From a virus: a stretch of DNA of 64,000 bases. Shown here one piece after another: positions 1-64,000 of this stretch. Every line of letters starts with the position of its first letter. Position 1 is the first letter of the stretch. Under the pieces are notes generated by a model. It had not been told where the DNA came from. It saw only the letters and a program-made list of their open reading frames with translations, and did not search any database. The position numbers and the translations under genes are program-made. Location of the stretch: positions 5,381-69,380 of IMG/VR virus record IMGVR_UViG_3300032291_002944. The stretch is one strand, 5' to 3'.

Positions 1-1044
1 TTCAGTTGATGATTGGTAATCTAATCTTTCGGTCGTGTTTGCAGAATATGTGTTTCTTGCTGTTGAACTAAATAAAATGTTCCATTTGTTTTTAACAACA
101 CCAAATGATAAATTACCGTTTAAGTTTGGAATGGATGAAAACTCTTCTGATTGAGGTGACCCTATTAATTTAGTATACGCTCTTCTATCACCCAATCCCG
201 CAATTCTATATGTGTTTGTTGATGGAAATGTTGTTGGGAAATGTATTGGGTCAACCAATTTAAAATCTTGTCCTGTTGACAATGAACCCCAGCTTCCTCC
301 TAAAGATACGTTAAAAAAATCTCCTGAAACTTCTTTTGTTGTTATTTGAACTAAACCACCTGCAAAATCACCTGGCAGATTTGCGGATGCTCCTTTGTTA
401 ATTATGATGTTATCAATTAGTGATGTAGGTATTATATCAAATGAGAATGCTCTTCTATCAGGTTCTGTTGATGGTAATTGTGTTTTGTTTAACAGGGCGG
501 AATTATATCTATCTGCCAAACCTCTAACTAATATAAACTTATCGTTTTGGATTGTTACACCACTAATTCTTTTGAGAGCATCTCCAACTGTTCTATCGGG
601 TGTTTTTTTAATTGACTCAATTGATAAACCATCAGCAACTATGTACGACGCTTTGAGTGTATTAATAAGTGCGGTTGATGTTTCTTTTTTTGATACTTGT
701 TTGACAACTACCTCTTTTAATTGAGTAGATTCTTCCTCTAATTTGAAGTCCAAATCATTTTTTTCTGAAGTAAAATAAACTTCTTTTTTTTCAAATGGTA
801 TATAACCAACTGAGGTAATTTTAACGGTGTAAGTAACATCAAGAATTACATTATTGACTTGAAAAATTCCTTTCTCATTTGCCGATGCTCCGTATCTATT
901 TGAAATTGAAATTAATTGAATTGTAGACCCAGGAAGAATTTCTCCTTTTTTGTCTTTTATCGTCCCACTAATGTTTGACGTTTTTATCTGTGAAAATCCC
1001 GTGATAGAAATCATCAAAGATAAGAGTAATAATAGTTTTTTCAT
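1..1044 (-). CDS. TonB-dependent outer-membrane receptor (SusC-like), 3' end runs off the window
   Basis: Not in the ORF track; translated by hand from ATG at 1044: MKKLLLLLSLMISITGFS-QIKTSNISGTIKDKKGEILPG (signal peptide with Gln at +1, carboxypeptidase-regulatory-like start), then plug-domain motifs PDRTVGDALKRISGVTIQNDKFILVRGLADRYNS, FSFDIIP and GDFAGG. Confidence 0.88.
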   Translation of the reverse strand, partial: MKKLLLLLSLMISITGFSQIKTSNISGTIKDKKGEILPGSTIQLISISNRYGASANEKGIFQVNNVILDVTYTVKITSVGYIPFEKKEVYFTSEKNDLDFKLEEESTQLKEVVVKQVSKKETSTALINTLKASYIVADGLSIESIKKTPDRTVGDALKRISGVTIQNDKFILVRGLADRYNSALLNKTQLPSTEPDRRAFSFDIIPTSLIDNIIINKGASANLPGDFAGGLVQITTKEVSGDFFNVSLGGSWGSLSTGQDFKLVDPIHFPTTFPSTNTYRIAGLGDRRAYTKLIGSPQSEEFSSIPNLNGNLSFGVVKNKWNILFSSTARNTYSANTTERLDYQSSTE

Positions 1045-1257
1045 ATTTGGTACTTAATTTTACACCAATAATTAGAAATTTAGACGATAAAGTCCAATTT
1101 CTAATATTATGAAATTGTTAACAATGACAATATGGTTTTAATACTATTATCATTAACCTTTACAAGGTTATAATTAATATTGTTTGAGTCCAATATGTTT
1201 ATAATATCGGTATAAATTTATAATCTTGCTCATGAGGTCATAAAGGGGTAAAGTGAT

Positions 1258-1334
1258 TGGTACTCCGTACGGGGCTCGAACCCGTAATCTTCACCGTGAA
1301 AGGGTGACGACTTAACCAATTTGTCCAACGGAGC
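1258..1334 (-). tRNA. tRNA-Glu(TTC)
   Basis: Reverse complement GCTCCGTTGGACAAATTGGTTAAGTCGTCACCCTTTCACGGTGAAGATTACGGGTTCGAGCCCCGTACGGAGTACCA folds as a cloverleaf with anticodon loop CTTTCAC, a GTTCGA T-loop and encoded CCA. Confidence 0.95.
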
Positions 1335-1335
1335 A

Positions 1336-1719
1336 TTAAGTATTGTTGGAAAGATACTCACACTCATATTCTCTACAAGTTTGAGGTCTTATATCATATA
1401 TGCTACAAGCCTTTATTTTAGTATTGTAGAATATACAAGGTAATTTAGGATTAAAAAAATCAACTCTAAATGCGGGATAAGAATTTGGGTTTTGCCAAGC
1501 AGTCTTGTAAGGGAATAATTTTTTACCTTCTTCATATCCAATGAATATGTCTTCTTCATATATTTCTCTTCCTAATTTTGAAGATAAGTTTTTAATAAAA
1601 TCCTCCGTGTCTGGATGGGGCCCGATTATATAATCTCTATCTTCTAAAGAACAACAACTGCCGTGGTAACCAGTTCTACCATAACACTTATCACTACATA
1701 TATTACAATCGGTCCCCAT
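1336..1719 (-). CDS. YkgJ-family (CxxCxxCC) cysteine-cluster protein
   Basis: CNIC...SCC near the N-terminus and the C-terminal CIFY..CSIYDIRPQTCREYEC signature. Confidence 0.8.
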   Translation of the reverse strand: MGTDCNICSDKCYGRTGYHGSCCSLEDRDYIIGPHPDTEDFIKNLSSKLGREIYEEDIFIGYEEGKKLFPYKTAWQNPNSYPAFRVDFFNPKLPCIFYNTKIKACSIYDIRPQTCREYECEYLSNNT

Positions 1720-1727
1720 ATCTTTTA

Positions 1728-1735
1728 CAAAGGTA
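1728..1735 (-). promoter_or_regulatory. Bacteroidota-type -7 promoter element (TACCTTTG)
   Basis: Matches TAnnTTTG just upstream of the ATG at 1719. Similar boxes occur at 2214-2221 (-), 3441-3448 (+) and 10047-10054 (-). Confidence 0.55.
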
Positions 1736-1783
1736 ATAAAATTTTTAATAAAAAAAAAGAACCTCAGAGAGATTCTTTTTTAG

Positions 1784-2190
1784 TGGTGGAGGTGGCGAGA
1801 TTCGAACTCGCGTGTTGCAATATTAAAATACACAGACTACACGTTTATTCTATTAGTTCTTAATAGACAAATAATTGGTTCCTATTTTAACATTGTTACC
1901 AATAACTGTGTCGAGTTCACTTTTACTAAGGTAGTCCTCTGAACGAGACCTTTTGATACACTAAGTAGTATCCACTTAAAGAGCTTCTGTTCCCAAGTTA
2001 TATGCTCACCGACTCGTTTGTTAGTTCACTATTAAGCTACTGTAACACCAGCTTCTTTGGTTAAACCCAAAGCAGCTAATTTTGCAAATGTATTGCCTGT
2101 TATTCTTCTTTACCGTAGATTTAAGTCATAGATAAAATCTGACTACGTGCCTGTATACCGTAACTATTCCAGTCAAAACCAGTCACCCCC
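1784..2190 (-). ncRNA. ssrA: tmRNA (SsrA)
   Basis: The 5' end GGGGGTGACTGGTTTTGAC pairs with the 3' end GCGAGTTCGAATCTCGCCACCTCCACCA, giving an Ala-type acceptor stem with a G3-U wobble, T arm and CCA. Length is 407 nt. An internal tag ORF at 2097..2032 reads GNTFAKLAALGLTKEAGVTVA followed by TAA TAG. Confidence 0.93.
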
Positions 2191-2213
2191 ATATTTTAAA
2201 GAACTTGTGAACA

Positions 2214-2221
2214 CAAATATA
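2214..2221 (-). promoter_or_regulatory. Bacteroidota-type -7 element (TATATTTG) upstream of tmRNA
   Basis: TAnnTTTG match about 24 nt upstream of the mature tmRNA 5' end. Confidence 0.55.
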
Positions 2222-2276
2222 AGAATAAATACATTACCGTCAAAGTAAAATTTATCAATATTAATTAATAGGTTGG

Positions 2277-2284
2277 TATTTATA
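2277..2284 (+). promoter_or_regulatory. Putative phage late promoter TATTTATA (one of ~19 copies)
   Basis: The same motif lies on the coding strand 3-30 nt upstream of many structural genes (positions listed in findings). Confidence 0.65.
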
Positions 2285-2298
2285 ATAAAATCGTTTTA

Positions 2299-3435
2299 AT
2301 GAGAGTAATAAAATTAACCGAATCAGACCTTACACAAATAGTTAATAAGGTAATAAGAGAGCAAACAGAGAAACCTGAGAAGCAGGAGAATTTATTGCTT
2401 GCGCTTAGAAATTTTGTTAAAGGAAAAATAACATATAATGATTTATTTGAAGTGGATGAATCCATTGACGATATTCGGGTTAGGACTCCAAGAGGACAAT
2501 CTTTAATAACAATTAAATTAGGGGATAAAGATTATTTTTTAGAAGCTATTAATTTAAGTAAAGATGATATGTGGTTTAGAGATATGGTAATGTCTTCATA
2601 TGGACATTATGAATTCAATGACGCGTACACAATAGAAGAAGATTTTAAAGAAGGATATGGTTTTGTTTATGCATTAAACGATGAAAATCGTGATACGTTT
2701 AAAGTTATTGCATCATCGGTATTACCTAATAAAAAAATTGACTTTGAGAGCGACGAATATAATAAAGAACTACACAAAATACTGTTAGACGCATTCCCAA
2801 CACAAATTGATTACATTCTTAATGATTATCAGATAGAAAAAGATTATGAAATGAACGCTGTTGCAAGAGAATCAATTAAATCGGAATTCGATGATAAATT
2901 AGAAGAGATAGGTGTTGAACTTGGTGGTGACAACAATGAAGTGACTATAACTATTGCAGATTTATTCTCCGAAGCATTACAATTAAACTTATTTAACGAA
3001 AGTGCGCAAGAAATGGCTATTGAAATCATATCAAACAAGCTGGGTAGTAATATTGGAGGATGGCTTGATAATAGTTATGAATATAGAGATGACAGTAAGT
3101 TTGATAAAGAATCATTTAATCGAGAAGTGGCGAGACAATTTGAAAAAATAATAGAAATTTTAGAAGAAAAAAGTGATACTGAATACACGATTAAAGACTA
3201 TATTGATTTTAGAAATCGTGTTGAATCTAAATTTAAAATAAGAACTTGGTACGAAACTCCTAAAGACAAAGAGATTATTTTTTCAATTAACGGATTTGAA
3301 CCATCAAGTATGACGGTTATGTTAACTGTTAAAGACAGAGGAACCAAATTAACTAAAGAGATTAAAATGGATGAAGAACAATTTACTCAATTTTTATACC
3401 AACCTTCGTTATTTAAGTTGGAAGATATGTATTAA
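2299..3435 (+). CDS. Hypothetical protein, putative internal head protein
   Basis: 378 aa acidic ORF. Its N-terminus IKLTESDLTQIVNKVIREQ is shared with ORF 28213-28680, and a TATTTATA motif lies upstream. Confidence 0.6.
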   Translation: MRVIKLTESDLTQIVNKVIREQTEKPEKQENLLLALRNFVKGKITYNDLFEVDESIDDIRVRTPRGQSLITIKLGDKDYFLEAINLSKDDMWFRDMVMSSYGHYEFNDAYTIEEDFKEGYGFVYALNDENRDTFKVIASSVLPNKKIDFESDEYNKELHKILLDAFPTQIDYILNDYQIEKDYEMNAVARESIKSEFDDKLEEIGVELGGDNNEVTITIADLFSEALQLNLFNESAQEMAIEIISNKLGSNIGGWLDNSYEYRDDSKFDKESFNREVARQFEKIIEILEEKSDTEYTIKDYIDFRNRVESKFKIRTWYETPKDKEIIFSINGFEPSSMTVMLTVKDRGTKLTKEIKMDEEQFTQFLYQPSLFKLEDMY

Positions 3436-3452
3436 TTGTCTATATTTGTCCT

Positions 3453-4289
3453 ATGACACAAAATCTAGATTTATTAAAAGAAGTTCTGAGCGTTCCTACG
3501 GTTACATATCATGAAGAACGTATGGTTGCCTTTTTAGAAAAATGGTTAACCGAAAACAACATACCTCATTATGTTGACAAACACAAGAATGTGTATGCAA
3601 CCAAACAAGAATCCGAAACATTACCTGAAGATTTTTATTTTCCATGTGTAGTTGCTCATACTGACACTGTACATGGTATTGATACAATTAATATTCGTGA
3701 AGAGAATTTACGTAATACTCAAAACCAACTTAAATTATCCTACAAAGCATATAATAATGAAGGTGAACCAACAGGTATTGGTGGTGACGATAAATGCGGA
3801 GTATTTGCTTGTTTAACTTTATTAGAAGAATTACCTAATTTAAAAGCGGCATTCTTTGCATCTGAAGAATTAGGTTGTATTGGTTCATCAAAAGCAGATG
3901 AAAATTTTTTTAATAATGTTGGATATGCAATTCAGTTTGACGCACCTGAAAACTGGATGATTACAGAAAAATGTTTTGGACAAATTCTATTTGACAGAAA
4001 TTCTGAATTCTTTGAAGCTTGTGATAAAGTTTTAACAGAAGGTATGATTAACGAAAACATGAAATACATGGTTCATCCATATACTGATGTTTATGCTTTA
4101 CGAGGTAAATTTGATTTTTCATGTATCAATTTTTCAATTGGATACTACAACTACCATACTAAAAACGAATACGTAATTGTAGATGACGTATTCAATGGAA
4201 TTGATATGGGTCGTAAAATGATTAAAGAACTCGGTAACAAGTTACACTACAAAAAATCAATTCCTTATGAATGGAAAAAACGTTATTGA
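3453..4289 (+). CDS. M28/M20-family Zn metallopeptidase
   Basis: Metal-ligand motifs AHTDTV, GGDDKCG, SEELG, QFD and YHTKNE. TATATTTG promoter box at 3441. Confidence 0.85.
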   Translation: MTQNLDLLKEVLSVPTVTYHEERMVAFLEKWLTENNIPHYVDKHKNVYATKQESETLPEDFYFPCVVAHTDTVHGIDTINIREENLRNTQNQLKLSYKAYNNEGEPTGIGGDDKCGVFACLTLLEELPNLKAAFFASEELGCIGSSKADENFFNNVGYAIQFDAPENWMITEKCFGQILFDRNSEFFEACDKVLTEGMINENMKYMVHPYTDVYALRGKFDFSCINFSIGYYNYHTKNEYVIVDDVFNGIDMGRKMIKELGNKLHYKKSIPYEWKKRY

Positions 4290-4291
4290 CT

Positions 4292-7102
4292 TTAATTACA
4301 AAAGAATCCTCCTGTATTTGGGTCATAAGTATATGATGTCCAAAAGGGATTACTATATCCTCCACAACCACCCCTTCCAGTCCCAAAACAATATCCAAAT
4401 CTAAAATAATTTCCGTTCCCTGCTGTCATATATATTGGTGAATCTTCTAAACTACAAAAAGATATTTGTGTATTTTCAAACACCCATGCGTCTAATTCAA
4501 AAGGACCTGCTAAATTACACACTGTCCATTCAAATCTACTTCCTTGAGTACCTCCATAATATGTTGCAATATTACAATCGTAAGACTGACTAGTTAAGGT
4601 TAAAATCCCTCCATCTCTAGAATATGAGGCGACTTTACCTCTAAGTTGTATAGTGCTAGTATACCCATCCTGTACAAATGTGTAACATAGACCCACACTA
4701 GGAGCTGATGGGATAGGGTTAAACTGTATATTATAATATGTGTTAGGAATAGTTCTATTATAATTAAAACTTTGAAAATTTGGAACCCCTAAAGAGTCAC
4801 ATGTCGTGGTGTCTACTGATGTTACAATACTTGAAGAATTTACTGTGTATTTATTACCATTACCAATTACGTATGTACCACTAGGTGCAGAACCTGTTCC
4901 AAGTGTACTTCCTGTTTGAAGAAAATCACCAATACTAATTGGACCTGAAGACGAAGTAGATGTGATTGTAAAAATTAACTCAGTATAAGTGATAGGAATA
5001 TTGTAATCAAAACATGCTTGATTTCCTGTTGTTGCGGTAGTATATGAGAATGGAGTACGACTTTGTTGACCAATTATTTGCGGTATCCAAGTTACCTTAC
5101 CACTTGTACTAATCGTTGATGAACAATTTCTATATGATATTACATAATTCCCAAAAGGTAAATTATAGTTTCTGAAATCAAAGTCATTGTCATAATTTTG
5201 ACCAGTTTGATTAACTAATTCTCTATTTTGTAAATCGTAAACTATTAAATTAGCGACAGGACCATTAACAAATCTTAATTTACTAAATATACCCGTATAA
5301 TTACCATAAGTAGGATTTATTAAAATTGGTGAACATCCTCCAATTTGTGCTTCTAACGATTGAAATATTTTAGGTTCTGCAGGACCAAAACACACAGGAG
5401 TTTCTGTTGGCGTTGGTTGTGGTGGAGTTGCTGATGGAGAAGGTGGTATTAATTGTATAGTTGGTGTTGGAGTTCTAGTTGCTGTAGGTGTGGGACTAAT
5501 TATTCCAGCACATGTTTGAATATTGTAAATTTGACCACCACTTACATCATAAACATACGTACCGTCACTATAAGTTCCACTAGGAATTATTTCAGTATAA
5601 GAACAAGAGGTATATACATTATCATATAAAACAGGATTACCTGGATGATTATAGGCAAATATTAATGATGGTTCCCCTGTTGGTGTACAATACGCGTCGT
5701 TAAATACTGGATATACTGAAATTTGAGTGCAATTGTAAGGAGTCGTTGATGGTGTTGGTTGAGGTGTTGTTGATGATGGTGTTGGTGTAGGTGGAATACT
5801 ACAACTACCATTGAATGTGTAATAGCCATCACCATTAAATGCGTATACTCCATAACTATCAATAACACAAATATTTGTTATAACATCTCCAGCTTCAACG
5901 TATGTTGAAACAGGTTCATCATCATTTGTAGGGCATATAATATATTGAAATTGAGTTCCAGTTGTTCCACCATATAGGTCATATGACGAACAACTGTCAA
6001 AATCGTATTGAGTTGGCGTCGGTGATGGTGTAATACTTGCAGTTACAAAAGGAGTTGTTGTAGGTGTTGGTGTACAAGTAATAGCACTATTACACGGGTC
6101 TGTATATGTATCATTATATCTTGGTAGAATTGCGTTGTAGTTTTGAGTAATTTGAGTCTGTGTTAAAGCACTTGTAAAAACTTGAACTACGCCTATTTTA
6201 CCATCAAAATATTCCGTAGTATTTGTTAATCCGACTGTAAGATTAGATGTAACTGATGTACTTGGAGTTCCAGGAGTGTCCTGAACTTTTAAAATACCAT
6301 TAACATATATTTTTCTTGTTGTCCCATCCCAAGTTGCTACCGCATTATACCAAGTATTTGTGGTTATAGGTGAATCTGTAGTTGATAAATCGTTTCCCGA
6401 CCAATAATTTGTTAAGTTTCCACTTGTTAATCTAAATGCATTTACTTGATTTGTGGAACCATAATTACCATACCCTATTAAACCTTTATTCCCTAATGTA
6501 TTTGCGTTAAACCAAACATTTAAAGTATATGGTGTACTTCCTACTGGTATATTATTTACAGATGAGAATGTGATTGAATCGGCTCCATCAAAAACTAAAG
6601 TTCCTAAATTCGCAGAATTATACGTTGCACCATTTATTGTACCAGTATTTCCATTACCTGAAATATCGTACCAAATAGAATTAACTAAAGGGTAAGAAGC
6701 TGTATAACCTGCGTCCAATAACAACGATTGATTAGTGGTTACAATTGAAGGGTAGGCTTGATTTTCTATGAAAAGTCCTAAAGTTGCTGACCAAGTAATT
6801 GCTTCAGATAAAGTTGCGAATGGATTGTAACCTTCAGAAACCGCAATTTTATTTAAAGTTATTAATAACGATGTATCTGTTTTAGCAGATGTTGGAAAAC
6901 CTACTGGTACTGCATTTGATTGAAGTGTTTTACCTAAACTATAACTATCTCCAATTATAAAATATTGATTACATATCCCATAGTCAGTACACCATTGTAA
7001 TGACCCTTTATTAACACTATTGTTAACATCCATAGCAATTGTTCCAAATTGTATGGCGTTTGAGATTGGCGTCGATGGGTTATAAGCAATTAAATTTGGC
7101 AT
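4292..7102 (-). CDS. Large virion-type protein with LamG/concanavalin-like domain and Thr/Pro-rich linkers
   Basis: LDAG..SYP..WYDISGNGN..TWYNAVATWDG..KIYVNG..QITQNYNA LamG-like pattern, three TPTPT tracts separating small Cys-containing modules, and a late motif at 7115-7121. Confidence 0.75.
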   Translation of the reverse strand: MPNLIAYNPSTPISNAIQFGTIAMDVNNSVNKGSLQWCTDYGICNQYFIIGDSYSLGKTLQSNAVPVGFPTSAKTDTSLLITLNKIAVSEGYNPFATLSEAITWSATLGLFIENQAYPSIVTTNQSLLLDAGYTASYPLVNSIWYDISGNGNTGTINGATYNSANLGTLVFDGADSITFSSVNNIPVGSTPYTLNVWFNANTLGNKGLIGYGNYGSTNQVNAFRLTSGNLTNYWSGNDLSTTDSPITTNTWYNAVATWDGTTRKIYVNGILKVQDTPGTPSTSVTSNLTVGLTNTTEYFDGKIGVVQVFTSALTQTQITQNYNAILPRYNDTYTDPCNSAITCTPTPTTTPFVTASITPSPTPTQYDFDSCSSYDLYGGTTGTQFQYIICPTNDDEPVSTYVEAGDVITNICVIDSYGVYAFNGDGYYTFNGSCSIPPTPTPSSTTPQPTPSTTPYNCTQISVYPVFNDAYCTPTGEPSLIFAYNHPGNPVLYDNVYTSCSYTEIIPSGTYSDGTYVYDVSGGQIYNIQTCAGIISPTPTATRTPTPTIQLIPPSPSATPPQPTPTETPVCFGPAEPKIFQSLEAQIGGCSPILINPTYGNYTGIFSKLRFVNGPVANLIVYDLQNRELVNQTGQNYDNDFDFRNYNLPFGNYVISYRNCSSTISTSGKVTWIPQIIGQQSRTPFSYTTATTGNQACFDYNIPITYTELIFTITSTSSSGPISIGDFLQTGSTLGTGSAPSGTYVIGNGNKYTVNSSSIVTSVDTTTCDSLGVPNFQSFNYNRTIPNTYYNIQFNPIPSAPSVGLCYTFVQDGYTSTIQLRGKVASYSRDGGILTLTSQSYDCNIATYYGGTQGSRFEWTVCNLAGPFELDAWVFENTQISFCSLEDSPIYMTAGNGNYFRFGYCFGTGRGGCGGYSNPFWTSYTYDPNTGGFFCN

Positions 7103-7151
7103 TGTATTTTAATAATAAATACTAATGAGTTATAAATAAAGAAAACTTACA

Positions 7152-7811
7152 TTATAAAAAGTTTTCCAACTTATCTAAATGACGTTTTACGATTGGATGG
7201 TCTTGAATATCTGTAAATTCTATTCCAGCGTTTTTAAGTTCTTTAATTTGGCCAATAATTGTTTTAATACTACCCTTAACCATTTCTGACATAAAAGGAT
7301 AATTTTCAATATATTGTGATAGTTTAAATTGTTGTTTTGCAAAATCTAATGGGATATTTAAGGCCATTACAAGTTTTGCAACCATTTCTTTACCAAATCT
7401 GTCTGCATCCAATTCCATATTCCAATATTTTTCATACAAAGTTTCAAAATCCTCTAAATCATAATCTGTTAATGGATTTTTTTCTTTGAATTCGGTCATT
7501 TGTTGTTCATGTCTCATTTCATGAAAAATGGTGTAAAGAAAATCACCAATGGTATGCATATTTGATGGAGAACAAATGATTATTTGATTTTTTGTTCTTA
7601 CTCCTCCAAACCCTGTGCTACAAGAATTTAAAAATTTTATAGTGTAACCTTTTTCTTTGACGTAATTACCTACAAAGTTTTTGATTACGTCTGCTTTAGA
7701 TTTTAATTCGTCAGGAAAGTTTTCTTTAAATTTATTAACTAATCTATCAAAGTTAGATTCTTTTGAAATTCCAATTTCCTCGTTCAATACTTTATGGATT
7801 AATTCTTTCAT
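7152..7811 (-). CDS. HExxH putative metallopeptidase
   Basis: IFHEMRHEQQ plus a downstream ELDAD third-ligand motif. N-terminal MKELIHKVLNEE motif and a late motif at 7817-7823. Confidence 0.6.
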   Translation of the reverse strand: MKELIHKVLNEEIGISKESNFDRLVNKFKENFPDELKSKADVIKNFVGNYVKEKGYTIKFLNSCSTGFGGVRTKNQIIICSPSNMHTIGDFLYTIFHEMRHEQQMTEFKEKNPLTDYDLEDFETLYEKYWNMELDADRFGKEMVAKLVMALNIPLDFAKQQFKLSQYIENYPFMSEMVKGSIKTIIGQIKELKNAGIEFTDIQDHPIVKRHLDKLENFL

Positions 7812-7827
7812 TGTTAATAAATATAAA

Positions 7828-7855
7828 AAAAGGGAGAAATAAATTCCTCCCTTTT
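7828..7855 (-). terminator. Intrinsic terminator after clpC
   Basis: AAAAGGGAG...CTCCCTTTT inverted repeat with an A-tract (U-tract on the minus strand). Confidence 0.65.
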
Positions 7856-7859
7856 AATA

Positions 7860-9875
7860 CTATCTACCTTTTTTTTGAATTACGACATTTTCGTCAACAA
7901 CTTTTAGAACATAAGTTTTACCTTCAATTATATTCCCCATTAATACTTCATCCGATAACAAATCTTCAACTTTATCTTGAATTGCTCTTTTTAAAGGTCG
8001 TGCTCCATACAATTCATCATAACCAACTTTAGATAAGTAATCAACCAAAGTATCTTCGTAAGAGATTTTGTATTTCATTTCATTCAAACGAGAAACTAAC
8101 TTCTTAAGTTCAATTTCGGTGATTTTTTTAATATCATCGTTTGTTAAAGAGTTGAATACAATCGTATCATCAATACGGTTGATAAATTCAGGTGAGAAGA
8201 AATTTTTCATTTCTTTCATCAAGATTTCTTTTTTCATTTCTTCTTCACCATAAGAAGAACTTGAAAAACCAATACCTGTACCGAAGTCTTGTAACTTCTT
8301 CACACCTAAGTTTGAAGTCAAGATGATTAAGGTATTCTTGAAGTTAATCTTTCTACCTAGACTATCTGTTACGTGACCGTCATCCATAATTTGAAGTAAA
8401 ATTGTAAACACGTCTTTGTGTGCTTTTTCAACCTCATCAAATAGGATAACCGAATATGGTTTGTTCTTAACTTTCTCAGTTAATAATCCACCTTCTTCAT
8501 AACCAACATAGCCTGGAGGCGCTCCGACTAATTTGGATATGCTATGTTTCTCTTGGTACTCGGACATATCCACACGGATTAATGAGTCTTCACTACCAAA
8601 CATTTCTTTTGCCAATTCTTTAGCTAAGTGAGTTTTACCAACACCCGTAGAACCTAAAAATACAAATGAACCAATAGGACGATTTGGGTTGTTAATTCCA
8701 AGACGATTTCTTTTAATAGATTTTGCAATCTTAATAACAGCTGCGTCTTGGCCAATTACTTTACCAATTAATTCTTTATCCAAGTTCATTAAAGCCTTAG
8801 AATCATCTGCACTCATCTTATTGACAGGAATTTTAGTCATATTAGACACAACATCATAAACACTCTCAAGAGTAATTTTTTGTTTGTCTTTAGACATCTT
8901 CTCCTCAAACTTAGCCTTCTCTGACTCAAGTTTAGATAATAATTTCTTTTCCTTATCTCTAAGCTCTGCTGCTTGTTCGTAGTTTTGTTTCTTAACTACG
9001 TCCAATTTTTGATTCTTAATCTCAGCGGCTTGACGTTTAAGTTCTTCAATCGCTTCAGGAACTTTTAACTCAGTCTGCATTCTAGCCCCAACCTCATCCA
9101 AGATATCAAATGCTTTATCAGGAAACTCACGGTCAGTAATGTAACGGTCAGCAAGTTTCACACAGGTTTCAATAACCTCATCGCTATAAGATACCTTATG
9201 GAATTCTTCATACTTGTCACGAACGTTTTTCAAAATTTGAATTGTTTCAGCAACTGTTGATGGGTCTACAATGACTTTTTGAAATCTACGTTCTAACGCT
9301 CCGTCCTTCTCAATGTTCTTACGGAACTCATCTAATGTAGTTGCTCCAATACATTGAAGTTCACCACGGGATAAAGCTGGTTTAAAGATGTTTGAACCGT
9401 CCATAGAACCTGAAGAGTTACCTGAACCAACCAAAGTATGAATCTCATCAATGAAAACAATGATGTTAGGATTCGCGTGAAGTTCTTCAATAATAACTTT
9501 CATTCTTTCTTCAAATTGTCCACGGTACTTTGTACCAGCAACAACTGAAGTTAAATCCAAGTTAACAATTCGTTTGTCAATTAAATTACGAGGGCAATCC
9601 CCGTTAACAATTTTGATAGCCAAACCTTCAACCAAAGCGGTCTTACCACAACCAGGTTCTCCGATGATGATAGGGTTATTTTTCTTTCTACGAGATAAAA
9701 TTTGGGCAATTCTCAAAATTTCTCGTTCACGACCAATCACAGGGTCAAGTTTACCTTCAGCTGCTAATTTGTTTAAATCACGGCTAAAGTTATCCAAAAC
9801 AGGTGTGTTGCTTTCGGAAGAAGCTTTTTGTTTTTTACTCATCATTTTGTCGTCGTCGTCCATTAAGTCGTTCAT
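7860..9875 (-). CDS. clpC: ClpC-like AAA+ unfoldase lacking the N-terminal Clp-repeat domain
   Basis: Two AAA modules (GEPGCGKT/FIDEIH/KYRG and GSTGVGKT/FDEVEK/GYVG), a UVR-type M-domain (QNYEQAAELRD) and a ClpP-binding IGF loop (GTGIGFS). Only ~25 aa precede TPVLDNF. Confidence 0.92.
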   Translation of the reverse strand: MNDLMDDDDKMMSKKQKASSESNTPVLDNFSRDLNKLAAEGKLDPVIGREREILRIAQILSRRKKNNPIIIGEPGCGKTALVEGLAIKIVNGDCPRNLIDKRIVNLDLTSVVAGTKYRGQFEERMKVIIEELHANPNIIVFIDEIHTLVGSGNSSGSMDGSNIFKPALSRGELQCIGATTLDEFRKNIEKDGALERRFQKVIVDPSTVAETIQILKNVRDKYEEFHKVSYSDEVIETCVKLADRYITDREFPDKAFDILDEVGARMQTELKVPEAIEELKRQAAEIKNQKLDVVKKQNYEQAAELRDKEKKLLSKLESEKAKFEEKMSKDKQKITLESVYDVVSNMTKIPVNKMSADDSKALMNLDKELIGKVIGQDAAVIKIAKSIKRNRLGINNPNRPIGSFVFLGSTGVGKTHLAKELAKEMFGSEDSLIRVDMSEYQEKHSISKLVGAPPGYVGYEEGGLLTEKVKNKPYSVILFDEVEKAHKDVFTILLQIMDDGHVTDSLGRKINFKNTLIILTSNLGVKKLQDFGTGIGFSSSSYGEEEMKKEILMKEMKNFFSPEFINRIDDTIVFNSLTNDDIKKITEIELKKLVSRLNEMKYKISYEDTLVDYLSKVGYDELYGARPLKRAIQDKVEDLLSDEVLMGNIIEGKTYVLKVVDENVVIQKKGR

Positions 9876-9929
9876 ATTCTTATAATTTTTAACAAAGGTC
9901 TAACAAATTTTGTACATTGCCAAACATTT

Positions 9930-10041
9930 TGACAAATTGTCATAGTTTTTTTTTAATAATTAAAAATATACTGACATATTGACATGTTGTAAATTATTTC
10001 TATAATTATGTAAGAAAAAACTCAGTTGGTACTATTTTTGA
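9930..10041. promoter_or_regulatory. Divergent control region with TGACA-N3-TGTCA boxes and sigma70-like and sigma54-like elements
   Basis: TGACAAATTGTCA at 9930-9942, TGACATATTGACA at 9972-9984, TTGACA-16-TATAAT at 9979-10006 and TGGTAC-N5-TTGA at 10027-10041. Confidence 0.5.
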
Positions 10042-10086
10042 TACCACAAAGATAAATAATAAATTTGAAAATAAAAAATTAATACT

Positions 10087-10464
10087 ATGAAAAGAAATTA
10101 TAATGACGTGTTCAGATTCATTGATGAAATGTTTGGACAATTTGATTTTAACCCTACGGGTGGAGAGTGGAAAACTCAAACTAAAACATCTTCTGATGGG
10201 ACAAGTAAAATAACGACCCATTATTGGAGTAATGATAAATCAGATTCAAAAACTGAAAATGTCGAAAAATTGAAGGCTCAACTCGAATATGCGATTGAAA
10301 ATGAAGATTTTGAATTAGCTGTTGCTTTGAGAGATAAAATTAAAGGTCTTGAAACAAACCGAGAATTAATTACAAAACTTGAATTGGAACTGAAACAATC
10401 TATACAAGAACAAAATTTTGAAAGGTCTATTGAAATTAGAGACCAATTAAGAAAACTAAAGTAA
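10087..10464 (+). CDS. Tandem UVR (UvrB/UvrC motif) domain protein, candidate ClpC adaptor
   Basis: Two UVR repeats, LEYAIENEDFELAVALRDKI and LKQSIQEQNFERSIEIRDQL. Divergent from clpC. Confidence 0.8.
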   Translation: MKRNYNDVFRFIDEMFGQFDFNPTGGEWKTQTKTSSDGTSKITTHYWSNDKSDSKTENVEKLKAQLEYAIENEDFELAVALRDKIKGLETNRELITKLELELKQSIQEQNFERSIEIRDQLRKLK

Positions 10465-10471
10465 TTTTCAG

Positions 10472-10496
10472 ACCCTCACCAAATGGTGGGGGTTTT
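10472..10496 (+). terminator. Intrinsic terminator
   Basis: ACCCTCACCA-AA-TGGTGGGGGT hairpin followed by TTT. Confidence 0.7.
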
Positions 10497-10508
10497 GTAT
10501 TTATATGT

Positions 10509-10847
10509 ATGAAACCATTTGAGAAATTTTTAAATGATAGTTTAGGAACAAAAGAATTACTTGAGATTTACCTTGAGTTAAGAAAACATTTTCAAGAACT
10601 AGGATTTAGTGAGGATAATTTAGTTGAACCTCCAACATATACTAATGAAATGTTTATGTTACAAAAAAGATTTCAAAGTACTTTAAAAGCTTTATTAAAT
10701 CAAGTTAATTCTTATGGTTTTAAAGTGGACAGAACGGAATTTGGAGAGTACATTCAACCACTATTAAATAAAATTAACGAATTAACACCACTAAGCGAAA
10801 ATGGGTATAACGAAGGAGGAAATCAAGGGGACGAAGATTTTGAATGA
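10509..10847 (+). CDS. Hypothetical protein
   Basis: 112 aa ORF with a late motif at 10498-10505. Confidence 0.6.
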   Translation: MKPFEKFLNDSLGTKELLEIYLELRKHFQELGFSEDNLVEPPTYTNEMFMLQKRFQSTLKALLNQVNSYGFKVDRTEFGEYIQPLLNKINELTPLSENGYNEGGNQGDEDFE

Positions 10848-11043
10848 AATTAAATCGTCAAACATCAAGAGAACTGAGTACGACACTGAAACAAAAAAGT
10901 TAGTAACTGAGTTCAATAATGGATTGAAATATGAGTACAGTGATGTACCTCATAGTATCTATACACAATTTAGAAAAGCCGAATCACAGGGTAAATTTTT
11001 CATTTCAGAAATATCAAAAAAATATTCATACAAAAAAGTATAG
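10801..11043 (+). CDS. KTSC domain protein
   Basis: KSSNIKRTEYD..LVTEFNNGLKYEYSDVP..YTQFRKAESQGKFF is the KTSC signature. Confidence 0.88.
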   Translation: MGITKEEIKGTKILNEIKSSNIKRTEYDTETKKLVTEFNNGLKYEYSDVPHSIYTQFRKAESQGKFFISEISKKYSYKKV

Positions 11044-11064
11044 TATTCCTACTATTTATAATGT

Positions 11065-11790
11065 ATGAGTAATTTCAAAAAAATTCTTGATAGTTTTTCT
11101 GTTAAAGACACTTTAAATCCAAAAGTGTGGGAAAATCCCGAAAATCCTGACAAATCGGTTATGATACCAAAAATCAGGGAAACACTTTTGCGTATTGCCG
11201 AAAAATTTATTGAGTATTTGGGAGAAGATGTTTTTGTTGAGGATATTGTTTTAACTGGTTCTTTAGCAAATTATAATTGGTCTGAATTTTCTGACTTTGA
11301 CTTACATGTTCTTGTTGATTTAAAACAATATGAAGATGATACGGATTTATATAAAGAATTATTTAATTTGAAAAAACAAGTATTCAACGATAAACATAAT
11401 ATCAGAATTTATGGATACGATGTTGAAGTATATTCTCAAGATGTTGAAGAGGAACACTATAGTTCAGGAGTTTATTCTGTAATGAATAATGAATGGGTTA
11501 GTGAACCAGAAAAATTTAAAAGTAATGTTGATAAGACAATTTTAGAAAAAAAGATTAAAAATTGGACAGAAAAAATAGATTCTGCAATTGAAGAAGAAAA
11601 AGATTTAGAAAAAATTAAAACTAAACTTAAAGATTATAGAAAATCTGGATTAGAAAAAGACGGTGAATTATCATATGAAAATTTAGTTTTTAAATTCTTA
11701 AGAAGGTCAGGACACATTCAAAAATTATTTGATACCGCTAATAAAGAGCTTGATAAAGAGTTGTCAATTGAAAGAACTATAACTGAATAA
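11065..11790 (+). CDS. Pol-beta superfamily nucleotidyltransferase
   Basis: LTGSLANYNWSEFSDFDLHV (GS + DxD) and a third acidic residue in YDVEVY. Confidence 0.8.
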   Translation: MSNFKKILDSFSVKDTLNPKVWENPENPDKSVMIPKIRETLLRIAEKFIEYLGEDVFVEDIVLTGSLANYNWSEFSDFDLHVLVDLKQYEDDTDLYKELFNLKKQVFNDKHNIRIYGYDVEVYSQDVEEEHYSSGVYSVMNNEWVSEPEKFKSNVDKTILEKKIKNWTEKIDSAIEEEKDLEKIKTKLKDYRKSGLEKDGELSYENLVFKFLRRSGHIQKLFDTANKELDKELSIERTITE

Positions 11791-11834
11791 TTAAATTATT
11801 CCTATTAATCGTATATTTATAAAGAAAAAATTAG

Positions 11835-12593
11835 ATGGCATTCAATTATTATATAGCATCGTATTGTAGTTCTTCGGCACAATTGTTTATCAAGTCCGAG
11901 GATTCACTTATTATTGGTAAAATTTATGACTTAATTATCAATGGAAATAACGGTTGTTATACTATTGGTGAGGGAATTGACACTCCTTTAGCATCAACTG
12001 CCACAATATTTAATGGTCCATGGAACACATGTTTAGAATGTTTGGGAGATGTTACACCAACTCCAACTGCATCTGTAACTCAGACTCCAACAAATACACC
12101 AACAGTAACGCAAACTCCAACTAACACTACAACTAAAACTCAAACGCCAACACCTACTAACACACAAACTCCAACTAACACTGCAACCAACACACAAACT
12201 CCAACTAATACCGCAACAACAACTCAAACTCAAACACCAACTAACACTTCAACTCAAACTCAAACACCAACTAACACTTCAACAAGAACTCCAACCCCAA
12301 GTATTACCGCATCTCCAACTGGAACTGCGGCAATTACACCAACTCCTACAGGAACACCAAATACAACACCAACAGCAACTCCAACACCTAGTGTGACTAT
12401 TGGATTTGTTAAATATGTTAACCAACAATATGAATATACTATTGGAATGTTAGGTAACGTTAGCGGTGGGACTCAGATGGTTCCTTCAGGAGCAACGGTA
12501 CCTTATCAAGTAATGACAAGTGAAGATGGTGATGAAGTAATTGTACAACTAAACGCAATCTCATTAGGAGGATTTAACGGATTAAACAATTAA
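11835..12593 (+). CDS. Thr/Pro-rich putative virion protein
   Basis: Central ~110 aa TPT/TQTPTN repeat tract between small terminal domains; late motif at 11814. Confidence 0.65.
12053..12392 (+). repeat. Degenerate tandem repeats encoding (T-Q-T-P-T-N-T)n
   Basis: Repeated ACTCCAACTAAC / ACACCAAC units, including the 30-bp direct repeat ACTCAAACTCAAACACCAACTAACACTTCA at about 12222 and 12252. Confidence 0.85.
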
Positions 12594-12615
12594 AAATAAA
12601 TAAATAATACAAGAT

Positions 12616-14124
12616 ATGGCAAATTTAAAACCAATCGGAAGTGAAAAATTACAAGGCCAAGATAAGATAAGTAGGATTATGGAAATTGCTCGTTTCAACG
12701 AAGTTCTTCCACAACCTATTAATGAAACTTCAAAGTCTGAATTTTCAGTTTCTTTGGCCGATGGTAACAACTATCAAATTGTTAAAGAAAGACAAGGATA
12801 TATCATCAAGAAAACTATTTCTGAATCCGATACAGATTATATTGAACCTATGAAAAATAGAAAATACTATTCTTCATATTCTCAAGCATTAAAAAGATTA
12901 AACTTAGTTGCTGGAGAATTAAATAGGATTAATGAAAATGACGAAGGTGTTTCATTATATGGTGAACAAAAAAAATTTACATTAAAAACTCCAAAACCTG
13001 CAATTGAGGCTCCAGCACCAGCTGCTGAAGTACCTGCGGCACCTCCTGCAGTACCGTCACCTGAATTACCAGCATCACCAATGGGAGATGAAATGGGTAT
13101 GGGAGATGAATTGGCTCCTGAGATTGATGACGTTGATGTAGATGTTGACATTGATGCAACTGAAAAAGAAGATGATGACGAACAAGTTACATTCAAAACT
13201 ATTCAAAAATTAACTGGAAAACTAACACAAAAAATTAGAGTTTTAGATAACAACGAAGGAATGACTTCTGAAGATATTAAGTATGTTATTAACATGGTAT
13301 TATCTTCGTTAGACTTGAAAGAATTATCTGAAGAAGATAAAGAAGATATCGTAAACAAATTTGACGATGAAAACGTTGATTTAGGTGCTGATAGCATGGA
13401 TGGAGAAGATTTGACTGACGATAGTGAAGTTGAAGATATCCAAGCAGATTTTGACCTTCCTATTGAAGGTGAAATGGATGAAGACGCGTATTTCGTTCCA
13501 ATGGATGATGAAAGTGAATATGAAGGTGAAGGAAACTTTGGAAAAGGTTCTGATTGGAATGTACCAACTCGTAAAGGAAAAATGTATGGTTCATTTGGAG
13601 ATGGTAACTGGATAGATGATATCGGTCAACAACACCAAGGCGAATTTGATTTTGACTTTGATGAAGAAGAATTTGAAGATTTCCCATCATTTGACCAAAA
13701 ACATGGCGGAAAACATCAATGGTTTGCTAAGGGAGACCATGGCAGCAATATGTTTAACTCATATAAAGAGAAACACGGTTCACCATTCAAAGTTAGAACA
13801 CGTAGAAAATCTGATAATGGTGCAATCTTAGATAGTATCTTTGGAGAATCTAAAGTTGACAAAGTAATTTCAAAATACTTTGAAACGTCTAAAAAAGAAA
13901 TCTTAGAAAACAACGAAAAGAAAAACCAAAAAAACTTAGAAGTTAAAAAAGTTATGCAAACAGTTGTAACAATGACTGAGACATTTGAACAAGAAATGGC
14001 AGCTAAGAAATTCTTACAAGAAAACTCTAACTCTAAATTTATAGGAATTACAAATAAGAAAAATTTAGTATTTGAAAACAAAGGTGAACAAGTTAAGATT
14101 TCACCAGAGGGTAATATATTATGA
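12616..14124 (+). CDS. Acidic hypothetical protein, putative head/core component
   Basis: 502 aa D/E-rich ORF with many I/L-x-E motifs, in the operon leading to terminase. Confidence 0.55.
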   Translation: MANLKPIGSEKLQGQDKISRIMEIARFNEVLPQPINETSKSEFSVSLADGNNYQIVKERQGYIIKKTISESDTDYIEPMKNRKYYSSYSQALKRLNLVAGELNRINENDEGVSLYGEQKKFTLKTPKPAIEAPAPAAEVPAAPPAVPSPELPASPMGDEMGMGDELAPEIDDVDVDVDIDATEKEDDDEQVTFKTIQKLTGKLTQKIRVLDNNEGMTSEDIKYVINMVLSSLDLKELSEEDKEDIVNKFDDENVDLGADSMDGEDLTDDSEVEDIQADFDLPIEGEMDEDAYFVPMDDESEYEGEGNFGKGSDWNVPTRKGKMYGSFGDGNWIDDIGQQHQGEFDFDFDEEEFEDFPSFDQKHGGKHQWFAKGDHGSNMFNSYKEKHGSPFKVRTRRKSDNGAILDSIFGESKVDKVISKYFETSKKEILENNEKKNQKNLEVKKVMQTVVTMTETFEQEMAAKKFLQENSNSKFIGITNKKNLVFENKGEQVKISPEGNIL

Positions 14125-14519
14125 GTTATTTAACTTACGTAAACGGTTTAGGGCCTAATTATAAGGGAGACAATCTTTACGAGTTTATTTTTTCTGATAG
14201 TTTAGAAGATGTGTGGGGTGATGGATGGGATAACAAACCATCAAACAGTTACCCGACACCACCTGAACTACAATACATTAAAAAAGTTGGAGTTCTGAGA
14301 AATACTAATATAAAATTGGAATTGATTCAGAACTCCGATTTTTTTTCTATGGTAGATGCAATTGACGATGTTGTTGCTTTAGCTTGGGAAGAAGATGACC
14401 AAAACGGCCAAAAAAGATTGGTATTCCGATATGGTAGTACCGAAAAAGAAATAAAAGACAAACTCTATGAGAGAGATTTGATTTTAGAATTTGAACAGAA
14501 AGTAGTATATGAAAATTAA
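14121..14519 (+). CDS. Hypothetical protein
   Basis: 132 aa ORF overlapping both neighbours (translational coupling). Confidence 0.7.
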   Translation: MSYLTYVNGLGPNYKGDNLYEFIFSDSLEDVWGDGWDNKPSNSYPTPPELQYIKKVGVLRNTNIKLELIQNSDFFSMVDAIDDVVALAWEEDDQNGQKRLVFRYGSTEKEIKDKLYERDLILEFEQKVVYEN

Positions 14520-15405
14520 CAAAAAAACCCTTGAACTTATAGAAAACGGTTTATCTTCGAAGACTGTTTCCAAATTAACCGAATCACAAATTGACGTTTT
14601 ACATAAAAAATTAGTTACAGAACAAATTAACGTTTCAAAAACAGATACTGCAACAATTACTAGGTTAAAAAGTGAAAAAAAACCTTTCCAAGTTTATGAA
14701 AAAGAACTTGATGAAGAGGAAGAAGTTACAGTTGACCCAAATAAAGAAACCGAAACACAAGACCCAAAACAAGTAGGCCCATCATCTGATGATGGATTTG
14801 GTGATGAAAATGACGGTATGGGTATGTTCGAAAATGAGGCAGACCTTAAGCCAGGTCAACCTAATCCATGGGCTATATGTCACGCACAGGTTGGACCTAA
14901 AAAAACAAGAAAATTTGAAAGATGTGTACAATCTGTAAAAAAACAATTGGCAGAAGGAAAAAATCCACTATCTTTGTTCTTAGAAAATGAAATATCTAAG
15001 CTTGTGGAAAAACACATACAACCAAAAATGACAAAAGGAGAATTATTAAAATATCTTTCAGAAGGAGAACACAGTAAATCGGATAATGATACTAAAACGG
15101 CACCTGTAAGAACAAAACCTGATGTTAAACCTAAAACAAGACCTGGACATCCGATGAAAAATCCTAATCCAGGTGAAAAACCAAGTCCTAAGGCAAAAAC
15201 TAATGTGGATGAAAATAATCCTGCAGAGGCTCCGACTATTGCGCCTACAAGAACAAAACCTGATGTAAGACCAAATAAAAGACCTTCACATCCAATGAAA
15301 AACCCAAATCCTGGTGAAAAACCAAATCCTAAGGCCAAAAAAATAAGTCCTGAGGTTGCCAAGGATAAAGTTATTGATACTATTATGAACATTTTAAAAA
15401 AATAA
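14509..15405 (+). CDS. Hypothetical protein with duplicated Pro/Lys-rich motif
   Basis: 298 aa ORF with two copies of AP.RTKPDV.P..RP.HPMKNPNPGEKP.PKAK and a small WAICH...FERCV module. Confidence 0.65.
   Translation: MKINKKTLELIENGLSSKTVSKLTESQIDVLHKKLVTEQINVSKTDTATITRLKSEKKPFQVYEKELDEEEEVTVDPNKETETQDPKQVGPSSDDGFGDENDGMGMFENEADLKPGQPNPWAICHAQVGPKKTRKFERCVQSVKKQLAEGKNPLSLFLENEISKLVEKHIQPKMTKGELLKYLSEGEHSKSDNDTKTAPVRTKPDVKPKTRPGHPMKNPNPGEKPSPKAKTNVDENNPAEAPTIAPTRTKPDVRPNKRPSHPMKNPNPGEKPNPKAKKISPEVAKDKVIDTIMNILKK
15100..15339 (+). repeat. Intragenic ~99-bp direct repeat (two copies, 141 bp apart)
   Basis: Copies begin at 15100 (GCACCTGTAAGAACAAAACCTGATG) and 15241 (GCGCCTACAAGAACAAAACCTGATG). 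Confidence 0.85.
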
Positions 15406-15407
15406 TT

Positions 15408-16721
15408 ATGGATAAGAATGTTAGAGAACAATTAGATTATGGTGACACACCCGAAAGAATGGACCCGAAGTTAGAAAAAAAACTAGCGAGTCCTGAAAGT
15501 TTATATGGGTCAAATCCTGCAATGAAAAAAGGTCCTGCTGATGTACAAAGATTAGTTAGCCAAAGATTTAAAAAAGTTGCTGACAAATTAAGAGAAGTAA
15601 CAAAAATTGAAAATCTTAGTTCTAAACAAGTTCAAGGGATGGTTTATGAGGAAATGATGGCCAAATTACCTATGATTATACAAATTGAAGCAAGACACAA
15701 AGAAGAGTTAGAAGAACTTGCAAAACAAGCCTCAATGGAAGAGACTGAAATTCCTGAAGGATGGGTAAAAATTATTGCCGAATTAGGTTCAAGAATTGAT
15801 ACATCAAACTTTCAAATGGAACCAAAGAAAGAAAAAGAAGATGAGGAAGATAAAGAACCTAAATTAGAAATTCCATCATTTGATGTTTCAGATTTAACTG
15901 ATGAAGAAGAGTTTGAACTTGAAAAACATAAAAGAAATATTATCAATGCAATCATACAAGGAGCTGCAAAGAAAGGACATTATGTTTTTCAAAAACCTAA
16001 TATTAAAGAAAGATTAAACGAAATTGACCCAAGATTATATCCTGCTTATTTAGGGATTATGGCAATCAACGATTTCATGTATTTTACAATGGAACAAATG
16101 ATTGAAATGATGAGTCAAACAGGCAATGGAGTTGCTGGTAAAGTAGAATTAGACCCTGACGATGAAGACGGTGATGATGGAGGAGAAGGTGATGATTCTG
16201 ATACTGTGATTAAAGCACAAGGAATGATTTTTCCAATTCTTTGTCACGAAATTATCAAAGGTATTGAAGAATCAAAAGGAAGATACGGTTTACCAACATC
16301 AGACACAATGCGTGAAAAAGTAAAAGGAGCTGTTGATATATTACCTAATGAACCAATGCAATTGAGAATAGGACCTGAAATCGCCGAAAAATTAAGATTG
16401 GCATTACCTGACGAAATGTTTGATAAATCAAACAAAGGTCTAATAAACTGGTTTCATATTTTGTTATACCAAGTACCTGCCCAAGAATTCTTGGATATTG
16501 TTGGAAATGCTATCTCTGAGGACGAATCAAAAATTAAAAAGGCAACTTCAAGATTTCAAGAAATCATGAAAGAAGCTGCCGAAATGAAAAAAGAATTTGA
16601 TGAATATAAAGAAGACAATGATTCTTCTGATTTTTCAGGTTCTAATGATTTTGGAAACGACGACGATGATGACGATTTAGACGATTTCTTAGGTAGTTTA
16701 GGTATATCAAGACCTAAATAA
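15408..16721 (+). CDS. Hypothetical protein upstream of terminase
   Basis: 437 aa ORF with an acidic C-terminal tail. Confidence 0.7.
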   Translation: MDKNVREQLDYGDTPERMDPKLEKKLASPESLYGSNPAMKKGPADVQRLVSQRFKKVADKLREVTKIENLSSKQVQGMVYEEMMAKLPMIIQIEARHKEELEELAKQASMEETEIPEGWVKIIAELGSRIDTSNFQMEPKKEKEDEEDKEPKLEIPSFDVSDLTDEEEFELEKHKRNIINAIIQGAAKKGHYVFQKPNIKERLNEIDPRLYPAYLGIMAINDFMYFTMEQMIEMMSQTGNGVAGKVELDPDDEDGDDGGEGDDSDTVIKAQGMIFPILCHEIIKGIEESKGRYGLPTSDTMREKVKGAVDILPNEPMQLRIGPEIAEKLRLALPDEMFDKSNKGLINWFHILLYQVPAQEFLDIVGNAISEDESKIKKATSRFQEIMKEAAEMKKEFDEYKEDNDSSDFSGSNDFGNDDDDDDLDDFLGSLGISRPK

Positions 16722-16729
16722 TTTAATTA

Positions 16730-18490
16730 GTGAATAAAGAACAACTAATAATTGAAGTTACGAAGTGCATGAGGAATACACCTTACGCACTTCGTACTTA
16801 TTTACAGACATACGATAATACAGTTTCAAAGTATGTCCCTTTAGACCTTTTCCCTGACCAAATATCTTTGATAGAAGATTACGACAATTACAATGAAAAT
16901 ATTGCTTTAAAGTACAGACAGGCAGGAGTTTCAACAGTAACGGCCGCTTGGGCATCTAAAAAATTAGCCTTTGCAAAAAAAACCAAGCCAGAAAAGATTC
17001 TAATAATTGCCAACAAACTTGATACGTCAATGGAGATGGCGAACAAAGTTAGAGGATTTGTTGAGCAATGGCCATCATGGGTAGGTATTGGATTCTCACA
17101 AGAGAAAAACTCACAAAGACACTTCAAACTAAATAATAATTGTGAAGTTAAGGCGGTTGCAACCTCAAAGGATGCACTACGTGGTTATACCCCAACAATT
17201 CTTATATTTGATGAAGCGGCCTTTATTGAAGCTGACAGTGATTTCTGGTCAGCTTGTATGGCTTCACTATCTACGGGTGGTAAAGTAATTGTGGTATCTA
17301 CGCCAAATGGTTATGATGCAATCTATTACGAAATCTATGACCAAGCATTAAGAGGAATGAATGATTTTAAAATCTCTGAAATGTATTGGCATCGTGACCC
17401 TCGTTACACAAAAGACTTGTATATGGTTAAAACCAATGATTTGGTTCACTATCTATTAAATAGAGAAGATTATCCTAAAGATGTTGTAATAGATTTATCT
17501 ATGAATAATCCATATGATAGAGACCATTCTGTAGTAACAAAGTACATTGAGGATGGGTACAAACCATGTTCTGCCTGGTTTGAAGGTATGGTTAAAAAAT
17601 TAAAATACGATAGACGTAAAGTAGCACAAGAATTAGAGTGTAATTTTTTGGGTTCAGGTGATAACGTATTTGATTCTGAGTTAATGCAAAATATTGCTAA
17701 AAATCAACTTAGAGAACCTCAAGCAAAGTTAATGGGTAGTGGATTATGGATATTCAAAGAACCTGTTAACGGCCATAAGTATGTGATGGGTGTTGACGTT
17801 TCAAGAGGAGACTCTGAAGACTTTTCATCTATCCAAATTATTGATTTTGACGAAAGAGAACAAGTATTAGAATATGTGGGGAAAGTACCGCCAGATGTTT
17901 TGGCAGAAATTGCCTACAAATGGGGTACAATGTATAATGCCTATTGCGTGGTTGACTTAACTGGTGGTATGGGTGTTGCAACTGCAAGAAAATTACAAGA
18001 ATTGTCTTATCAAGGTGGTTTCTATATTGATGGTGTTGATACCAGTAATAAATGGAAATGGGACCCAAAAGTTAATGACAAGATTCCTGGGATTAACTTT
18101 AACGCAAAAAGAGTTCAAATTATATCCGCCCTTGAGGAGGCTTGTAGACATGGATTTAGAATCTATTCAAATAGAACCTATAACGAAATGAATACTTTTA
18201 TTTATATCCATGGTAGACCTGACCACCAAAAAGGACACCATGATGACTGTATTATGGGTTTATCTATGGCAATTTATGTTGCAGAAAAATCATTCCAATC
18301 ATTAGAAAAAGTAACTAATCATACTAAGGCAATGATTAATTCTTGGTCAACCGCAGTTAATGAAAATAAAAACTCATCTGAGTTTTTCAATCCATTGGTT
18401 CCTCAAATGGGTAGAGATAGTATGGGACATAACAGAAGCACATCAAAAGAGGATTATCAAAAATATGGATGGTTATTTGGTGCTAGATAA
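16730..18490 (+). CDS. terL: Terminase large subunit (gp17-like)
   Basis: KYRQAGVST Walker A, LIFDEAAF Walker B, VSTPNG motif III, and nuclease motifs GVDVSRG and HDDCIM. Confidence 0.95.
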   Translation: MNKEQLIIEVTKCMRNTPYALRTYLQTYDNTVSKYVPLDLFPDQISLIEDYDNYNENIALKYRQAGVSTVTAAWASKKLAFAKKTKPEKILIIANKLDTSMEMANKVRGFVEQWPSWVGIGFSQEKNSQRHFKLNNNCEVKAVATSKDALRGYTPTILIFDEAAFIEADSDFWSACMASLSTGGKVIVVSTPNGYDAIYYEIYDQALRGMNDFKISEMYWHRDPRYTKDLYMVKTNDLVHYLLNREDYPKDVVIDLSMNNPYDRDHSVVTKYIEDGYKPCSAWFEGMVKKLKYDRRKVAQELECNFLGSGDNVFDSELMQNIAKNQLREPQAKLMGSGLWIFKEPVNGHKYVMGVDVSRGDSEDFSSIQIIDFDEREQVLEYVGKVPPDVLAEIAYKWGTMYNAYCVVDLTGGMGVATARKLQELSYQGGFYIDGVDTSNKWKWDPKVNDKIPGINFNAKRVQIISALEEACRHGFRIYSNRTYNEMNTFIYIHGRPDHQKGHHDDCIMGLSMAIYVAEKSFQSLEKVTNHTKAMINSWSTAVNENKNSSEFFNPLVPQMGRDSMGHNRSTSKEDYQKYGWLFGAR

Positions 18491-18527
18491 CTATTTATAA
18501 TTTCAAGGTTTTAAGTAAAATTGTATT

Positions 18528-20372
18528 ATGAATGATAATAATTTAACGGTATGGCAGAGGCTTTCTAAAACGTTCGGCCCGAATTCTTTACTAAAGCAAG
18601 ATTATCCAACTTTTAAGTTTGATAAGAAAGAACTTTTGCGTACAACAAATCGTGATGAATATGAAAAAGAAAAATTACAAGCCCAACAATCGTTTTATTT
18701 GTCTAATCAATGGTCTAAGGTTGAAAATAACTTATACTCTCAAGCAATTTATTATGAGCCATCAAGATTGTCTTCGCAGTACGATTATGAATCTATGGAG
18801 TATACTCCTGAGATTTCCGCAGCGCTAGATATCTATTCTGAAGAATCCACAACAACAAATGAAGATGGTTTCATTCTTCAAATTTATTCTGAATCAAAAA
18901 GAATTAAATCAGTATTAGCTGATTTATTCAATAACAATTTAGATATTAACACTAACTTACCAATGTGGACAAGAAACACTTGTAAGTATGGTGACAACTT
19001 TGTTTACTTAAAATTAGACCCTGAAAAAGGTATTGTTGGTGTACAACAGTTACCAACTATTGAAATTGAAAGACATGAGATTGGTGTGAATCAAAAAATT
19101 TCAGTAGACATTACTCAAGAACCTGATAAAGATAAAAAAGCATTACACTTTACTTGGAAGAACAAAAACATGGAATTCCAATCGTGGGAAATTGCCCACT
19201 TTAGATTATTGGGTGACGATAGAAAACTTCCTTATGGTACTTCTATGTTAGAAAAGGCCAGAAGAATTTGGAAACAATTATTGTTATCTGAAGATGCGAT
19301 GTTAATTTATCGTACATCAAGAGCACCTGAAAGAAGAATGTTCAAAGTATTCGTAGGTAATATGAATGACGATGATGTTGAAGCATACGTAAATCGTGTT
19401 GCCAACAAATTCAAAAGAGAACAAGTTGTTGATAGTAAAACTGGTAACGTTGATATGAGATTCAACCAAATGGCGGTTGACCAAGATTATTTTATCCCTG
19501 TTAGAGACCCAGCAGCTCCAGACCCAATTACAACTTTACCTGGTGCAACTAATCTTTCTGAAATTGCAGATATTGAATATATCCAAAAGAAATTATTAAC
19601 GGCTCTTCGTGTTCCTAAAGCATTTTTAGGTTTTGAAGAAGTTGTTGGTGATGGTAAAAACTTATCATTACAAGATATCCGTTTTGCTCGTACTATTAAT
19701 AGAATTCAAAAAAGTATGATTGCAGAATTGAATAAAATTGCAATCGTTCACTTATTTTTACTTGGATTTGAGGATGAGTTACAAAATTTTACATTAGGAC
19801 TTACAAATCCATCAACACAAGCCGATTTATTAAAAATTGATGTGTGGAAAGAAAAAGTATTATTATACAAAGATTTAGTTTCTGACCCAGGAAATGGTAT
19901 CCAACCAACTTCTTCAACATGGGCTAAGAAACATATTTTTGGATTCTCTGATGAGGAAATCAGACTTGATTTACAACAACAAAGAATTGAAAGAGCTGTT
20001 GGAGAAGAACTTAAAGCAACTCCAACTGTTATTACTAAAACAGGTTTATTTGACAATATTGACAAATTATATGGTAATGGAACTGCAGGAACTCCTGCGG
20101 CACCTGCTGCGGGTGGTGAAACAGAAATTGGAGGAGAACCATCTTTGGGAGGAGCATCTGAATTTGAGACCGCGGCTGGACCTGAAGAAACAACACCACC
20201 AGAATTACCCGCTGGACCTGAGGCTGAAATAACTCCAGAATCCAAAAATCCTAACATGAATATCCTATTAGAAAAAAGTATTTTTAGGGGGTCAACATTC
20301 TTAGATTTGGGTCAAGGACAAGAATCTTTAGGAGAAATTTCAAAAGAATTGGATAAGTTACTAAACTCGTAA
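18528..20372 (+). CDS. Portal protein (T4 gp20-like)
   Basis: PEISAALDIY, LSEDAMLIYRTSRAPERRMFKV, DYFIPVR, TLPGA and ALRVPK motifs. Confidence 0.93.
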   Translation: MNDNNLTVWQRLSKTFGPNSLLKQDYPTFKFDKKELLRTTNRDEYEKEKLQAQQSFYLSNQWSKVENNLYSQAIYYEPSRLSSQYDYESMEYTPEISAALDIYSEESTTTNEDGFILQIYSESKRIKSVLADLFNNNLDINTNLPMWTRNTCKYGDNFVYLKLDPEKGIVGVQQLPTIEIERHEIGVNQKISVDITQEPDKDKKALHFTWKNKNMEFQSWEIAHFRLLGDDRKLPYGTSMLEKARRIWKQLLLSEDAMLIYRTSRAPERRMFKVFVGNMNDDDVEAYVNRVANKFKREQVVDSKTGNVDMRFNQMAVDQDYFIPVRDPAAPDPITTLPGATNLSEIADIEYIQKKLLTALRVPKAFLGFEEVVGDGKNLSLQDIRFARTINRIQKSMIAELNKIAIVHLFLLGFEDELQNFTLGLTNPSTQADLLKIDVWKEKVLLYKDLVSDPGNGIQPTSSTWAKKHIFGFSDEEIRLDLQQQRIERAVGEELKATPTVITKTGLFDNIDKLYGNGTAGTPAAPAAGGETEIGGEPSLGGASEFETAAGPEETTPPELPAGPEAEITPESKNPNMNILLEKSIFRGSTFLDLGQGQESLGEISKELDKLLNS

Positions 20373-20398
20373 TATTTATATTCAAAATACCTTTAGAA

Positions 20399-21097
20399 AT
20401 GACGTTCGGACAAATCAAATCCACAATTGAAAACAGCTTGATTGAATCTTATCAAAACGAGAAAGATTTCAAAAAGTCACTTAAAGAATTCAAACACAAT
20501 GTTTTGAGTAATAAAACTATGTCAAAGATATATTCTTTGTATGACCAGTTAAGTACCCCTCAAAATTTATCCGAATCTGACGCTAAAGATTTTTTAGAAG
20601 AAGGCATTAATTTGATTCAAAAATTATTACCTATTATTAAATTGCCATCAACATTAACTGAAAATGTTGAAAATAAATATTCTCATATTGATTCTATTGT
20701 TTATCTAAATAAATTAGATTTACATGAAAGAATTAATTCTAAAAAGAGTATTATCAAAATTTTAACGTCAAACAATGGTATTTTAAAGGAATCTATTAAT
20801 ATTCCATTAAAATCTATGGTTAGTATTGCTAACCAAACACTAAAGAATTACATTGATACTCTTGATGAAAATTCTAAAAAAGAATTTTTTCTAATTATTT
20901 CAGAAGACACGGCGTCACTTGAGACTAAGTTTGAAACTATCCGTGAGAGTGCAGTAACTAAGCTTCAAACAATTTTAGAAAAAGAAGAGGAGTTTGAAAT
21001 GAAGACAAAGTTATCAGAAACAATTGATAGGATTAAAAACGAAAAGTTTGACCAAATGAATTTTTTAAAAATAAAAAATTTAGAGGAATCTCTTTAA
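20399..21097 (+). CDS. Hypothetical head-module protein
   Basis: 232 aa helical ORF between portal and protease; late motif at 20373. Confidence 0.65.
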   Translation: MTFGQIKSTIENSLIESYQNEKDFKKSLKEFKHNVLSNKTMSKIYSLYDQLSTPQNLSESDAKDFLEEGINLIQKLLPIIKLPSTLTENVENKYSHIDSIVYLNKLDLHERINSKKSIIKILTSNNGILKESINIPLKSMVSIANQTLKNYIDTLDENSKKEFFLIISEDTASLETKFETIRESAVTKLQTILEKEEEFEMKTKLSETIDRIKNEKFDQMNFLKIKNLEESL

Positions 21098-21279
21098 TCG
21101 TTGTTTAATTTTTGTTTATAGATTGCTTTTAATTTCTTCACTCTTTTGGTAATCGATTTCTTAATAAACTGTTTTCTTTCAAAAAGTATTTGATTTTGTT
21201 TAGTCTTGATAACTTTAGATTTTAAAGTCTTCAAGGCTCTCTCAATACTTTCGTTATTTTTGATTTCTATTATTAACAT
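21094..21279 (-). CDS. rpsU: Ribosomal protein bS21 (Bacteroidota-type)
   Basis: MLIIEIKNNESIERALKTLKSKV...RKQFIKKSITKR...KAIYKQ, 61 aa. Start reassigned to ATG at 21279. Confidence 0.9.
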   Translation of the reverse strand: MLIIEIKNNESIERALKTLKSKVIKTKQNQILFERKQFIKKSITKRVKKLKAIYKQKLNND

Positions 21280-21312
21280 ATAATACAAATATCTATAATT
21301 TTCACAAAATTT

Positions 21313-21341
21313 TTGACAATCGTTATAAAATGTGTTATTTT
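21313..21341 (+). promoter_or_regulatory. Sigma70-like promoter TTGACA-17-TATTTT
   Basis: Perfect -35 hexamer with a 17-nt spacer upstream of ORF 21379. Confidence 0.45.
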
Positions 21342-21378
21342 TTAAATACAAAATAAACGATTACCAATGTAACAGTTA

Positions 21379-21816
21379 ATGAAAAAAGGTAAAAGCGTAA
21401 AATTAAATCTATATAACCCGATTAAATCAGTATACGGGACTGTGGATTCAAAAAATTTAAAATCACTCTATATAAATATTCAATCTTGGGTAACGCCAAA
21501 AAAAGAGTACGATAATTGGAACCGAGTTGTTTCAAGTTTAAACAGAGACATTAAGACATCAGTATTTAATTCTATTGATATGTCAATATTCAAAGAAAGA
21601 AGTATTATTGACTTAGACTTAAGAACAAGTGGGCTATCCTACGGTAAAAAATCATTTTTAAATCTTGAAGTTAATTTATATACAAATCAAGAAATTGACT
21701 TTAAATCTCAAGAAATTAAAGAATCTGTTAAAATTATTATTAAAAATATATTTAATAATGCGGTTGAAAATAACAAATATTTTGATTTTTCAATTTCAAA
21801 AAATGAGGGAATCTAA
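21379..21816 (+). CDS. Hypothetical protein divergent from bS21
   Basis: 145 aa ORF. Confidence 0.7.
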   Translation: MKKGKSVKLNLYNPIKSVYGTVDSKNLKSLYINIQSWVTPKKEYDNWNRVVSSLNRDIKTSVFNSIDMSIFKERSIIDLDLRTSGLSYGKKSFLNLEVNLYTNQEIDFKSQEIKESVKIIIKNIFNNAVENNKYFDFSISKNEGI

Positions 21817-21857
21817 TAAAGATACTCTTTTGATATATTTATCTTAAAAAAGAATTA

Positions 21858-22580
21858 ATGAAAAATTTAAGAATCTTAGAGGCCAACGAATTAGGCCACG
21901 GAATATTAATTGAAATGGATGCTGGTACGGTATCACCAAAAGACCATCGTAATTTTGAAATTCTAAAAGAAGCCGCAACACTTGATTACAGAAATCCTTT
22001 TGAATTCTATGCTGTTCTACAAAAGTATGACACTCCAAATAGAAACGGTAGATTTTATCCTGAAAGAATTTTAAAGAGAGAGGCCGACAATTATAAGAAA
22101 GCAATTACTAAGGGTTTATCAACATCAGAACTTAACCACCCTGAGTCGTCATTGATTGACTTAGACAGAGTATCTCACATCATCACTGATATATGGTGGG
22201 ATAAGAATATATTGATGGGGAAACTCAAACTATTAACTTCACCAGGATTTCACGAAAGTGGAATTGTTTCAACAAAAGGAGACCAAGCGGCTAACTTAAT
22301 GAGACAAGGTGTAACAATGGGAGTTTCATCAAGAGGAGTAGGTTCGTTAAAAAAAGTGGGAGAAAGAAATGAAGTACAAGATGACTTTGAATTAATTTGT
22401 TTTGACTTAGTATCTTCACCATCAACACCTGGAGCTTATTTATTTTCTAATCCTGATGAAAGAAGTAAATATGAAGAGAATTTAGATGAAGAAAAAAGAA
22501 TGAAACAATCAATAGATACTACATCATCAAACAAATCACTTGACTTAATGAAAAAATTGAACGATTATTTAGGAAAATAA
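21858..22580 (+). CDS. Prohead core protease (T4 gp21-like)
   Basis: NRNGRFYP, ELNHP, RVSH, GVSSRGVGS and FDLVSSPSTPGA motifs. Confidence 0.93.
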   Translation: MKNLRILEANELGHGILIEMDAGTVSPKDHRNFEILKEAATLDYRNPFEFYAVLQKYDTPNRNGRFYPERILKREADNYKKAITKGLSTSELNHPESSLIDLDRVSHIITDIWWDKNILMGKLKLLTSPGFHESGIVSTKGDQAANLMRQGVTMGVSSRGVGSLKKVGERNEVQDDFELICFDLVSSPSTPGAYLFSNPDERSKYEENLDEEKRMKQSIDTTSSNKSLDLMKKLNDYLGK

Positions 22581-22589
22581 ATTAATAAT

Positions 22590-22799
22590 ATGGAAGAAAA
22601 ATATTTTGTTGCAAAAGTTCAGTATGATTTACCTGATGAAAATTCAGGAAAGATTAAAAAAATTAGAGAGGAAAAACTTGTTAAAGGTTACTCTGTGACA
22701 GATGTGGAAGCTAAAGTCACAAAAAAGTATGAAGGTTTTACACACGATTGGAGAATCACTTCAGTTTCTGAAAGTAAAATTGACGAAGTTATTGAATAA
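22590..22799 (+). CDS. DUF4494-like small protein
   Basis: YFVAKVQY..ENSGKIKKIREEKLV..SVTDVEAKV resembles the Bacteroidota DUF4494 pattern. Confidence 0.6.
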   Translation: MEEKYFVAKVQYDLPDENSGKIKKIREEKLVKGYSVTDVEAKVTKKYEGFTHDWRITSVSESKIDEVIE

Positions 22800-22803
22800 T
22801 TAT

Positions 22804-22831
22804 AAAAGTGGTCTTTGACCACTTTTTTTTT
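22804..22831 (+). terminator. Intrinsic terminator
   Basis: AAAAGTGGTC-TTT-GACCACTTTT followed by a T-tract. Confidence 0.8.
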
Positions 22832-22863
22832 GCTTAGACATATTTATTGTAAACACAAAAAAT

Positions 22864-23193
22864 ATGTTATTTAATCTATCTCTTAAAAATGTTGACGCAT
22901 CTATAGACTTATTTGTTGTAAGTGGTTCATCATGGTCCAATTGTTTATCTTATGCTGAAGGCACAGAAAAAGAAATTCAATCAATTATTTTGTCAAATTT
23001 TAATAATATTATTTTAAATGACACATCATTAAGTGGATTTTATTTAATTGTATTAAAAGACATAACAACATCAGATACATCAAATAATATCATTTATGAT
23101 ACATTTGATAATTCATCTACTTGGGCTCTAAGCCAATCAAATAAAGAAGTAATAAACATACAATATCAAAAAAGGTCGTTTATTGCTATCTAA
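22864..23193 (+). CDS. Hypothetical protein
   Basis: 109 aa ORF with a late motif at 22841. Confidence 0.6.
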   Translation: MLFNLSLKNVDASIDLFVVSGSSWSNCLSYAEGTEKEIQSIILSNFNNIILNDTSLSGFYLIVLKDITTSDTSNNIIYDTFDNSSTWALSQSNKEVINIQYQKRSFIAI

Positions 23194-23250
23194 AAAATAA
23201 ACTTTTTGAAATTTGATACTATTTATTAGGTATAAAAAAATTAATTTTTC

Positions 23251-24789
23251 ATGCAAGAAAATAAATCATTAGTACAAGAGGCACTCATTCAAATGAAAAA
23301 CGTTGAAGAGGCAATTGCCGAAAATGCAAAAGGAATACTTGCTTCAACAATGAAGGAAGAAATCAACCAATTAGTAAAAGAATCTCTATCGGAACAAGAT
23401 GAAGAAGAAGACGAGATTGAAATAGATGCTGCTATGCCATCATTAGGTGATGAAGAAGATGCAGTTGATAATGACGATATGGGAATGAACATTGATATGG
23501 ACATGAACATTGACTCTGACAGTCCAATAGATTTGACTGACGCTACTGACGAAGAAATTCTAAAAGTATTTAAGGCTATGGGTGAAGAAGACGGAATCAT
23601 TGTTAAAAAAGATGGCGACGAAATTCATTTATCAGACGATAATAACGATGTAGAATATTTAGTTAAACTTGGCGAATCAGAAGACGACGAAGAAACAATG
23701 AACGAAATGGATGAAACAGATGAATCAGTTGATGATGTTATCGCAGCAATTTTTGATGGCGATACTTCAGATGTAGAAGCTTCTGACCTTGAATATGAAG
23801 GGTACGAAATGGAAGAACAAGAAGACGACGAAGAAGTTGTTTACGAAATTTCATTAGATGAAGAAAACGAAGATGAATTGGACGAAGAAATGGAAGATGA
23901 AATGTACGAACAAGAAGAAGACTTGGACGAACAAGAAGAAGATTTAGATGAAGAATATTTCACTAATGAATCAAAATCTTCGGTAAAACCTAAAGGTGTT
24001 GGAATTGGTAAAGGACCAAAATTCTCTTATGACAATAAGGCAAAAGGAGGATTTGATGAGGACAAAAAAGAAGGTCCAAAATCAGTTGGTACTGGTAAAG
24101 CTAAATTTGAATACAAGAAAGGTGCTAACATGGAAGGTAAATCTAAAGTTGTTAAAGCGGAAACAAAAGAGGGTGATTACGGAATGAATAAGGGTGACAA
24201 ATCTAAGACTCACAAAGATGATGAAGATTACACTACTAAAAAAGGTGATACTCTAAAAAGAAAAGCGTTTGAAAAAGAAGAAACGAAAGAAGCTGCAAGA
24301 ACTTATGGAATGGGGTCCAAAGAAGGTAGAGGATTAAGAAAAGGTATTACAAACAACAGAAACTATGTTTATGATAACGGTGTAACTGTTGAATCTTTAG
24401 AAGCGGAAGTTTCTATGTTAAGAGAGAAAAATGAAGAATATAGAAAAGCATTAAATGTTTTCAGAGAGAAATTAACTGAAGTTGCTATATTCAATTCTAA
24501 TCTAGCTTACGCAACAAGATTGTTTACTGAACACTCTACAACTAAAAAAGAAAAAATTAACATTCTTAGAAGATTTGACGATGTTGATACACTTAAAGAA
24601 TCAAAAGGTCTTTATAAATCAATCAAAGAAGAATTAACTAAAGTGGATTCAAAATCAATAAATGAATCGGTAGGACAAAAAATTAATAACACAGTTTCTA
24701 CAGGTTCATCTACTACTTTAATTGAATCTAAAACTTATGAGAATCCTCAATTCATGAGAATGAAGGATTTAATGAGTAAGTTACAATAA
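23251..24789 (+). CDS. Prohead scaffold/core protein (gp22-like position)
   Basis: Very acidic, coiled-coil C-terminus, many L/I-x-E sites, directly upstream of the major capsid gene. Confidence 0.75.
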   Translation: MQENKSLVQEALIQMKNVEEAIAENAKGILASTMKEEINQLVKESLSEQDEEEDEIEIDAAMPSLGDEEDAVDNDDMGMNIDMDMNIDSDSPIDLTDATDEEILKVFKAMGEEDGIIVKKDGDEIHLSDDNNDVEYLVKLGESEDDEETMNEMDETDESVDDVIAAIFDGDTSDVEASDLEYEGYEMEEQEDDEEVVYEISLDEENEDELDEEMEDEMYEQEEDLDEQEEDLDEEYFTNESKSSVKPKGVGIGKGPKFSYDNKAKGGFDEDKKEGPKSVGTGKAKFEYKKGANMEGKSKVVKAETKEGDYGMNKGDKSKTHKDDEDYTTKKGDTLKRKAFEKEETKEAARTYGMGSKEGRGLRKGITNNRNYVYDNGVTVESLEAEVSMLREKNEEYRKALNVFREKLTEVAIFNSNLAYATRLFTEHSTTKKEKINILRRFDDVDTLKESKGLYKSIKEELTKVDSKSINESVGQKINNTVSTGSSTTLIESKTYENPQFMRMKDLMSKLQ

Positions 24790-24838
24790 AGTAAAAAATA
24801 AAAATAAAATAAAACTTAAAAACAAACTATACTAAAAA

Positions 24839-26638
24839 ATGGGAGCATTATTAGATTCAGGTCTTGTTGGTAATATAGGTCTTAAGCACCTTAAAGTTAT
24901 CAAAGAGGACACAATTAACAAATGGGACAAATTAGGATTCTTAGAGGGTCTTAAAGGTCACATGAGAGAAAACGTTGCACAATTATATGAAAACCAAGCA
25001 TCGTATTTAATTAACGAAGCATCATCTACATCTGATACAGGTGCATTTGAAACAGTTGTTTTTCCAATTGTTAGACGTGTATTCTCTAAATTATTAGCGA
25101 ATGATATCGTTTCAGTACAAGCTATGAATTTACCTATCGGTAAATTATTCTACTTCGTACCAAACATTCAATCTTACGAAGTTGAAACAGCGACTAATGG
25201 TCAACACTACGCACCTTATGGTTCACCAAACGCAAGTGCAGGTCAAACACCAAACAGTGGTTATGACTATAACAACACTAAAGACCTTTACGATAGATTC
25301 TACGAAGGTAACGAACCAGCTTTAGACCCACCAGGTTTATTTGACTATTCTAAAGGACAATTTTCTGCAATTACTGCTGAGGTTGGTACTGTAGCTTGGT
25401 TAGCTGACCAATTAGTTCCTTCTGCATATACTACTTCTGATTACAGAAAAGTATTAATCGTTATGTCAGGTTTCGCATCTGATGGAGCTGGTAAATTAAT
25501 CGGACCAGACGGTCAACCAATGGATAATGAAGCTTTCTTATCTGACTTAACTGTTTATGGTGTTGCTACTAACTGGTATACATCTGCTAACACAACTAAC
25601 CCTTACTTATTTAGAGTTGTAACTCAAAGATACGGTAAAGGTATTGTAAATTACGGTAATAACAACGCTACATTAGTATTCCCTAACAGTAAAACTGATG
25701 GTGGTCAATATGACAACTTATGTGATGCTCAAGGTAAGATTTACTTAGAGGTTGATTTACAAGTACCAGTTTGTATTACTTGTGGAGGTTCAATGGACGG
25801 TTACACAGGTTCTACATTCTCTTCTTCTACCGCTGCTGACAATGCGTTCACAGCAACTTATAGAATCTATAAGAACTTAGAATTTGAAGATAAAATTGGT
25901 GAGGTTTCATTTGATTTAATGTCAGTAACAGTTTCTGTAACTGAAAGAAAATTAAGAGCTCAATGGTCTCCAGAAATGGCACAAGACGTTGCAGCATTCC
26001 ACAACATTGATGCTGAAGCTGAATTAACAGCTTTATTATCTGAGCAAGTTGCAGCTGAGATTGACCGTGAAATCTTAAGAGATTTACGTAAAGGAGCAGC
26101 TTGGAACTTACGTTGGGATTACAATGGATGGAAGAGACTGGGCGGTAGTGCAGTACCTTACACTCAAAAAGACTGGAATCAAACTTTGATTACAGCTATC
26201 AACCAAATTTCAGCTCAAATCCACAAGTCTACTTTAAGAGGTGGAGCTAACTGGATTGTTGTTTCTTCTGAAATCAGTGCTATCTTTGATGACTTGGAGT
26301 ACTTCCACGTATCAAACGCAGCTCCTGAGCAAGACCAATACAACATGGGTATTGAAAGAGTAGGTACTTTAGCTGGTCGTTACCAAGTTTATAGAGACCC
26401 TTACTTCCCTGCTAACCAAGTGTTATTAGGTCACAAAGGTACATCTTTATTAGATACTGGTTACATCTACGCACCGTACGTACCTTTACAATTAACTCCA
26501 ACAATGTACAATCCGTTTAACTTTACACCAATCAAAGGTATCATGACTAGATACGCTAAGAAAATGGTTAATAACAGATTCTACGGACGTATCACAGTTG
26601 ACGGTGTTAGAACTTTCGACTTAAGAGAATTGAGATAA
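24839..26638 (+). CDS. Major capsid protein (T4 gp23-like)
   Basis: PIVRRVF..LANDIVSVQAM, RKLRAQWSPEMAQD...DAEAEL..EIDREI, YAPYVPL and GIMTRYA motifs. Probable maturation site LINE60/A61. Confidence 0.96.
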   Translation: MGALLDSGLVGNIGLKHLKVIKEDTINKWDKLGFLEGLKGHMRENVAQLYENQASYLINEASSTSDTGAFETVVFPIVRRVFSKLLANDIVSVQAMNLPIGKLFYFVPNIQSYEVETATNGQHYAPYGSPNASAGQTPNSGYDYNNTKDLYDRFYEGNEPALDPPGLFDYSKGQFSAITAEVGTVAWLADQLVPSAYTTSDYRKVLIVMSGFASDGAGKLIGPDGQPMDNEAFLSDLTVYGVATNWYTSANTTNPYLFRVVTQRYGKGIVNYGNNNATLVFPNSKTDGGQYDNLCDAQGKIYLEVDLQVPVCITCGGSMDGYTGSTFSSSTAADNAFTATYRIYKNLEFEDKIGEVSFDLMSVTVSVTERKLRAQWSPEMAQDVAAFHNIDAEAELTALLSEQVAAEIDREILRDLRKGAAWNLRWDYNGWKRLGGSAVPYTQKDWNQTLITAINQISAQIHKSTLRGGANWIVVSSEISAIFDDLEYFHVSNAAPEQDQYNMGIERVGTLAGRYQVYRDPYFPANQVLLGHKGTSLLDTGYIYAPYVPLQLTPTMYNPFNFTPIKGIMTRYAKKMVNNRFYGRITVDGVRTFDLRELR

Positions 26639-26658
26639 TCAATATTCTTGATGATAGT

Positions 26659-26689
26659 AAAAAAGGGACAAGTAATTGTCCCTTTTTTT
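26659..26689. terminator. Bidirectional intrinsic terminator after the capsid gene
   Basis: AAAAAAGGGACAA-GTAA-TTGTCCCTTTTTT between convergent genes. Confidence 0.85.
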
Positions 26690-26912
26690 ATTCGTCAGTT
26701 TTTATTGAATTTAATATTCTTATTGATTTAGAAATTAATTCGGCTTCTTGAAGAGAATATATACTATGTTGATGGGCATATTCTAATGCTTGTATTAACA
26801 TATAAAATGCCTGGTCAAAGTTTAAGTTATTAACTATCAGTTCAATGTCTTCAGGTTTATAATAGGCAACACTATTAAAAAGTAATCCTAATGGTTTTTT
26901 TTCTTGTTCCAT
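26688..26912 (-). CDS. Hypothetical protein
   Basis: 74 aa ORF converging on the terminator. Confidence 0.6.
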   Translation of the reverse strand: MEQEKKPLGLLFNSVAYYKPEDIELIVNNLNFDQAFYMLIQALEYAHQHSIYSLQEAELISKSIRILNSIKTDE

Positions 26913-26940
26913 AATGTGTTATTGCGATATTTATAATAAT

Positions 26941-27636
26941 ATGAAAAATAAAAGTATTAGTGAAGCAACAGGGTCAGGAAGTTCTGGACATTTTAAAGTA
27001 CCAATTGTTTTAGCACCTCAGGCATGGACTGAAGAACAATTAGGACCATTTAATATTCCTGTTTATCGCTACACTAATGCTGAGTTAGCATATGAAGAGG
27101 CCGATGGAGACTATAAAGAAACTCCTGAACAAAGAGAAAAAATTGAAAATAGAACTGATAAACTTTCAAAAGTTGATATGTATTTGAAACAATTTTATAC
27201 CGACCAAAATGATGATGAAGGAGGTGACATTGGTAATGTTGAAAATCCTGAAGATGTGATAGATAAAGCCGTTGGATTTCTTAAAGAGGATTTGGCAGTT
27301 TGGTTTGGTAAAAAGAAAGCTCCAAAAGGTAGTTCACAACCTAAAGGACCATGGGTAAACATTTGTCGTAAAAAAGAAGGTGGTGGCCATCCACCATGTG
27401 GTAGACCTGAAGCTAGTGATAAAGGGTATCCTAAATGCCGTGCTGCGGGTGTTGCAAGTAAAATGAGTGATTCTCAAAAAAGAAGTGCTTGTCAACAAAA
27501 AAGAAAGGCAGAAAAAACACACTCAAAAAGTGGTACAGGTAATAAACCAAAAATGACTCATTACAAGCCAAAAAATGAATCTCTTAGAGATGCAATAAAA
27601 AACGCCTTAAGAGAACAATTTAATATAATTCCTTAA
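26941..27636 (+). CDS. Hypothetical protein with basic Cys-containing module (DUF5872-like)
   Basis: LAVWFG..WVNIC..PPCGR..GYPKCR motif. Start moved to ATG 26941, just after TATTTATA at 26928. Confidence 0.6.
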   Translation: MKNKSISEATGSGSSGHFKVPIVLAPQAWTEEQLGPFNIPVYRYTNAELAYEEADGDYKETPEQREKIENRTDKLSKVDMYLKQFYTDQNDDEGGDIGNVENPEDVIDKAVGFLKEDLAVWFGKKKAPKGSSQPKGPWVNICRKKEGGGHPPCGRPEASDKGYPKCRAAGVASKMSDSQKRSACQQKRKAEKTHSKSGTGNKPKMTHYKPKNESLRDAIKNALREQFNIIP

Positions 27637-27645
27637 AGCGGTTTA

Positions 27646-28131
27646 TTAATTTTTAAACAACAAAGAAACAAAATTCTGCCAAGTTTCAACGTCATTCTCA
27701 TTTCTACCAATATTTGCAGAATAACAAGTTAACACTACGTTATCTTTTGTATAACCTTTATTCCTATCTAATCTATCTAAGGAAGGTTGTTGGGGGTGTT
27801 TCGTTTGACTTGAGGGGATTATAGGAATTTTAAACCAAAAACACAAACCATTCTGGTTTTTATACATTTCGTTTATATCATCTACTGTTAAAGTATGTTC
27901 TTTTTTTCTTTTAGAATCGTGTATTAATGTGTTTTGCCATAACCTAACTCGTCTTTCTTTTTGTTTAATTCCTTCAGATTTTCTATACTCTAAGTTTTCT
28001 CTTCTTTTTTTCTTACCTAATCTACCTATTTCTAAGGAACAAACTATACATTTTAGTGTTCGTTGTGAAGAATAAAATTCATTTTTACTTTTACTAACCC
28101 CGCATATTTTACATATTTTTTGTGTATCCAT
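27646..28131 (-). CDS. HNH-like endonuclease (probable free-standing homing endonuclease)
   Basis: N-terminal CKIC/CIVC Zn ribbon and QNGLC...PSLDRLDRNKGYTKDNVVLTCYSAN. Start assigned to ATG 28131, after the late motif at 28136-28142. Confidence 0.75.
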   Translation of the reverse strand: MDTQKICKICGVSKSKNEFYSSQRTLKCIVCSLEIGRLGKKKRRENLEYRKSEGIKQKERRVRLWQNTLIHDSKRKKEHTLTVDDINEMYKNQNGLCFWFKIPIIPSSQTKHPQQPSLDRLDRNKGYTKDNVVLTCYSANIGRNENDVETWQNFVSLLFKN

Positions 28132-28212
28132 AGTAATAAATATACGGACATGCAAAAAAAAACAAAAAAAAGGAAAATAATTTCCTTTTAATATAACATT
28201 GACGATATGGTT

Positions 28213-28680
28213 CTAACAATATGGTGATGAACATTTTTTCTTTCCATCAAGACCTGGTTTAGTCCCTTTACATACTTGGACCCCATAACCATTACTATAA
28301 GCCGAGGGAAAGATTTTAAACTTACCTTTAGCCGCAGCCAAACCTCTAGCACATAATTTAGTTCCTGTTTTCTTTTTGCCTTCAGCCATCATTTCTTCGT
28401 AATCAACATATTCTTCTTCTTTTTCGAATTCATTTTTGAAAAAATCAAATACTTGGTCTATGTTGACCTTTGCTTCAGTGATATGGTCATCGGCCCAATC
28501 ATGTCCATTATTGATTAACTGGTCAACCATTTGGGGGTCCATATCCAACATCATTTCACATTGTCTTTTGATTTGTTCTAAATTACTGAAAAACATATAA
28601 TTTGCTTCTTCTTGTTCTTTAAGAACTTTGTTAACAAGTCTATTTAAATCTTGTTCTGTAAGTTTTACTATCTTTGTCAT
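28213..28680 (-). CDS. Hypothetical putative internal head protein
   Basis: N-terminal VKLTEQDLNRLVNKVLKEQ and C-terminal LCARG.AAAK.KFKIFPSAYSNGY module. Confidence 0.6.
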   Translation of the reverse strand: MTKIVKLTEQDLNRLVNKVLKEQEEANYMFFSNLEQIKRQCEMMLDMDPQMVDQLINNGHDWADDHITEAKVNIDQVFDFFKNEFEKEEEYVDYEEMMAEGKKKTGTKLCARGLAAAKGKFKIFPSAYSNGYGVQVCKGTKPGLDGKKKCSSPYC

Positions 28681-30179
28681 TTTTTATTTACGATATTAAA
28701 CGTTAATTGTTTTTTATAGGTGTCTTTCTCACCTGATGTATTTACTTGAATATCAACATAATATTGATTAGGTATTTTATCTCTCATATCAAATATAAAG
28801 TAATACTCGTTTGGTGTTCTATTAATTGGAGTCCAATCTTGAACTTGCACTTCTGTTGTACCTTCTCTAACATATACTCTATAAAACGCTGAAATATTTT
28901 GTAATGGTACTTGTCCTGTATAGGCCTTCTTAATTGTAACCCCAACCTTTCTGATGTCAGAATTAAGTATTTGTTCGTTTTGTAATATGCCATAAAAATC
29001 AAAACCGAATTTGGTTGGGTCTTGAGACACCGCTCCGATTTGGATTCCTGATGAATATGGTAATAGGGTGAACTGATTTGTTACGTTTGGAAGACTTTGT
29101 CCGTTAATAGTTAAACCTGACCATACATCGTAGAATAAACACGGTGTAGGTTGATTTGTAAACCCGTTAGGTACAACAACTTCATAAACTCCTTTAGTTC
29201 TTAAACAAGTGTTTAAAGATGACATACCACTAACTGCATCTCCATTTCTATCTTCAATCCTAACAAAGGGGTCAGAATCCAAATTAACCAAATCTCCATT
29301 TTGATAAACATAAAGGAACAATTTATTTTCTTGGTTTTTTAAGAACACATTTCTATCGTCTTTAATTAAGTCGTCATATGTTGTTAACATATATGGTTGA
29401 TAAAATGTTTGTGTTTGTCTTGAGAAGAACGCAACACTATAACTTTCGGTTAAACCTGTTAAGTTTTCAATTTGAGGTAGGTAGGCTAATCCCCATCCTG
29501 TAACACCTGTAATTGAACCATTAAGGACACCGTTAATTTCATTTGACATATCCATGTTAATGTCCTCATTACCTAATTCAAAATGTTGTCTTGCAACAAT
29601 TGTTAAACCTGAGTAATTAACCGTTCCTTCATTTTTGTTATTATAAATTCCTTGTTGAGACCAATTTGAAATTGTGGATGTTTGATACCAGTTAGATGGT
29701 CTTGTAGAATAGGCTCTACTATCCACATATGTTAAGGGGGCCGAACCTCCTATGGCACTATTCTGAGCTAAGTTAAAATCGTTGTAATCATAACCAACTC
29801 CTTCATCCCAATCTTGAGCTGGACCTGTCGCACCTGACGCCTGAGGGATTCTAAATAAAATTAGGTCAAATGATGTCGCTCGTCTTCTTTCGTTTGACAT
29901 AAACGAATTTAAGAGTTCATTATCAAATGACGATGTATTTGTCATCTTTAATGTGTGAGTCATTGCTGAAGTACAACCTGTTGAAATTACCCCTGATACA
30001 ATATTTTCTCTAAGTAATGCTAAATCTAAATCAAAAATGAATCTAGTATATCCGTAATTAGGTATTACGAAATCAGACGCACCAAAATTTAATTCAATAA
30101 CAGGGTTTCTTCCCGTGTTGACGTAAGAATTTGATATGATAGTATTATTCTTATCTATGTATGACCTTAAGATTGACAT
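28677..30179 (-). CDS. Virion structural protein (beta-rich)
   Basis: 500 aa with NTGRNP, TRFIFD and WDEGVGYD motifs of large-phage structural proteins; late motif at 30193. Confidence 0.6.
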   Translation of the reverse strand: MSILRSYIDKNNTIISNSYVNTGRNPVIELNFGASDFVIPNYGYTRFIFDLDLALLRENIVSGVISTGCTSAMTHTLKMTNTSSFDNELLNSFMSNERRRATSFDLILFRIPQASGATGPAQDWDEGVGYDYNDFNLAQNSAIGGSAPLTYVDSRAYSTRPSNWYQTSTISNWSQQGIYNNKNEGTVNYSGLTIVARQHFELGNEDINMDMSNEINGVLNGSITGVTGWGLAYLPQIENLTGLTESYSVAFFSRQTQTFYQPYMLTTYDDLIKDDRNVFLKNQENKLFLYVYQNGDLVNLDSDPFVRIEDRNGDAVSGMSSLNTCLRTKGVYEVVVPNGFTNQPTPCLFYDVWSGLTINGQSLPNVTNQFTLLPYSSGIQIGAVSQDPTKFGFDFYGILQNEQILNSDIRKVGVTIKKAYTGQVPLQNISAFYRVYVREGTTEVQVQDWTPINRTPNEYYFIFDMRDKIPNQYYVDIQVNTSGEKDTYKKQLTFNIVNKK

Positions 30180-30200
30180 TAATGCTTTTTAATATAAATA

Positions 30201-31766
30201 CTAGTTAAGTCTAATATTTTTGTTAAGAATCTTATTTACCGCGTTTTGAAGTTCAGTTAATATATCTTGAACGTTACTTCCATCTTGAGTTACAGGTACT
30301 GGAGGTAATCCAGGGTATGCGTGAGTATGTGTTACCATAAATCTAACAATTAAATTTATTAACTCCATAAGTTCTTCACCTCTAACTAAACTTGATGTTT
30401 TTGGAATAATATCGTCAACAAATTGTTCTCCTGTAATACCATATAATGTGTTATCAAAGTTAATTTTACCTTTTCCTGGTATAGAAGATAGATGAGAAAG
30501 TAAAAAAACTTTATCACTACCTAAAGCTCCATATGTTGTGGGAGTAGTGGTAAATGTTGAAACGGGTATTACTGTTTTTTTAGTTTCAAGAGGTATCCCA
30601 ACTTTATTTTTTGCATATACTAAACCATAACCTCCTTGTTGAAGAGCCGAGTATAATTTAACTTTATTGAATATGTTTTTTATATTTTCAACTTCGGCTC
30701 CATCAGAATTTACATAACTTGCAGATAATGATGGATTTAAATATGAATATGTTAAATTATTTGGTCTATAAAAGAATGGAAATTTACCACTTTCAGCTAA
30801 AGCAAGTGTTAAGTTAAGCGATGGTGATATTTCGGCTCCTGTTAATGGGTCAGTAACTCCTGCAGTTCCATTACATTTATTTATGAAATTGTTAATGAAT
30901 TTAACTGTATCATATTCTGATAATAATGTGAACGGTACCGAATCAATTAAAGATTTTAAATTTTCTTTAATAACACTACCAACAGTTAAATTTTTAGAAT
31001 TTGTTGATATATCTGGTTTTAAACCGTAAAGATACACACTACCCGAAAATTTATTTTGAGTATTTTCAGGGTTAGTTATCACCCACTCAACCAAATATTT
31101 TACCTGAATTACTTTTTGTTCAAATTCTACAACAACTTTATCATCTTGTTTAACTTTAGTTGTACCAATTCTTGATAATTGTAAAAATCCTCTTTGTGGA
31201 TTACCTGTTGGTATTACGTTTGGAATTAAAGTAGTTGATTTAAACTTACCAGCTCTTAATAATATTTCATTTTCCTTAACAATTAAATCCGCACTTCCTC
31301 TACCTAAAAGGGCATTGTCACCTGGTTCAGGGAATACACCTTTATGAGTAGCCTTATCAGCATATGTTCCGTCTTGATTTTTTAAAGGTTTAGGATTGGC
31401 TAATTGAGTACCTGTACCTGTAAATTTATTTCCCCCAACATAATATTCAAAAAGAATTGACGTTGGAGATGAAAATGTGTTTTGAATGTAATATTGATTT
31501 TGATATTTAAATTCACTATTAACATAAATTACTTGGGCTAATTCTTCTATCTTTGGTACTTGATACATAAAATATGGCATCAAAGGATTAAAGATAAACG
31601 GGTCTCTACTTGTCCATACATCTTTTTTCTCATCCCAAGGTGGGTCAGTAATACTTTTTACAATATCATCATAATTATCAACTAATAATTTGGCTCTAAT
31701 CCTACCCAACATCATTGGGTCACGATTATCCATAACGACTACTTGAAAAAATATTGGCTCACTCAT
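30201..31766 (-). CDS. Baseplate central spike/hub protein (gp5/VgrG-like OB fold)
   Basis: N-terminal VMDNRDPMMLGRIRAK...VPKIEE OB-fold motif, PEPGDNALLGR, and a C-terminal HTH (HxH) metal-binding tip. Confidence 0.75.
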   Translation of the reverse strand: MSEPIFFQVVVMDNRDPMMLGRIRAKLLVDNYDDIVKSITDPPWDEKKDVWTSRDPFIFNPLMPYFMYQVPKIEELAQVIYVNSEFKYQNQYYIQNTFSSPTSILFEYYVGGNKFTGTGTQLANPKPLKNQDGTYADKATHKGVFPEPGDNALLGRGSADLIVKENEILLRAGKFKSTTLIPNVIPTGNPQRGFLQLSRIGTTKVKQDDKVVVEFEQKVIQVKYLVEWVITNPENTQNKFSGSVYLYGLKPDISTNSKNLTVGSVIKENLKSLIDSVPFTLLSEYDTVKFINNFINKCNGTAGVTDPLTGAEISPSLNLTLALAESGKFPFFYRPNNLTYSYLNPSLSASYVNSDGAEVENIKNIFNKVKLYSALQQGGYGLVYAKNKVGIPLETKKTVIPVSTFTTTPTTYGALGSDKVFLLSHLSSIPGKGKINFDNTLYGITGEQFVDDIIPKTSSLVRGEELMELINLIVRFMVTHTHAYPGLPPVPVTQDGSNVQDILTELQNAVNKILNKNIRLN

Positions 31767-31972
31767 TACTTATTTCTTTGTTCGTACTCTTTTAATGTTT
31801 TATTATATAATTCTTCAACACTATCTAAATACATAGTTAGATTTATAATATTAGTTCTTGTTAAATCAAAATCGGTAGATAGTTTATCCATCATTTCAAT
31901 CAATCTTGAGTTAGGTAAATTTTTTAAATCACCTTGTTCTTTTAAAATAGTATCAAATTCTTCTGTTGTCAT
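31766..31972 (-). CDS. Small coiled-coil hypothetical protein
   Basis: 68 aa ORF coupled to its neighbours. Confidence 0.6.
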   Translation of the reverse strand: MTTEEFDTILKEQGDLKNLPNSRLIEMMDKLSTDFDLTRTNIINLTMYLDSVEELYNKTLKEYEQRNK

Positions 31973-31973
31973 A

Positions 31974-34088
31974 TTATCTTGTTTTTCCTACAAATTTTGA
32001 ACAAAATGCGGGGTTTACCGCACATTTTGCGTCAATAGTTGTTTCAACTTTACCGTTTTCAGAATTTTCTTTATCCGCTCCTTTAAATCCTGCTAATTGA
32101 GCTAATACCATTAAATTTGGAGAACCATCAGGTAAAGTACCTGTAGGTATACCTAATTCTTGTAAAAATTCTATTGTATTTATTGTTGACCTGTTAGGGT
32201 CAGTTCCTGGCAAAAATCCTGACAAAGCTAAAAGTGGTGCTGGTATATCATCAGTAGTTAAACCCGTACTTTGTGATATTAAATTTAACAACAATAGAAT
32301 GTCATTAACTAAGGATTTACATCTTCTATAATCGTCAATTAATTGTGAAATTATTAAATAATAATTTAATATTTGTAATAGAGATGTTATAATTGTATAT
32401 TTTTTTAGAACTCGACTTCTTACTATATCTTGATTTATGAAGAATAGTAAATTAATAATATCTTTTTCTAATATTTTATATAAAGTTTTTAAAAAAATTG
32501 CGCCTATTTTTGAAACTACTTGAATATTAAATGTTTTAAATAGTTTAAGAAAATCTATTGAGTTATTCACAATATTATTAACCCCACCTAAATTTGTATT
32601 ACCTGATTGAATAAATGTGTTACCCGATGTTATCGCTTGATTATATGTTGATATACCCTCAGACTCAACAACTTTTAATAAAACAAAAATAGGTAATAAC
32701 ACTTTAGGCGATAATATTGACGCTGCAAGTGCTATAGGTATTTGATTTAATACATCTTGGTTAATTGCAACTTCAACATTTAAATTTGTGGGTATAAAAA
32801 GTTTCCATTCAGGATTTTGATAAAGACTATCAATAATTGAACTTATACTTTCAACTTGTTGTTCTGTAGTTTGACCACTTAAAGTACTTCTAAAGTCAAT
32901 CAATTGAGAAACTATGTTTTCATAATCAACAGGTAATTTAATGTTATTACAATCTTCAAATTCAACAACTTTATTTTGAATGTTGGTTACATTTAAATCT
33001 ATACTTCTTAAGTCCACTTCAGTAAATTCAAAAAAGGTTTCATCAACACCATCTAATTCGGCAATTTTCGAAATACCACTAACATCAATTTCTCTTCTCG
33101 AATCAAAACAAAGTCCTAATATTCTTTGAAGTAATAAATAAAATTTTGAATTTTGTGTGATTTCGTCAGCACTTAAGTTGGCTTTCATAGAAATTGCACC
33201 TGAAAGTACATTTATTAATGATGATGTAATATCAACACTATCAACTAATTTAAGTGTACTATAATAATCTATTAAAAAATCCCCAACATTATTTCCTGAT
33301 TCTTCATTGTCCCCTGTTAAAGGTTCTTTATCAAGTAATGCGAATCTATAACAATCTTGTGTTACCCCAAATTCGTTAGTTTTAGTATATTGAAAATCAA
33401 ATAATGGTTGACCCGATGTTCCTTGGTAATATTTTCCAAATTCAGTATAAAACGACCTGCCTAAATTTGATGAATCCATTCTTTGATTTAATTCCTTATT
33501 CATTGGAAATGGTTCTTTACCACCATAAGGTCTTAAAAATCCAGGTTCAGTATTTACTTCAACCGCTTCATAAAATACTTTACCGAGCGCGGAGTCAGGA
33601 GAGTTTTTTAATATATTAGCGATATCTAAAGACTCAACTGGAACATATATACCTTCACCTTCAGGTAATGTTGAAAGTGGGTTAACATTTAAATTCGATA
33701 CAGAAAATCCTTTAAATGTTTGTTCTTGTGAACAACCTAAAATGTGTATTGCCTCATCTGATATGATTTTTCTAACATCAGGTTCAATTTTTACTAAAGT
33801 CTCAATTAGTTTTCTTCTCAAATAATCCAGAGTACTACTACCTGAACCACTTACCAGTCCAATTAAATCAAGTAATTGTGTAAAAGATGTTGGAGGATTT
33901 CTTAAATATCTTTTTTGTTGTTCTTGAATTTTGTCTAATTGAGTACTAGTTGAATTAATACTTTTAGATGCAGAATTAGCCGCTGATGACTTTAACTCTT
34001 TAGCACCCGCAGATGCTTTAGTAAAAGCAACTACAGCTTTAGTTCTACTTTTGGCGGAACCCCAACTTTGTGATAAATCTATTGCCAT
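31974..34088 (-). CDS. Large hypothetical protein, probably structural
   Basis: 704 aa ORF in the late operon upstream of the spike gene. Confidence 0.65.
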   Translation of the reverse strand: MAIDLSQSWGSAKSRTKAVVAFTKASAGAKELKSSAANSASKSINSTSTQLDKIQEQQKRYLRNPPTSFTQLLDLIGLVSGSGSSTLDYLRRKLIETLVKIEPDVRKIISDEAIHILGCSQEQTFKGFSVSNLNVNPLSTLPEGEGIYVPVESLDIANILKNSPDSALGKVFYEAVEVNTEPGFLRPYGGKEPFPMNKELNQRMDSSNLGRSFYTEFGKYYQGTSGQPLFDFQYTKTNEFGVTQDCYRFALLDKEPLTGDNEESGNNVGDFLIDYYSTLKLVDSVDITSSLINVLSGAISMKANLSADEITQNSKFYLLLQRILGLCFDSRREIDVSGISKIAELDGVDETFFEFTEVDLRSIDLNVTNIQNKVVEFEDCNNIKLPVDYENIVSQLIDFRSTLSGQTTEQQVESISSIIDSLYQNPEWKLFIPTNLNVEVAINQDVLNQIPIALAASILSPKVLLPIFVLLKVVESEGISTYNQAITSGNTFIQSGNTNLGGVNNIVNNSIDFLKLFKTFNIQVVSKIGAIFLKTLYKILEKDIINLLFFINQDIVRSRVLKKYTIITSLLQILNYYLIISQLIDDYRRCKSLVNDILLLLNLISQSTGLTTDDIPAPLLALSGFLPGTDPNRSTINTIEFLQELGIPTGTLPDGSPNLMVLAQLAGFKGADKENSENGKVETTIDAKCAVNPAFCSKFVGKTR

Positions 34089-34089
34089 A

Positions 34090-34458
34090 TTATTTCATTT
34101 TATATGTCTCCTCGTCATTAGAAACATCTTTCTCTATAAGATTTTGAATCAAATCATCATCTAAATCGGCAAGAGAAAAAGATTCATTGTTGTTACTATT
34201 TGATTTTTCCCAAATACTCGATTGAAGTTTTGATAAACTAATTTTTTTCTCAACACAATCATTAACAATTTTTTGTTGTTTTTCAATCACAGGACCAATA
34301 GTTGTCATGTCAGATGGATTTTTTAACAGAGCTAACATCTTATTTTGGATTCTAATCGCTGTCTGTCTTTGTTCTACAAGTTCGTTGTAGATTTCTTGCA
34401 TTAAAGATAATATAGATTCCTTACTAAAATTAATTTCTTTACGTTGTGGTCTAGGCAT
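34090..34458 (-). CDS. Helical protein, possible terminase small subunit (gp16-like)
   Basis: Helical-hairpin pattern IYNELVEQRQTAI...KIVNDCVEKKISLSKLQ loosely resembles gp16; late motif at 34462. The function call is weak. Confidence 0.4.
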   Translation of the reverse strand: MPRPQRKEINFSKESILSLMQEIYNELVEQRQTAIRIQNKMLALLKNPSDMTTIGPVIEKQQKIVNDCVEKKISLSKLQSSIWEKSNSNNNESFSLADLDDDLIQNLIEKDVSNDEETYKMK

Positions 34459-34473
34459 ATCTATAAATACTTT

Positions 34474-35223
34474 TTAATCTGTTTTCATTCGTGATTGAAT
34501 GACAAGGTATAATTTTTTGAATCTTTTTATTGCACTTCTAATTTCTTTTGTACTTAAATTAGTCATTTCTCTTAAAGACAATAAAATAACATTTTTATTG
34601 AATTTGTTATTATCTGCTCCTGAAAATATAGTTTCATAATTGTCAAATAAATCTGCCAATGCATATCCCAATTTTCTTTCGTTATCATTCAAGTTTTCAG
34701 ACTCAATAAAGTCTTTTAATTCTCTAATGTATTCTGTAATGATTACGCTTGTATCTACAACCTCTTCATCTATTCTGTACATCATATCGGGCCTTTCCTC
34801 AATACTTTCAGACATATCCTCATATGAAACTTTTCTATTAATTTCTTTTTGGTCTTTAATAATTTGACCCATTAAATAATTTTTACAGATTGTCCCAAAA
34901 TAAGAATATGCTTTCTTTTCTTTTGATGGTTTGAACTTATCAACTTTTGTCATCAAAAAAGAATGAGTATCACAATGAATTTCAGTAAAATTCATATCTT
35001 TACGATATAGTTTATATCGTCTTATAATAGATGAAATCATTTTATCTAAAGGACCTCTTAAAAACTGATTGTATATTTTATTTTTTTCTTCGGAAGTTTC
35101 CGCTAATAGAAAATTTCTAACAGCGGTTTCTTCCCTAACATCAAAATAATTTTCTTTTACAGCCTTTCGTCCTCTTTTTTTAGATAAAACATCTTCTGTT
35201 GTTGCAGATAAAGTTTCGGACAT
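34474..35223 (-). CDS. Phage sigma factor for late transcription (gp55-like)
   Basis: ENYFD...LDKMISSIIRRY...KFKPSKEKKAYSYFGTICKNY resembles sigma region 2 of gp55-like proteins. Confidence 0.7.
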   Translation of the reverse strand: MSETLSATTEDVLSKKRGRKAVKENYFDVREETAVRNFLLAETSEEKNKIYNQFLRGPLDKMISSIIRRYKLYRKDMNFTEIHCDTHSFLMTKVDKFKPSKEKKAYSYFGTICKNYLMGQIIKDQKEINRKVSYEDMSESIEERPDMMYRIDEEVVDTSVIITEYIRELKDFIESENLNDNERKLGYALADLFDNYETIFSGADNNKFNKNVILLSLREMTNLSTKEIRSAIKRFKKLYLVIQSRMKTD

Positions 35224-36029
35224 TATACTGTTTCTGATTGATATTTTATGGTTCTATCGTCCACAAAGAAAAATTCCTTCTTCGCTGTTTGAATCCAAAA
35301 TTTAACTTCATCATCAATCATTCTATCGTCACCAAATTTGTAGTTATAGAAGATAGAACCTTCTCTCATATTTGTATGTTTATATCCTAATTTTGGAATT
35401 GTCATAATAGATACTGAGTTATAAGATAATCTTAATAAAAACTCGTAAACAAACGTTAATTTAATTGATGGTTTAAATCCACCAAAATCTTCAATAACTT
35501 CTTTCTTAATTACAGAACCAGCTGTTTGGAAATTTTGGTAGTCTTGTAATGTTTCATTTGTTAAAATACCCATTTCTTGGCTAAAGTTAGCAGCAAATGT
35601 TGCTTCATTAGTGAAACCTGCAAACATACCTTTTTCATCCGTCTCAACAACAACAGGTAAAAACATTTGAACTTCGGGATATGCTGCAATGTATTTTTCA
35701 ACATTTTTAAACCAAATCGATGAATATTCATCGTCAAATTCAAATAATGAAATCCATTTACCTTTAGCATTTTTAACACCAAAATTAACTTGGTCTGCAT
35801 AATTTGGTGATTTATCCCATAATAATTTAGTCACATTTAACGTTCCAAAATCATACCCTTCTAAAAGAGTAACTAATGATTCTTCAGACGTATGAACAAT
35901 TACTAATTCTTCAAATTCAACAGTTTGTGATTGAATTGATTTAATTGCTTTTTCAAAATATTCATCAAAGTTTCTGGCTTTAGATGATTTAATTGGTAGT
36001 ATAATTGATAGTGATAATTTGTTGCTCAT
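35223..36029 (-). CDS. Glycosyltransferase family 2
   Basis: LSIILPI, KAIKSIQSQT, VNFGVKNAKGKWISLFEFDD. Start assigned to MSNK at 36029. Confidence 0.82.
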   Translation of the reverse strand: MSNKLSLSIILPIKSSKARNFDEYFEKAIKSIQSQTVEFEELVIVHTSEESLVTLLEGYDFGTLNVTKLLWDKSPNYADQVNFGVKNAKGKWISLFEFDDEYSSIWFKNVEKYIAAYPEVQMFLPVVVETDEKGMFAGFTNEATFAANFSQEMGILTNETLQDYQNFQTAGSVIKKEVIEDFGGFKPSIKLTFVYEFLLRLSYNSVSIMTIPKLGYKHTNMREGSIFYNYKFGDDRMIDDEVKFWIQTAKKEFFFVDDRTIKYQSETV

Positions 36030-36030
36030 A

Positions 36031-37083
36031 TTATTCTTCAGTTTTAGAAATTTGTTGTTCAAATGAATCCGCTCTAAGTGTTAAGTAATTTTCAAATAAT
36101 GAAATTATTTTAGACTCAAATTCTTGTTTATTCGTATAGTTTTCAACAGTTTGTTTCATACTGTCATAAAGTTCAGGTGTAATGTTATCTTCTAACCAAT
36201 TTTGTATAAAATCTGCAATTACATCACATAATAATGTTTCATCAGTAATCCAAATACCGTTATCATCCGTCATCCATTCAGGTCTAATGTTAGGTACTTT
36301 ACCAATTACTGGTACATTAGAAGCCATAGACTCTAATGGGAATGTTCCGAATCCACTTTTATCGTCAATCCAAACACTTAAAAAACATTCTCTTAAAGAG
36401 TTTGCAAATTCTTTTTCAGATAATCCACGTAAATCTCTAAACGTAAACCATCTATATTGGGGGAATCTTAAATAAAATGTTTTGATAAGATTAATTGTAT
36501 CTGATTGTTCCCTAGTGTGAATACCAATTATTGGCATTGCTGGCAACGCTTTAGGTGAAAATTCTGAAGATATTAAAGGTTTAACAATGTCAAAACTTGC
36601 TTGTCTCATTACTTTCTCAATGTGTTCTTGTTGTATTTGACTTGTAGTAATACATTTTAAGAAACCGTATTGAAACCAGTTTTGTCCTGGTTGTAATGTC
36701 TCAACAATTTGTGAATAAGCTTGTGCTAATACAATTTTTGCACAAGGTAAATTTTTAATTTGTTCCATTACATACCCAAATAGTTCAGGTACAATAATAA
36801 AATCTTCAGGAGCAATTTCTAAATTTTGTCCTTCAATTGCTTTATGAGGAATTTCCATATATTCCTCTTCTAACCAAGCTACCACACCTGCGTAATCTGC
36901 TTTTTCATGAAGAATGATTGGATTGTATCCGTTATCTATAAGAATTTTTGCCATCTGATAAATTAATTTTATAGATGCTTTGGCATTTCCTTTTGTGTCT
37001 TGGACAAGAAAATAAATTCTTGCCTTCTTATCTCTAAGAATTTGAATTGATTGTTTAACTTTTTCTTGTAATGTGTTTTCCAT
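36031..37083 (-). CDS. GT-B (family 4-like) glycosyltransferase
   Basis: DFIIVPE and GFGTFPLESMASNVPVIG motifs. Confidence 0.78.
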   Translation of the reverse strand: MENTLQEKVKQSIQILRDKKARIYFLVQDTKGNAKASIKLIYQMAKILIDNGYNPIILHEKADYAGVVAWLEEEYMEIPHKAIEGQNLEIAPEDFIIVPELFGYVMEQIKNLPCAKIVLAQAYSQIVETLQPGQNWFQYGFLKCITTSQIQQEHIEKVMRQASFDIVKPLISSEFSPKALPAMPIIGIHTREQSDTINLIKTFYLRFPQYRWFTFRDLRGLSEKEFANSLRECFLSVWIDDKSGFGTFPLESMASNVPVIGKVPNIRPEWMTDDNGIWITDETLLCDVIADFIQNWLEDNITPELYDSMKQTVENYTNKQEFESKIISLFENYLTLRADSFEQQISKTEE

Positions 37084-37084
37084 A

Positions 37085-37390
37085 TTAATAATGATTGATA
37101 AGTTTTTTGTTTAATAAACTATTAAATGCTAGTTTGAATGGTATACTTGCTTTTGAAGCGGTATCAGATTTTTTAAGACCTAAATTATCATCAATTTCAT
37201 CTCTTTCCGATAATATAGTTTCTAATAATAATTTTACCATTTCAAATTTTATGATGTTGATTTTTGTTTCAGTTCCTCCTGAAAATTCATCATATTGTGA
37301 TGAATCACTTACAACAGGGTCGTTCATGTCCAAGTAATTTTCAATTTCATCTAAATCTATATAATAATTTTCTCCTAAGACATTAAGCAT
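37085..37390 (-). CDS. Hypothetical protein
   Basis: 101 aa ORF coupled to its neighbours. Confidence 0.65.
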   Translation of the reverse strand: MLNVLGENYYIDLDEIENYLDMNDPVVSDSSQYDEFSGGTETKINIIKFEMVKLLLETILSERDEIDDNLGLKKSDTASKASIPFKLAFNSLLNKKLINHY

Positions 37391-37985
37391 ATATTTCTTT
37401 AATTTTTGTTTTTAACTCTTTTAAACTTGTTATTGAATGTTCAACTTCAACATCTTTGTTGTAAGAAGTATCGTATTTAATAACAATCTTTGATTGTGGA
37501 TGGTCTAATAATAGTTTAGGATTTGCCGTAAGTAAAACATCTATTGAACCCCACATAGAATTTATTGTGGATTCACTATAAAATTTTACTGTTTCTACTA
37601 AACATCCAAATTTAGATATGAAGAATAATGATGCGGGTTTTGATTTTCCAATTTCATCTGAAACTATTAAAACATCATGTTCATCTCTAATGTCTAAATA
37701 AAAATCATTAAAATCCATCATACTTGATACTTCAATAGAGCCAGCGTGCCCAAAAATTTCCATAGTATGTTCTTTATATAAAAAATCATAGAGGTCATTT
37801 TTATCTTTGAATGTTAAATGTTTCTCAATGTTTAATGTTGTCAAATCAGAAATAACTTTATATTCAAAATCGGATTTTTCTTCTTCTTCTATAAATGGAT
37901 TTTCAATATACCATTTTTCATATTGTTCTTGAATCTTTTTTAAAGTATCCCTTAGTACACCATTAAGTTCTATCGCAATTCTCAT
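37383..37985 (-). CDS. 5'(3')-deoxyribonucleotidase-like HAD-fold protein with degenerate catalytic motifs
   Basis: MRIAIELNGVLRD in place of IAIDLDGVL, and DVLLTANP in place of D.LIDD.P. Confidence 0.6.
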   Translation of the reverse strand: MRIAIELNGVLRDTLKKIQEQYEKWYIENPFIEEEEKSDFEYKVISDLTTLNIEKHLTFKDKNDLYDFLYKEHTMEIFGHAGSIEVSSMMDFNDFYLDIRDEHDVLIVSDEIGKSKPASLFFISKFGCLVETVKFYSESTINSMWGSIDVLLTANPKLLLDHPQSKIVIKYDTSYNKDVEVEHSITSLKELKTKIKEIYA

Positions 37986-38716
37986 TCTTCGTATCTTTTT
38001 AATATTTTAGTAATTAATGAATTTCTAACTATATCTTCTGCTTGAAATTCAAAAACACCAATATCATCCATGTTTTTAAATTTTTGGATTGCATCATACA
38101 ATCCACTATGTTTAATATCTTTGTATCTATCGGTCTGTTCTAAATCACCTGAAATAAAAAACTTAGAATTAAATCCAATTCTTGTTAATAATAATTTCAT
38201 TTGATTTGGAGTTGAGTTTTGAGCTTCCTCAAAAATTAATATTGAGTTGTCAATATTCATTCCCCTCATAAACGCTAAAGCAAATACCTCAACTGCTTCA
38301 ATCTCTTTTAGTTTGTCTCGTGATTCTTTTCCAATAATTTTATTTAACAAATAATATGATGGAAAAATATATGGGTCTAATTTTTCTTCAACATTTCCAG
38401 GTAAACTACCAAGTTTTTCTTCAGCTTCAACTGCTGGTCTTACAATGATGATTTTTTCATAAGGAGTTTCAGGGTCACTTAATAGGTCAATTGCACTTTT
38501 CATTGCAATATAACTTTTACCAACACCTGCAGGACCTGAACAAATTGTTATTTGATTTTTGGTTAACTGCTCGTAATAAATTCTTTGATTGTCAGATAAG
38601 AATTTTTGTTTAGTTTTCTTTTTAACAATTGAACATATTAGTTCTTTTTTTGTTTTTACAACTTTCTCTTCACCTGAAGGAGTTGGTGTTGGATACTTTT
38701 TCGGTCTTGTCGCCAT
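37982..38716 (-). CDS. phoH: PhoH-family ATPase
   Basis: GPAGVGKS, RPAVEA..LGSLPG, FMRG, EEAQN, GDLEQTD and DIVRN motifs. Confidence 0.93.
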   Translation of the reverse strand: MATRPKKYPTPTPSGEEKVVKTKKELICSIVKKKTKQKFLSDNQRIYYEQLTKNQITICSGPAGVGKSYIAMKSAIDLLSDPETPYEKIIIVRPAVEAEEKLGSLPGNVEEKLDPYIFPSYYLLNKIIGKESRDKLKEIEAVEVFALAFMRGMNIDNSILIFEEAQNSTPNQMKLLLTRIGFNSKFFISGDLEQTDRYKDIKHSGLYDAIQKFKNMDDIGVFEFQAEDIVRNSLITKILKRYEE

Positions 38717-38723
38717 TCACTTT

Positions 38724-39815
38724 TTATTTAACTTTATGCTTATCTAAGCTACCAGATTCTCTTCTATAAACGGATTTACCGTCAGGGCTTTCAAAAATCC
38801 AATCTGTGTTTAATTCTCTGTCATCAACTTGAGATTTAATCCAGTTGTAAGTTTTTGTAAGTCCTAATAATAATGGTTGATTAACTTCCCAACCAATTTT
38901 TTCTCTATAAAGTTGGTTATCTGAGTTTCTACCTTTAACACCTAAAGGACATTTGAATCCGTATTTATCAACAAATTCTTGACCTTCAATATTTTTAATA
39001 CCGATGTTTTTACTTGAAATACTAATTGCCATTTCGGCAAGTTGGTTAATGGTTACCATTTCTTCGCTACCAATGTTTACAGGTCCTGTAAAATCACTTT
39101 CCATTAATCTTAATACCGCTTCAATACATTCGTCAACATATAGGAATGAACGAGTTTGTAATCCGTTACCCCATACCTCAATAATATCTCCATCTTTAGA
39201 TTCTGCTGCCTTTCTACACATTGCCGCTGGTGATTTTTCTCTACCACCTTGCCATGTACCTTGTGGTCCAAAAATGTTATGAAATCTTGCAACTCTAACA
39301 TCTAAACCGTAGTTTCTATTATATGCCAAATAAAGTCTTTCAGAGAATAACTTTTCCCATCCGTACTCTGAATCTGGATTTGCAGGATATGCCGATGATT
39401 CTTCACAGTTTGGATTTTCGGGGTCTAACTGATTATGTTCAGGATACATACACGCAGAAGATGAGTAAAATACCTTCTTAACTTTCTTTTTAACACATTC
39501 GTGTGCAACATTTAAATTAATAGTTGCTGAGTTGTGCATTACGTTTGCATCATTTTCTCCAGTAAAGATGTATAATGCACCACCCATATCGGCAGCTAAT
39601 TGATACACTTCATCCACATCTTCTTCAATAACTAACTCAACAACTTTAGGGTCTGTTAAGTCACCTAAAATAAATTCATTACAAAATTCATCTTGAAAGA
39701 AATATTCATGTTTTTTAATATCACATACTCTTACGTGATTTCCTTCTTCTTTTAATCTTTTGGCTAAGTGTCCACCTATGAACCCTCCTCCACCTAATAC
39801 TACTATTTTTTTCAT
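38724..39815 (-). CDS. NAD-dependent epimerase, GDP-mannose 3,5-epimerase-like
   Basis: GGGGFIG, LAADMGG, YSSSACMYP, YGWEK, GGREKSPAAMCRK and GVKGRNSDN are GME-type signatures. Confidence 0.85.
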   Translation of the reverse strand: MKKIVVLGGGGFIGGHLAKRLKEEGNHVRVCDIKKHEYFFQDEFCNEFILGDLTDPKVVELVIEEDVDEVYQLAADMGGALYIFTGENDANVMHNSATINLNVAHECVKKKVKKVFYSSSACMYPEHNQLDPENPNCEESSAYPANPDSEYGWEKLFSERLYLAYNRNYGLDVRVARFHNIFGPQGTWQGGREKSPAAMCRKAAESKDGDIIEVWGNGLQTRSFLYVDECIEAVLRLMESDFTGPVNIGSEEMVTINQLAEMAISISSKNIGIKNIEGQEFVDKYGFKCPLGVKGRNSDNQLYREKIGWEVNQPLLLGLTKTYNWIKSQVDDRELNTDWIFESPDGKSVYRRESGSLDKHKVK

Positions 39816-39825
39816 TTTTTTAATT

Positions 39826-40728
39826 TTAGTTCATTTTATATTCTAAGTATAGGTCATTTCCTTGAAAAATAACTTTCTTATTTGTACATTTATTTGGACT
39901 TCCAACATAACAACCTAAGTAAGGAGGCGCATTAAGTTTTGTAGAATAAACAACTTCTTTACCACAACAAATTTTAAGGTTTATTGGTAATTCCTCGTTG
40001 GTTATATTCATAAAATGAGTTTCATCGTTTGTTACGGATGTTATTTTTAATTTAATTTTAGAAAAATCATTATACCTGATGTATTGTAAATCAATTGGCG
40101 TTTTATTAACTATTATATTGTGATTATCTAAATGATGTTTTAAGTTAACTTCATTTTGGGTTGTGAAATTAATGTCATCATTTTCAGACATCCAATAATC
40201 TAATCGGTTCATGTATACCTCCATAAGATTTCTAGCACCAATTGCAAACCTATCATTGTACCCTTGAAAGTTATCTTCAGATGGAGTTATTATAGAATCC
40301 TCAAATAACTTCCAATTAAAAATACTTTTAAATTCTAAATCAGGTCTTAACCTCATAACATAATCAAATATCATGTTATTATTTTTTTCATATTCCTTAA
40401 CCATATTGAATACAGATTGGAATTGTTTTAATTGATAATAAATTAACCTTGGGTCGTTTTCACTATCAAGTTGGAAATCTTGGTATTTGTATTTTGATTT
40501 TTGATAACTTAAATCGGGGAGGATACAATCCTCCTCAATTTTAATCATAGACGATATATTAAAAAATTCTAATGGTAAATTGATTATTTTACCATTTTCT
40601 TTTGCAAATGAGGTGAAAAATTTTAATTCATATTCTGTGTTTGTTAAAATCAAATTATTAAAAATAGAAGGTAAACATTTATCAAAACTTCTATATTGAC
40701 CTGAAATACAAATGGCAACTTTCTTCAT
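39826..40728 (-). CDS. Putative glycosyltransferase-like protein
   Basis: KVAICISGQYR, FDYVMRLRPD and NDRFAIG motifs typical of glycan-cluster proteins. Confidence 0.6.
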   Translation of the reverse strand: MKKVAICISGQYRSFDKCLPSIFNNLILTNTEYELKFFTSFAKENGKIINLPLEFFNISSMIKIEEDCILPDLSYQKSKYKYQDFQLDSENDPRLIYYQLKQFQSVFNMVKEYEKNNNMIFDYVMRLRPDLEFKSIFNWKLFEDSIITPSEDNFQGYNDRFAIGARNLMEVYMNRLDYWMSENDDINFTTQNEVNLKHHLDNHNIIVNKTPIDLQYIRYNDFSKIKLKITSVTNDETHFMNITNEELPINLKICCGKEVVYSTKLNAPPYLGCYVGSPNKCTNKKVIFQGNDLYLEYKMN

Positions 40729-40730
40729 AA

Positions 40731-41357
40731 TTATTTTTTAAAATATACCATACCCCATTTTTCTTTTCTTTCCGAATTTAATAATTCTATAAAATTAAAG
40801 TCTTTTAATTTTTCCCAATGAATATGTTCATCAAACAAAATTTCATCTGCTTCTGTAAATGCGAAAGAATTATATCCTAATTTATTTAAATGTTGTATGG
40901 TTAAATCTATTTTAGATTTTTGTTCTTCTGCCCATTCAAATGCAAACAAAGTATCTGGTAAAAATTTAGTAAAAGAAGTTAAAAGTTCATATTCATATCC
41001 TTCTACATCAATTTTTATATAATCAGGTATCCCATATTGTTCAATAACAGAATCTAATGTAACAGTTTCTATTTGAATATGATTGTCCCAATTGTAACTT
41101 CCAGTAAATCTTGAGTTTGTAACCCAATCTTCAGATAAAGTTGAAATAGTATCTGCGTTAGATATTTTAAAAGTTTGAGTTCCGTTTTTATTTGACACTC
41201 CTCTTTCGTCAATAATAACCAAATCATTTGCAAATCTACCTCTTAATAAATTTGCTAATCTTGGATTTGGTTCAAAACAAACCACTTTATTAGCAACAGT
41301 AATAAATTGGGCGACTGTCTTACCAACATTAGCACCTATGTCAAAAATTAAATTCAT
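40731..41357 (-). CDS. FkbM-family methyltransferase
   Basis: FDIGANVG, FEPNP and IKIDVEGYE motifs. Confidence 0.9.
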   Translation of the reverse strand: MNLIFDIGANVGKTVAQFITVANKVVCFEPNPRLANLLRGRFANDLVIIDERGVSNKNGTQTFKISNADTISTLSEDWVTNSRFTGSYNWDNHIQIETVTLDSVIEQYGIPDYIKIDVEGYEYELLTSFTKFLPDTLFAFEWAEEQKSKIDLTIQHLNKLGYNSFAFTEADEILFDEHIHWEKLKDFNFIELLNSERKEKWGMVYFKK

Positions 41358-42293
41358 TTAATCAAAATGTTTTTGGTATATGTCAAAATATTCAACAGTT
41401 TTAGCTGGAAGTAAATCCCTGTAATCTTTTATGTTATCTATAAGATTTAATGTTCCTCTGTATCCAATAACTTCATTCTCTAAATTTTTAACCAAATCTT
41501 GTGGATTTCTCGCTTGGTAAACTGAAGCCTTCGCAAAGATGACCGAGTTAGGGAAGTAATGTTGCATAACATATGCTCCCCAAATATCATCCATTCTACC
41601 TGTGTATGGAAAGACAGAATAATATTTAAGAACATCTCTGTGTAAGAAAGTGTTTTGCGAATTAAATGGTGTAAGTTGTTTTGTTGTGAACGGGTCAAAT
41701 GAATTAAATTTTACGATTGGTTTTTTACTTAATCTACAGATTGCATCAATGTCAGGGTCTCCATCCCAAAATTCTGCTTGAACCATTGGAGTAATTTTTA
41801 TTTTACCCTTATATTCAATATTGTTTTTAACTTGTAGATATTCAATAGGGAATCCTCTGTGCCAAAGGTCATTATGTTCGGTTGTTGATATCGCATCAAA
41901 ATATGGACAAGAGATGTTTTCATATTCATCAACCTCAATTTCCTGTCCCAGTAAAATATTATCACCCCAGGAACTATATGGAATGTTATCATCATCAACA
42001 GTTGCAACAATATCTGCACCATTTTGGTATGCAAATACAAATCCAATATTTCTTCTTTGAATTGTTTTCCAACCAATTATTTCAGACAATGCGGGATAAA
42101 GTTCATCTTGAACATCAGGAGTTAAATAAACCACATTTTTATGGTCCTCAACTAATTTCTCATATTCTTCGTGAGGAGTTTTTGTGTCACCCACAATAAC
42201 AAAAATAAAATCTTTATTATCTGCAATATCACAGAATTTGTGAGTTGCTTCAGTTGGTGAATTAATTGTTGTTGTAATTATAAATTTTTTCAT
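41358..42293 (-). CDS. STELLO/DUF288-like (GT75/RGP-related) glycosyltransferase-like protein
   Basis: IITTTIN, VGDTKTP, RRNIGF, VDDDN, WHRGFP, DPDIDA, FNSQNT and RMDDIW motifs. Confidence 0.75.
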   Translation of the reverse strand: MKKFIITTTINSPTEATHKFCDIADNKDFIFVIVGDTKTPHEEYEKLVEDHKNVVYLTPDVQDELYPALSEIIGWKTIQRRNIGFVFAYQNGADIVATVDDDNIPYSSWGDNILLGQEIEVDEYENISCPYFDAISTTEHNDLWHRGFPIEYLQVKNNIEYKGKIKITPMVQAEFWDGDPDIDAICRLSKKPIVKFNSFDPFTTKQLTPFNSQNTFLHRDVLKYYSVFPYTGRMDDIWGAYVMQHYFPNSVIFAKASVYQARNPQDLVKNLENEVIGYRGTLNLIDNIKDYRDLLPAKTVEYFDIYQKHFD

Positions 42294-42294
42294 A

Positions 42295-42900
42295 TTAATA
42301 TACTAAATAAATGTGGTTACCTTCTTCTGTGTTTATAATTGTATAATCGGGATTAATTGCGTAAAGTAATTCTTTAAATTCTTGTAGTGATGGGAAATTA
42401 CCTTGTCCTAAATCTCTACAATCATCAATTAACATTACGTGGTCTTTTCTATTACTTGCTTTGTTGATTGTAATTAATTCTTCTCTCAATGGACCATCTA
42501 ACATACTGTGAGCGTCTAATAAAATAAAAAATCTTTCATCAGGTAGCTCTTCTAAAACTGAAGATAATACTTCGGTCGAGTTACCAAATAAGAATGTTAA
42601 ATTTTCATTTGTTTGATTAATTTCCTCATATAATTCTCTATAACTTTTTCCATCATACGGATTTTTGTCAGGAAATAATTCAACAGTAAATGCTACGTCA
42701 AAATGTTCTGCTAAGAAAATAGATGTTCTTGCATCATGAGTTCCTGTTTCAATTGCGAAGTTAATATCTTTAAGATTTGATATTTGGTCTTGGTATCTGT
42801 AAAGTAAACTTACAAATACGTTTGGAATAGGGAGGCTTTTATGTACGTCAGACATTTGTTCCCATCTACTGTCTCCAGTATAGTCTAAATTTAATTTCAT
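42295..42900 (-). CDS. Class I SAM-dependent methyltransferase-like protein
   Basis: IETGT, GNS, LLDAH, EEL and LIDDCR pattern. Confidence 0.7.
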   Translation of the reverse strand: MKLNLDYTGDSRWEQMSDVHKSLPIPNVFVSLLYRYQDQISNLKDINFAIETGTHDARTSIFLAEHFDVAFTVELFPDKNPYDGKSYRELYEEINQTNENLTFLFGNSTEVLSSVLEELPDERFFILLDAHSMLDGPLREELITINKASNRKDHVMLIDDCRDLGQGNFPSLQEFKELLYAINPDYTIINTEEGNHIYLVY

Positions 42901-42901
42901 A

Positions 42902-43930
42902 TTAGTTATTAGTTATAATACATTTTAATACTCCGTCACCATAATCAGCAACTAAATCAAAGGCTTTTTGAATATCTTCAAACTTAAATTCGTGAGAAAT
43001 AATTTTTTCAATATCTATATCACCTGTGTAGTTTTTAACGCAATCTTCTAATGTTTGATTTGAGCGTCTAATATTTTTGATAGTTAATTCTTTTGTTCTC
43101 ATTCTGTGAGGATTGTAGTTTACCATATCAGATTCAGGTATACCAATCAATGCGACTTTACCATTTACCGATGCGACATTAATACATCCATCAATTGACT
43201 CTGCAGTTCCTCCTGTATCAACAGTAATTATTGTACCCATACCATGAGTCATTTCTTTAATTTTTCTGTTGTAATCGTCAGCAAGTAAAAAAGAATCTGT
43301 CGCTCCAAATTCTTTTGCAAAATTAACCCGATAAGGTAATTTGTCTATCATGAAAATATCTTTCAATCCTGCCTTTTTCAAAATAGAAAACATACAAAGT
43401 CCTATAGGGCCTGCTCCAAATATTGTTGCTGATTCTGTAAACTTAGGTTCAATTAAATTCGCGGTATGTAAACAAACTCCTAAAGGTTCAAGTAAACTCG
43501 CCAAATTAAATGACATGGAATCAGGAATTTTGGCTAGTTGTAGTTCTTCAACAATAACATAATCTGAAAACGCACCTTGAGCATTTGCGCCCATAAATGT
43601 ACCTTTTTCACATAAATTATGTTTACCTTTCATTGACCAATATGATGTAACACACGGCATTCCAGGTTCAACGGCAACTCTATCTCCTTCTTTAAATTTG
43701 GTTGACCCATTACTATCAACAATAACTCCTGATGGTTCGTGTCCCATGTACATGGGTAATGGATTTTTAAAAGACCCAAGTCCTCCCTCTTTGAAATAGT
43801 GCATATCGGAACCACAAATTCCAACCGACTTAATTGCGACAAGTATTTGTCCTTCTCTTAATAATGGAATCTCTTCTTCAAAGATTTCAATTTTTCTTAT
43901 TTGAGTTAACTTTGCTACTCTGTTTTTCAT
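42902..43930 (-). CDS. Zn-dependent medium-chain (sugar/polyol) dehydrogenase
   Basis: GICGSD, GHE, EPLG and GAGPIG motifs. The structural Zn site is reduced to CVTSYWSMKGKHNLC. Confidence 0.88.
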   Translation of the reverse strand: MKNRVAKLTQIRKIEIFEEEIPLLREGQILVAIKSVGICGSDMHYFKEGGLGSFKNPLPMYMGHEPSGVIVDSNGSTKFKEGDRVAVEPGMPCVTSYWSMKGKHNLCEKGTFMGANAQGAFSDYVIVEELQLAKIPDSMSFNLASLLEPLGVCLHTANLIEPKFTESATIFGAGPIGLCMFSILKKAGLKDIFMIDKLPYRVNFAKEFGATDSFLLADDYNRKIKEMTHGMGTIITVDTGGTAESIDGCINVASVNGKVALIGIPESDMVNYNPHRMRTKELTIKNIRRSNQTLEDCVKNYTGDIDIEKIISHEFKFEDIQKAFDLVADYGDGVLKCIITNN

Positions 43931-45050
43931 AATCAATTAGTGCTTGTTTTAAAACATCACATATGTAATCAACCTCATCTAAAGATAATTCAGGATACAG
44001 CGGTGGGCATATATGATGATTACAATAATAATCGGTTTTTGGTAAATTTACATAGGAAAATTGGCTTTTATATAAAGGTTGTTGATGTACAGGTATTTTA
44101 TAAACCTCACCAGTTAATATAATATTTTTTTCTTTACAGTATTTTTTTAACCAAACACTGTCAATTGGCGTCTTAATAATTGCCTTATAATACGAACAAA
44201 CACCTTTTCCTTTTTGCTTTAATACAAAGTATTTGGTTTCTTTTAGATTAGTAAAATATCTTTCTAATAACTCAGTTCGTTTACCAATTCTTGAAATAAC
44301 TCTGTCGCATTCAATACTTCCTAATAATCCAGTAAATTCATTTATTTTAAAATTGTTACCTCCATCATTAATGATAATACCCCCATCATTGTTATCCCTA
44401 CCAAAGTTTTTTAAAGACTTCATTTTTTCATAAAGTTCTTTGTTGTTTGTAGTTATCATTCCACCTTCGCCAGTTGTCATAACTTTTGTTGGAAAAAATG
44501 AAAAACATCCGATTGAGCCTATAGTCCCTGCTTTGTGTTTTTCATTAACTGAACAATGTGCATGTGCTGCATCTTCAATCAAATGAACTTTATTCTTTTT
44601 ACATAGGTTAACTATCTTAGAAATTCTATTAGATATAATCCCTCCAATGTGAACAATTATAACCGCTCCAACTTCAGGATTTAATTTTTTTTCTAAATCA
44701 TCAGGGCATATTGAAAATGAATCTGATTCCATATCAACCAATTCAACAATACCTCCAGCATTTGTGACTGCAACACTTGTTGCGAAGAAAGTGTTTGACG
44801 GCATTAAAACTTTTTTACCTCTAACATCAATTGACTTCAAGGCCAATTCAATTGCCGTAGTTCCATTAGAACAAGCAAGTGTGTACTTTGAGTCAGAAAG
44901 TTTGGCGAATTTATTCTCAAATTCTTTTACGTATTTAGATTCACCTAATGGTCTATCAGATGATAAAATGTCCCAAGAACCTTTTAAGAATTTTAATTTT
45001 GACATAACGTCAAATTTAAGTTTGAATATAGGTATATTAAAATTTTTCAT
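43887..45050 (-). CDS. DegT/DnrJ/EryC1/StrS PLP aminotransferase
   Basis: SNGTTA, IEDAAHA and SFFPTKVMTTGEGG motifs. Confidence 0.92.
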   Translation of the reverse strand: MKNFNIPIFKLKFDVMSKLKFLKGSWDILSSDRPLGESKYVKEFENKFAKLSDSKYTLACSNGTTAIELALKSIDVRGKKVLMPSNTFFATSVAVTNAGGIVELVDMESDSFSICPDDLEKKLNPEVGAVIIVHIGGIISNRISKIVNLCKKNKVHLIEDAAHAHCSVNEKHKAGTIGSIGCFSFFPTKVMTTGEGGMITTNNKELYEKMKSLKNFGRDNNDGGIIINDGGNNFKINEFTGLLGSIECDRVISRIGKRTELLERYFTNLKETKYFVLKQKGKGVCSYYKAIIKTPIDSVWLKKYCKEKNIILTGEVYKIPVHQQPLYKSQFSYVNLPKTDYYCNHHICPPLYPELSLDEVDYICDVLKQALIDYEKQSSKVNSNKKN

Positions 45051-45052
45051 TA

Positions 45053-45697
45053 TTATAAATGTTTTTTTATTTTTGCTGGTACTCCAGCGACCATTGTATG
45101 TGATTGAACGTCTTTTGTTACAACAGAACCTGCAGCAACAATAGAATCATTTCCTACAGATATCTTTGGAATTAATGTACTACTTGCACCAATGAATGAC
45201 CCTTGGCCAATATTAACGTATCCACATAAAGTTGTGTTTGGTGAAATTTGTGAAAAACTATTAACATTACAATCATGTTCTATAATTGAGCCTGTATTAA
45301 TAATTGTACAATTATGGATTGAAGCGTCAATATGAATTACCGCATTTGGACAAATTAAATTTCCATGACCTATTTTTGATGTTTCAATAAGTGATGTGGG
45401 ATGAATACAATTAATTGGTTCTTTATTCGTATAATTTTTAATTAACTCATAATGTTTTTTTCGTAATTCATTATCTCCAGTTGCAATGAAATATTCTATG
45501 TTTTCGTCTTTTAATGTGTCCAAAGATTCTTCAACTGTTCGGAATAACCGATTAGTTGTAATTTCATCACAAAAACATTCAACATAACATAATGAGTGAT
45601 TTGGATGGGTTAGACTAAAAATATTTGTCGCAATTTTTGCTCCAGCATTACCCCCAATGATAAAAATTGTTTTTAAAATTCTTTTTACTGTTACCAT
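45053..45697 (-). CDS. NeuD/PglD-like hexapeptide acetyltransferase
   Basis: ATGDN..R, INTGSIIEHD, left-handed beta-helix repeats and VAGVPAK. Confidence 0.88.
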   Translation of the reverse strand: MVTVKRILKTIFIIGGNAGAKIATNIFSLTHPNHSLCYVECFCDEITTNRLFRTVEESLDTLKDENIEYFIATGDNELRKKHYELIKNYTNKEPINCIHPTSLIETSKIGHGNLICPNAVIHIDASIHNCTIINTGSIIEHDCNVNSFSQISPNTTLCGYVNIGQGSFIGASSTLIPKISVGNDSIVAAGSVVTKDVQSHTMVAGVPAKIKKHL

Positions 45698-45698
45698 T

Positions 45699-46529
45699 TT
45701 AAATTAATTCTATTGGTAAATCTTCATTGAACATTCCCCAATTATCCGAGTTTGTTGTTTCGGCAAAATCTTTAATGATTGAATTTTGGTCTGACATAGG
45801 AGGTACAGATTCATCTTCATCCCTGTTTCCATTTTTACCGTGATTAAGATGGAAGATGTAATGGTCTAATACTTCAATAGTTGAGTAGTACGAGGCTTTC
45901 TTCATAACATTAGTGTCAATACCACAACCAAACAAAACCGACTCTTCAAATCCTTTCATTTGATTCCAAACGTTTTTATGTCCAATTTGATAATCCCCAC
46001 AACAATTTATTAAAGACCACTTATCTTCTTTACTATCAATTATATCTTTTGGCCTATATGAATCTTTATTGTTCCAAATTGAATTATATAACTCTTCATA
46101 TGATTGAAACCCTAAATGAAAATTTTCATCCACATCTCTTCTTGAAACGGTATAAAATGTGTTTTCTTTTAAGATAGAATTGTCTAATGGTGTTGAAACA
46201 ATGTCTATATTGGTTGAAATAATATAATCATTTTCAGTTCTTCTTATTGCGATGTTTCTACCAATAGATTCTATAATTGTATAGTTCGCAATATGAGGAT
46301 ATTTTTCAGATAAAAATTTATTAGGAACCTGAATATATTTTAACCTTTTAGTATGGGGTAAGTTATTTTTAATGTTAGAAATAACCCCTTCACCATTTTT
46401 CGTTTTCCAATCAACAAAAATAACTTCATCGTGGTTTTCAATTAAAGACGTGAGTGACATAGTAGTTCTTTTATGTAAATTACCACCGTAATCGTCATTT
46501 CTTGAAGTTAAAATTACTGATTTTTTCAT
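45699..46529 (-). CDS. GT-A fold glycosyltransferase-like protein
   Basis: SRNDDYGG, VDW, RNIAIRR..DYIISTNID, GDYQ, GFEE and FHLNH motifs. Confidence 0.7.
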   Translation of the reverse strand: MKKSVILTSRNDDYGGNLHKRTTMSLTSLIENHDEVIFVDWKTKNGEGVISNIKNNLPHTKRLKYIQVPNKFLSEKYPHIANYTIIESIGRNIAIRRTENDYIISTNIDIVSTPLDNSILKENTFYTVSRRDVDENFHLGFQSYEELYNSIWNNKDSYRPKDIIDSKEDKWSLINCCGDYQIGHKNVWNQMKGFEESVLFGCGIDTNVMKKASYYSTIEVLDHYIFHLNHGKNGNRDEDESVPPMSDQNSIIKDFAETTNSDNWGMFNEDLPIELI

Positions 46530-47182
46530 TAGATTAACTTATACAATTTATCACAAAACATTTTACCGTTTACGGAACTTCTATGATGAGTACTATCTTT
46601 AATAAATTCAAATCCTTTTGAAATAATATAATCATTAACTTGAGTTTCAAAATCCGAACCTAAATCGGATACTTCAATAATAATATATTTAAAACTTTTT
46701 ATACCATCACCAATACCTTCAAGTACTTGTAATTCAGCACCTTCAGTATCAATGTTTAATAAATCATAATTTGAAAACTCTAATCCTTCTCTTTCAAACA
46801 AAGTTTTAATTGTTATTGTTTTTGTTTTAATAACATCTCCTTGTTGTGGAATTAATGAACTTGAATCAGGGTTACCACGAGGACAATACAAATCTAAATT
46901 TAAACCATCAACATTCCAAGCTGCGTAGTTGTATATTTTTTGACCAAATTTTTCAATTTCATTTTTAAACATTTCATATGAATCTGAATTTGCTTCTAAA
47001 AAAATTGAATTTCCTCCACAATAATGCGCATATTGTTTTGCCTCCCAAGCATCCCAAGCTCCAATATGTAGAACTCCTTTAGGTGTCCATTCTAAATTAT
47101 AAAATAAACCTTTGTTGTTTCCAAAATTATCAGTTCCAACTGGATTGGGGTCTAAGTCCCAAAAAGCTCCGAATAAACTCAT
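46529..47182 (-). CDS. FkbM-family methyltransferase
   Basis: GVLHIGA, LEAN, SSSL and LNIDTEGAELQVL motifs. Confidence 0.85.
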   Translation of the reverse strand: MSLFGAFWDLDPNPVGTDNFGNNKGLFYNLEWTPKGVLHIGAWDAWEAKQYAHYCGGNSIFLEANSDSYEMFKNEIEKFGQKIYNYAAWNVDGLNLDLYCPRGNPDSSSLIPQQGDVIKTKTITIKTLFEREGLEFSNYDLLNIDTEGAELQVLEGIGDGIKSFKYIIIEVSDLGSDFETQVNDYIISKGFEFIKDSTHHRSSVNGKMFCDKLYKLI

Positions 47183-47183
47183 A

Positions 47184-47855
47184 TTATTTTCTTCTTAATA
47201 TTATTTCTTCAGTTGCGTAACCAACATTATTAATTTGTAATATTTCCCAATCAGTTGCTTTTTCACGTATCCATTTTTCACTTATAAAAACAACTTTGAT
47301 TATTTCTTTACCATTCCAACTATTAAAATCTGCTTGTTTATTTCCATCATGTTTGTGTTTATTATCATCGTTTAACATTCCATCATACATCACAAAAATA
47401 CATCCTGGATTTGCAACTTCTGCTAAATTTTTAAAAACATCTGATTTAAATTCTAAAGGAATATGAGGAAGAACCGCGTTAGTAAACATGAAATCAAATT
47501 TAATTGGAAACTTATCAACAAAACTTTCAGTTAAATCAGATTGAACAAATTTTAACCTTTCAGTCTCATATTGTTTTGCATAATTAATTCTATTGTTAGA
47601 TAAATCAATTCCATAAGTTTTTTCAAAAGTTTCACTTAAAACTCTGGTAAAATAGCCTTGAGCACAACCAACATCCAAACAATTTTTATTAACATTTTCA
47701 TCAATTAAGTTTTTAATTTTTGGAATTAAATTTTCTTTCATCCAATTTACATCTCTTTCAAGATATCCAGTCTCAGCACCAGGAGTTCCTGCAGGGTTAA
47801 TCAAACTTTCGTCTTCAAAATAATTTTTTAAGGCTTCTTTAATGTTGTGTATCAT
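47184..47855 (-). CDS. Class I SAM-dependent methyltransferase
   Basis: CLDVGCAQG, GIDLS and FDFMFTNAVLPHI motifs. Confidence 0.88.
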   Translation of the reverse strand: MIHNIKEALKNYFEDESLINPAGTPGAETGYLERDVNWMKENLIPKIKNLIDENVNKNCLDVGCAQGYFTRVLSETFEKTYGIDLSNNRINYAKQYETERLKFVQSDLTESFVDKFPIKFDFMFTNAVLPHIPLEFKSDVFKNLAEVANPGCIFVMYDGMLNDDNKHKHDGNKQADFNSWNGKEIIKVVFISEKWIREKATDWEILQINNVGYATEEIILRRK

Positions 47856-47856
47856 G

Positions 47857-48240
47857 TTATTGGTATTTAATGTACTCTTTTATTTCTCTGATTTCAGAGT
47901 CTGTTATTTTATTTATTTGGTTTTTTAAACTAAATCTTTCATCATTAGTAAAATATACATTTCTCGCCAACTCAACAAATTCTTCATCAAATTTTTTTTC
48001 ACTTTCTAAAACTCTAAGTTTATCTTCGATGTCCCAAAGTTTAGAATTAGTTTTAACTAAAATGTTATATAATGTTTCAAGTTCTTTAATATCTAAATAA
48101 ACTGAAGATAAGTTGTATAATAATTCAAATTCTTTATTTATGTATTCTAATTTTTCTTCATTGGTTATTTTTGTTTTTTTTACTTGTAGAATTGATAATT
48201 TATCAATTAATTCTCCTACGCTTACTGGTGTATAAATCAT
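47857..48240 (-). CDS. DUF6165-like protein
   Basis: PVSVGELIDKLSIL, NSKLWDIED.LR and ARNVYFTND.R..K..IN motifs. Confidence 0.8.
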   Translation of the reverse strand: MIYTPVSVGELIDKLSILQVKKTKITNEEKLEYINKEFELLYNLSSVYLDIKELETLYNILVKTNSKLWDIEDKLRVLESEKKFDEEFVELARNVYFTNDERFSLKNQINKITDSEIREIKEYIKYQ

Positions 48241-48941
48241 AATATATAAGTTAAATCTTTATCAAACATGTGTTCTACTTGGTGAAAACTTGGAGGGTCA
48301 TGTCTTGAATAAACTGTAACATTTTTTAATCCAAGTTTTGTTATAATATATAATATTGAAGTTTCAACAGTATAAATGTGTTTTGCTTTCAATAAAAGTC
48401 CTATCCAATCAAATAAGTTATCCCAACCAAGATATTCCATCTCAACAGAATTTTCATATTGACCCATATGGATACATGGTTTAGAATCAGGAGGTGAACC
48501 AAACATTCTATTAACAAAAACAAATTCTTTATCTTGTACTCCAAAATGGTCAATTAATTTTTGTTCCCTTTCAAAATTTCTTTTAAAAGAAAAATGGTCT
48601 ATCCAATCTGAATAGTCCATGTTTAACATCTTGTATTTTGCATGCATTACTGAACAATCAAAATGTCTATCAAAATGTTGAATTGGTAAATAGATTGAGT
48701 CGTCTGAAATTTGTTCTGGTTTACTATACCCCTCCCTGTAAATATTTTTATGAGGAAAGTTATCATTTTCATTTATAAAATTTAATCCATCAATTTTGAT
48801 GTAATCTTTTATAAATTCAAACTGAGGAATTACTGGCCACCAAACTTCATACCCTTTAGAAATACAATCTTTTGCAATTTTTTGACAAAAGAAAATATCT
48901 CCAATACCTGCGGGTTGTCTTATTAAACAAATTTTAGACAT
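48237..48941 (-). CDS. Putative glycosyltransferase-like protein
   Basis: QPAGIGDI start and AKHIYTVETS motif; lies in the glycan cluster. Confidence 0.5.
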   Translation of the reverse strand: MSKICLIRQPAGIGDIFFCQKIAKDCISKGYEVWWPVIPQFEFIKDYIKIDGLNFINENDNFPHKNIYREGYSKPEQISDDSIYLPIQHFDRHFDCSVMHAKYKMLNMDYSDWIDHFSFKRNFEREQKLIDHFGVQDKEFVFVNRMFGSPPDSKPCIHMGQYENSVEMEYLGWDNLFDWIGLLLKAKHIYTVETSILYIITKLGLKNVTVYSRHDPPSFHQVEHMFDKDLTYIL

Positions 48942-49752
48942 AATGAATTAAATAATTTTCATAAATCCAATCATCAAGGACACTGTATTTTTGTACTCTA
49001 TCATAATTGTCTTTTATTGCATCTATTTTAGAATTATATAATTCTTCACTTAAAGTTGAAACATCAAAATTACCATCAAAAAAAATAATTCCATCTGGGT
49101 TAAAATAATCCACAACTTTTTTAGTACCCATATAAATAGGAATAGTACCTGTTGCAAAACAATCTAATATTTTTTCAGTAAAGTAAGTGTCATAGGTATC
49201 GTTTTCAACACAGAAAGAAAAACGGTAGTCTTTTAAACCGATTTCTTTATTTGGAATTTCTTGAATTCCTCTACCAAATACATCAATTTTATCTTGATTT
49301 GCCATTGCAAAATCATGTCTGATTTCATGTTGACTAGTCCATCTTTTATTGGATGTAATCATAGATGCCATTTTAGTTTTTGGATGTACTCCAAATTCTT
49401 TAATATAACTACCGTATGCTGGAGTCCATTTAAATTTGGGACTTAATTGTAATAATTCATCATTATGAGTCCAAATTTGTTCAAATGTTTCAAGTACTGT
49501 ATCTAAATTATTTTTTATGTTATCTATTGCACCACCATCAAATTTTCTTGATTCAATAACCCAAAGAAATTTCTTTTTATTTCCACCGTCAACTTTGTGG
49601 TCTTCAATTCCTTTAAACAAATCGTTATCTAAATAAACCGATATTGGATTGTCATAACTATTAAAACACCATTCAATATGAACTGGTGCTTTGTTCGCAG
49701 TTGACCCTTTGTCGTGTGCGAAATTTCTTGATAACATGTTTAACTTAACCAT
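48934..49752 (-). CDS. GT10-like (alpha-1,3-fucosyltransferase-type) glycosyltransferase
   Basis: YRFSFCVEN..YFTEKILDCFATGTIPIYMG is the GT10 signature. Confidence 0.82.
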   Translation of the reverse strand: MVKLNMLSRNFAHDKGSTANKAPVHIEWCFNSYDNPISVYLDNDLFKGIEDHKVDGGNKKKFLWVIESRKFDGGAIDNIKNNLDTVLETFEQIWTHNDELLQLSPKFKWTPAYGSYIKEFGVHPKTKMASMITSNKRWTSQHEIRHDFAMANQDKIDVFGRGIQEIPNKEIGLKDYRFSFCVENDTYDTYFTEKILDCFATGTIPIYMGTKKVVDYFNPDGIIFFDGNFDVSTLSEELYNSKIDAIKDNYDRVQKYSVLDDWIYENYLIHYV

Positions 49753-50549
49753 CCGTCTTCGTAATTAACTTCTAATACTGTCCAATATGATTCGTAGATA
49801 TCTTGGTAGTTTCTTGGACCTCTTGGGCCAAACCAAATTGAAGGAGCAACTATTTTTTTATTTGGATTAGGGTTTAAGAATGTTCCCCACCATGAGAATG
49901 TAGAATTAACCATGATGTGGTTTTTACATAAAGACATCAACCACATTTCTCTGTAATCAACATCATCAACATATGTTACATTTTCAAACTTTAGGTTTTC
50001 TTTAACCCATTCTTTATCATCACTAAAAACAAATACGTGAGAATACTCACCAATTTCTTTTAACGCCCTTTCAACATATTTTTCATTTGCAATTGGGTGA
50101 ATATCAGGATTCATAAAACAATCTCCTCTACGAATATGAATTGATAAAGTATTTTCTTGGTTTAATTCAGGATGTTTTTCATACATTTCTTGAATAAATT
50201 CTTCTGTTGGTGAAAATATTTTTCTAATCTCATCGTAATATTCAAAAAAGTTTTTACTGCTTTGAAAATATCCGTCAAATACTGTGTCATGGTCTTTTGC
50301 ATAAACATCAATGTATTCCCAAGGTCCTTCACTAACTTTTTCAAATCCGTCAATACTCTCAACAAATTTCATGTTTCTAAAAATATTATCAAGATAGTTT
50401 TCTGCTTGTCTCCCTTGCATTGGAGTCCATGAATGTGGAACAAAAACTGCTTCTCTGTTTAATTTTTTGGCATGTGCTAAAGCATGTGCCGCTTGGAAAA
50501 GTTGATTTCCCAATCCACCCATTAAATTACAGGATATTAAATTACTCAT
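49740..50549 (-). CDS. GT11 alpha-1,2-fucosyltransferase-type glycosyltransferase
   Basis: GGLGNQLFQ, GYFQS, HIRRGD, FSDD and NSTFSWWG motifs. Confidence 0.9.
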   Translation of the reverse strand: MSNLISCNLMGGLGNQLFQAAHALAHAKKLNREAVFVPHSWTPMQGRQAENYLDNIFRNMKFVESIDGFEKVSEGPWEYIDVYAKDHDTVFDGYFQSSKNFFEYYDEIRKIFSPTEEFIQEMYEKHPELNQENTLSIHIRRGDCFMNPDIHPIANEKYVERALKEIGEYSHVFVFSDDKEWVKENLKFENVTYVDDVDYREMWLMSLCKNHIMVNSTFSWWGTFLNPNPNKKIVAPSIWFGPRGPRNYQDIYESYWTVLEVNYEDGWLS

Positions 50550-51274
50550 CTAATTAGTTTTTTTAATTTAGTTTTATTTCTGATTATGTTAGAACATCTT
50601 TCTTGTTCTCTGTGTCCTCCCCCAGTTGCACTACCAATTTTATGGTCGTTGTATGGTGATTCTGCATTATAAACATAATATAATTTTGGTAAAAATCTAT
50701 AATTTTTGTCTCCTGCTAATTCTAATAATGAAAAAGTGTAAGCAACGTCAGCTGCTGATTTAAAATAAGAACCGTCATCATCTCTTAAATAACTATCAGG
50801 AATTGCCTTCCATAAAAAAGTTTTCCAAGTTCTTAAATGAGAAAATCTAAAGGCATCTTTTCTAACTGTTTCAGGATTACATTTTGACGAAAATCCCGAG
50901 TCTCCATTAGAGTACATAAATGAACCATTAGTTAACCAAACTTGGTCATCGGAATACATATTTCTAATGTCTGAAACAATATCAGAGCTTAATAAAAAAT
51001 CATCCCCATCAATTTCTATGACAATATCTTCATCATCGAATTGAGTAATTAGTTCATTTAAATTTTTTAATTTGAATTTTTTTTCTTGATTAACAATTAA
51101 TTTAAAACGAGAATCGTCCCCAATTAATTTTTTAATAACTTCAACTGTATTGTCGGTTGACATATCATCAATTAAATAAACTTCAAAATCTTTATCCGTT
51201 TGAGATTTAAGAGTTCTGATACAGTTTTTTATATATTTTTCGGCATTCCAAAAACAACAAACAAATTTTATCAT
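50546..51274 (-). CDS. Glycosyltransferase family 2
   Basis: NAEKYI..CI, IDDMSTD, IDGDD, SHLRT and YVYN motifs. Confidence 0.88.
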   Translation of the reverse strand: MIKFVCCFWNAEKYIKNCIRTLKSQTDKDFEVYLIDDMSTDNTVEVIKKLIGDDSRFKLIVNQEKKFKLKNLNELITQFDDEDIVIEIDGDDFLLSSDIVSDIRNMYSDDQVWLTNGSFMYSNGDSGFSSKCNPETVRKDAFRFSHLRTWKTFLWKAIPDSYLRDDDGSYFKSAADVAYTFSLLELAGDKNYRFLPKLYYVYNAESPYNDHKIGSATGGGHREQERCSNIIRNKTKLKKLIR

Positions 51275-52431
51275 TGTAAATTAATTACGAATCCTTCAGG
51301 TTTTGTACCTTGTTTATAGAATTTTAATCTACCATTATAACTTTCTGATAGATAATTTAGTTTAGAACTAATTGCGTCAATCTCAATAACATTTACCATG
51401 TATCCTTCGTTTAACAAATCTATACACAATTGAAATTGTTGAGACTCTTCCAAAATATCGGTTCCTCTTTTGTATGTAATATAGTTCATTACAAATGGAT
51501 TTGATTTATCTGGATTTAAATTAACATAATAATCTTTTAAGAAAGTTGCGTGTTCTTTATTAAACAAATCCACAGTTAATGGTAAATTTAATTCCATACC
51601 TAAATTTTTGGCGTAATGACCTAACGCTCTATTGTCTCTTGGTAAACATGGCCCACCAAATCCAAATCCATATTTCATATATTTTTTACCAACTCTTGTG
51701 TCACCACCGATTGCACTTAAAACCATATCAATTTCACCTTTGATACCTGCCTTTGTCATGATATCACCCATCATGTTGGCGTAACTGATTTTAGTTGTCA
51801 AGAAACAGTTGATACCTATCTTGGTTATTTCCGCAGCTTTAGATGACATAACATATGCGTTGACAGAAGTTGTTTGTATTTTATTATAAATTTCAATTAA
51901 CTCATTTGCTAAATCTTGATAATCTGTGCCAATTAAAACAATATCTGATTGTTCTAACCCTTTTACAATTTCACCTTGAGCAATAAACTCTGGATTATAA
52001 GCAACTTGAATATTAAACATATTCAATCTTTGTTGAATCTGTTCCGTATCACCAGGATTAGTCGTACATCCAATAATAAATTTTTTATTATAAAGTGGTA
52101 TTTCTAACGCCGAAGCGGTATTAAAATTTCCAGAAACTTCAAACACTTTTGACGTGTCATAGTTACCCTCAATAGTTGACGGAGTTGCTACAAATGTAAA
52201 AATAGTGTCACAATTTTTTATAATTTCTATGTTGTTTGTTGTTGCGCTAAGTTTAGTAGATTCAAACAACATATTTTGTATTAACGGTTCATTTGTAATA
52301 CAAATTTTTTGGTTAAGATTGTAAACATAATCTTCTCTAACGTCAGATACTAAAACTTCGTAACCATTTTTTTCACATAATAGAGCAAATGTAAGACCTA
52401 ACCTACCTGCACCAATTACTCCTATTTTCAT
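51271..52431 (-). CDS. ugd: UDP-glucose/GDP-mannose 6-dehydrogenase family protein
   Basis: GAGRLG, VATP, NPEF, TKISYAN and GFGGPCLPRD with the catalytic Cys; the C-terminal domain is short. Confidence 0.85.
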   Translation of the reverse strand: MKIGVIGAGRLGLTFALLCEKNGYEVLVSDVREDYVYNLNQKICITNEPLIQNMLFESTKLSATTNNIEIIKNCDTIFTFVATPSTIEGNYDTSKVFEVSGNFNTASALEIPLYNKKFIIGCTTNPGDTEQIQQRLNMFNIQVAYNPEFIAQGEIVKGLEQSDIVLIGTDYQDLANELIEIYNKIQTTSVNAYVMSSKAAEITKIGINCFLTTKISYANMMGDIMTKAGIKGEIDMVLSAIGGDTRVGKKYMKYGFGFGGPCLPRDNRALGHYAKNLGMELNLPLTVDLFNKEHATFLKDYYVNLNPDKSNPFVMNYITYKRGTDILEESQQFQLCIDLLNEGYMVNVIEIDAISSKLNYLSESYNGRLKFYKQGTKPEGFVINLQ

Positions 52432-53222
52432 ATAATTTCTTTTTCTTTCAAATTAAAAATTGGTATTGAAACCATTTTATGTTTATTTTTATTATTGAAA
52501 TTTAAGTACTTTTCAATAACTTTGTATTCTTTATTAGAATATGAAAGTTTATTGAGTCCATGTTCCATAACCCATTCTAGTTCTTTATATGTTGCTCCAA
52601 TTTGGTCTTCATCAGTTCTGTCATCTTCCCATAGACCATCAGTCGGTTCCGCATCAATAATTTCTTGAGGTACACCTAGGTAACGACCAAGTTCCCTAAC
52701 TTCAGTTTTATATAGGTCGGCAATTGGAGAAATATCAACACCTCCATCACCATATTTGGTATAAAATCCAACACCAAAATCCTCAACTTTATTTCCAGTG
52801 CCAACCACTATTCCATTTACGGATGCCGCAATTTGATATAATGTAATCATTCGTAATCGTGATTTTGTATTTGCAAATCCTAATTCTGAATTGAACCTAT
52901 TTTTGAATAATGGGTGAGATTGAAATTCTTGAAAAGTTTTAGTCAAATCAACATGGTAACCTGAAACATTTTTTTTATATTTTGTCGATAAAAATTCAAT
53001 CTGTTTTATAGATAATTTAGTATTTTTTTCGTTTGAATAAATTGGCATTCCAACTATAATAGTAGGAAGTCCTGTTTCTGCACAAAGTGTTGACACAACC
53101 GCAGAATCAATCCCTCCAGATACACCAACAATTAATTCACTTAAATTATTTTCTTTGACATAATTTGTAATCCATAATTGGATTTCTTTTGATAAGTTTT
53201 CATAATCAATAATTCTATTCAT
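52428..53222 (-). CDS. nadE: NH3-dependent NAD+ synthetase
   Basis: SGGIDS, ANTKSRLRM, GTGNKVE, FYTKYGDGG, DLYKTEV and PTDGLW motifs. Confidence 0.93.
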   Translation of the reverse strand: MNRIIDYENLSKEIQLWITNYVKENNLSELIVGVSGGIDSAVVSTLCAETGLPTIIVGMPIYSNEKNTKLSIKQIEFLSTKYKKNVSGYHVDLTKTFQEFQSHPLFKNRFNSELGFANTKSRLRMITLYQIAASVNGIVVGTGNKVEDFGVGFYTKYGDGGVDISPIADLYKTEVRELGRYLGVPQEIIDAEPTDGLWEDDRTDEDQIGATYKELEWVMEHGLNKLSYSNKEYKVIEKYLNFNNKNKHKMVSIPIFNLKEKEII

Positions 53223-54850
53223 TATATAATTTTTAAGTATTCTTCTTTTATTTGTTTTGCAACATTCATAGTATAATATTTTTCTAAATCTGTTGGTGGA
53301 TTAAATTTTTCTTTTGATAAAATAAATCCAGCAGAATCAACTTTATAAATCCAACTTGGTTTACCACATAACCATCCCTCAATTGTAGTTCTTCCTAATT
53401 GAATTCCCGCAGTTTCCTCACACTTGTATATAAAGTTTTCAACTGACCAAGTAGGTGGGAAATGTTTAACATGAGGTTCATTTAAAACTAAAGGTAAATA
53501 ATTTCCTTTATCTTCACCAACTAACCAAAGTTCTTTACCTTCTTCTTTAGTTCGTTCCATTAAATCCAAAATTGTTTCTTTTCTTAAGTAATCAATTGTA
53601 CCAACAAATAAAACCGCATTCTCAACTTTAACATTAGATTTTGGTTTGAATTTTTCATTGTCTAATGGATTATATATTACATCAACAGACTCTTCAGGTA
53701 TTTCAAATTTATTAACAATATGGTCTTTAATTTCAGGTCTAATTGCAATGTACTTCTTAATTGATTCATGTTTGATAGGGTCTTCCAATTCAATAACTTC
53801 AGAGTGAATGGAATATATTTTATCTATTTCGGGATAAAATTGAATCATTCTTTCTGCAACAGGTTTATGTTGTATATGAATAATATCATAGTTAACTTCC
53901 GAGACACGATACATCATATTTTCAGTTGACGGTTTAAAACCTTCAGGAGAATTAAACCCCCACTTTCCATCACCAAGTTTAAACCCTGGAGATTCTTCAA
54001 ATGAAAGACATTTGATACCAATTTTTTTTGCCATGTCTGTTAGCGGTCCACCAATTTGAGATATGACTGTAACATCACAGTTAAGTTTCAATAAACTTTT
54101 TGCAAGTTCATACACATATAATTCAGAACCTGTAAAAGTTCTGAAGAATAAACATGATAATAAAACTTTGATTCTTCTTGTGGGGTCAAATGGAAGTTTA
54201 ATCGGTAAACTATCTTTATATTTTTCAGCAAATAATTTTCTATTTTCTTCCCATTGTTCGTTTGTTTGTCCAATAGATTTGTGAGTTACTCTAACGTTAG
54301 TAATAACACCAACCTTAACTCCTTGTAAATGGTTTTCAAAACAGAATGGAATATCATAAAAGTGAAATCCTTTAAAGTCTTCAATAAAATTAGACTTGAT
54401 TCTTTTTTTATGAATTCCCATAAATAAACCATCAACAATAACAGTTTCAAATATGTTATTGTGGAATGATTCGGAATATTTTGATTCCCATTTTTTTCCT
54501 TCGTGTTCATGGTTTACAATGCCAACCATTTTTTTCCTATTTTCCCACCATTGTCCACTTGCGGGCATTGATGTGGAACCTGCCATACCAATAATACCAA
54601 AATCACTTTTTTCAAAATGTTTTAATACTTTGTTGTACCAACCTGTCGCCTCAAAATAAATGTCATCGTGACAAAGGATTACAATGTCAGTATTGGACTC
54701 TTCAAGTATTTCATTATAAACTTGAGCAAGAGATTTCTCACCGTTGTTTATTTTTTCAATAACTTCTAAATTTTTAAATCCCGAACTTTTTTTGAGATAA
54801 TCAATAAATTTTGGATTATGTTCTCTTGTTGAATAACCTACTGTAATCAT
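53222..54850 (-). CDS. Bifunctional glycosyltransferase (GT2-like fused to GT4-like)
   Basis: N-half YNE..ILCHDD, VDG and FHFYD; C-half TGSELYVYELAK and GRTTIEG. Confidence 0.8.
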   Translation of the reverse strand: MITVGYSTREHNPKFIDYLKKSSGFKNLEVIEKINNGEKSLAQVYNEILEESNTDIVILCHDDIYFEATGWYNKVLKHFEKSDFGIIGMAGSTSMPASGQWWENRKKMVGIVNHEHEGKKWESKYSESFHNNIFETVIVDGLFMGIHKKRIKSNFIEDFKGFHFYDIPFCFENHLQGVKVGVITNVRVTHKSIGQTNEQWEENRKLFAEKYKDSLPIKLPFDPTRRIKVLLSCLFFRTFTGSELYVYELAKSLLKLNCDVTVISQIGGPLTDMAKKIGIKCLSFEESPGFKLGDGKWGFNSPEGFKPSTENMMYRVSEVNYDIIHIQHKPVAERMIQFYPEIDKIYSIHSEVIELEDPIKHESIKKYIAIRPEIKDHIVNKFEIPEESVDVIYNPLDNEKFKPKSNVKVENAVLFVGTIDYLRKETILDLMERTKEEGKELWLVGEDKGNYLPLVLNEPHVKHFPPTWSVENFIYKCEETAGIQLGRTTIEGWLCGKPSWIYKVDSAGFILSKEKFNPPTDLEKYYTMNVAKQIKEEYLKII

Positions 54851-54855
54851 TTCTA

Positions 54856-55464
54856 TTAAATTCCTGTGCTACCGAATCCATTATTTCCTCGGTCTTTATT
54901 ATCTACTTTTTCAACTAATTCAAGGTTAACAAATTTACCATTCATGACAGGACATAAAACTGCTTGAGCAATTTTCATTCCTTTCTTAACTGTAAATGTT
55001 TCATTTGATGTATTGAATAAAATAACCTTAATCTCTCCAGTATAACCTTGGTCAACAGTGCCAGGGGTATTCAAACAAGTAATACCGTAGTTGATTGCTA
55101 ATCCACTTTTAGGACGAACTTGAATCTCATAACCTTCGTCAAAAGAAACTTTTAATCCTGTTGATACTAACGCTCTTGATAACGGAGCCATGTCTAATTC
55201 TTCAATAGAATATAAATCAAACCCTGAATCAGAAGGATAAGCATATCCAGGAAAAATTGCGTCTTCATGGATTGTTTCTATTTTTATTGTTTTTGTTTTC
55301 ATTGCGGTTTCCATTTCTTTTTGAATTTCATCAAAAGAAATATTACCAAAAAGGTTATCTAAACCTTCGTAACTTTTTTCGTCGGGTTCAATACCCATTT
55401 GATTTTTTAACGATTCAAATTGTTCTTGAATTTGACTAAGTAAATTCGGGTCTAATGTTTTCAT
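54856..55464 (-). CDS. dut: Trimeric dUTPase
   Basis: SGFDL, RPKSG, GTVDQGYTGE, KIAQ and RGNNGFGSTG motifs, with a ~55 aa N-terminal extension. Confidence 0.94.
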   Translation of the reverse strand: MKTLDPNLLSQIQEQFESLKNQMGIEPDEKSYEGLDNLFGNISFDEIQKEMETAMKTKTIKIETIHEDAIFPGYAYPSDSGFDLYSIEELDMAPLSRALVSTGLKVSFDEGYEIQVRPKSGLAINYGITCLNTPGTVDQGYTGEIKVILFNTSNETFTVKKGMKIAQAVLCPVMNGKFVNLELVEKVDNKDRGNNGFGSTGI

Positions 55465-56165
55465 TTTTTTAATTCTACTATTTTTTTTATTACGTCAATT
55501 AATACTGACACATCTTTTTCACAATATTCTACAATACCTTTAATATCTTTTTTTACCCAAAAAGCTTCGTGTACTTTATTTCCTGTAACTTCCATATTCT
55601 TAGAAGATTCAACACCTAAAGAAACACACATAAGTTCTAAAGAAGCTATAGAACCGTAACTACCATATTGCCATAATTCTTTGGTGTCTAACGCCTTAAC
55701 TTCCCAAGGTTTAGTGTCGTGACCTGGTAATATTTTTGGAGGTAAGATTCCATTTATAATCATTCGTTTTGCTAACATCGGAATATCGAATCCTTTGACA
55801 TTATGACCACACAAGAAAAATCCAAGTTCTCCAACTCTGTATAAAAGTTTTTGAACATCTAATAACATTTTTCCTTCATCAGGGTCACTAAATGACTGCA
55901 TTTTAATTTCACCATTGTCCATTACAAATGCAACACTGACACAGGCGATTCTTGCAAATTCAGGTACTAAAGCAGACCTATTAACAAACATTGTTCCAAC
56001 AGGTTTGTCGGCATCTTCAGGGAATCTTTTTTGGAACCAGTCTAAATAATTTTCAAATTGGAACGAAAGAGCCTCGTTGTTTTTGACTAATGAATCCCAA
56101 TCGGGTTGAACTCCGACGGTCTCAATATCAATAAATAAAAGTTTGGTAATAGGTATGTTTATCAT
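55461..56165 (-). CDS. 3'-5' exonuclease (PolB exonuclease-related, DEDD)
   Basis: FIDIET, GHNVKGFDIP, LDT and YCEKDV motifs. Confidence 0.88.
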   Translation of the reverse strand: MINIPITKLLFIDIETVGVQPDWDSLVKNNEALSFQFENYLDWFQKRFPEDADKPVGTMFVNRSALVPEFARIACVSVAFVMDNGEIKMQSFSDPDEGKMLLDVQKLLYRVGELGFFLCGHNVKGFDIPMLAKRMIINGILPPKILPGHDTKPWEVKALDTKELWQYGSYGSIASLELMCVSLGVESSKNMEVTGNKVHEAFWVKKDIKGIVEYCEKDVSVLIDVIKKIVELKK

Positions 56166-57373
56166 ATGATTGATTTATAAAATTCTGCTCTACTTTTTGT
56201 TACTACATTTAAATCGTATGTGTCTTTAACTGTCTCATATAATCTTTCTCCCATGTCCTTAGCCATGTTAGGATTCTTAATAAGTTTTTCAATATATTTT
56301 GCCCAATCTGAGTGGTTTCTTTGCTCATCAACTAATATACCATTACCATCAACAAAATTACCGTGGTCTAAACAATGTTTGATATCAATCGTATATGGGC
56401 CTAAGTTTGAAGCAATAATCGCTTTCTTATAGAATCCAGCCTCAATTACTTTTAATTGAGACTTCATTCGGTTAAACATATGATTCTTAATTGGTGCTAA
56501 AGAAACGTCAAACTTTGAATAATTTTTGGCATAAGACGTAACAGGTTTTGTCCATACTCTTGAGTATGACTCACTATTTTCATTATCATAAGTTTCTTGA
56601 CTGTAATTTAATAAATGTTTTTTATATTCTTCAGAGACTGTTGAATAATTTTGAGTAAATATTTTTTCATATGAAGCCCAAACAGTTTCATGAGGCAAAA
56701 TATTTCTTTTGTTATGTTCTCCAGTTGCTGAGTTAATTTCAGTTACAGTTCCTCTTGTATCAAAACCACACAATACAAATTGGAATTTGTCTTTCAAATG
56801 AGTAATCTTACTTAAAGATTGGTCTAATAATTGAATATCGTGTAAGTGAGATGAACCTCCTAACCAACCAAAACGTAATCTATCAGATTCTGCATTTGGT
56901 TCTTTAAATTGAGATTCATTTGGATTAATTGCGTTAGGGAACACAAATACATTAGGATTAATCTTTTTGATTTCATCTGCAAATAACCCTGTGGTTGTTG
57001 TTACATATTTTGCAACTTTAAGGTTTGCAACAATTTTTTCATTAATCTTATTAAACTTAATGACATCGTGAATCGGGTGTTCTTTACCTGGCATCCAATA
57101 GTCGTCAATATCATCAACAGTGATAACACCTAATGAATTTAACATTTGAATTAATCGGTTTGCTCTATCAAAATCAGGTCCAATACTTCTATGGAATGAT
57201 ACTATTTGATAATCAGTCCAAAAGTTGACATCATCATATGGTGGTTCATACACGATATCTACGTGGAAATCGTCTCCATATAAATTCTGAAGAAAGACGT
57301 GAGGGTCTACGGACCTAAATTTACCAACACCTGTACGGTCGGATGGTACTACTAAAATTTTGATTTTTGACAT
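56162..57373 (-). CDS. GT-B glycosyltransferase
   Basis: GVGKFR, DDIDD, GWLGGSSH..D and DVSLAP..FNRMKSQLKVIEAG motifs. Confidence 0.85.
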   Translation of the reverse strand: MSKIKILVVPSDRTGVGKFRSVDPHVFLQNLYGDDFHVDIVYEPPYDDVNFWTDYQIVSFHRSIGPDFDRANRLIQMLNSLGVITVDDIDDYWMPGKEHPIHDVIKFNKINEKIVANLKVAKYVTTTTGLFADEIKKINPNVFVFPNAINPNESQFKEPNAESDRLRFGWLGGSSHLHDIQLLDQSLSKITHLKDKFQFVLCGFDTRGTVTEINSATGEHNKRNILPHETVWASYEKIFTQNYSTVSEEYKKHLLNYSQETYDNENSESYSRVWTKPVTSYAKNYSKFDVSLAPIKNHMFNRMKSQLKVIEAGFYKKAIIASNLGPYTIDIKHCLDHGNFVDGNGILVDEQRNHSDWAKYIEKLIKNPNMAKDMGERLYETVKDTYDLNVVTKSRAEFYKSII

Positions 57374-57428
57374 ATTAAATTATTGTATTCAATAAAATAT
57401 AATAACTTATGTCAGATAAAGAAAGGGG

Positions 57429-58067
57429 TTAAGATAATTTTTTAATTTTAGTTACCTTACCTTCAAAAACGTGCTTACCAACTTTGAAACTGAATATTTC
57501 ATTAGACTTTTCAGTACTCTCAGCAATTAAACCGTTTTCTGATAAAGCATCCTTAACCGCTTCCTTAATCATCTTTTGAATTAACTTATAATCTATAGAT
57601 GATGTTGTAGGTTGTGTTTGAGGTTTTGATTGAGGTGCCTGAGCTGTTTGAGGTTTTGCGGAGTCTGGTAAATAATTACTCCCATTTTCTTTCATTAATC
57701 TTGATGCTCTTTCAATCAAGTCATCTGATAATGTTGCGGTTTGTTGTTGAGGTTGCGCAATTGGATGTTCCATCATTAATTTCTTAATTTCATCAGGAAG
57801 TCTAGAATTTTTAATAGCATCAACTGTTGGATTACCTACAGGTTTTGTATTAACTCTTGGAGCTTCAGATAAATAAGGTTGCATAACTTGCCCTTGTTGA
57901 GGTGATTCTTGTAAGAATTCTTGAGGAATATTATATTTTGCTTGAGGTATATCAAACTCTGGCGTTAACATTTGATTAGACTGTGGTCTATAGTTACTTT
58001 TAGAAAGTCCTTCTGTTTTGTCCATTATGGCTTTAGACGCCATAAGTTTTTGCATTAATTGGTCCAT
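57429..58067 (-). CDS. Hypothetical Gln/Pro-rich protein
   Basis: 212 aa ORF containing IQKMIKEAVKDALSE. Confidence 0.65.
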   Translation of the reverse strand: MDQLMQKLMASKAIMDKTEGLSKSNYRPQSNQMLTPEFDIPQAKYNIPQEFLQESPQQGQVMQPYLSEAPRVNTKPVGNPTVDAIKNSRLPDEIKKLMMEHPIAQPQQQTATLSDDLIERASRLMKENGSNYLPDSAKPQTAQAPQSKPQTQPTTSSIDYKLIQKMIKEAVKDALSENGLIAESTEKSNEIFSFKVGKHVFEGKVTKIKKLS

Positions 58068-58076
58068 GTTTTAAAA

Positions 58077-58502
58077 TTAAACTGTTTGTTGTTCTGGGGT
58101 TGGAGGTGTGACTGGATTATTATCAAACTTTGCAATTGTAATAATACTAGTCATGCTCTTATCCCCATTAAAATTATAACCTGGGTGTGGTTGATTGTAA
58201 ACCTCACCAGTAGGTTTCAAGGATAAGATTTTATCTAATCTAAATAATCTCCATCCTGGTAATGGTTTTTCACCTTTATATGCGGTGTGGGATGCTCCTT
58301 CACGGTCCCAGCCTCTCATCACTAAATTACCTGCTTTACTTTTACCTAAAGCAACTGGCTCAACTTCACGTATACCTCTACCACCTGGCTCATCACCATC
58401 ATAGTAAATTGTAATAACTTGCTTTTTATTGACCGCGTCTTGTACACTACCAATAGATGCAATTTCACAAAGTAATCCTTTTAATGACTCTTGAAGTTTC
58501 AT
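58077..58502 (-). CDS. Stand-alone WYL domain protein
   Basis: VITIYY, REVEPVALG, VMRGW and WRLFRLDKI motifs; no HTH domain. Confidence 0.8.
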   Translation of the reverse strand: MKLQESLKGLLCEIASIGSVQDAVNKKQVITIYYDGDEPGGRGIREVEPVALGKSKAGNLVMRGWDREGASHTAYKGEKPLPGWRLFRLDKILSLKPTGEVYNQPHPGYNFNGDKSMTSIITIAKFDNNPVTPPTPEQQTV

Positions 58503-58795
58503 TAGAAATTAGGGTAAGGTTTTGATGAGTTAAATTTATTAATTTTAATTTCATTTTTTCTTTCTACAACGTCAGTAATAGTTCCTGCTGCAGTATTATA
58601 TACGTCAAGAAAAACACCAGTACCTCTACCCATAGCGTCACCATCAGCTAAAGCGTCTTGATTAGTAACTGAATATGGATTTCCAGCTTCGTTAAAATCA
58701 TTTTTAGGGATAAGTCTTGCTCTCTCTTGGTCTGCAATTGCAGTAAGAGCGTTTGGTTCATTCTGACTTAAATCAATCGTTAATTCGTTTGCCAT
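58502..58795 (-). CDS. Hypothetical protein
   Basis: 97 aa ORF coupled to its neighbours. Confidence 0.65.
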   Translation of the reverse strand: MANELTIDLSQNEPNALTAIADQERARLIPKNDFNEAGNPYSVTNQDALADGDAMGRGTGVFLDVYNTAAGTITDVVERKNEIKINKFNSSKPYPNF

Positions 58796-58799
58796 AATT

Positions 58800-59267
58800 T
58801 TATAGTTTTGACATTATTTCATTTATTCTTTTTAGGCTTTCAGTAACAGCAACATCGTACTTGTCAGTTGTTTTTAAATGTTTTTGAGATGTTCTTACAT
58901 TTGTAAAATCTTTTTTCTCGTGAGGGTCCAAGAATTGATTTTGCATTCCTGTATTCATTTTGTTGGTTTTGGTCATCTTAATATAATCCCTCATTCGTCT
59001 CAACTCATTGTCAACCCAATTTTTAATTTCAACTCCTCCATTTAAAATAAATGGTAGTTCTTCTTCGTTTCCTTTGAAATTATCAAAAAAGTTTTTAATT
59101 CTTTTGAGTTGTTTATATGAAATAAATTTTTGATTTTGAAGTTCTTTATTTCTAAGGTAACCTTCAGTATCGGCGTCTGCTCCAACGGCTTTATTAAAAC
59201 ATATTTTCATATGTCTTCTTTTATCCGAAGGGAATTCAATTTCTTTATCGTATAAACTACTATTCAC
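58800..59267 (-). CDS. Hypothetical protein
   Basis: 155 aa ORF with ISYKQLKRIKNFF..NGG and a C-terminal VTESLKRINEIM. Confidence 0.65.
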   Translation of the reverse strand: MNSSLYDKEIEFPSDKRRHMKICFNKAVGADADTEGYLRNKELQNQKFISYKQLKRIKNFFDNFKGNEEELPFILNGGVEIKNWVDNELRRMRDYIKMTKTNKMNTGMQNQFLDPHEKKDFTNVRTSQKHLKTTDKYDVAVTESLKRINEIMSKL

Positions 59268-60093
59268 CTTTTTTTATAAGTTTAATTAAGTCTTCCTTTG
59301 AGAATCCATTTTTTTCAACATGATTCAAAAGAGATTTTAAATTTTTTCTAATTAATAACGGTAATTCGTCAATGTTTTTTGGGAGTTCTTTTTTTCCAAC
59401 TTCAGAATTGTCTGAATTTTTTTTACCCATCAAAATATCTTCAACAACTTTAATCATTTTTTGTTTTTGAATTTCAGAAAGAGTTGCTCTTGTTATAAAA
59501 TTCTTGTCGTGGTAATATTTTGATTTTTTATCTTTTTCACCTGAAGGGTCTTTACCTTGTTGTTTTGTTCTTTCTTTAGCATCATCTGGTTCTAAATTCA
59601 TTTTTTTAACCAAATATTTGTAAGTTTCAGGTCCATCCATATCTTCAGTTTCTTCATAACCAAATGCTCCTGATAAATCAATTTCATTTACTTCTTCTTC
59701 AACAGACTCACCATAATAAGTTCTATAACCACGAGAAATAGGGTCATTAGTAATTCTAGCAGCAGCGACAGTTTGGTCCATTGTCTTTTTTGGATGTAAC
59801 TTAGGGTCTAAAATTGGTATTTTTGAATTAGACAACGCACCATCCAAATTAACTAATTCTTCTAAATCTTTCTTAACTCCTTTAGTTGTTTTAATTTTTT
59901 TCTCTTTAGCAATTTTTTTAATGTGATTTTTCACTTTCTCTCCATCTTTTTTGGCGAAGTGAATAACCTCATCTTTTTTACGCGCTTCTGTCAAAGTTCC
60001 CTCTACAGAGAAATATAATGAGTATTTGTCTCCTTTGTCTCTAAGGAAAAAATAATATGGTGATGAGTAAAATTCTGAATCTGTTGAAATCAT
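59260..60093 (-). CDS. Hypothetical putative head protein
   Basis: 277 aa ORF with LTE/VNE/LSE motifs; late motif at 60109. Confidence 0.6.
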   Translation of the reverse strand: MISTDSEFYSSPYYFFLRDKGDKYSLYFSVEGTLTEARKKDEVIHFAKKDGEKVKNHIKKIAKEKKIKTTKGVKKDLEELVNLDGALSNSKIPILDPKLHPKKTMDQTVAAARITNDPISRGYRTYYGESVEEEVNEIDLSGAFGYEETEDMDGPETYKYLVKKMNLEPDDAKERTKQQGKDPSGEKDKKSKYYHDKNFITRATLSEIQKQKMIKVVEDILMGKKNSDNSEVGKKELPKNIDELPLLIRKNLKSLLNHVEKNGFSKEDLIKLIKKGE

Positions 60094-60108
60094 CTCTATT
60101 TTTTATTC

Positions 60109-60137
60109 TATAAATACTAGGATATAAGGTATTTATC
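60109..60137. promoter_or_regulatory. Back-to-back pair of putative late promoters
   Basis: TATAAATA at 60109-60116 (reads TATTTATA on the minus strand) and TATTTATC at 60130-60137 (+), each facing its own divergent gene. Confidence 0.7.
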
Positions 60138-60145
60138 AATAGTCT

Positions 60146-62347
60146 ATGGCATATCAAAATATAAATCAGTATAATTTTAGAAAATTTGGTCTAAAACCTG
60201 TTAATGAAATAACAGATATTTGTCTAGCGTCTGATGAAAAAGACTACGACCAAGAGGTAGTTTTTTCTCCTTTATTAATCGGAGAGGACGATGGTAACAG
60301 AATGCCTTTTAAATTTGACTTTAATAGTTCAGCCACAACTGTATGTCAAACATCCGCTTGTACTTTTGATAATAATACAATAGTTTCTGAAAATTATTGG
60401 AATCCATTATTTATTGACCCTAACTTTTGTCCTGTTGTTACAGAATTATGTGATGTTGGATTAACAGGAATTGATAATGGTTTAGTTTCTCAAATGTCAG
60501 GTGAGACTATTGAAATAACCACAGGTTTATATACAACTGAGTCGGACAAATTTAGTAGATACAAATATGATAGGAGAATGAAATTACATCCTATTACTGG
60601 TTTTACAACAACTGAAAATAGATTATGGGATGACAACTCCTATAACTACGACATGTATTATGCGACAGATGGTAATCCTGTTGGATATTTTTCAAGATTA
60701 GACGGAGGATTCTATCAAGGATTCTATAAGATTGCAGGATATGACTATCAAGTTTTTCCTGAAAGAGTTAATTTAGGATGGACAACTGAGTTCATGTTAA
60801 GATATAGATGGACAGGAGATACTTCAGTTGGTCTGAATGCAAGATACCCTAATAATAAAGGAACATTCTTTTATATGGGGGCAAGAGCCGAGAATAAGTT
60901 TTACCATTATGCAGATGGTGAACCAAAACAAGATACGGGTTATACAAGAGTTACATCAGGTTTAACTTGTATGCACACTTGTGGTTGTGCTAGCACTGCC
61001 AACACATCATCAGAATGTTTACAAGTGTATCAACCATCGGGTGGTACAATAACTCACTGTACTTGTGGTTGTCCTTGTGATTGTACAACAACTGCAAAAT
61101 ATCCTGAGAAAGACCCACTGTATGATGAGGTATCAAATGCGTTGTCATTAAGACTTAGTGGTGATACTGGTAACCCACGACTATGTGTTAAGACATATAG
61201 AATAACAGGTGGATGTGAATATAGTGGAGTTTGTTTGACTGGATTAACATATCAAACAGGAACTTCAGTTACTGAATGGTGTTCTACAAGAGGTATATTT
61301 GATGAATGTAGTGGAACGACTTATCCTAATGTTGAACACTGGGCTCAGATTGACGCAGTATTTCAAAGATATGAATGGTTGGATACTTGTGACTTATACG
61401 ATAAAGGTGGGTTGGGTCTACTTGTCAAAGATACATATTTTGCAACAATTGAAGATAGAAGTGTTACTTTAATTGAACCACCGTTAACTCACGAACAACC
61501 GTATGACCCAGCAAGTACTGAAGTTGTTACGTTTAACGATATGTGGACGGTAGAACAAAAGTACAGATTAGGTACTCTTAAGTTCTATGTTAACGGTAAA
61601 TTGTTTATGGTTGCGGAAAACTTTGAAGAAATTATTCCGAGATTATTAAATGTTGAAAAAGAAAAACAAATAGGTGTCGGTTATAACATTTCAATTGGAG
61701 GAGGTACTCAAGGTCTTCATGACAACTTAACATTCTCAGGAGGGTGTCCTGCTGAGTTAAGTGGACTTACTTACCAACAAGACCCTGAATCTTTAACAAC
61801 TTATGACTTAGACCATACAATATATTCAGGTCTTACAACTCAAATTAAATTAGAAGAATATTTTGGGGGTAGTATGATTGGTGACATCAGTGCATTTAGA
61901 ATGTATACTGAGCCATTGAATGCCTCTCAAATTAGACATAATTTTAAAATTCAAAAGAGTAAGTATAATTTACTTGACCCTAATTGTATTAATTGTAGAA
62001 TTACAATTCCAAATAACGATTTGTCATACGTTTCAGTCCCTTGTCCGTCACTAACATACGAATTAATTCCAGTAGGAGACTTAATGTATAATAATATTCC
62101 ATTAAGTAATTTAGAAAGTTTAGATATACCTATTGGTGAATTATTATATAATATTATCCCATCAAATAATTTAGAAAGTTTAGACATTCCTATTGGAGAC
62201 TTAATCTATGATAATATTCCATCAAACAATCTAGAAAGTTTAGATATTCCTATTGGAGACTTATTATATAATACTATTCCATCAAATAATTTAGAAAATT
62301 TAGATATACCTAATGGAGACTTATTTTATACAATAATTCAAAATTAA
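60146..62347 (+). CDS. Virion structural protein with LamG-like features, Cys-rich insert and C-terminal repeats
   Basis: GTLKFYVNGKL, ISIGGGTQGL and GDISAFRMYTEPL motifs, a CTCGCPCDC cluster, and 20-aa repeats at the C-terminus. Confidence 0.7.
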   Translation: MAYQNINQYNFRKFGLKPVNEITDICLASDEKDYDQEVVFSPLLIGEDDGNRMPFKFDFNSSATTVCQTSACTFDNNTIVSENYWNPLFIDPNFCPVVTELCDVGLTGIDNGLVSQMSGETIEITTGLYTTESDKFSRYKYDRRMKLHPITGFTTTENRLWDDNSYNYDMYYATDGNPVGYFSRLDGGFYQGFYKIAGYDYQVFPERVNLGWTTEFMLRYRWTGDTSVGLNARYPNNKGTFFYMGARAENKFYHYADGEPKQDTGYTRVTSGLTCMHTCGCASTANTSSECLQVYQPSGGTITHCTCGCPCDCTTTAKYPEKDPLYDEVSNALSLRLSGDTGNPRLCVKTYRITGGCEYSGVCLTGLTYQTGTSVTEWCSTRGIFDECSGTTYPNVEHWAQIDAVFQRYEWLDTCDLYDKGGLGLLVKDTYFATIEDRSVTLIEPPLTHEQPYDPASTEVVTFNDMWTVEQKYRLGTLKFYVNGKLFMVAENFEEIIPRLLNVEKEKQIGVGYNISIGGGTQGLHDNLTFSGGCPAELSGLTYQQDPESLTTYDLDHTIYSGLTTQIKLEEYFGGSMIGDISAFRMYTEPLNASQIRHNFKIQKSKYNLLDPNCINCRITIPNNDLSYVSVPCPSLTYELIPVGDLMYNNIPLSNLESLDIPIGELLYNIIPSNNLESLDIPIGDLIYDNIPSNNLESLDIPIGDLLYNTIPSNNLENLDIPNGDLFYTIIQN
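62066..62340 (+). repeat. 60-bp tandem repeat (~4.5 copies, 30-bp sub-period), in frame
   Basis: Lines starting at 62101, 62161, 62221 and 62281 align in register; unit peptide IPIGDLLYNIIPSNNLESLD. Confidence 0.92.
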
Positions 62348-62379
62348 TAAAATAAAGATATATTTATAAATAAAAAATT

Positions 62380-63459
62380 ATGTCAACAATAGAAGGAGTT
62401 AGAATCACAAGTAACAGTTTAATAGGAAAAACATCAAATCCTACTGTTTTTAGACCAGTAACTGGAGGAACAATTAGTTTAGGTTCGCAAATAGTTCCAT
62501 TTAATTATTATTCAGAATATCCATATGGAGAATATGATTTATTTATTACAGAATATCAAACAGATTATACTATAACAGTACCCGAACCAGCGCCAGCCCA
62601 ATCAGCATATACTGAAACCGTTAATTTAACATTCACAGGTTCTGTTTTATCTAGTTTTTGGGGTTCGTATACTACTGGATTTATGCAATCATTAGGGTTT
62701 GCTCCTGAAGATATTGTATATGCCGAAGGAATTTGTTCTGATGACGTTGATGCACCAATAGTACAAGGAGTTAGTAATATCGGACAATTTCCGACATCGG
62801 CAAACTCTCTTCTTGGCCCATTTATGTCAGGAGGTTTGGCTGGTTATCCATTTGTTGGCCAAGTTGGTTTGGGCGCGTGGGCAAGTCATATAACAACAGG
62901 TTCAACAATTTCTGGAGGAACATTATTTATTTCAAGTACACCACATATTGGAATTACTCTTGATGGTGATGTAGGTTACATCTATCGTAAAGGTAATGTT
63001 AGTGGAACTACTTTGTCCTCAACTTGCGGTGCGGTTGCAGGGGCGGTTGCTCAAGTTATTGCAACAGGAGCAACACAACCAAATTTTTCATCTTGGTCAG
63101 GAACTGGAGATTATGAATTTTATTATCTTCAAAATATTTTATGGCCTGAAAGAGCAACTCTATCGGCAATGACATATGGGGATAGTATGGCATATGCCAC
63201 AAGAGTTATTAGAAATAGTGCTAATCAATTTTTATTTGATTACTTACCAGCGGCGGTTACAGGAGGAACATTATCCGCTTTAGGATATGTTAGTGAAAAT
63301 CCAGTGTACTTGTGTAATGGTATTTTTATAAATACGGATTATGGATATGAATCTTATGTTCAAGTTGATGGGTTTTCCGCTTGGACATGGAACAATATAA
63401 CGTCTGCAGGTACTTGGACTGATTTAACTTCTGATTATCTTTCAGGATTATTAAATTAA
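62380..63459 (+). CDS. LCIB/theta-type carbonic anhydrase-like domain fused to an N-terminal virion-type module
   Basis: GICSDD (C119, D121), GPFMSGGLAGYPFVG, ASH, PHIGI (H189), GDVG..YRKG, TCGA (C216) and GIFIN match the LCIB/C family motif order. Confidence 0.8.
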   Translation: MSTIEGVRITSNSLIGKTSNPTVFRPVTGGTISLGSQIVPFNYYSEYPYGEYDLFITEYQTDYTITVPEPAPAQSAYTETVNLTFTGSVLSSFWGSYTTGFMQSLGFAPEDIVYAEGICSDDVDAPIVQGVSNIGQFPTSANSLLGPFMSGGLAGYPFVGQVGLGAWASHITTGSTISGGTLFISSTPHIGITLDGDVGYIYRKGNVSGTTLSSTCGAVAGAVAQVIATGATQPNFSSWSGTGDYEFYYLQNILWPERATLSAMTYGDSMAYATRVIRNSANQFLFDYLPAAVTGGTLSALGYVSENPVYLCNGIFINTDYGYESYVQVDGFSAWTWNNITSAGTWTDLTSDYLSGLLN

Positions 63460-63501
63460 TATTATACCATAAATTGTAATTATTTTAGAATAACAAAATA
63501 T

Positions 63502-63537
63502 AATACCGTACAGTAATCTTATTGTACGGTATTTTTA
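63502..63537 (+). terminator. Intrinsic terminator
   Basis: AATACCGTACA...TGTACGGTATT hairpin followed by a T-tract. Confidence 0.75.
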
Positions 63538-63603
63538 TTTAACCGTTTTTTTTAGTATAGATTTGTTATCAACAATAATATAAAATTTTGAGTATTTATT
63601 AAT

Positions 63604-64000
63604 ATGGCAGATTGTGGTGTATTAATTTCAAGTGTAAATTTAAGCGGGTTAACAACTGAAGTTACTTTCTTTCCTGAAACAGGAGGAACGGTTAATTTAG
63701 GTAATCAAGTAATACCATTTACGTATTATTCAAGTTATTATTATGGAACATATAGTTGTTATGTACCAACTTATAACCACACATATGATTTGGTAATTTT
63801 AGGGCCAACACCAACTCCAACGGTAACAACAACTTCAACGCCAACTAATACTGTAACACCAACAAATACTCAAACGTCCACAATAACACCAACTCAAACA
63901 AATACTGGTACGCCAACAAGTACACCAACTCAAACACCTTCAGTTACTATAGGTATAACACCAACTCAAACGCCAAGTAACACTCAAACACCATCAAATA
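63604..64000 (+). CDS. Thr/Pro-rich virion-type protein, runs off the window
   Basis: Not in the ORF track; hand translation gives MADCGVLISSVNLSGLTTEVTFFPETGGTVNLGNQVIPFTYYSSYYYGTYSCYVPTYNHTYDLVILGPTPTPTV... Late motif at 63593. Confidence 0.8.
   Translation, partial: MADCGVLISSVNLSGLTTEVTFFPETGGTVNLGNQVIPFTYYSSYYYGTYSCYVPTYNHTYDLVILGPTPTPTVTTTSTPTNTVTPTNTQTSTITPTQTNTGTPTSTPTQTPSVTIGITPTQTPSNTQTPSN

Follow-up and report, generated by a model that had tools for sequence, protein, structure and literature searches.

An LCIB/theta-type carbonic anhydrase domain behind an N-terminal handle shared with surface-type proteins in a giant freshwater phage

The gene, its slot and its expression signals

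Towards the right end of the window, by which we mean the whole 64,000-nucleotide stretch of virus DNA analysed here, an open reading frame encodes a protein in which an N-terminal handle and a short Pro-rich linker precede a domain of the LCIB/theta type of carbonic anhydrase (CA; Table 1). Among the 120 relatives listed, 119 cover at least 98% of the 359-aa protein at 46–93% identity, and the region that matches the linker is Pro-rich in relatives too. The full-length protein was modelled with AlphaFold2 (mean pLDDT 86.3, pTM 0.78). A first reading of this DNA, made from the sequence only, had described the protein as lacking a signal peptide, and indeed it contains no signal-like or membrane-spanning stretch (maximum 19-residue Kyte-Doolittle mean = 1.3). 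The six [S/T]GxT motifs counted in that same reading are likewise present (aa 28, 173, 178, 208, 229 and 294), against 1.0 ± 0.95 in 2000 composition shuffles, of which a fraction of 0.0005 reaches six, but they are poorly conserved: the first (aa 28) is kept in 98 of 121 family members, the other five in 7–50 of 121. A functional role for the motif was rejected, five of the six lacking conservation.

Table 1. Features of the locus, with positions in the window
Feature	Position	Strand	Basis or detail
277-aa divergently transcribed gene, left bound of the slot	59260..60093	-	kept beside the 733-aa homologue in related loci
733-aa upstream neighbour marking the slot, with C-terminal tandem repeats, possibly LamG-like	60146..62347	+	synteny
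Promoter-like motif TATTTAT(A), 12 nt 5' of the ATG	62361..62368	+	overlaps TATAAATA at 62365-62372
Whole gene, handle + LCIB-type carbonic anhydrase	62380..63459	+	ORF, 359 aa
N-terminal handle, aa 1-70	62380..62589	+	six beta strands in model; common to next gene
Pro-rich linker VPEPAPAQ, aa 67-74	62578..62601	+	read from sequence
LCIB/theta-CA domain, aa 74-354, with C119, D121, H170, H189, R203, C216	62599..63441	+	Pfam, superposition, conservation
Intrinsic-terminator-like hairpin then T run	63502..63533	+	14-pair stem, 4-nt loop, TTTATTT
Next gene, cut by contig end: same handle then Thr/Pro-rich linker	63604..63999	+	61% Thr+Pro after aa 70

Neither PHROGs nor NCBIfam holds a family for the LCIB protein or its neighbours, and the 277-aa gene gave no family match. 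The 733-aa neighbour, for which synteny is kept in four related loci (L002, L007, L008 and L009), itself had no match in Pfam, PHROG or INPHARED and nothing meaningful in a PDB sequence search; its Atlas leads are viral LamG clusters (0.91–0.92), and its homologue in another locus (L172) bears two LamG stretches. A handle gene lies at most four genes downstream of this neighbour in all 25 loci where a homologue was recognised, the cargo on that handle gene differs between phages, and genes with LamG, collagen and papain-like domains adjoin the slot. The LCIB gene (62.4 kb) is located outside the structural module, with head genes at ~11–27 kb, and in relatives it is found between glycosyltransferase blocks and DNA polymerase B.

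As to expression, a late motif had been proposed upstream of the gene. The T4-type TATAAATA does occur there on the plus strand, but is not enriched, with 17 copies in the window against 13.2 expected and the same count reached by 16 of 100 shuffles, and it was rejected as a late motif. The recurrent element is the overlapping TATTTAT (62361–62367), which in sense orientation lies within 40 nt 5' of 17 of the 65 genes (18 copies vs. 0.76 expected if evenly spread; 5 antisense). Genes preceded by it include those for the portal and prohead protease and a LamG structural gene, as well as the 277-aa gene and the next handle gene (4 nt 5' of its start); because it also precedes genes of unknown class, the label “late” is only a proposal. 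When distinct upstream regions were compared, TATTTAT was found within 60 nt 5' of 13 of 25 LCIB-type genes and 26 of 30 other handle genes, being absent from the remaining 12 LCIB-type regions; late expression of the LCIB gene is putative. The terminator attributed to the gene was recovered as the hairpin and T run on its 3' side, the sole terminator-like site in 59900–64000, a region whose shuffles give a mean of 1.4. One 333-nt contig from a freshwater RNA library falls inside the LCIB gene at low depth, a weak hint of transcription that could also reflect DNA carry-over; stretches without RNA cover carry no information on transcription.

A genuine LCIB/theta domain with a full set of site residues

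LCIB/theta-CAs are familiar as components of algal CO2-concentrating mechanisms; relatives in bacteria have barely been studied. Assignment of the phage domain to this family, first suggested by its motifs, was borne out by profile search and by structure superposition. The Pfam LCIB_C_CA profile (PF18599) matches with an E-value of 1.7e-28 and 99.8 bits (cut-off 25), from aa 102 to 332, which corresponds to profile positions 15–219 of 223, and the model superposes on 6kfs with Z 27.7 (VIA-align; rmsd 2.1 Å over 244 of 248 residues, model residues 74–353) and on PtLCIB4 with Z 27.1. Foldseek TM scores to LCIB structures are 0.85–0.86 (normalised to the target), and profile alignments reach E 1.1e-29 for 6kfs and 7e-28 for PtLCIB4. 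Canonical beta-CAs carry the site motifs CxDxR and HxxC; membership of that family was rejected, as the phage site reads C119-S-D121-D-V with 27 residues from H189 to C216 and departs from this spacing. No match to the canonical beta-CA family PF00484 was found, LCIB_C_CA being alone among Pfam families at E ≤ 1.

The LCIB motif series is present with C119, H189, C216 and D121, as the sequence-only reading had listed it, and in the profile alignment the first three fall on the Cys-His-Cys zinc ligands C46, H102 and C126 of PtLCIB4 (residue numbers of our own count, anchored on the mutant names S47R and H88A). The non-ligand site residues are also present and conserved, namely D121, two positions after the first Cys, H170 (~His88) and R203 (~Arg116). 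Across 121 full-length family members, C119, D121, H189, C216 and R203 never vary and H170 is kept in at least 98%. None of the six changes in an alignment of 67 rows that takes in other N-termini, or in one of 74 rows to which bacterial homologues were added, with identity down to ~25%. According to a review (PMC5876011), His162 and Arg194 of CrLCIB matter for activity; they probably correspond to H170 and R203, with the Arg194 equivalence drawn from the residue mapping. The importance of the His88 equivalent is also suggested by the existence of an H88A mutant entry. Ala125, which stands where the algal CSDEVxRP stretch has Arg, was considered as a sign of lost function and set aside since the same position varies in bacterial homologues.

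Evolutionarily, the domain is under purifying selection, with dN/dS of 0.117 and 0.108 in comparisons with two related loci (L002 and L004) and 0.16–0.18 with three others (L007–L009). In a quick tree the phage clade forms a long branch, 1.43 from all cellular homologues, and its clade-specific invariant residues include D122, N318 and D320 (67-row alignment). The domain is a genuine member of the LCIB/theta branch of the beta-carbonic-anhydrase fold with the full set of zinc and catalytic residues. It has most likely retained zinc binding and the interconversion of CO2 and bicarbonate, and it would be expected to form dimers.

The handle, its cargos and the phages that carry it

The module of about 70 aa said to be shared with the next gene was confirmed, aa 6–78 matching the ORF at 63604–63999 (42% identity over 73 aa, E 5e-18); the remaining ORFs of the contig gave no match to it. 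Its strands in the full-length model (E5-9, 22-24, 31-33, 41-45, 50-56 and 61-67; pLDDT 71–92 in 10-residue blocks) number six, so the handle is a small all-beta domain in the model, probably Ig-like. The handle modelled alone was poor (pLDDT 58), matches in BFVD were weak and limited to Big-1 and CarboxypepD_reg-like domains, and the Atlas search gave no usable match.

In related phages the handle heads four proteins of 681–785 aa (P0218, P0227, P0253 and P0260), another in which a Thr/Pro linker and LamG follow (P0263), and one with collagen-like sequence (P0230). A survey for the fusion in other phages yielded 80 handle ORFs kept from IMG/VR, 43 of them with LCIB, alongside 20 Thr/Pro-rich, 12 other long and 5 short ones; the LCIB protein shares its handle with surface-type cargos (LamG-linked, collagen-like and Thr/Pro-rich). 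The handle can itself be swapped, as in one related locus (L004) with a dN of 0.31 in the handle vs. 0.06 in the domain. The only complete related genome (G002, 203 kb) carries two LCIB genes without the handle, among nucleotide-metabolism and lysis genes, which indicates that the enzyme is kept without the handle too.

The sequence-only reading knew of no description of such an enzyme as a phage particle component. No LCIB-type enzyme of a phage appeared in 50,697 deposited phage records, in BFVD or in the literature searched: when those records were queried by tblastn with the LCIB protein, with a 714-aa protein that bears the handle and with the 733-aa neighbour, there was no match, and BFVD gave none to the phage LCIB-type enzyme at E ≤ 0.001.

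The contig is about 22% of a T4-like giant freshwater phage of roughly 315–330 kb. Its host is probably an Aquirufa-like member of the Bacteroidota, the outer-membrane receptor encoded at the left end having its nearest cellular relatives in Aquirufa and Pseudarcicella. A prophage or chimeric contig, considered for the tmRNA, tRNA and receptor at this end, was rejected on the grounds that GC is phage-like there, small phage-like ORFs continue beyond, and copies of the receptor occur on contigs of up to 330 kb. Hosts of the Aquirufa/Pseudarcicella type are presumably heterotrophic. A CO2-concentrating role in a phototrophic host was discarded on this basis, and the sensing of phycospheres, proposed at the outset, sits poorly with the host lineage so assigned.

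Possible roles and relation to known systems

The reading we favour, at slightly less than an even chance, is that the handle is an interchangeable docking device and that the zinc enzyme it carries is functional and probably attached to the particle. The C-terminal 280 residues form an LCIB/theta domain that keeps the Cys-His-Cys site and the surrounding Asp, His and Arg. Phages of this lineage place the same handle before Thr/Pro-rich stalks and LamG-linked, collagen-like and unknown cargos, and at least one handle gene is kept in a fixed genomic slot with a cargo that varies among phages. Because the same handle is found on varied cargos at a fixed slot, its most likely function is to attach each cargo to one shared partner, and this partner is probably part of the virus particle; the CA would then sit on the phage surface where relatives carry adhesin-like modules. 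The surface-type cargos, the variable slot and the motif common to the portal and protease genes lend indirect support to the protein being “virion-type”, as it was first called. In favour of a functional enzyme, the bacterial branch itself resembles an active CA, with PEP carboxylase immediately 5' and co-oriented in 47 of 80 loci. A bolder proposal, less likely than not, is that a giant phage of freshwater Bacteroidota presents an active carbonic anhydrase on its particle through the plug-in handle that its relatives use for adhesins, and that the enzyme alters pH or bicarbonate/CO2 in the boundary layer around the host cell or its matrix, aiding adsorption, penetration or triggering.

It is possible, if on balance unlikely, that the protein is instead an intracellular auxiliary enzyme that speeds CO2/bicarbonate exchange in the infected cytoplasm, with the handle serving only oligomerisation or localisation and unrelated to the particle; a role in feeding host carboxylations (PEP carboxylase anaplerosis, nucleotide or lipid synthesis) or in buffering pH during a large burst is credible to about the same limited extent. 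Several observations point this way. Bacterial homologues stand in an apparent operon with PEP carboxylase in the 47 loci just mentioned. Viral CAs of the alpha, beta and gamma classes are reported as auxiliary genes in two sources (bioRxiv 10.64898/2026.01.21.700432; PMC13037468). The absence of a signal peptide, the position of the gene among metabolic and glycan genes, away from the head genes, and the handle-free LCIB genes of the complete 203-kb phage are also consistent with an intracellular enzyme. However, the Thr/Pro-rich stalks, LamG and collagen-like cargos of the handle are typical of surface rather than cytoplasmic proteins, and alternation with surface-type cargos at one slot would be unexpected for a metabolic gene. 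Moreover, PEP carboxylase and ATP-grasp carboxylase families were found in none of five related phage records, of which one is complete and four are fragments, although host enzymes could serve.

Less probable still is a non-catalytic module, that is, an LCIB fold with a structural zinc that has been co-opted for binding or as an oligomeric decoration. A parallel is offered by CrLCIB/LCIC, a plastid complex around the pyrenoid that shows no CA activity in vitro despite the same site architecture (PMC5876011), and intact residues are therefore no proof of catalysis. The other cargos of the slot resemble modules for binding (LamG, lectin-like, collagen), and the branch leading to the phage clade is long. 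Yet the non-ligands D121, H170 and R203 are as invariant as the ligands across 74 rows, which counts against such a module since a purely structural zinc site needs none of the three, and low dN/dS extends over the whole domain. Carbonyl sulfide and carbon disulfide hydrolases share the beta-CA fold; a shift to another small substrate in the phage clade, to which its branch of 1.43 to all cellular homologues and its clade-specific invariant residues (e.g., D122, N318, D320) would be pointers, is nevertheless very unlikely, as no residue change is seen at known site positions and the window holds no sulfur-metabolism context.

More than 120 full-length relatives on record constitute a large, selected, virus-specific LCIB/theta-CA clade, and the handle resembles a general plug-in system through which giant freshwater phages of an uncultured group mount particle-associated cargo; it could also serve phage display. 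An enzyme on the particle would be a new kind of virion function and, were display of a working enzyme true, the first case of CO2 handling by a particle-borne enzyme and of a theta-type CA outside cells; an intracellular one would extend viral auxiliary metabolism by a further CA class. The PEP carboxylase linkage is in addition a direct clue to the role of the bacterial LCIB proteins.

Among characterised proteins, PtLCIB4/PtLCIB3 of Phaeodactylum tricornutum (5b5y) share Pfam family and fold with the phage domain (rmsd 2.2 Å over 239 residues), and PtLCIB4 agrees with it in the Cys-His-Cys site and in the Asp, His88 and Arg116 equivalents; a 2016 study by Jin and colleagues is said to have found both to be active CAs. 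The phage protein is ~23% identical to PtLCIB4 and differs by about three extra residues before the last Cys, by Ala rather than Arg in the CSDEVxRP stretch and by its N-terminal handle; its gene belongs to a phage whose host is probably a heterotroph, whereas PtLCIB4 is a plastid protein. The best match in both structure and sequence is 6kfs (“CCM related protein”, LCIB_C_CA domain-containing; 24% identity), a single-domain protein unlike the handle-bearing phage one; no paper naming 6KFS, 9VZJ or 9W00 was found in the literature searched. CrLCIB and CrLCIC of Chlamydomonas (5k5w, 5b5x) agree with the phage domain in fold (Z 21.2 and 20.4) and in site residues, but are more distant in sequence. 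LCIB_C_CA homologues from the Bacteroidota, the phylum of the probable host, share the domain and catalytic set, but at 25–35% identity they are single-domain proteins of 218–284 aa in a metabolic context and lie a branch of 1.43 from the phage clade. Canonical beta-CAs (PF00484; E. coli CynT2/Can, pea CA) share the core fold and the Cys/His/Cys zinc chemistry (Z 10–12.7), but differ in the spacing of site residues, with a much weaker structural match than the LCIB proteins.

For the proposed display, the Mimivirus fibril protein has an enzyme fold (GMC oxidoreductase) and places it on the particle surface, beside many viral glycosyltransferases. Decoration and fibre proteins of phages, such as T5 pb10 and T4 Hoc, combine a conserved anchor with a variable outward domain. 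The proposed likeness of the handle proteins to these is one of design and lies in a shared logic by which a small conserved docking domain would present an exchangeable cargo to the outside.

Family and active site of the LCIB domain

The 359-aa protein matches the Pfam LCIB_C_CA profile over aa 102-332 at 99.8 bits (cut-off 25, E 1.7e-28), and PHROG and NCBIfam searches with it returned no family. Among solved structures, a single-sequence search retrieved LCIB proteins only (6kfs, E 1.6e-16; PtLCIB4, 7.9e-11), and a family profile matched the same two at E 1.1e-29 and 7e-28. An AlphaFold2 model of the full protein, built with 67 aligned relatives as input (mean pLDDT 86.3, pTM 0.78), was superposed on known structures over residues 74-354, and Foldseek TM scores normalised to target were 0.85-0.86. 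Profile and superposition bear out the LCIB/theta-type domain proposed in the sequence-only reading, and its membership of the LCIB family is secure.

Superposition of the modelled phage domain on known structures
Structure	Z	rmsd (A)	Residues aligned
6kfs	27.7	2.1	244/248
PtLCIB4	27.1	2.2	239
CrLCIB	21.2	2.9	220
Canonical beta-CAs (top-ranked rows)	<=12.7	3.3-3.7	155-166

The zinc ligands proposed earlier (C119, H189 and C216), together with D121, fall on PtLCIB4 site positions, whose numbers were counted on the alignment with the S47R and H88A mutant entries as anchors. These four residues and R203 are invariant in 121/121 full-length relatives, and H170 is kept in at least 98%. All six are likewise invariant in the 67 rows of a set including proteins with other N-termini, and present in 74/74 rows of a set with 25 bacterial homologues and 22 distant representatives added. 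Members of the phage family have Ala or Gly in place of the Arg in the algal CSDEVxRP stretch; since bacterial homologues also vary there (A, G, H, R, S, N), this substitution was ruled out as a sign of lost function. Purifying selection acts on the domain (dN/dS of 0.117 and 0.108 vs. loci L002 and L004, 0.16-0.18 vs. L007-L009).

Site motifs in the profile alignment
Phage family	PtLCIB4	PtLCIB4 residues
CsDD	CSDE	C46, D48
asHv	agHI	H88
tpHiG	gsHVG	H102
lRrG	aRRG	R116
tCG	cCG	C126

When each prokaryote species is represented by a single genome, the closest cellular homologues are 25-35% identical and mostly from Bacteroidota (also Balneolaceae, Planctomycetota and Chloroflexota), the exception being a 1.5-kb MAG scrap at 47%. 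In a quick maximum-likelihood tree, this scrap groups with all 27 phage-type or metagenomic rows (SH-aLRT 100, branch 1.43), and every other cellular row falls outside that clade. NCBIfam holds no model for the bacterial LCIB_C_CA homologues. In 47 of 80 mostly Bacteroidota loci (L015-L094), the gene immediately upstream, in the same orientation, encodes PEP carboxylase, a bicarbonate user (absent in 27, too little flank to tell in six), which supports a real carbonic anhydrase role in the bacterial branch; the pair looks like a bicarbonate-supply operon.

The handle and its cargos

The full-length model gives the N-terminal handle (aa 1-70) six beta strands, with pLDDT of 71-92 across its 10-residue blocks; modelled alone, the handle gives pLDDT 58. 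A Pro-rich linker, VPEPAPAQ, joins it to what follows. Matches in BFVD were weak (Big-1 and CarboxypepD_reg-like domains), and an Atlas search gave none. The only other ORF of the contig with the handle is the next, Thr/Pro-rich one (42% identity over 73 aa, E 5e-18); the sequence-only reading had already proposed that these two share it. The six [S/T]GxT motifs that reading had listed are present and exceed chance, but only the one in the handle is conserved.

Searched exhaustively, 1.84 billion representatives yielded 650 proteins at E <= 0.001, and handle and LCIB domain occur together in two representatives only (P0025, P0121). The LCIB domain also sits behind other N-termini; the handle without it starts unrelated proteins of 681-785 aa, a Thr/Pro linker with LamG (P0263), a collagen-like protein (P0230) and several short ORFs. 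The fusion does recur in other phages: IMG/VR encodes the handle on 163 stretches, and among the best 80 by similarity, a selection favouring LCIB-type handles, LCIB follows the handle in 43 ORFs, 20 ORFs are rich in Thr/Pro, five are short, and the remaining 12 are other long ORFs (eight of a ~680-700-aa family, four with 30-33% Thr+Pro). The LCIB domain evolves more slowly than the handle (handle dN/dS 0.12-0.65), and in L004, where handle dN is 0.31 vs. 0.06 for the LCIB domain, the handle has been swapped.

The gene order (-)277-aa, (+)733-aa, (+)LCIB is kept in L002, L007, L008 and L009. A 733-aa homologue is recognisable in 25 of 79 handle loci (the other 54 partly having short flanks, partly matching the L002 orthologue best), with a handle gene at most four genes downstream in 25/25. 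Which cargo the slot holds depends on the phage: LCIB, a Thr/Pro-rich ORF (366-927 aa), or a type of 683 or 393 aa; one locus has three handle genes. Among homologues of the 733-aa protein and slot neighbours are carriers of LamG (E 8e-33), of collagen repeats (E 4e-30) and of a papain-like domain (26.7 bits), and in the Atlas the 733-aa protein itself lies near viral LamG clusters, as a lead only. Downstream of the LCIB gene, relatives encode small Thr/Pro-rich proteins, a LamG protein, several glycosyltransferases and DNA polymerase B. The C-terminus of the 733-aa protein consists of tandem ~20-aa units, LESLDIPIGDLLYN, and a 127-aa protein of L001 and L002 combines the handle with this repeat type (59% identity, 73 aa), further evidence that modules may shuffle in the slot.

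Genome, expression signals and host

The window is the right-hand 64 kb of one 69,380-bp record, 22% complete by CheckV and therefore from a genome of ~315 kb; one of its proteins recurs, in identical copies, on a contig of 329,958 bp. Among deposited capsids, the closest share only 42-46% identity with that of this phage; they belong to Microcystis phage Mel-JY01, Flavobacterium phage immuto and uncultured huge phages.

Features of the window and of compared loci
Feature	Position	Strand	Remark
TonB-dependent outer-membrane receptor	1-1044, continuing to G000:C1:3926-6424	-	833 aa, contig left end, signal peptide
Lipoprotein	G000:C1:2727-3926		400 aa, signal peptide
tRNA-Glu(UUC)	1258-1334	-	
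Gene	1336-1719		Bacteroidota-type TAnnTTTG, seen by eye
tmRNA	1784-2190	-	tag peptide ending VTVA
ClpB/ClpA-like double AAA+ ATPase	7860-9875	-	671 aa, phage-encoded
Small phage protein	10087-10464	+	two UVR motifs; TAnnTTTG, seen by eye
T4-type terminase, portal, prohead protease, Gp23-like capsid	~16.7-26.6 kb		
TATTTAT, examples	18492-18499; 21830-21836; 62361-62367		
Sugar-nucleotide and glycan block	~35000-57400	-	~22 kb
277-aa gene	59260-60093	-	left boundary of slot
733-aa gene	60146-62347	+	
Tandem units of 733-aa protein	61900-62340		
LCIB gene	62380-63459	+	ORF, 359 aa
Terminator of LCIB gene	63502-63533		called real
Next ORF	63604-63999		handle, then 61% Thr+Pro; cut by contig end
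127-aa handle-repeat protein	L002:9989-10369		
Tandem LCIB-domain genes	L013:9602-10804, 10811-11665		401 and 285 aa, no handle; also L014
PEP carboxylase; LCIB homologue	L053:2203-4968; 4995-5690		

A late motif claimed upstream of the LCIB gene, TATAAATA, is there but not enriched across the window (17 found vs. 13.2 expected); the recurrent element is TATTTAT. Eighteen sense copies lie within 40 nt upstream of 17/65 genes (0.76 expected if evenly spread; five antisense), 4-29 nt from genes that include portal, prohead protease, a 936-aa LamG structural gene, the 733-aa gene, the LCIB gene and the next gene. In relatives it precedes 13/25 LCIB-type vs. 26/30 other handle genes. Together with TAnnTTTG it suggests two possible promoter classes. 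The LCIB gene does have its own terminator, and the protein has neither a signal peptide nor a membrane segment, both in line with the earlier claims.

The glycan block encodes an epimerase, DegT aminotransferase, UDP-glucose dehydrogenase, FkbM methyltransferases and GT2/GT4/GT10/GT11 transferases, with NAD synthase, PhoH and dUTPase also within it; alongside the Thr/Pro-rich handle proteins, it suggests a phage that may glycosylate its own proteins.

The 833-aa receptor aligns along its entire length, at 69-70% identity, with receptors of Aquirufa (Bacteroidota, Cytophagales) and Pseudarcicella, and with the lipoprotein looks like a host-derived surface gene, a possible clue to the host. Both genera are heterotrophic, which makes a role in phototrophic CO2 concentration unlikely. 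Metagenome runs from lakes and fresh water in other studies (X6, X7) contain near-identical pieces of the LCIB gene, and a freshwater RNA library has one 333-nt contig that falls inside it, a weak hint of expression.

Possible roles and known carbonic anhydrases

The handle may attach the enzyme to the particle. This is plausible in view of the other cargos that the handle carries, the variable slot and the promoter-like motif shared with structural genes; the genomic position of the gene, outside the head block, argues against it. An intracellular auxiliary carbonic anhydrase seems less likely. In one complete phage genome with terminal repeats (G002, locus L013; 202,880 bp), two tandem LCIB genes lack the handle and lie amid nucleotide-metabolism and lysis genes, next to genes for HNH, dCMP deaminase, RNA ligase and lysozyme.

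The phage domain is probably an active zinc enzyme, because site residues other than the ligands are conserved under strong selection. According to a review (PMC5876011), CrLCIB and LCIC show no activity in vitro, with the important His162 and Arg194 disordered; a non-catalytic scaffold is nevertheless improbable for the phage protein, given its conserved site. An enzyme with altered substrate, with these PtLCIB4-like residues kept, is very improbable.

We found no phage LCIB-type enzyme in deposited phage records, BFVD or the literature searched, although annotations in supplementary files could exist. The one paper found on LCIB_C_CA concerns diatoms, and two papers on viral carbonic anhydrases (bioRxiv 10.64898/2026.01.21.700432; PMC13037468) deal with the alpha, beta and gamma classes and with a giant virus.
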